The notes: generated by a model not told the origin, from the letters alone. A DNA stretch of 20,000 nt from an uncultured virus (IMG/VR IMGVR_UViG_3300030330_002895) (IMGVR_UViG_3300030330_002895:48470-68469), one strand, 5' to 3'. Positions 1-20,000 are shown, counted from the stretch's first letter. Made by a program: numbers and translations.

Positions 1-2
1 GA

Positions 3-338
3 GGCGGCAAGGCTTCCTTAGTAGTGTTAGCGCTGTTAGCACTAGGAGGGTGGGGCGAAGAAGATGAAGACGATAGTTTTGTTAAATCTAAACTAGAACA
101 ATTATTGTCAGATATATTTTTAATATCTAATGTAAAACGTTTACACTATATGGCTGCACCGCCTATGTTTCAAACAGGAAAAAATATAACAGAAGGTTTT
201 GCTAACTTTTTTAGCAATGCTAAATACCAAAGAAAAACTAAATATTTTGAAAAAGGTGACCCTAAAGCAAAAGGTAGTTTTATTAAGCTATTACCTAGGT
301 TCTTAAGAGAAGTTGCTTTTGAAAATAAGGATAAATAA
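3..338 (+). CDS. C-terminal end of an upstream protein truncated by the window edge, possibly a large virion/ejection-type protein
   Basis: Frame is open from base 3 (GGKASLVVLALLALGGWGEEDEDD...) to TAA at 336-338, so the GTG at 24 is probably internal. A hydrophobic stretch is followed by an acidic run. Function is a guess. Confidence 0.6.
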   Translation, partial: GGKASLVVLALLALGGWGEEDEDDSFVKSKLEQLLSDIFLISNVKRLHYMAAPPMFQTGKNITEGFANFFSNAKYQRKTKYFEKGDPKAKGSFIKLLPRFLREVAFENKDK

Positions 339-339
339 T

Positions 340-356
340 AATTTGTATATTTGTAT
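340..356 (+). promoter_or_regulatory. Putative Bacteroidota-type promoter (-7 box TAnnTTTG), copy 1
   Basis: AATTTGTATATTTGTAT, containing TATATTTG at 346-353, lies intergenic upstream of ATG 377. An identical 17-mer occurs at 4060-4076. Confidence 0.65.
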
Positions 357-376
357 AATCTATAAAAATAAATAAA

Positions 377-862
377 ATGGCATATTCAACTACTCCAACA
401 GGAACAGTTTCATTAAATATAAACACAGCTGGATACACATCTTCTGATGTGGGCGTTTCAGCAAGAATGTCTTTGCATGACATAACTCATGGAGCAGGTT
501 GTAAAAAAAGCACTGGTCTTAAAAGAGTTTTAGGAACAAATAATAGTGGTGCTGGTATTTTAGTGTTTGACACATCGTCGTTTAGCGCTGCAAGTGCAGC
601 TACTACTAGGGGTAGGGGGTATTTGTATATAAAAAACCCAAACACAACAACTAAAGGTACTAGAAAATTTGAAGTATACGAAACAGATAAAGACCAAAAT
701 TTGTTATGTGAATTATTTGAGGGTGATTTTTTATTTTTACCTGTTACATTGCACGACGGATGTGACATAACTGTTTTGGGTACAGATGACACTCATCCAT
801 TAGAATATATGATAATATATGAAGGAGCAGATGCAGGATATATACCAGGACAAGAATTATAA
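377..862 (+). CDS. Putative virion structural protein, paralog of 881..1306
   Basis: 161-aa T/S/G-rich beta-type protein with YLYIKN...L-x-x-G-D-F-L-F-L-P...LEYMIIYE pattern shared with the next ORF. Confidence 0.6.
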   Translation: MAYSTTPTGTVSLNINTAGYTSSDVGVSARMSLHDITHGAGCKKSTGLKRVLGTNNSGAGILVFDTSSFSAASAATTRGRGYLYIKNPNTTTKGTRKFEVYETDKDQNLLCELFEGDFLFLPVTLHDGCDITVLGTDDTHPLEYMIIYEGADAGYIPGQEL

Positions 863-880
863 TAATTAAAAAAGAAAAAA

Positions 881-1306
881 ATGGCTTTTAATCCAACAAA
901 TCCAGTAGTAACAGCAAATATCGGTGTAAAAAGTTCTACCATATCTAGTTCTCCTATTAATGTATATTGTAATTTTACAATGAGAAAGAGAGGTTCCTTA
1001 ACTGATAATTTAGATGTTGCTAGTGGAGTTCAAAGAATAACAAATGGGCAAACAGCAATAACTACCATTATTACTGCTGCTAATGTTACAAGCACAAAAA
1101 ATGGATATGTGTTTCTTAAAAATTTATCTGCAGTAGCAGGTGAAGAACTTTTAGTTACACTAGGCTCAACGGTAGTAGGTAATGTGCCTCCAGGAGGGGC
1201 AGCTTTAATACCGTATCAAGCAGACAATGATTTTAAAGTAACGCATGCAAGTAATGCGTCACAAGAATATGAATTTCTTCACATTTTTGAAGATACAACA
1301 CATTAA
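881..1306 (+). CDS. Putative virion structural protein, paralog of 377..862
   Basis: 141 aa with YVFLKN...VPPGGAALIP...YEFLHIFE; A-rich start context. Confidence 0.6.
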   Translation: MAFNPTNPVVTANIGVKSSTISSSPINVYCNFTMRKRGSLTDNLDVASGVQRITNGQTAITTIITAANVTSTKNGYVFLKNLSAVAGEELLVTLGSTVVGNVPPGGAALIPYQADNDFKVTHASNASQEYEFLHIFEDTTH

Positions 1307-1317
1307 ATAATATAATT

Positions 1318-1554
1318 ATGGGAAGTTTATTAGACCAAATAGGTGTAAATCAAACAGGAGGCTCAAGAGTAGCATCTTCTAGTGGTTCATCAAAAAAGGC
1401 TAGCCCCAAAAAAGCTAGACCTAAGTCAAAATATAAAAGTAAAAAACTTACTAAAAGTAAAAATATTAAGGTTATGGTGCCAAAAGGTTCTCCTAAAAAA
1501 GCAGCGCCACCACCAAAAAAAGGAAAAGGACCAAAAGGAGGAGGAAGACCATAA
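1318..1554 (+). CDS. Small Lys/Pro/Ser-rich basic protein with SPKK motifs
   Basis: 78 aa with ASPKK, GSPKK and PPPKK; TAATTATG start context typical of this genome. Confidence 0.65.
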   Translation: MGSLLDQIGVNQTGGSRVASSSGSSKKASPKKARPKSKYKSKKLTKSKNIKVMVPKGSPKKAAPPPKKGKGPKGGGRP

Positions 1555-1565
1555 AACTATAAGAT

Positions 1566-2186
1566 ATGCCTATACATAAAACAAGTTTATACGATGCTTC
1601 GTTAATTTTAGCTCCTAACGGCACACTGGACCTTAGGGGTGTTGCTGCTGTTGTGGGAATAGATGTTAATGGAGCGCATAATGCTGGAACAAAAACAGTT
1701 GTTGTAAACGGTACGGACGCAACAGGTTTTTCTGCTGGTGATAAAGTGATAAGTGGACTAACAGGTGAGGCTTTGGGTACTGTAGCATCTTCTGCAACTA
1801 ATTCTGTTACATTTGTAAATGGAATAAAACATTCACTAGTAGATGATGATACTTTAGAATTAGCTCCTAAGTTTGAAATAGTAGGTATTATGCCTTTAGG
1901 TTCTACTGCTACTGCTGGAGGTAATGAAAGTGATGTTGAAATTGATGTATTAATACCTTGTTCAACAGCTTATTTTGGAACACTTGCTCCCAATGGCGGC
2001 TCTTGGCCTGCTTTTGATGACCACGTAACAAGATTTGGTGCTGGAGCAGAAATAGGAGATACCCTTTCTCCTTCTTTAGACTTGCCTTCGGGAACATTGT
2101 TTGAAGGAAGATGGAAAAAAATATCTGTTACTGGTAATGGTTCAGCTATTATATATTTAAAAGCAGCTACTGCTCAAACATTTTAA
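1566..2186 (+). CDS. Putative virion structural protein (GRW C-terminal motif) with an inserted beta-rich domain
   Basis: 206 aa; C-terminal GTLFEGRWKKISVTGNGSAIIYL matches the next ORF; G/T/V-rich segment at about aa 24-100. Confidence 0.6.
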   Translation: MPIHKTSLYDASLILAPNGTLDLRGVAAVVGIDVNGAHNAGTKTVVVNGTDATGFSAGDKVISGLTGEALGTVASSATNSVTFVNGIKHSLVDDDTLELAPKFEIVGIMPLGSTATAGGNESDVEIDVLIPCSTAYFGTLAPNGGSWPAFDDHVTRFGAGAEIGDTLSPSLDLPSGTLFEGRWKKISVTGNGSAIIYLKAATAQTF

Positions 2187-2189
2187 TTT

Positions 2190-2921
2190 ATGAACATAGA
2201 TGACCTATCCAAGTTTTCGCTGGGTCAATATGGGTCGGTGACATTAGATTCTGCTGAACAATTATCTTTAATTGGTTCTAGCAAATATCTTATAGGAGCA
2301 ATACATATATTAAGCAATAGAGAATCTTCATCTACAGATAACTCATTTCAATATTTAGTGGCAAATGACATAAATCCTTTATATTGGGGGACACATTCTG
2401 GTGGCTCTATGGTTTTGCAATTTAATGGAGAAAATATAAATTCTACAGATGACACTATTCAAATTAACAATAGTTTAGATTGGAAGTTTATAAGACCAGG
2501 TCATACATGTAATTATTTTGCAAGAGGACAGTCAGATTCGTCATTAGGGTTAACATCTTGTGTAATAGATGGTTCTAACTTTCATCCAACTACAGCAAAT
2601 AGGGTTTATACTGTTGTAGAAAAAAATGATTACAATAGAACATTAAAATTAAAAGATAGTTCTGGTGCTATAGTAAATTTAACAACACAATCTCCAGATG
2701 TAGCAGGCTCAAAAAGAGCATTAGTTTTTCCAGCCATAACTGCACAAACTACAGCCTTAATAGAAGACTCTTTAGACGCTGATGATGCAAATCATGATGC
2801 TGGACCTTTTGTAGCAGGAGATAATATAGTAGAGGGCGTTATATTGTATGGTAGATGGAATTTTGTTAAATTAGGTGCTTATGTAAGAGCAGTTGCTTAT
2901 TTAATTCCTAAAATTATATGA
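2190..2921 (+). CDS. Putative virion structural protein (GRW motif), paralog of 1566..2186
   Basis: 243 aa; N-terminal SLGQYGS and C-terminal GVILYGRWNFVKLGAYVRAVAYL. Confidence 0.6.
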   Translation: MNIDDLSKFSLGQYGSVTLDSAEQLSLIGSSKYLIGAIHILSNRESSSTDNSFQYLVANDINPLYWGTHSGGSMVLQFNGENINSTDDTIQINNSLDWKFIRPGHTCNYFARGQSDSSLGLTSCVIDGSNFHPTTANRVYTVVEKNDYNRTLKLKDSSGAIVNLTTQSPDVAGSKRALVFPAITAQTTALIEDSLDADDANHDAGPFVAGDNIVEGVILYGRWNFVKLGAYVRAVAYLIPKII

Positions 2922-4060
2922 TTACGCGTGTTAATTATAATCGCGGCAGAAGGTTTTTAAACCCTTTAGAAATAGAAGCTCAATATGTAACAGAAGATAG
3001 AGCTACAAATCCTGATTTGTTATTATGGATAGACTTTACAGACGCAACTTCTTTAAGAAGCGTTAATTCTGGTGGTGTTTCTGCTCCTACAAATGGTCAG
3101 GGAATACAAATTGCACACAATAAGTCTTATGAAACTTCTGGTTCTAATGCGGGCATGGCAAGCGCAGGAGAAAAAGCTCTTGGCAAATATGCTGCTCAAG
3201 TAGGAAGCGCCTCTAAGTGTCCTGTTTTTGTTGACCCAGGAGACGGAACCCCATCTTATGCTACATTTGATGGAGACCAATTTTTAGAAATAACAAAACA
3301 AGTAGGTGCAGCTGTAAATGGTACAGATTTTTCTACAACAGAATTAGATTTGAATAGTTTTTGCATGTATTTTGTGTGTCAAAGAGAAAACCCTTCGGTT
3401 TTAACACGACAAGACGTTATGTTTTTAACATCTAATGATTTTACTGTTGACACTCCAAATCAACATGTGGCTTTTTGTTTTGACCCAGATGCAAGCTATA
3501 GAGCAGTTTTAGAAATGATAGACGGCAATCAAGCTTCTGGAGAAAAGTCAAGATATGTTAGATATGATGATGGAGATGATACAAATTTTCATTATCACGC
3601 ATTTAATGCATATGAAAATTACAATAATAATATACCAGATAGTAAGCATGTTTCTTTGCAAGCAGACGGAACTCATCATCAATTTGGAGAATATAATCAC
3701 AATCCTTCACTATTTCCTAGTCCTTTTTATTCAAGAAGTGGAGTGCCAGGAGGAACTGTATCTGGTCCTTCAGGTTTAGGAAAACAAGGAGGTCATGACA
3801 TAACTTTGCAATTTACTTCTGCTAGTTCACATCATCCAAGTATAACTATAGGTGGACAATCAAGATTTGGAAGCGCAAGCACTCTTCATTCAAAGGGAAC
3901 TTTTAAGGGTAAAATATATGAAGTTTTAATTTTTAAAAGCGAACATGCAGGACCCCCTATAGTTGATGTTTTGTTTTTTAATAAACTTTTTAAACGCAGA
4001 TGGTCTAATATGTATTATTATTTGCAAAGAAAATATCAGTATATATCAGTAAAAATTTAA
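2918..4060 (+). CDS. LamG/concanavalin A-like lectin (jelly-roll) domain protein, probable tail/receptor-binding accessory protein
   Basis: LLLWIDFTD...TFDGDQFL...ITIGG...FKGKIYEVLIF...YLQRKY matches the typical layout of phage LamG-like domains; ATGA overlap with the previous gene. Confidence 0.65.
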   Translation: MITRVNYNRGRRFLNPLEIEAQYVTEDRATNPDLLLWIDFTDATSLRSVNSGGVSAPTNGQGIQIAHNKSYETSGSNAGMASAGEKALGKYAAQVGSASKCPVFVDPGDGTPSYATFDGDQFLEITKQVGAAVNGTDFSTTELDLNSFCMYFVCQRENPSVLTRQDVMFLTSNDFTVDTPNQHVAFCFDPDASYRAVLEMIDGNQASGEKSRYVRYDDGDDTNFHYHAFNAYENYNNNIPDSKHVSLQADGTHHQFGEYNHNPSLFPSPFYSRSGVPGGTVSGPSGLGKQGGHDITLQFTSASSHHPSITIGGQSRFGSASTLHSKGTFKGKIYEVLIFKSEHAGPPIVDVLFFNKLFKRRWSNMYYYLQRKYQYISVKI

Positions 4061-4076
4061 ATTTGTATATTTGTAT
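4060..4076 (+). promoter_or_regulatory. Putative Bacteroidota-type promoter (-7 box TAnnTTTG), copy 2
   Basis: Identical 17-mer to 340-356; TATATTTG at 4066-4073 lies immediately before ATG ATG (4075/4078). Confidence 0.65.
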
Positions 4077-5142
4077 GATGAAAAAGATATTATTATTTTT
4101 TGTATTATTAACTGCCATGTGTAGTTCTCAAAATTTTTTTAAGTATTCTACTTTTTATGCCTCTTCTACAATGGGTTCTTCTACTCTAGAGGATGGCATG
4201 TTTAAAATAGAAAACAAAGAGTTATTAGATATTACAGAAGTGCATGCTTACGACTATAATGTAACATTGGGCTGGAGAAAAGTGGCTCGTTTTGATTATG
4301 AAGGCAAAATTAAGTCTTTTTATGACGGAACTGAGTCTACAATGTCAAATAAGGCTCCTATAGGCAATGCTAAGGGGTTTGAATATTTAGCAAATATATC
4401 TTTAGTTCGAGATAGGGGAGAACAATACATAAATCAGGATTTCTTTTTACGTTATTTGAGTGATTCGTATGTTTTTAAAGCACAGTTTGTGGACAATCAA
4501 AGGGTAGACTTAAAATATGTGTTATCTGAGCTTAAATGGCGTAAAAACGTGGGAAATTGGGATTTTACTATAGGTGGTGCATTTAGAATACACCCAGCAT
4601 ACGGTTTTTTGCCAATATATGAGTTTTGGGACCCAGCTGTAACACCATTTACAGCAATAGCTGAAGACTTTGGTTATGTAAGTGAACAATGGATGCAGGG
4701 TAATTATGTAAATTATGATTGGTTTGATATAAGCAGTGGAGACTCTGTACAGGTAGCACACACAACAGGAGAGTTTATGCAGTACCATTTTGGTAATGCG
4801 ATAGACGATTTTAATGATAGTGAACTAGAAAAACTAGGATTACAAAAAGAATTATCAGTAACACTAGGAGTTGCATATTACAAGTGGACTCCAGAATGGT
4901 GGTTACACGGCTGGATGAATATTCTTCCTTACCACGTAGGCCTTGACGATTACAGTTTTGACTACACGCTACCCCAGTGGGAGGACGACCCTATACCAGC
5001 CGTAATAGAATGGGACGCTGGTCTCGTTATGGGGGTTAGATTGACTAAAAGTTTGGGATTTTTTATGGAGGGTGTTCATCAAAGATATTGGATGAAACCT
5101 GTCTATGAATTTAAGGTTGGTATAAATTATTTATTTTTGTAA
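4075..5142 (+). CDS. Secreted, probable outer-membrane beta-barrel protein
   Basis: Signal peptide MMKKILLFFVLLTAMCSS|Q; aromatic-rich alternating strands; C-terminal YEFKVGINYLFL resembles a BAM beta-signal. Start moved from TTG 4063 to ATG 4075/4078. Confidence 0.65.
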   Translation: MMKKILLFFVLLTAMCSSQNFFKYSTFYASSTMGSSTLEDGMFKIENKELLDITEVHAYDYNVTLGWRKVARFDYEGKIKSFYDGTESTMSNKAPIGNAKGFEYLANISLVRDRGEQYINQDFFLRYLSDSYVFKAQFVDNQRVDLKYVLSELKWRKNVGNWDFTIGGAFRIHPAYGFLPIYEFWDPAVTPFTAIAEDFGYVSEQWMQGNYVNYDWFDISSGDSVQVAHTTGEFMQYHFGNAIDDFNDSELEKLGLQKELSVTLGVAYYKWTPEWWLHGWMNILPYHVGLDDYSFDYTLPQWEDDPIPAVIEWDAGLVMGVRLTKSLGFFMEGVHQRYWMKPVYEFKVGINYLFL

Positions 5143-5143
5143 T

Positions 5144-5893
5144 ATGAAGAAACTAATATCTATATTAATTACTATATCCTCTTTTGCTTTTGGTCAAGGT
5201 TACGACTTTCAACAGTTGTGCTTAGACTGTGCAGCTCAAAATGGATTTTATTGTGGGGACGACCCAGCTAATTGGACTCAGTATTCTCCTAATGGCTGTG
5301 TTCCTAATGGTCAAGGAAACTTGTTTTATCTTAATGACGGGTGGGACGATTGTGTTGATGGAGCTGATGAAGATAACGCAGAACCAACATCACCATTAGA
5401 TTGTTTACCTCCTATTTTAGAAGAGTGTGACACTATATTTGTTGATATACCAATATACATATATGAAACAGAATTTATTTTTGATACTATTGTAGAAACA
5501 GAGTATATTACTAATATAGTAATTGACACAGTGCAAATTGAAACGTTTGTTCCTGAATATATATATGTTACAGACACGGTGTATGTTTATGAAGATGTGT
5601 TAGACACATTGTTTGTAGATGTTGTAGAGTATGTGGATGTAATTGTTTATGACACCGTAGTAGAAACTGAATACGTGGAAATTTTTGTTATAGATACTGT
5701 TACTGAGTATATAGAAATAATAAACACAGAATATATAGATTGCGATACTGGTTTGCCTTGTAACAGTTCGCTTGCAGAAATATTAGATAAATCAACATCT
5801 AATAATTTACTATATAATTTACAAGGGCAAGTAATAAGAAAACCAGAAGGTGTTTACATCGAAGGAGGTAGTATTAAATATAAAATAAATTAA
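5144..5893 (+). CDS. Secreted protein with LDL-receptor class A-like motif, DT(V/I) repeat stalk and T9SS-like C-terminal sorting tail
   Basis: Signal MKKLISILITISSFAFG|Q; FYC...CVP...YLNDGWDDCVDGADE; repeated DT(I/V/L) units; C-terminal LYNLQGQVIRKPEGVYIEGGSIKYKIN. Confidence 0.6.
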   Translation: MKKLISILITISSFAFGQGYDFQQLCLDCAAQNGFYCGDDPANWTQYSPNGCVPNGQGNLFYLNDGWDDCVDGADEDNAEPTSPLDCLPPILEECDTIFVDIPIYIYETEFIFDTIVETEYITNIVIDTVQIETFVPEYIYVTDTVYVYEDVLDTLFVDVVEYVDVIVYDTVVETEYVEIFVIDTVTEYIEIINTEYIDCDTGLPCNSSLAEILDKSTSNNLLYNLQGQVIRKPEGVYIEGGSIKYKIN

Positions 5894-5895
5894 TT

Positions 5896-6120
5896 ATGGC
5901 TTTTAAAGATATTATGGGCAAAATTGGTGGCGCTGTTAAAGGTGCTGCAGGTGCTGGTATGTTAGGACCAGTAGGAATGCTAGCAGGTAAACTTTTAGGT
6001 AAGAAAGGAATGCGAGTAAAAAAAGGAAAGAAAAAAATGATGGGCGGTGGAAAGATGAAATATAAGTATAAAAAAGGAGGCTCTGTAAAAAGAGATATGT
6101 TTACTCAGCAATACGACTAA
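5896..6120 (+). CDS. Small Gly/Lys/Met-rich basic protein ending in QYD
   Basis: 74 aa; glycine-rich amphipathic N-half, Lys-rich C-half, terminal QQYD. Confidence 0.7.
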   Translation: MAFKDIMGKIGGAVKGAAGAGMLGPVGMLAGKLLGKKGMRVKKGKKKMMGGGKMKYKYKKGGSVKRDMFTQQYD

Positions 6121-6482
6121 TGTATACTTACAAAGCAGAGGTAGCAAGAGTTATTGACGGAGACACAATAGATGCTAATATAGATTTAGGGTTTGATGTA
6201 ACCATAAAAAAAAGAATTAGATTAGCAGGCATTGACACTCCAGAGTCTAGGACTAGAGACTTAGAAGAAAAAAAGCGTGGACTAGCGTCTAAAGATAGAT
6301 TGGTAGAGCTTTTAGATAAAGGCAATTTAGTTGTAGAAAGTCAAAGCGTTGGCAAGTTTGGAAGAGTTTTGGGTGTATTACATGTATATCCTGATGATTT
6401 AGACCTGCCTATTAATGTTAATGACACCTTAGTAAAAGAGGGTTTTGCTGTTGAATACTGGGGTGGAAAGAAAAAGAAATGA
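6120..6482 (+). CDS. Staphylococcal nuclease (thermonuclease/SNase)-like protein
   Basis: RVIDGDT, IRLAGIDTPE and GKFGRVLG are SNase catalytic motifs; the MYTY...IDLGF start is typical of phage homologs. Confidence 0.9.
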   Translation: MYTYKAEVARVIDGDTIDANIDLGFDVTIKKRIRLAGIDTPESRTRDLEEKKRGLASKDRLVELLDKGNLVVESQSVGKFGRVLGVLHVYPDDLDLPINVNDTLVKEGFAVEYWGGKKKK

Positions 6483-6694
6483 TGAATATATTTAAGGACG
6501 ATAATAACTGGAACGAAAAATCTATAATTGGATTTGTTGCCTTTGCTATTATGGTCTTAATTATGATAGCTGATTTAGTAACAGGGTGGGTGGGCAAAGA
6601 CCTAGTTATTAATAAGTTTGTATATGACTCCTTTGTGTGGGTAGTTCTTGGATGTTTTGGAATTAGTGGAGTTGAAAAATTCGCAAAAAAATGA
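6479..6694 (+). CDS. Small two-TM membrane protein (holin-like topology)
   Basis: Two hydrophobic segments (IIGFVAFAIMVLIMIA; FVWVVLGCFGISG) and a basic C-terminus EKFAKK. Confidence 0.65.
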   Translation: MMNIFKDDNNWNEKSIIGFVAFAIMVLIMIADLVTGWVGKDLVINKFVYDSFVWVVLGCFGISGVEKFAKK

Positions 6695-6972
6695 AAGAAA
6701 TATCAGAAGATTCTAAATTTGAAGTAAGCCTAAAATCATTAGGAGGCTTAGCAGTTTTAATTTTTGCTTTTGTAGGTATGTGGTTTACACTACAAGCCGA
6801 CATAGCTGAGGCAAAAGAACTTCCAATCCCACCTAAACCAGAAGTTACCAAAATGGAATTTGATATGAAAGACAAAATGATACGTGCAACTATTATGACA
6901 ACACAAGAAGATGTGAAAGAAATTAAAGAAGACATTAAGTATCTTAGAGACAAAATAGATGACATGCAATGA
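6691..6972 (+). CDS. Single-TM protein with C-terminal coiled coil
   Basis: LGGLAVLIFAFVGMWF TM segment, PIPPKP linker, heptad VKEIKEDIKYLRDKID. Confidence 0.65.
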   Translation: MKEISEDSKFEVSLKSLGGLAVLIFAFVGMWFTLQADIAEAKELPIPPKPEVTKMEFDMKDKMIRATIMTTQEDVKEIKEDIKYLRDKIDDMQ

Positions 6973-7358
6973 ATATAGCTAATCATATATTAATTTTATT
7001 GGGTGTTTTATTTTTTATAGTAGGTAGCGCTTTTGGACAGGACTTTGTAAGTTCTGACAACTTTAACAAAACAATAGCAAAAGATGTTGTTGTAGTGGAG
7101 TTTTGGGTAGAATGGAACGCCTCTAATCAATTTGCAGAATTAAACAAATTAAAAGAGTGTGAAAAGTATAGGGTAGATATAGGCAAGTGCAATAAGATAC
7201 AAAACAAATATAATGTATCTGCAATACCAACTGTTTTAGTTTTTGAAAACGGAGAGGAAAGAGAAAGGTTTGGACCTAATATAATGTTTCAATTAGATGC
7301 TGACAAAAAAACAATACAACACTCTGTAGATACAATAATATTAAATAAATTTCAATAA
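6969..7358 (+). CDS. Exported thioredoxin-fold protein lacking the CXXC motif
   Basis: Signal ...GSAFG|Q; VVVEFWVEWNASN replaces DFWAxWCGPC; YRVDI and KYNVSAIPTVLVFENGEE match the thioredoxin C-terminal half with the cis-Pro. Confidence 0.75.
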   Translation: MNIANHILILLGVLFFIVGSAFGQDFVSSDNFNKTIAKDVVVVEFWVEWNASNQFAELNKLKECEKYRVDIGKCNKIQNKYNVSAIPTVLVFENGEERERFGPNIMFQLDADKKTIQHSVDTIILNKFQ

Positions 7359-7849
7359 TGGCATTACAAGAGTTATTAGCATATTCAGCACAAAAAGTAA
7401 CAATAAAAGCTTTAAGAGGTAATCATTTTCAATTAGTGATTAATGTTAAAACAAGTAGTGGTGCTAATTATGATTTTACAAACTCTTCCACCGAAGTAGA
7501 TAATGGTTATTTTCAAGTTATAACTCCTTCTGGTAATCAAATGCAAAATATATATGCTGCTTATCAAGGCGGTACTTTAGAAAATATTGCGCCTGAACCT
7601 ATAACATTTGATACTGTTGTAGAAGATGGAAAAATAACAATTACGTCAACAAACAATAATGGTTTCTGGCCTGCCCCTGGTATATATAGATACAATATTT
7701 TTACACAAAAAGTTGACTCTACAGAAACTAATGACCAATTAACTCACTGGTTGTTTGGCGACTTTATTGTTATTGATGACAACCCTTCAAGTAACCTAGG
7801 AGGTGTTCCTGCTGCTGAGCAAGGATTTTTTCCTATAATAGAAGGATAA
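7358..7849 (+). CDS. Putative virion beta-sandwich protein (BppU-N-like RG-x-x-F pattern)
   Basis: KVTIKALRGNHFQLVINVK...YDFT...GKITIT...GIYRYNI...WLFGDFIV pattern typical of phage baseplate/tail Ig-like adaptor domains. Confidence 0.6.
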   Translation: MALQELLAYSAQKVTIKALRGNHFQLVINVKTSSGANYDFTNSSTEVDNGYFQVITPSGNQMQNIYAAYQGGTLENIAPEPITFDTVVEDGKITITSTNNNGFWPAPGIYRYNIFTQKVDSTETNDQLTHWLFGDFIVIDDNPSSNLGGVPAAEQGFFPIIEG

Positions 7850-7860
7850 AATAAAAAATT

Positions 7861-10800
7861 ATGCCTGAAAATATATCTACATATTGGGCAAAAAACGTTA
7901 AAATAAAAACATTAAGGGGCAATAGATTTGAATTTGTTTTAAATGTTAGAAATGAAGATGGCTCTGACTATTCTTTTCCAGAGGGCCATGTGGCGTTTTT
8001 TGCAGCTTTTAAAAACGTGTCTAACCCTGTGGGTACAATAATGCCCACATCTTCTGGCGCAGCTATACCCTTTAAAACTTTAGTTGAAGAAGGTAAAATT
8101 ACAGTAAACACTTTAGGTGGAGAAGAGTCGTTTTATCCAATAGTTGGAACATATAGCTATATTTTGTTTACATATAATCCTAATGATGTTGGCGTTAACT
8201 TAGAAGATTTAATGGAAAACATCATTCCAAATTGGCATTTAAGAGTTGGTTGGATGAGTGATGAATTAACTGATTTATGGACTAATCCTTATGAAACAGA
8301 TTCTAATATTTTACAAAATGGTTATTACGACGAATGGTTTCATGTTGTAGGAGACGAAGGACTTTATCCATGTTTTATACCAGAATGGAAACTTTTACAA
8401 GCAAATCAAGAGTCTGGTTCTAATTTATATTATAGCCAGCCTTTAATAGATTTTCCATATATAAATAATGACTACCTAGATAATAATGATGTTTGGAGCA
8501 ACAACAAGCTAACATATCAAAATGGAATGGAAGAGCTTGTTTTAAAAACTATTATACACAGAAAAAATATAGTTAAATGTATATTTGATGAAAGACAATA
8601 TTTGTATAAATGGTCAGTGGTTCCTATACCCGTTAGATACAATTCTCAATGTTCAGTTACAAATATACCACCACCTGCTACAGAAATTTTTCCAAATGCT
8701 AGCTCTTGGACTAATATTGATGGCGATTCTTATACTTTTCACACAGGCAATTATCCATTTAATTTTTCTCAATATGTAAATATAGACCCTGAAAACTCTG
8801 AAATTGGTACGGTGTTTAGTGCAGAAGAATTATTTAACCTAAGTCAATATTTTGATATAGATACAGGACTAACAACTATAGATTTTGCAACAATAGATAT
8901 GCCAGACACTGTTATTAATCTTTTGCCATTTGTTGATACTGTTGACGAAATGTTATCTGAAGACATATCAAGTCCAGGCTTTGGACTTAACAGCCAAGAT
9001 TTTTCTTATACTGGATTTTCAACTATGAGTGCTGCTACGTCATCATTTATGTATGCAACGTTTAATTATTTTTATGAACAATCTTTAGAATTGTCTGCCA
9101 ACTATGTTCCAGGAGACCTTTTGTATTACCCTATAAATGCAGAATTTGACAGTAATACAGTATTTTCTTTTCAAATGTATTTTTCAGGACTTAACCCAGA
9201 GCAAACATTTTTATCGTGGGGTATTTTTCCTTATGGTAATGGTCCTAGCGCTAATAATTTGGTGGCTACAAATTTAGTAGCTCCTGGTTATTTTGGTTTT
9301 CCTACTTTTGAAGAATATATAGAGTTTAATAGTATTGGAGGTTCTCCTCCAGGAAATTACACGCAAGGTTTAAATGACTGGAGAAGAATTAAGCCTGAAA
9401 AAGTGGGTTTACCGTACGCCCCAATAGAGTCTTTAGATGACTTAGACACTTTACTTTCTCCACCACCAATGGGGGTGTCAGACTATTTTACTGTAATGTT
9501 TGGAGGCGCTTCTTTAGAATATCCAGACGCTTTTCCTTGGTGGTCGTATTATCAAACTGGAGGCACTGGCAATATTAATGTTCCATATGTTTCTAATTAT
9601 AGCGCTATTTTTGCAGAAGGTGCTGAAATAACAGATGCATGGCTACCCTTTTATAGCCCACAATCTTTAGTTGATTGGAATGAAGACTATTTAATATTTC
9701 CTAAAACATCTTATTTTGTAGATATGTTTAACACATATCCTGAGCTAGGTCATATTCCTACAGACGCTATAGGGATAGAGGAACCAACCAATGTTATGCT
9801 TGAACAGTTAGGAAATGAATTTCCAATAAGCCCAGAGCATCAAAATCTTCCTGTAAACACAAATACACCTGGTTGGAATTTAATTCCATATTTAGGTCTT
9901 GAAAGTACTTTATGGAACTATTTAAACTACACTAATGAAGCTGATTTACCTGGATTTGTATTGTCGGGAGGTGGCGATGTCACATATTGGGGCGTGCCTA
10001 TAGAAGATGCATATGAACAAACACCAACATATAATGAATATATATTTGAATACGACGGAGTAGTGTATGATTTTTCTACTTGGAGTTTAGAGCCGTCTGT
10101 AGATGAAAATGGTTTTCCAATTTTAAACACATTACAAGAGCAACAGGCTTGGTATGGAAACAATCAAATAAATGACCAGGGGGAACCAACTGGACTTATA
10201 GATGATAACCTTACAGTTTATACACCTTTTGCAAGCCCTGACTCATTTGGGTACTCTTTTCCTGGTGGTTATTATAATCCTGCTAATCAGGGTTTGCCCC
10301 CTATACCTAATTCTATTGTAGATTTTGTTTCTAATACACCTGGATTAGACGGAACAATTTATGACTTATGGTGGAACATGTCTAACAGTTTAATAAATTC
10401 TATTACCGAAGTTAGCTCCGTTTTTTCTAATCAAATATATTTACAAGAACAATCGCCAGTAACTGCTTTTGATATAGGCATAAATAATGGACTTGATTTT
10501 CAAACTTCTAGTTACGGTTATAATAATGTAACTGAAGATTTTTTTAACCAAAGCTATGCGCCACAATTTGATGTGTATATATCTGGCTATATATTAAATG
10601 CAATGGCAGCACATGTTAGATTTTATCAAGAAGGAACGAATATAGGGACTGGTCAAATACACGCATTTTGCAGAATTACTCGTCCCGACGGAACAGGTTT
10701 TCCAGTAAAACCAGAATTTAATACTATATATGGCGAATATGAAATTAATGAATTTAATCAAATACAATCACAAGCAGGCAGCTCTTCATATGTTACTCCT

Positions 10801-13302
10801 TATGGCCTTGGAATGTTTACTGAAGTTTATAATTTAAATGATGAAGACACTGAAACAACAATTATACCTATAGCTAGAGCTCATCAATTTAATTTTAAAC
10901 CTGCTTTTGATGGGTCTGTGCTTACAGACGCCACCCCTGTAGCTGGACAACCTGGAGCTTATGAATTTCTTTTTAGGTTTGTTACCCCATTTGGAGGTGC
11001 TAATCAAGTAAATTCAAACACATTAGATAGTGTTATGGACACGGGTTGGGATTATATAGATTGGGATAATGCTGGTGATAGAAAATTTGTGGTTGAATAT
11101 AGGTTTGCAAATTTAAAAACAATGTCTCCACCTTTTGTTCCTGAAATAAAAAATTGGATTTTTTTAAACGCAAGTAAAAGGGTTTCTATTGTTAACTCTA
11201 TGCAACAAAGTGTATTAAAATTTACAGGCTATGAGCCTTTAATAGGGAGAACTAATCCTGGTAATATTAATAAAAACTATTGGACTATGGGTACTTCTGT
11301 TGTTGTAAATGGTAATTTTCCAGAAGTTCCAAACCCTGACAATTCTGGAATTTTTTCTAACGACGCACTTTATAGAATAGAGCACGTACCTCCAGAAGGT
11401 AGTATAATTAAATTTTTTTTAGAAGATATTGGAGATGAATTGGGTGAAGGCTACACAAATGTTGCAGAAAATTCAAGTTGGGATTATTATGGATATGGAG
11501 GGTCACTTGAAAATGAATTACCTATTGGTACTAATCAAGGTGGGCAACCTAGCGATATATATGATACATATGATTACTTTAATCCTTATTTTAATATTGA
11601 GATTAAAAGTACGTGGCAACATACGAATGGTCGATTTGGTATAGATATAAATCGTTTAACAGAAGTGTTGTGGGACGGTGCTCTTGGTGCTGCAATGGGT
11701 GCTCCAACGGGGGGTAATTACAGCGCTGCATTGTGGGGCGTAGAAATTAATCCAGAACATTATCCAATATATCAAATAGACCAGCTACCTAATGAAGGAG
11801 AATCTCTTTTTAAAGTTTACAATGCGTTGGGTGATGGTTTTGGTACTGAATTACCTCCAATTCTTTTTGATATGTATTATTTAAATGAATCAACTGGAGA
11901 AACAGGTATTGTAGAAATACGTAATGCAAGTTTGTATATGAGCATTCCTATCGCAAATAATGGATTGTCTTCTCTTTATAATGACAATAGCGGCCCTGTA
12001 AATGGTACTGGTGGAAGTTCTGGTTTTAATATAGAAACACCACTTAATTATCAAAATTGGAATGGAGTAAATGCTTTAGACGACACTCCTTATATTGAAC
12101 AAGTAGCTAATCAACAAAATATGTTATCTAGTGCGTGGTTAATTCCAAGGTCAAGAATTTTAAATACTAAGCGAATATTTTGGCATGGGGCTACCTCACA
12201 GAATACGGAAGAAAATGAAATAATTACTTCATATTATGGAATGACATATAGTGAAATAAATTCTAATTGGCAGGGTCTTGCAGGTTATTTATCTTTAAGC
12301 CCCATAGACAATGAATTTGAGACTAGAGGAGGCTCTAACAATAGTAGGGACATAACTGCTATATTGCCGCAAAACCCAGAGTGGCATGGCAATCCAATGA
12401 AATTTTGGTTTGAAAGCAGAGAGTTTTACAAGCCAAGAATTATAGGGGGACCTCCTCCAGAGCTTGGTGGAACAAACCCGTATTGGCAAGCAGAAGAAAT
12501 ATGTTTAAGAGCGGGTGGAGTTTTTATAAATAAGATTAGTGGAGGGCATGTAGAAATTAATGCACAAAATTGTTCATATACTGATGTTTTTTGGACTCCA
12601 GAAATAATGGCTGAATGGCCAACAGACCCAGAGTCAGGACTTTTTATTCCCGCAGAACACCCTAATGGAAGTGGTCAATTAATATATGGAAAAGTTTATG
12701 CTTATTGGGTTCCTCCTGGAAGAGGTATGGCTCCTCCAAGAATAACTTTTTTAAGCAAAAGTATTAGAAGGGTAAACTATACAGAATTTTTAGGAACTGA
12801 TGCGCAAAGTCAGCCTTCTAGGGTTGTAGAAAGAAAAGGTGAATTGAGAGTGTCAGGAACAGCCATGACTATGGATTTGATGAAACTTACAATAAATGAA
12901 CCTCCTGAATATAATTTGTTTGAATACACGGTAAAAATAACTAAGGCTGATGACCCAGAATTTATATATGATACTTTTGATATAGACGCATCTGTGCCCT
13001 TTCCAACTGATTTTGAAAATTATGATTGGTCACAACCCACTACTGTCACAAATCAAACTACAATATTTTTAGGACAAATGGGCATACCTGATGGTCAAGA
13101 ATTGCAATTTTATATAAAACCAAAAGAAAGTTACAGGCAGTTTGATACATCTCAAGAATCCTACATAAGATTAGCTGGGACATACTTTTCAACTACATGG
13201 GGAAATAATTCGTATCTTAGTGAAGACGTGTTAACTCCTGTAAAAGCAAATTATTGGTTATATGGAGATTTTGTAGTAAATAAAAATAACGAAAACGAGT
13301 AA
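7861..13302 (+). CDS. 1813-aa acidic, aromatic-rich protein: split paralog of 7358..7849 carrying a giant insertion; probable virion appendage
   Basis: Uninterrupted ORF. The N-terminal ~105 aa and the last ~17 aa align to the upstream 163-aa protein. Confidence 0.8.
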   Translation: MPENISTYWAKNVKIKTLRGNRFEFVLNVRNEDGSDYSFPEGHVAFFAAFKNVSNPVGTIMPTSSGAAIPFKTLVEEGKITVNTLGGEESFYPIVGTYSYILFTYNPNDVGVNLEDLMENIIPNWHLRVGWMSDELTDLWTNPYETDSNILQNGYYDEWFHVVGDEGLYPCFIPEWKLLQANQESGSNLYYSQPLIDFPYINNDYLDNNDVWSNNKLTYQNGMEELVLKTIIHRKNIVKCIFDERQYLYKWSVVPIPVRYNSQCSVTNIPPPATEIFPNASSWTNIDGDSYTFHTGNYPFNFSQYVNIDPENSEIGTVFSAEELFNLSQYFDIDTGLTTIDFATIDMPDTVINLLPFVDTVDEMLSEDISSPGFGLNSQDFSYTGFSTMSAATSSFMYATFNYFYEQSLELSANYVPGDLLYYPINAEFDSNTVFSFQMYFSGLNPEQTFLSWGIFPYGNGPSANNLVATNLVAPGYFGFPTFEEYIEFNSIGGSPPGNYTQGLNDWRRIKPEKVGLPYAPIESLDDLDTLLSPPPMGVSDYFTVMFGGASLEYPDAFPWWSYYQTGGTGNINVPYVSNYSAIFAEGAEITDAWLPFYSPQSLVDWNEDYLIFPKTSYFVDMFNTYPELGHIPTDAIGIEEPTNVMLEQLGNEFPISPEHQNLPVNTNTPGWNLIPYLGLESTLWNYLNYTNEADLPGFVLSGGGDVTYWGVPIEDAYEQTPTYNEYIFEYDGVVYDFSTWSLEPSVDENGFPILNTLQEQQAWYGNNQINDQGEPTGLIDDNLTVYTPFASPDSFGYSFPGGYYNPANQGLPPIPNSIVDFVSNTPGLDGTIYDLWWNMSNSLINSITEVSSVFSNQIYLQEQSPVTAFDIGINNGLDFQTSSYGYNNVTEDFFNQSYAPQFDVYISGYILNAMAAHVRFYQEGTNIGTGQIHAFCRITRPDGTGFPVKPEFNTIYGEYEINEFNQIQSQAGSSSYVTPYGLGMFTEVYNLNDEDTETTIIPIARAHQFNFKPAFDGSVLTDATPVAGQPGAYEFLFRFVTPFGGANQVNSNTLDSVMDTGWDYIDWDNAGDRKFVVEYRFANLKTMSPPFVPEIKNWIFLNASKRVSIVNSMQQSVLKFTGYEPLIGRTNPGNINKNYWTMGTSVVVNGNFPEVPNPDNSGIFSNDALYRIEHVPPEGSIIKFFLEDIGDELGEGYTNVAENSSWDYYGYGGSLENELPIGTNQGGQPSDIYDTYDYFNPYFNIEIKSTWQHTNGRFGIDINRLTEVLWDGALGAAMGAPTGGNYSAALWGVEINPEHYPIYQIDQLPNEGESLFKVYNALGDGFGTELPPILFDMYYLNESTGETGIVEIRNASLYMSIPIANNGLSSLYNDNSGPVNGTGGSSGFNIETPLNYQNWNGVNALDDTPYIEQVANQQNMLSSAWLIPRSRILNTKRIFWHGATSQNTEENEIITSYYGMTYSEINSNWQGLAGYLSLSPIDNEFETRGGSNNSRDITAILPQNPEWHGNPMKFWFESREFYKPRIIGGPPPELGGTNPYWQAEEICLRAGGVFINKISGGHVEINAQNCSYTDVFWTPEIMAEWPTDPESGLFIPAEHPNGSGQLIYGKVYAYWVPPGRGMAPPRITFLSKSIRRVNYTEFLGTDAQSQPSRVVERKGELRVSGTAMTMDLMKLTINEPPEYNLFEYTVKITKADDPEFIYDTFDIDASVPFPTDFENYDWSQPTTVTNQTTIFLGQMGIPDGQELQFYIKPKESYRQFDTSQESYIRLAGTYFSTTWGNNSYLSEDVLTPVKANYWLYGDFVVNKNNENE

Positions 13303-13303
13303 A

Positions 13304-13594
13304 ATGAAATATTTAGTTGACAAAACATCTGGATTAAATATAGTTCATAATAATTTAAGTGGATTGCCAGAAATTACTATTAACTTAAGTTTGTCTAAAG
13401 CAAAAATAGTTTTAAAAAATAGCGCACATATAAGTGGCGTTTACGATTTAAACACTGGTAAAAAAAATCCAGGAATGTCATATTGTGAAATACAAGAAAA
13501 AAAACCAACCATTACAGATGATTGGATTTCTATTTCATCAACTACAAAAAATCAATTATCCCTTAACTTAAAAACTAAATTAAAACAATTATGA
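13304..13594 (+). CDS. Hypothetical protein
   Basis: 96-aa ORF tightly packed between neighbours (1-nt gap upstream, ATGA overlap downstream). Confidence 0.6.
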   Translation: MKYLVDKTSGLNIVHNNLSGLPEITINLSLSKAKIVLKNSAHISGVYDLNTGKKNPGMSYCEIQEKKPTITDDWISISSTTKNQLSLNLKTKLKQL

Positions 13595-14079
13595 AATTAG
13601 AAGTAATACGAGTGTCTAATAGCAATGACTCTACAAGTGGTTTATTATATATATCTCATGGAGATTTTGACAAAGAGTTTTTGTGTTACACTTTAGAAGA
13701 TGAATATAGAAAAGAAAAAAAATATGGAGAAACTAGAATCCCTGAAGGGACTTATAAGCTTGGCCTTAGAACAGTTGGTGGCTATAATGAAAAATATAAA
13801 AAACGTTTTAAAGACATTCATATTGGCATGCTTCACGTTCTTGATGTGCCTAATTTTGAGTATATACTTATACATTGTGGTAATACTGACGAGCATACAG
13901 CTGGCTGCCTCCTTGTGGGAGACACCCAAGAAAACAACAAAATCAAGAAGGACGGTTTTATAGGTAAGTCATCACAAGCATATAAAAGAATATATCCTGA
14001 AATAGCTAAAGCTATAAAAATAGGTCAGGAAGTAACAATCACATATAAAGATATAACTAACGGTAATTGTGTATGTTAA
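13591..14079 (+). CDS. DUF5675-family protein, candidate cell-wall enzyme/endolysin
   Basis: CYTLED, IPEGTYKL and ILIHCGNTDEHTAGCLLVG are signature motifs of DUF5675; gene is adjacent to a holin. Confidence 0.8.
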   Translation: MKLEVIRVSNSNDSTSGLLYISHGDFDKEFLCYTLEDEYRKEKKYGETRIPEGTYKLGLRTVGGYNEKYKKRFKDIHIGMLHVLDVPNFEYILIHCGNTDEHTAGCLLVGDTQENNKIKKDGFIGKSSQAYKRIYPEIAKAIKIGQEVTITYKDITNGNCVC

Positions 14080-14459
14080 AAGGTATAGTAAAAAACCTGA
14101 TAGGTAATGCAGGTGAAATATTAGATGAGGTAATAACCACAGACGAAGAAAGGTTAGATGCTAAAAGAAAGCTTAAAGAGCTGATACTCAGTCATCAAGC
14201 TCAAATGGAGCAAAATATAACTGACAGGTGGAAAGCTGACATGAACAGTGATTCTTGGCTTTCAAAAAACGTTAGACCATTAATGCTTATATTTGTAATG
14301 GTATGTACCATGCTTTTAATATTTATAGACGCTGGATTTCTTGAGTTTCAAGTGGAAGAAAAGTGGACAGATTTATTAACAATGGTACTAATAACAATCG
14401 TGGGTTCTTATTTTGGAGGACGTTCGTTAGAAAAGGTTAGAAATGGCAAAGCTAAATAG
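14073..14459 (+). CDS. Holin of the 3TM gene-transfer-agent type (GTA_holin_3TM-like)
   Basis: RWKADMNSDSWLSKNVRP, two C-terminal TM segments and YFGGRSLEK; ATG at 14073 preferred as start. Confidence 0.85.
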   Translation: MLKGIVKNLIGNAGEILDEVITTDEERLDAKRKLKELILSHQAQMEQNITDRWKADMNSDSWLSKNVRPLMLIFVMVCTMLLIFIDAGFLEFQVEEKWTDLLTMVLITIVGSYFGGRSLEKVRNGKAK

Positions 14460-14568
14460 TTTTATATACAGAAGTAATGGGGGTAAAAAACGAAAAGGCG
14501 TGCATAGCAAAAATGCTAGCAAGTCACAAAATAGTTACAAAAAACCCTATAGGGGACAAGGAAGATAA
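14443..14568 (+). CDS. 41-aa basic protein ending KPYRGQGR (absent from the ORF track)
   Basis: Translated by hand: MAKLNSFIYRSNGGKKRKGVHSKNASKSQNSYKKPYRGQGR*. It fills the gap between the holin and 14572; I recall the YRGQG terminus from other small phage proteins. Confidence 0.75.
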   Translation: MAKLNSFIYRSNGGKKRKGVHSKNASKSQNSYKKPYRGQGR

Positions 14569-14571
14569 ATT

Positions 14572-14901
14572 ATGGCAAAAACACCAGCATGGCAAAGAAA
14601 AGAGGGTAAAAACCCTAGTGGTGGCTTAAATAAAAAAGGAGTTGCTTCTTATAGAAGAGCAAACCCTGGCTCTAAACTTAAAACAGCTGTAACCACTAAG
14701 CCTTCTAAATTAAAAAAAGGAAGTAAAGCTGCTAAAAGACGTAAATCTTTTTGTGCTAGAATGAAAGGTATGAAAAAAAGACTTACTAGCGCAAAAACAG
14801 CAAGAGACCCAAATTCAAGAATAAATAAATCTCTTCGTAAATGGAATTGTAATACAGGTTGTAGAGTTCCTATGAGAAAAGCTGGAGAACAATACGATTA
14901 G
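14572..14901 (+). CDS. DUF6321-like basic protein ending in QYD
   Basis: AWQRKEGKNPSGGLN...GSKLK...RRKSFCARMKG...SLRKWNC is a recognisable phage family pattern; terminal EQYD. Confidence 0.75.
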   Translation: MAKTPAWQRKEGKNPSGGLNKKGVASYRRANPGSKLKTAVTTKPSKLKKGSKAAKRRKSFCARMKGMKKRLTSAKTARDPNSRINKSLRKWNCNTGCRVPMRKAGEQYD

Positions 14902-14903
14902 TT

Positions 14904-15095
14904 ATGGCAAAGAAAGATGCATGTTATTATAAAGTAAAACGTAGATATAAGGTTTGGCCTTCTGCATATGCAAGTGGTGCATTGGCTAAATGTAGAAAAA
15001 AAGGTGCTAAGAATTGGGGAACTGGTGGTAAAAAGAAAAAGAAAATGGCGCATGGTGGTAAAATTTGTTGTTTAATGAAGTATCAAAAAGATTAA
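14904..15095 (+). CDS. Small basic phage protein (KDACY-x-KVK...WPSAYASG motif)
   Basis: KKDACYYKVKRRYKVWPSAYASGALAKCRK, a motif I recall from marine phage proteins. Confidence 0.75.
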   Translation: MAKKDACYYKVKRRYKVWPSAYASGALAKCRKKGAKNWGTGGKKKKKMAHGGKICCLMKYQKD

Positions 15096-15364
15096 TGGCT
15101 GTACGTAAAACAAAAAAAGGTTTAGCTCTTAAACGATGGTTTAAAGAAGATTGGAGAACTCCGTCAGGCAAAAAAGATTATAGTGGTGGTGAAAGCACAT
15201 TTCGTCCTACAAAACGTGTATCAAAGAAAACGCCCTCTACATGGTCAGAGCTTACATCTGCAGAAAAGGCTGCGGCAAAAAAAGAAAAAAGAAAAAAGGG
15301 TAGGGTTGGTCGATATAAAAAGAAAAGAAAAAAAGAGCAAGGAGGTTTAATACAATACGATTAA
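15095..15364 (+). CDS. Basic phage protein (LKRWFKE-x-W...RP-x-KRVS-x-KTP motif, possibly DUF5872-like) ending in QYD
   Basis: Start taken at ATG 15095 (TAATG overlap with the previous stop) rather than TTG 15065; terminal IQYD. Confidence 0.7.
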   Translation: MAVRKTKKGLALKRWFKEDWRTPSGKKDYSGGESTFRPTKRVSKKTPSTWSELTSAEKAAAKKEKRKKGRVGRYKKKRKKEQGGLIQYD

Positions 15365-15365
15365 T

Positions 15366-15644
15366 ATGGCAAGAAATTCATTAGCTGGTAAAAGAACGGG
15401 TAAATCTAAAACTGCAAAATATTATGCTAAAAATCCTAAAGCTAGGGCAAAAAAGAAAAAGTATGATACAAATTACCACAAATCTTCATCAAGAAAAAAA
15501 TACCGCGCAAAGCTGAACAAGTTTAATAAAAATAATCCAAACAGCAGAAAAGGTGATGGTAAAGATGCGTCTCATACACAAACAGGTTCTTTAGTTTTAG
15601 AGCTACAAAGACGTAATAGAGCTAGAAATAGGGGCAAAAAGTAG
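15366..15644 (+). CDS. Basic protein with a degenerate HNH-like motif
   Basis: KGDGKDASH...LVLE...NRARN resembles the GDGKDVxH...NR small HNH-like phage proteins. Confidence 0.6.
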   Translation: MARNSLAGKRTGKSKTAKYYAKNPKARAKKKKYDTNYHKSSSRKKYRAKLNKFNKNNPNSRKGDGKDASHTQTGSLVLELQRRNRARNRGKK

Positions 15645-15647
15645 ATT

Positions 15648-15693
15648 TTAACATGCATTTGTTAATAAAATACTGTTTTTTTTTGTGTTTTTT
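15648..15693 (+). terminator. Possible weak terminator
   Basis: TTAACA/TGTTAA inverted repeat (15648-15665) followed by long T tracts in the intergenic gap; the stem is weak. Confidence 0.25.
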
Positions 15694-15717
15694 AATAAAT
15701 TTTAACCAAATTTGGGC

Positions 15718-16122
15718 ATGTTCGACATGAAATATCTTATTATAGCTTCTATACAAGCTACAAAAAATAAGCATGAACTTGATGAAAAAGTAAAAGAGCT
15801 CCCTGGCTCATGGGATATAATTTATCCTGACGGAACATTGATTACTACAAACAATATAAATACTGATGAAGAAATATGCAAAGATTGTTATACAAGATTA
15901 GCATATGTAAAAACTTTTGAAAATTCAGAAAAAGATAACAGAACATATCTTCAGGTAGACTCAATGGAAGTTTATATTAAATACCATATATTAAAAAATC
16001 CAAAATTATTTGTTGCAGATTCTAAGTGCTTTAGTAATATGAGCATGGGATTTGACATAAATAATATTGTAGAAGAGCTAGGGGTGTCTAAAAAAAATAT
16101 AATGTATACAGTTAAATTATGA
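15718..16122 (+). CDS. Hypothetical protein
   Basis: ORF of ~134 aa with an ATGA overlap into the next gene; start uncertain (15712/15718/15727). Confidence 0.6.
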   Translation: MFDMKYLIIASIQATKNKHELDEKVKELPGSWDIIYPDGTLITTNNINTDEEICKDCYTRLAYVKTFENSEKDNRTYLQVDSMEVYIKYHILKNPKLFVADSKCFSNMSMGFDINNIVEELGVSKKNIMYTVKL

Positions 16123-17402
16123 AAAAAGTAGACCAAATGAAGAAATTTCTGTTAGAGAATCCTGACAGATTAAATTCAAAATATGCAGACACCGCTAAAA
16201 TGTTTGGAACAAACTATGAACAGGTTAGAAGTTTGGCTAGACAAATAAGAGGAAGTCATACTAATAATAGAAGTGCTAAAAAGGAAAGATTACACATGGA
16301 AGAGGGGCCTGAAGGCAAGTTTATAGTGTCAGAAGATAGTACAAGAATACAGTCGTTAGATGACTTGCTTGAGGCATTTAGTGTAGATGATAGTGAATGG
16401 GAGGTTGATTGGTATGATATAGGAACGTATGAACAGACAGGTTTTGACAGTGACAGAAAGCCTGTTACCACTACCATGTATCGTTGTAAGGCTAAATTAA
16501 AAAGGGTTGACCCATTTAAAAACTTAGAGACTACTAGGCAGGGTTTGATTGAGGACTTGAAGGATATGGCTACATATAAGCCTAAGGTTAAGACAAAACT
16601 GCAAGGGCAGGACACTACCGCGCATTGTCTAGAGATTGGCGCATATGATTTACATTTAGGAAAGATAGGTATAATAGGTGATGATTATTCAATGGATATT
16701 GCTCAGGAAAGATTGGTAGCGGCTATTGAGCATTTATTAAAAAGGGCATCAGGTTTTACTATTGACCAAATTCTATTTGTAGTAGGTAATGATTTCTTAA
16801 ATACTGATGGTGATAAACCTATTCCAAGGACTACTAAAGGTACTCCTCAGTTTAATAGCGACCATCATATTGAAATGTATAAACGTGGTAGAAAATTAAT
16901 TACTATGGTAATTGATGAACTATCTAGTATATGTCCTGTCCATGTAGTTGTTATGCCTGGAAACCATGATGAAGAGTGCATAATGTATCTAGGGGACGCA
17001 TTAGAGCTGTTCTACGAGCATAACGAGAGTGTTGTAATAGATAACACTAGACCGCTTATGAAAGGCTTTAAATACGGAAATAATTTAATTGCCTTTGACC
17101 ACGGACATAAGATGAAAGCTGAAAAAGCTGTACAAATATTGCCTCAAAGGTTCAGAGATATATGGAGTGATGTGCGTTATGTGGAGTTGCATAGGGGGCA
17201 CTTGCATGGCGTACATCATAAAAAGATTGGGGCTACTAGTGAACTAAGTGGTATCACTGTAAGAAATCTAGGAAGTATGGCGGCTACTGACCAATGGCAT
17301 GACGACAAAGGTTTTATAGGAAATATAAAAAGAGCTCATGGGTTTATATGGTCTAAACACAATGGTCTTCAAGCAGAACTATTCTACAACGTTCCATTTT
17401 AA
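16119..17402 (+). CDS. Calcineurin-like metallophosphoesterase with an N-terminal HTH-like region
   Basis: All five MPP motifs are present: DLHLG, GND, GNHD, HGH, GHLH. The N-terminal ADTAKMFGTNYEQVRSLAR is HTH-like. Confidence 0.88.
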   Translation: MKKVDQMKKFLLENPDRLNSKYADTAKMFGTNYEQVRSLARQIRGSHTNNRSAKKERLHMEEGPEGKFIVSEDSTRIQSLDDLLEAFSVDDSEWEVDWYDIGTYEQTGFDSDRKPVTTTMYRCKAKLKRVDPFKNLETTRQGLIEDLKDMATYKPKVKTKLQGQDTTAHCLEIGAYDLHLGKIGIIGDDYSMDIAQERLVAAIEHLLKRASGFTIDQILFVVGNDFLNTDGDKPIPRTTKGTPQFNSDHHIEMYKRGRKLITMVIDELSSICPVHVVVMPGNHDEECIMYLGDALELFYEHNESVVIDNTRPLMKGFKYGNNLIAFDHGHKMKAEKAVQILPQRFRDIWSDVRYVELHRGHLHGVHHKKIGATSELSGITVRNLGSMAATDQWHDDKGFIGNIKRAHGFIWSKHNGLQAELFYNVPF

Positions 17403-17430
17403 CTACCGCGCATCGTAAAGCAATCCAAAA

Positions 17431-17476
17431 GTAAAAGGGGATGATTAGATGGTGCACCAAATTCTATCCCCTTTAC
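17431..17476. terminator. Hairpin between convergent gene blocks, probable bidirectional terminator
   Basis: AAAGGGGAT (17434-17442) pairs with ATCCCCTTT (17466-17474); the loop contains the palindrome TGGTGCACCA (17450-17459). Confidence 0.6.
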
Positions 17477-17500
17477 AATAAATAAAAAAAGAATTACAAA

Positions 17501-17995
17501 TTAATTTTGCAATTTTAATATATTTTCTTTTATAGCACTGAATTGTTTTAATTCTTGTGTCAACTCAGCAACTCTTCTACTTAATATAGAGTTTTCTTTT
17601 TTTAATTTATTAACAGTTTCATAATGAGAAACTAAAACTTTTTCAGAATCAAACGTTCTGTCAGTAGCTAACTGAACACATGCGTCATAAATTTTTCTAT
17701 AATAATTAAGTTTCATCATCCATTCATGTTGACTCTCATAATGTATTACAGACGCATGGTCTCTATTAAGAAATCTACCTGTTTCACTTTTGTTTAACCC
17801 AAACACTCTTCTTAATAAATTAGCTACACATATTCTTACATCGCCTATCAATCTTTTTCTACTCTTACTAAATAATTCTTCTTTAGTAATATCCCCTAGC
17901 TTACAAGCTAAAGCCACAACTTTATTCATATCTTCTCTTACTACCGATTCGTTGTGGTCAGAATACGGTGTGATGTCTGTTAATTTATTCATCAT
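17501..17995 (-). CDS. DnaA C-terminal (domain IV)-like HTH DNA-binding protein with C-terminal coiled coil
   Basis: ITKEELFSKSRKR...R...LLRRVFGLNKSETGRFLNRDHASVIHY matches the Bac_DnaA_C signature; there is no AAA+ domain. Confidence 0.85.
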   Translation of the reverse strand: MMNKLTDITPYSDHNESVVREDMNKVVALACKLGDITKEELFSKSRKRLIGDVRICVANLLRRVFGLNKSETGRFLNRDHASVIHYESQHEWMMKLNYYRKIYDACVQLATDRTFDSEKVLVSHYETVNKLKKENSILSRRVAELTQELKQFSAIKENILKLQN

Positions 17996-18248
17996 TAAAT
18001 GCTTCTTTTAATTGTTTTTCTATCTTCATTTCATAGGTTAATGCCATTTCTGATATAACGTCTAAAAAATAATGATAATGTTTTTGATAATCTGCTTCAG
18101 CTTCTTCTGTATATTTAGCTCCTATATATTCTTGATAGGTTTCTTCATAAGGAGAAAATCCTAAAGCTTTCCATTTCTTTTCTATTTTTCTTTGTGCAAG
18201 TTTAGCTGCCAACTGTTCAGCATGTACTCTAATTGTAGTGTATCCCAT
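17985..18248 (-). CDS. Hypothetical protein
   Basis: 87-aa ORF packed in the - strand gene block. Confidence 0.65.
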   Translation of the reverse strand: MGYTTIRVHAEQLAAKLAQRKIEKKWKALGFSPYEETYQEYIGAKYTEEAEADYQKHYHYFLDVISEMALTYEMKIEKQLKEAFNDE

Positions 18249-18249
18249 G

Positions 18250-18495
18250 TTATAATAATTTTAAATGTTTTTGTTTTACTTGTTCATTAAATTCTTTGCT
18301 AGATTCAGCCTTATCGTGACACAGTCTGCAGAGTGCAGCTAGGTTTTCTATAAAATCTTTGGTCTTGCTGCCACCCATCTTTCTTGCATCAATATGATGG
18401 ATGTCAACAGCTCTACTTCCGCATGTAGTACATGGTATAAAACTATCTATACCATAACCAAAATGTTTTAGATATATTTTTGTGTGCTTTTTCAA
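18250..18495 (-). CDS. HNH endonuclease (zinc-binding type)
   Basis: CTTC...DIHHI...GGS...NLAALCRLCH; TTG start abutting the upstream stop. Confidence 0.85.
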   Translation of the reverse strand: MKKHTKIYLKHFGYGIDSFIPCTTCGSRAVDIHHIDARKMGGSKTKDFIENLAALCRLCHDKAESSKEFNEQVKQKHLKLL

Positions 18496-18852
18496 TTATC
18501 TGTTTTCAGTATAATCGCCTGAAGCAATTAAATTATCTGTTTTAGTTTCGTTGAAATATAACCACGCATTATATATCTTACCGCTCATAGTTTCTATAGG
18601 AACCTTTTTCCTTTTATACCACGATGGGTGTCCTTCCAACATATCTAAGGTAAGTAAAATTCTTTGACTTACCAAATACAACTCCCCATATATCTGAGAA
18701 ACCTTCTCATTCTCAGACACATAGGGAATTCCATTTGCATACATAGCATAGTTGTTTACAGTTCTTCCAATGTCTATACACTTGCAATCAATAATTAATC
18801 TATGGTTGTGATAGCCTTGTCTCAAAGTGCCATATACAAATACTATTTCCAC
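18496..18852 (-). CDS. Gamma-glutamylcyclotransferase (GGCT/AIG2-like) family protein
   Basis: VFVYGTLRQG-x-x-NH, GELY, LDMLEG, Y-x-R and AWLY motifs. Confidence 0.9.
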   Translation of the reverse strand: MEIVFVYGTLRQGYHNHRLIIDCKCIDIGRTVNNYAMYANGIPYVSENEKVSQIYGELYLVSQRILLTLDMLEGHPSWYKRKKVPIETMSGKIYNAWLYFNETKTDNLIASGDYTENR

Positions 18853-19658
18853 TATATATTAAATATTGAATTGTTATTGTAATCCATAGGAAGCTCACCA
18901 GAATCTACATACTCTTTATACTTTTTTAAAGCCATATTATAAAGCTCTCTTCCAGTTGATAAAGATTGTTCTGACACTTTATATACCCCCACACAATATG
19001 GCTTTGATTTTTCTATTGCATATATATAATAATCTTTGTAACCCAAAGCATCACAATAAAAAGCAGCCTGCATTAAATACTTTTGATTTATAATAGTCTC
19101 CATAAAAGCTACAGGTTCTGCGCTCCTAGTAGTTTTTAAATCAACTATATATTTCTTTTTAGTATTTACAGCGTCAAGTTTTCCTTTACAAAGTATACCG
19201 TGCCTATTGTTTTTCCATAAATATATTTTTTCAAACTCATCACAACTGCTTAACAATAAACTGTGTTGACTTTCCCTTAAGTTCATTTCCATTGTAGATA
19301 TAATTTTATAATCCTTATGAGACAAATGTTCTCTACCTTGAGATTGTTCTAAAAACTTTTCCCAAGTAGCCTTACCAAGCGTAGTTCTTTTATCAACACC
19401 ATCTGGCTCTATAGCATAATGTTTTAAAAATGTATCCATACCCTCCAATGCCAACATATGAAAAGCTGTACCAAACTTCATTGCCGATGAAGGCTTTGGT
19501 GGATTGCTTATTAAATGTTGAAACTTTCTGGGTGGATTATCCATAAACAGCTTTAACGTACTATTAGAAATGTACATGTGGTCATCATAATAATTTTTAT
19601 CTGTTATTTCATTGTCAACCAATGGGGTAATTAGTTTCTGTGTTTTTTTCTTTGCCAT
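18852..19658 (-). CDS. PD-(D/E)XK exonuclease, RecE/exonuclease VIII-like (DUF3799)
   Basis: YY...ISNSTLK, AMKFGTAFH, CKGKLD...IVDLKTT, Y-x-x-QAAFY and AIEKSKPY. Confidence 0.88.
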   Translation of the reverse strand: MAKKKTQKLITPLVDNEITDKNYYDDHMYISNSTLKLFMDNPPRKFQHLISNPPKPSSAMKFGTAFHMLALEGMDTFLKHYAIEPDGVDKRTTLGKATWEKFLEQSQGREHLSHKDYKIISTMEMNLRESQHSLLLSSCDEFEKIYLWKNNRHGILCKGKLDAVNTKKKYIVDLKTTRSAEPVAFMETIINQKYLMQAAFYCDALGYKDYYIYAIEKSKPYCVGVYKVSEQSLSTGRELYNMALKKYKEYVDSGELPMDYNNNSIFNI

Positions 19659-19660
19659 AA

Positions 19661-19999
19661 TTATTTACTTAAAATTTTACTTAACCACGTATCCATACCA
19701 CTATTAATTTCATCAGCACTATAATAATCTACATGTTTAGTAGAGCCATCTTCCTGTTGTGTTGGTATAGTTGTGTATGGTATTAACTCATATTGTGCAA
19801 CCATAGTTTTTGTTCCCCATCTATTAGGCACAGGTATATCTGTGCTATTAATAGCATATCCATCTTTTCTTAATTCAAATATAGTTGCTGATAGCCTAGT
19901 GTTTCCTAGGTCTCTTATTGCTTGTAGACTTGTTATTGTTTTGTGTTTTTTTAGATACTCTAACAGTCTTGTATAATGGGTTCCCCCTGTTCTTCTTTT
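19661..19999 (-). CDS. Winged helix-turn-helix protein (HTH_39-like), 5'-truncated by the window edge; absent from the ORF track
   Basis: Hand translation: KRRTGGTHYTRLLEYLKKHKTITSLQAIRDLGNTRLSATIFELRKDGYAINSTDIPVPNRWGTKTMVAQYEL...KILSK*. The stop lies 2 nt before the ATG of the exonuclease. Confidence 0.85.
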   Translation of the reverse strand, partial: KRRTGGTHYTRLLEYLKKHKTITSLQAIRDLGNTRLSATIFELRKDGYAINSTDIPVPNRWGTKTMVAQYELIPYTTIPTQQEDGSTKHVDYYSADEINSGMDTWLSKILSK

Positions 20000-20000
20000 T

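Follow-up and report, generated by a model that had tools for sequence, protein, structure and literature searches.

Two neighbouring genes in the 68,469-bp genome of an uncultured marine phage raise the question of how a giant protein is related to the small one encoded just upstream of it, and why its likeness to that neighbour falls at its two extremes. In the window, by which we mean the whole stretch of 20,000 nucleotides that was analysed and from whose first letter all positions are counted, the first gene (7358..7849, plus strand) encodes a protein of 163 aa and the second (7861..13302, plus strand) a protein of 1813 aa, P0002. A preliminary description of this DNA had proposed that the giant is its neighbour's domain split by a long insertion, with the two termini folding together and displaying an exchangeable payload.

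The small gene and its optional neighbour

The small gene is present in every related locus examined, which makes it a core gene of the locus. Six of seven further IMG/VR loci have it without the giant, and in one giant-less locus, L022, the flanking genes are 87-96% identical to those of the window. As close relatives keep the small gene and lack the giant, the latter is an optional add-on. It lies between the small gene and orf96 (13304..13594, plus strand), a small conserved gene without a family match that is found directly 3' of the giant or, where the giant is absent, of the small gene. Homologues of orf96 occur in L018, L021, L022 and L024 at 35-55% identity, and in L022 the orf96 start is 10 nt past the small gene. 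Misassembly, which had been named as a circumstance that would overturn the proposal, was looked for, and an assembly error as the source of the giant is excluded. The raised summed depth at 7000-7900 and 12600-13050 comes from extra contigs from relatives, and the aligned contigs are all DNA assemblies, which carry no information on expression.

PHROG matches were found for TerL, portal and MCP of this genome. A tblastn search with the portal matched 141 records, all at less than 60% identity; crAss-like phages (27-29%) gave the best of these, and phages of Flavobacterium and Cellulophaga were among them as well. The small and the giant protein themselves gave no match in tblastn against 50,697 phage records, and neither has a Pfam or PHROG family. 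In bacterial and archaeal genomes, none of 28 pattern matches was confirmed. P0002 found nothing among PDB sequences, and its residues 246-1722 had no usable match in the ESM Atlas. Searches for further members of the family were similarly unproductive: a word search for longer relatives of P0001 confirmed 0 of 450 candidates, IMG/VR scans with P0025, P0033 and P0040 gave nothing that could be confirmed, and a scan with the C-end alignment returned just two contigs, both already in the set.

An interrupted domain sequence and conserved ends

The small protein is modeled confidently as an Ig-like sandwich (pLDDT 81.9), within the range of an Ig-superfamily beta-sandwich of about 110-140 residues, and the complete sandwich is followed by a conserved tail, DDNPxxNLGGVP. 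Its last (G) strand, residues 127-139 (7736..7774, plus strand), includes HWLFGDFIV and is integral to the predicted fold (strand E127-139, block pLDDT 87-94). Across the 30 sequences of the small family, W131, L132, G134 and V138 of this strand are conserved in at least 90%.

BLASTP aligns residues 4-116 of the small protein with residues 3-104 of the giant (33% identity, E 3e-14), and residues 130-142 with residues 1798-1810 of the giant (7/13 identical, E 0.029 for that single comparison). A profile of the 30 small-family sequences gives the same two regions with much greater significance: 107 columns match the N ends of the giants (probability 99.8%, E 1.6e-29), 37 columns match their C ends (probability 94%, E 1.2e-7), and 48 columns match a set of nine diverse C ends (probability 96%, E 3.9e-9). 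With hmmsearch, the small-family HMM of 155 positions has two complementary matches in P0002, positions 1-121 on residues 1-108 and positions 123-142 on residues 1792-1811, so that the sequence of the host domain is colinear yet interrupted, with both parts conserved. Giant residues 1-108 (7861..8184, plus strand) thus correspond to the sandwich of the small protein, beginning with its first strand and stopping with its penultimate one (GTYSYILFT), and YWLYGDFVV at the extreme C terminus (residues 1798-1806; 13252..13278, plus strand, as the preliminary description had it) is the counterpart of the last strand. That this strand returns only there is borne out by the motif W[LMI][FYH]G[DNEK]F[IV][IVL], which has exactly two sites when the full genome of 68,469 bp is translated in all six frames, the last strand of the small protein and the C terminus of the giant.

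Local alignment stops at giant residue 108, a forced extension scores lower, and at the sequence level no counterpart of the last strand is found within residues 109-150 of nine giants. The last strand is nearly identical between small proteins and giants, while the C end of the giants without it is not significantly similar to the small family in the profile comparison (E 0.19). Retention of the strand in a C end that is otherwise unlike the small family fits a strand that packs on the conserved N-terminal core. On the strength of these alignments, the view that the giant behaves as a paralogue of the small gene, with a recognisable domain interrupted between its penultimate and last strands, is supported.

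Inteins are recognised by a Hint domain, a C/S/T nucleophile after the insert and a terminal HN. The giant has no Pfam family at E<=1, and hence no Hint domain at that level; after the putative junction it has Y, not C/S/T. In nine giants, the residues before the last strand are N-Y, H-Y, D-Y or K-Y. The intein reading is thereby ruled out, in agreement with the earlier impression that intein motifs are lacking.

The insertion had been put at about 1690 aa. This figure has to be lowered, because the conserved ends of the giants are longer than first read, extending over about 245 aa N-terminally and over 65-125 aa (about 90) C-terminally, which leaves a variable insert of about 1480 aa (residues ~246-1722; 8596..13026, plus strand). 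Beyond the sandwich copy, the N end contains a second conserved block, residues 109-245 (8185..8595, plus strand), defined in an 11-sequence alignment and marked by the motifs HLRVGW, GYYxEWF, PEWKxLxAN, LTYQxGM and KNIVxCxF; in giants with unrelated middles, conservation extends to about residue 243. At the other end, residues 1723-1797 (13027..13251, plus strand) form a conserved returning block with GIPDGxELQFxIKP, YRxFD and SYIRLAG, directly ahead of YWLYGDFVV.

Relatives with inserts of other sizes and contents, which the preliminary description had recommended looking for, do exist. All 13 long relatives match the small family in their N-terminal domain, and 10 of the 13 match in both this domain and the extreme C-terminal strand, the three without a C-terminal match being P0026, P0028 and P0032. 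The last-strand motif ends all eight giants that were found complete in metagenome loci (seven were found by regular expression, and WLHGDFVV of the L018 giant was read by eye from the protein end). The middles, in proteins of 1187-1813 aa, are of at least four types that are unrelated by BLAST, and likeness across these types is confined to the ends (residues ~1-245 and the final 65-125 aa). Hypervariable patches occur in the middle even between close relatives: in 100-aa bins, P0002 and P0023 show a U-shaped profile, with identity down to 20-46% in the middle and 84-92% at the ends. Pfam finds no family in seven of eight long relatives, the sole match being the dockerin of P0026, and no Pfam-level match to a Peptidase_S74 (PF13884-type) C-terminal domain was obtained for P0002 and seven relatives. 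Taken at the level of sequence, co-conservation of both ends around exchangeable middles is supported.

P0026 (1317 aa) departs from this pattern. It shares 83% identity with P0025 across residues 1-721, after which a cysteine-rich region and a dockerin complete the protein, and no C block is detected. A hidden C block was suspected near residues 768-835, but an HMM built from nine C ends gave it no support. Should P0026 be complete, its N block would be able to do without a C-terminal partner.

Predicted association of the two ends of the giant

Whether the two ends meet was addressed by a two-chain prediction with giant residues 1-270 and 1594-1813 as input. Three runs gave ipSAE values of 0.68, 0.78 and 0.67, and the best of three controls gave 0.00; of solved complexes, 116 of 157 attain the ipSAE mark used, and of mismatched pairs 2 of 215, although these counts are approximate because the alignments were our own. 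Contact agreement between the runs was at least 40% and partner pLDDT at least 45, the pLDDT in the predicted complex being low (45-59). The confident interface comprises residues 9-21, 93-106, 123-132, 154-181 and 215-242 of the first chain and residues 130-145, 149-189 and 201-216 of the second, the last of which are P0002 residues 1794-1809 and thus include the region of the terminal strand. In the predicted contacts, strands of both ends interleave, and in the N-terminal domain it is the first and the penultimate strand that are covered. The boundaries of the interface match those of the conserved sequence, which had been determined independently. The best-supported strand pairs are 1746-1748/217-219, 1750-1752/176-179 and 1733-1735/226-228, and all of the 25 best-supported contact pairs lie in the part of the interface other than YWLYGDFVV. 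Association of the two ends of the giant is therefore a prediction of the models, and from the lists of interface residues we infer that YWLYGDFVV is seated in the N-terminal sandwich. Of the original idea that the ends fold together, the association is what the prediction favours (ipSAE 0.68 against 0.00); what returns, however, is not one strand but about 90 aa, interleaved with residues ~110-245.

Together, these data lead us to lean, with modest confidence, towards a model in which the giant, an optional protein, arose from its small neighbour and serves as a virion appendage, with its ends in one base and its middle looped out. The small protein would be a core protein with an Ig-like fold, such as make up tail collars or baseplate anchors; the best matches to its structure come from phage collar, baseplate anchor and neck proteins. 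Giant residues 1-108 would reproduce the small protein's sandwich as far as the penultimate strand, after which the chain would leave through block 109-245, cross some 900-1480 residues of lineage-specific middle and return. There, the last ~90 residues would interleave strand by strand with block 109-245, and YWLYGDFVV would most likely occupy the empty place of the last strand, next to the first and the penultimate strand of the N-terminal domain. Both chain ends would in this way reside in one composite base that retains the docking surface of the small protein, and the looped-out middle, probably the part in contact with the host, could be swapped through recombination in the conserved ends. 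The location in the virion is suggested by the likeness to collar and baseplate anchor folds and by the position of the genes, and the host-binding role of the middle is likewise a suggestion: proteins of host recognition typically have hypervariable middles and conserved ends.

The alternative that survives best, though we regard it as doubtful, is that the ends are two separate domains. The C-terminal ~120-150 residues would be an independent and strongly diverged second Ig-like copy in which only the last strand keeps the family motif, and the N-terminal copy would be closed locally by HLRVGW; the giant would then be a linear fibre anchored at one end, its ends not touching, and the C-terminal copy might be a conserved distal tip or a folding-aid domain. 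Indeed, HMM positions 21-139 match the last ~120 aa of P0040 and of the L018 giant colinearly, from the B to the G strand, and P0040 (1187 aa) without its last strand still gives a marginal E of 0.009 (10 targets; HMM 21-73). The segment NxFEYTVKITKADD pairs with the B strand, weakly but repeatedly (E 0.26, 0.17 and 0.038), HLRVGW (124-132), conserved across the giants, might locally take the place of the last strand, and AF2 builds seven strands for the C end alone (seven sequences, pLDDT 43.6); the lack of a C block in P0026 would also fit. A full second copy of the domain at the C end is thus hinted at and marginally supported by sequence. However, nine of ten C ends show nothing once the last strand is removed (E 0.22 to 2.2), in line with the profile value of 0.19, and confidence in the AF2 model of the C end alone is lowest over the last 40 residues (pLDDT 31-40). 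Moreover, the two-chain prediction places nearly all of the last ~90 aa against the N block, and two separate end domains would leave the joint conservation of block 109-245 and the C block around unrelated middles unexplained.

Closure could also take place between chains, with the terminal block of one giant completing the open N-terminal base of another copy to form closed dimers or trimers, or head-to-tail chains. The prediction was made with two separate chains, in which contact within and between chains looks the same, and the N-terminal sandwich has no recognisable last strand of its own, much as in pilins. Nothing favours this arrangement over closure within one chain, however; the small protein is self-complete, and the ~75 further interleaving residues of the interface exceed what a donated strand would involve, so that we hold it to be improbable. 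Least probable by our estimate is a role outside the virion, in which the pair would act in or on the infected cell, for instance in phage exclusion or host takeover, with the Ig-like fold as a generic binding module: the missing capsid or tail family match for either protein (Pfam, PHROG), the dispensability of the giant and neighbours that include lysis genes and secreted-looking proteins are compatible with it, but neither sequence has an N-terminal signal peptide, the two genes close a one-direction block that opens with terminase, portal and major head protein, and both the top fold matches and the hypervariable middle between conserved ends are what would be expected of tail and host-recognition proteins.

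Known relatives of the architecture and its possible meaning

We know of no p132 or BppU paralogue that is split by a giant insertion. Among the structural matches of the small protein, 7qg9_R is presumably T5 p132, judging from its length. The likeness does not extend to sequence: the 30-sequence profile of the small family has six hmmsearch matches at E<=1 among PDB sequences, none of them a phage protein, and the best E of 0.083 is noise. T5 p132 belongs to the collar, has an Ig fold and is related to the BppU (ORF48) N-terminal domain of TP901-1, which anchors side fibres; both are small Ig-superfamily sandwiches, as the small protein is predicted to be, and they anchor fibres or receptor-binding proteins to the tail (PMC10038345).

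The evolved Dit proteins of siphophages, in which carbohydrate-binding modules are inserted in loops of the galectin domain, are another near counterpart of the giant. There too, a structural tail protein gains function from entire domains lodged in a loop of its small beta-sandwich, the halves of the host domain are conserved, and plain and decorated versions occur in related phages (PMC7291167). The differences are that their inserts comprise one or two modules, not 900-1480 aa, that the decorated version replaces the plain one, whereas the window has both, the plain small gene next to the decorated giant, and that the insert of the giant precedes the last strand, with ~135 outgoing and ~75 returning residues that are conserved and predicted to interleave. 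The giant would be a new version of nested domain insertion in phage adhesion proteins. A further parallel is offered at the sequence level by an Ig-like fold that lacks its own last strand, as in chaperone-usher pilins. In those, the complementing strand is the N terminus of another subunit; here it would be the C terminus of the same protein, and could act within or between chains.

Tentatively, and with somewhat less confidence than we have in the common base, we suggest that the locus works as a cassette display, with one docking domain for several unrelated payloads of 900-1480 residues that are swapped by recombination in the conserved ends, and with the gene as a whole gained and lost between close relatives. 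In the usual picture, a phage host-recognition protein starts with a conserved N-terminal anchor and carries its variable binding part at the C-terminal side. Here, the variable part is enclosed by two conserved ends that are predicted to co-fold, and the adjacent gene encodes the anchor in a small, complete version. If closure acts between chains, this would be a phage use of donor-strand exchange. If cassette display is correct, the two-ended anchor would be a new host-recognition architecture for crAss-like phages. If the enclosure by co-folding ends itself holds, the payload of such phages could change with the docking surface untouched. It would also provide a natural scaffold tolerant of inserts of more than 1000 residues, and a rule for locating anchor and payload in the unannotated giant proteins of marine crAss-like phages.

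The divided domain and its returning last strand

The small gene (7358-7849, + strand; P0001, 163 aa) and the giant gene beside it (7861-13302, + strand; P0002, 1813 aa) share a domain that is whole in the former and split between the two ends of the latter, which confirms the sequence observation of the preliminary description. BLASTP aligns residues 4-116 of the small protein with residues 3-104 of the giant (33% identity, E 3e-14) and residues 130-142 with residues 1798-1810 (7 of 13 identical, E 0.029). Among 1.84 billion representatives, a profile search returned 37 relatives, 34 of them with a match starting within the first 7 residues; 19 of 34 candidates of similar length were relatives as well. 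Across an alignment of 30 small proteins, the last-strand residues W131, L132, G134 and V138 are kept in at least 90%. The small-family profile matches the N ends of the giants over 107 columns (E 1.6e-29) and their C ends over 37 columns (E 1.2e-7), or 48 columns (E 3.9e-9) with nine diverse C ends. In hmmsearch, the corresponding HMM matches P0002 twice, over model ranges that complement each other (HMM 1-121 on residues 1-108, HMM 123-142 on residues 1792-1811). No local counterpart of the last strand was found after residue 108, where forced extension of the alignment lowers the score from 176.8 to 172.1, and the last-strand motif (HWLFGDFIV in P0001, YWLYGDFVV in P0002) occurs exactly twice in the six-frame translation of the whole genome. 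The split seen in the sequence is not due to chance. There is likewise no sign of an intein, as had been stated: Pfam finds no Hint domain, and the residue after the insert is Y.

AF2 with 30 sequences models the small protein as a nine-strand sandwich (pLDDT 81.9, pTM 0.73) in which the last strand, residues 127-139, is confident. Compared with 48,161 chains by VIA-align, the model retrieves entries from baseplates, necks and collars, interspersed with generic Ig and filamin domains, and Foldseek is in accord (8hqz_Q, E 2.7e-5); in BFVD, the Foldseek matches include minor tail proteins and many small, uncharacterised proteins of phages. P0001 has no sequence homology to its fold matches; the modelled likeness is one of fold and perhaps of role, not of family membership.

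Misassembly can be dismissed, since the gene pair recurs in several independent assemblies and contigs of four public runs span both junctions with no joint there. The pair is present in two IMG/VR contigs and, across several data sets, in eight metagenome loci, whose giants measure 1813, 1810, 1799, 1699, 1300 (in two of the loci), 1210 and 1223 aa and all carry the last-strand motif at their end. One contig of 4750 nt over window positions 7866-12615 shows zero differences from the window, and further contigs cover 7280-9115 and 9097-13700. Higher-depth contigs of two runs (X1 and X2) carry a joint that skips 176 nt at 12716-12893, within the conserved C-terminal region, and extra contigs of relatives are restricted to 7000-7900 and 12586-12975; both are probably due to coexisting strains whose middles differ.

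Conserved ends, exchangeable middles and a predicted base

The preliminary description was right that the last strand returns at the C-terminus, and it drew the conserved ends too small. By BLAST, P0002 has in common with other long relatives only residues 1-243 (38%) and 1724-1810 (46%) for P0025 (1263 aa), 1-131, 199-299 and 1742-1808 for P0033 (1353 aa), and 1-242 and 1685-1807 for P0040 (1187 aa); the middles of these four giant types have no BLAST relation to one another. In the P0002 type itself, identity traces a U: against P0023, the first 100-aa bins reach 90 and 84% and the last ones 87 and 92%, with bins 4-5 and 12-15 down to 20-46%. Well past the sandwich, the N block holds the conserved motifs HLRVGW, GYYxEWF, PEWKxLxAN, LTYQxGM and KNIVxCxF (11 aligned sequences), and the C block holds GIPxGxExxxxIKP, YRxFD and GWIRL.

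A two-chain model of the ends, built from residues 1-270 with 11 aligned sequences and from residues 1594-1813 with 7, supports the idea that they bind each other. The ipSAE was 0.68, 0.78 and 0.67 in three runs and 0.00 for the best of three controls; the ipSAE mark was attained in 116 of 157 solved complexes as against 2 of 215 mismatched pairs, these counts being rough because we supplied the alignments ourselves. At least 40% of contacts are common to the runs, and the predicted interface is very large (551-597 contacts), with a partner pLDDT of at least 45 and the partner's own fold uncertain. The best-supported pairs place the C-terminal strand QELQFYIK (1746-1753) between the strands LTY (217-219) and WKLL (176-179) of the N-terminal chain and join 1733-1735 with 226-228 and 1761/1768 with 235-236; they fall on conserved motifs of both blocks. 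The confident interface comprises 1723-1738, 1742-1782 and 1794-1809 of the second chain and residues 9 to 242 of the first, limits that coincide with the conservation limits found independently by BLAST. Within the N-terminal sandwich, contact extends over all of the first strand region (9-21) and of the penultimate strand (93-106), with isolated residues at 27, 29, 43, 46, 49 and 80. From these interface residues we infer the seat of the terminal strand: they are what a strand in the vacant last-strand position would touch.

We consider it likely that the ends of the giant associate, and lean more modestly towards the specific seat of the terminal strand in the N-terminal sandwich. Against this reading, the fold confidence is low in predictions of the C end and of the two-chain complex, and P0026, 83% identical to P0025 over residues 1-721, then ends in a long cysteine-rich tract and a type I dockerin (PF00404, E 2e-7, residues 1203-1256), with no detectable C block. 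P0032, read from sequence, likewise ends in dockerin-like repeats. If these two genes are complete, a dockerin or its like takes the place of the returning block in P0026 and P0032; a dockerin is unusual for a marine phage protein.

The C end may derive from another, entire copy of the domain, because the small-family HMM is colinear with the last ~120 residues of P0040 and the L018 giant, and P0040 without its last strand retains a marginal match (E 0.009, among 10 targets). Such an origin is compatible with closure of the base if what is left of that copy uses its last strand to dock on the open edge of the N-terminal one. Closure might also take place between chains and not within one.

Genomic setting and an optional giant

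The 68,469-bp virus record, rated complete by CheckV (GC ~33%), ends with the window. It encodes a large terminase, portal and major head protein (PHROG E 7.5e-90, 4e-112 and 5.3e-27, respectively), followed by a long one-direction block with 2313-aa and 3981-aa ORFs, the end of which is formed by P0001 and P0002. Because the portal, among 50,697 phage records, best matches crAss-like phages at 27-29% identity, with Flavobacterium and Cellulophaga phages also among its matches, we take this to be a marine phage distantly related to the crAss-like group. Judged by the organisms to which the portal's relatives point, its hosts are probably Bacteroidota. The 2313-aa ORF (G000:C1:24463-31404) matches the virion structural protein family phrog_28748 (E 5.7e-49); the 3981-aa ORF (G000:C1:36862-48807, ending at window position 338) has no PHROG match.

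Directly before the small gene lies, in every locus examined, a thioredoxin-like gene with hydrophobic N terminus (6969-7358; PF00085, E 7.7e-9; 66-88% identity). Its position deserves notice given that the crAss001 tail is described as held together by disulfide bonds (PMC10172136). Downstream of P0002 follow orf96 (13304-13594), a DUF5675 protein and a holin. The orf96 gene always comes after the giant, or after the small gene where the giant is absent, and in L016-L018 overlaps the giant's last codons; it matches no family and may serve as an assembly helper.

Three small, very basic Lys/Gly-rich proteins (5896-6120, 14572-14901, 15065-15364) end in QYD (…FTQQYD, …GEQYD, …LIQYD), two of the three with DUF6321 or DUF5872. 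Their relatives in L024-L027 end likewise (…FTQQYD, …FMQYD), and the ending may be a shared terminal signal. Two proteins inside the structural block (4063-5142 and 5144-5893) have signal-peptide-like starts: one of 359 aa ends in …INYLFL like an outer-membrane barrel, and the other, of 249 aa, is cysteine-rich at its start and contains an acidic repeat tract rich in D/E/T/V/Y. No family matches either protein; homologues are visible in L015-L027.

Scanning IMG/VR with an alignment of the small family turned up seven further loci. One (L021) carries the 1300-aa giant; the other six (L022-L027) have, in this order, the thioredoxin-like gene, small gene, orf96-like gene and lysis genes without a giant. 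L022 is closely related to the window (exonuclease 96%, holin 92%, thioredoxin-like 87%, DUF5675 76%, small protein 44% identical), and its orf96 homologue begins 10 nt after the small gene. The small protein (7358-7849 vs L022 7743-8336), at 44% against 76-96% for its neighbours, is therefore itself fast-evolving. Since the small gene is kept where the giant is absent, the former is the constant part and the latter an add-on, gained or lost, sited exactly after it, which fits an origin by small-gene duplication.

A proposed appendage and its precedents

Ig-like folds completed by a strand from elsewhere are known from pili. Insertions nested in the small sandwich of a tail protein have a precedent in 'evolved Dit' proteins (PMC7291167). 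Among the papers found on discontinuous domains and domain insertion in phage tail fibres, no title or abstract opening describes the present architecture, and passages of the crassvirus structural atlas mention fibre docking by N-terminal residues only. What is new, as far as these sources show, is the size of the insert, the predicted interleaving of outgoing and returning blocks, the complete, free-standing copy of the domain in the adjacent gene, the variable occurrence of the giant among close relatives, and the setting in marine crAss-like phages.

Together, our data suggest a model, which as a whole we favour only slightly, of the giant as an accessory appendage protein. The first ~245 residues and the last ~90 would form a composite base, with the terminal strand completing the N-terminal Ig-like sandwich, and the 900-1480-residue middle would loop out as a swappable payload, probably contacting the host.
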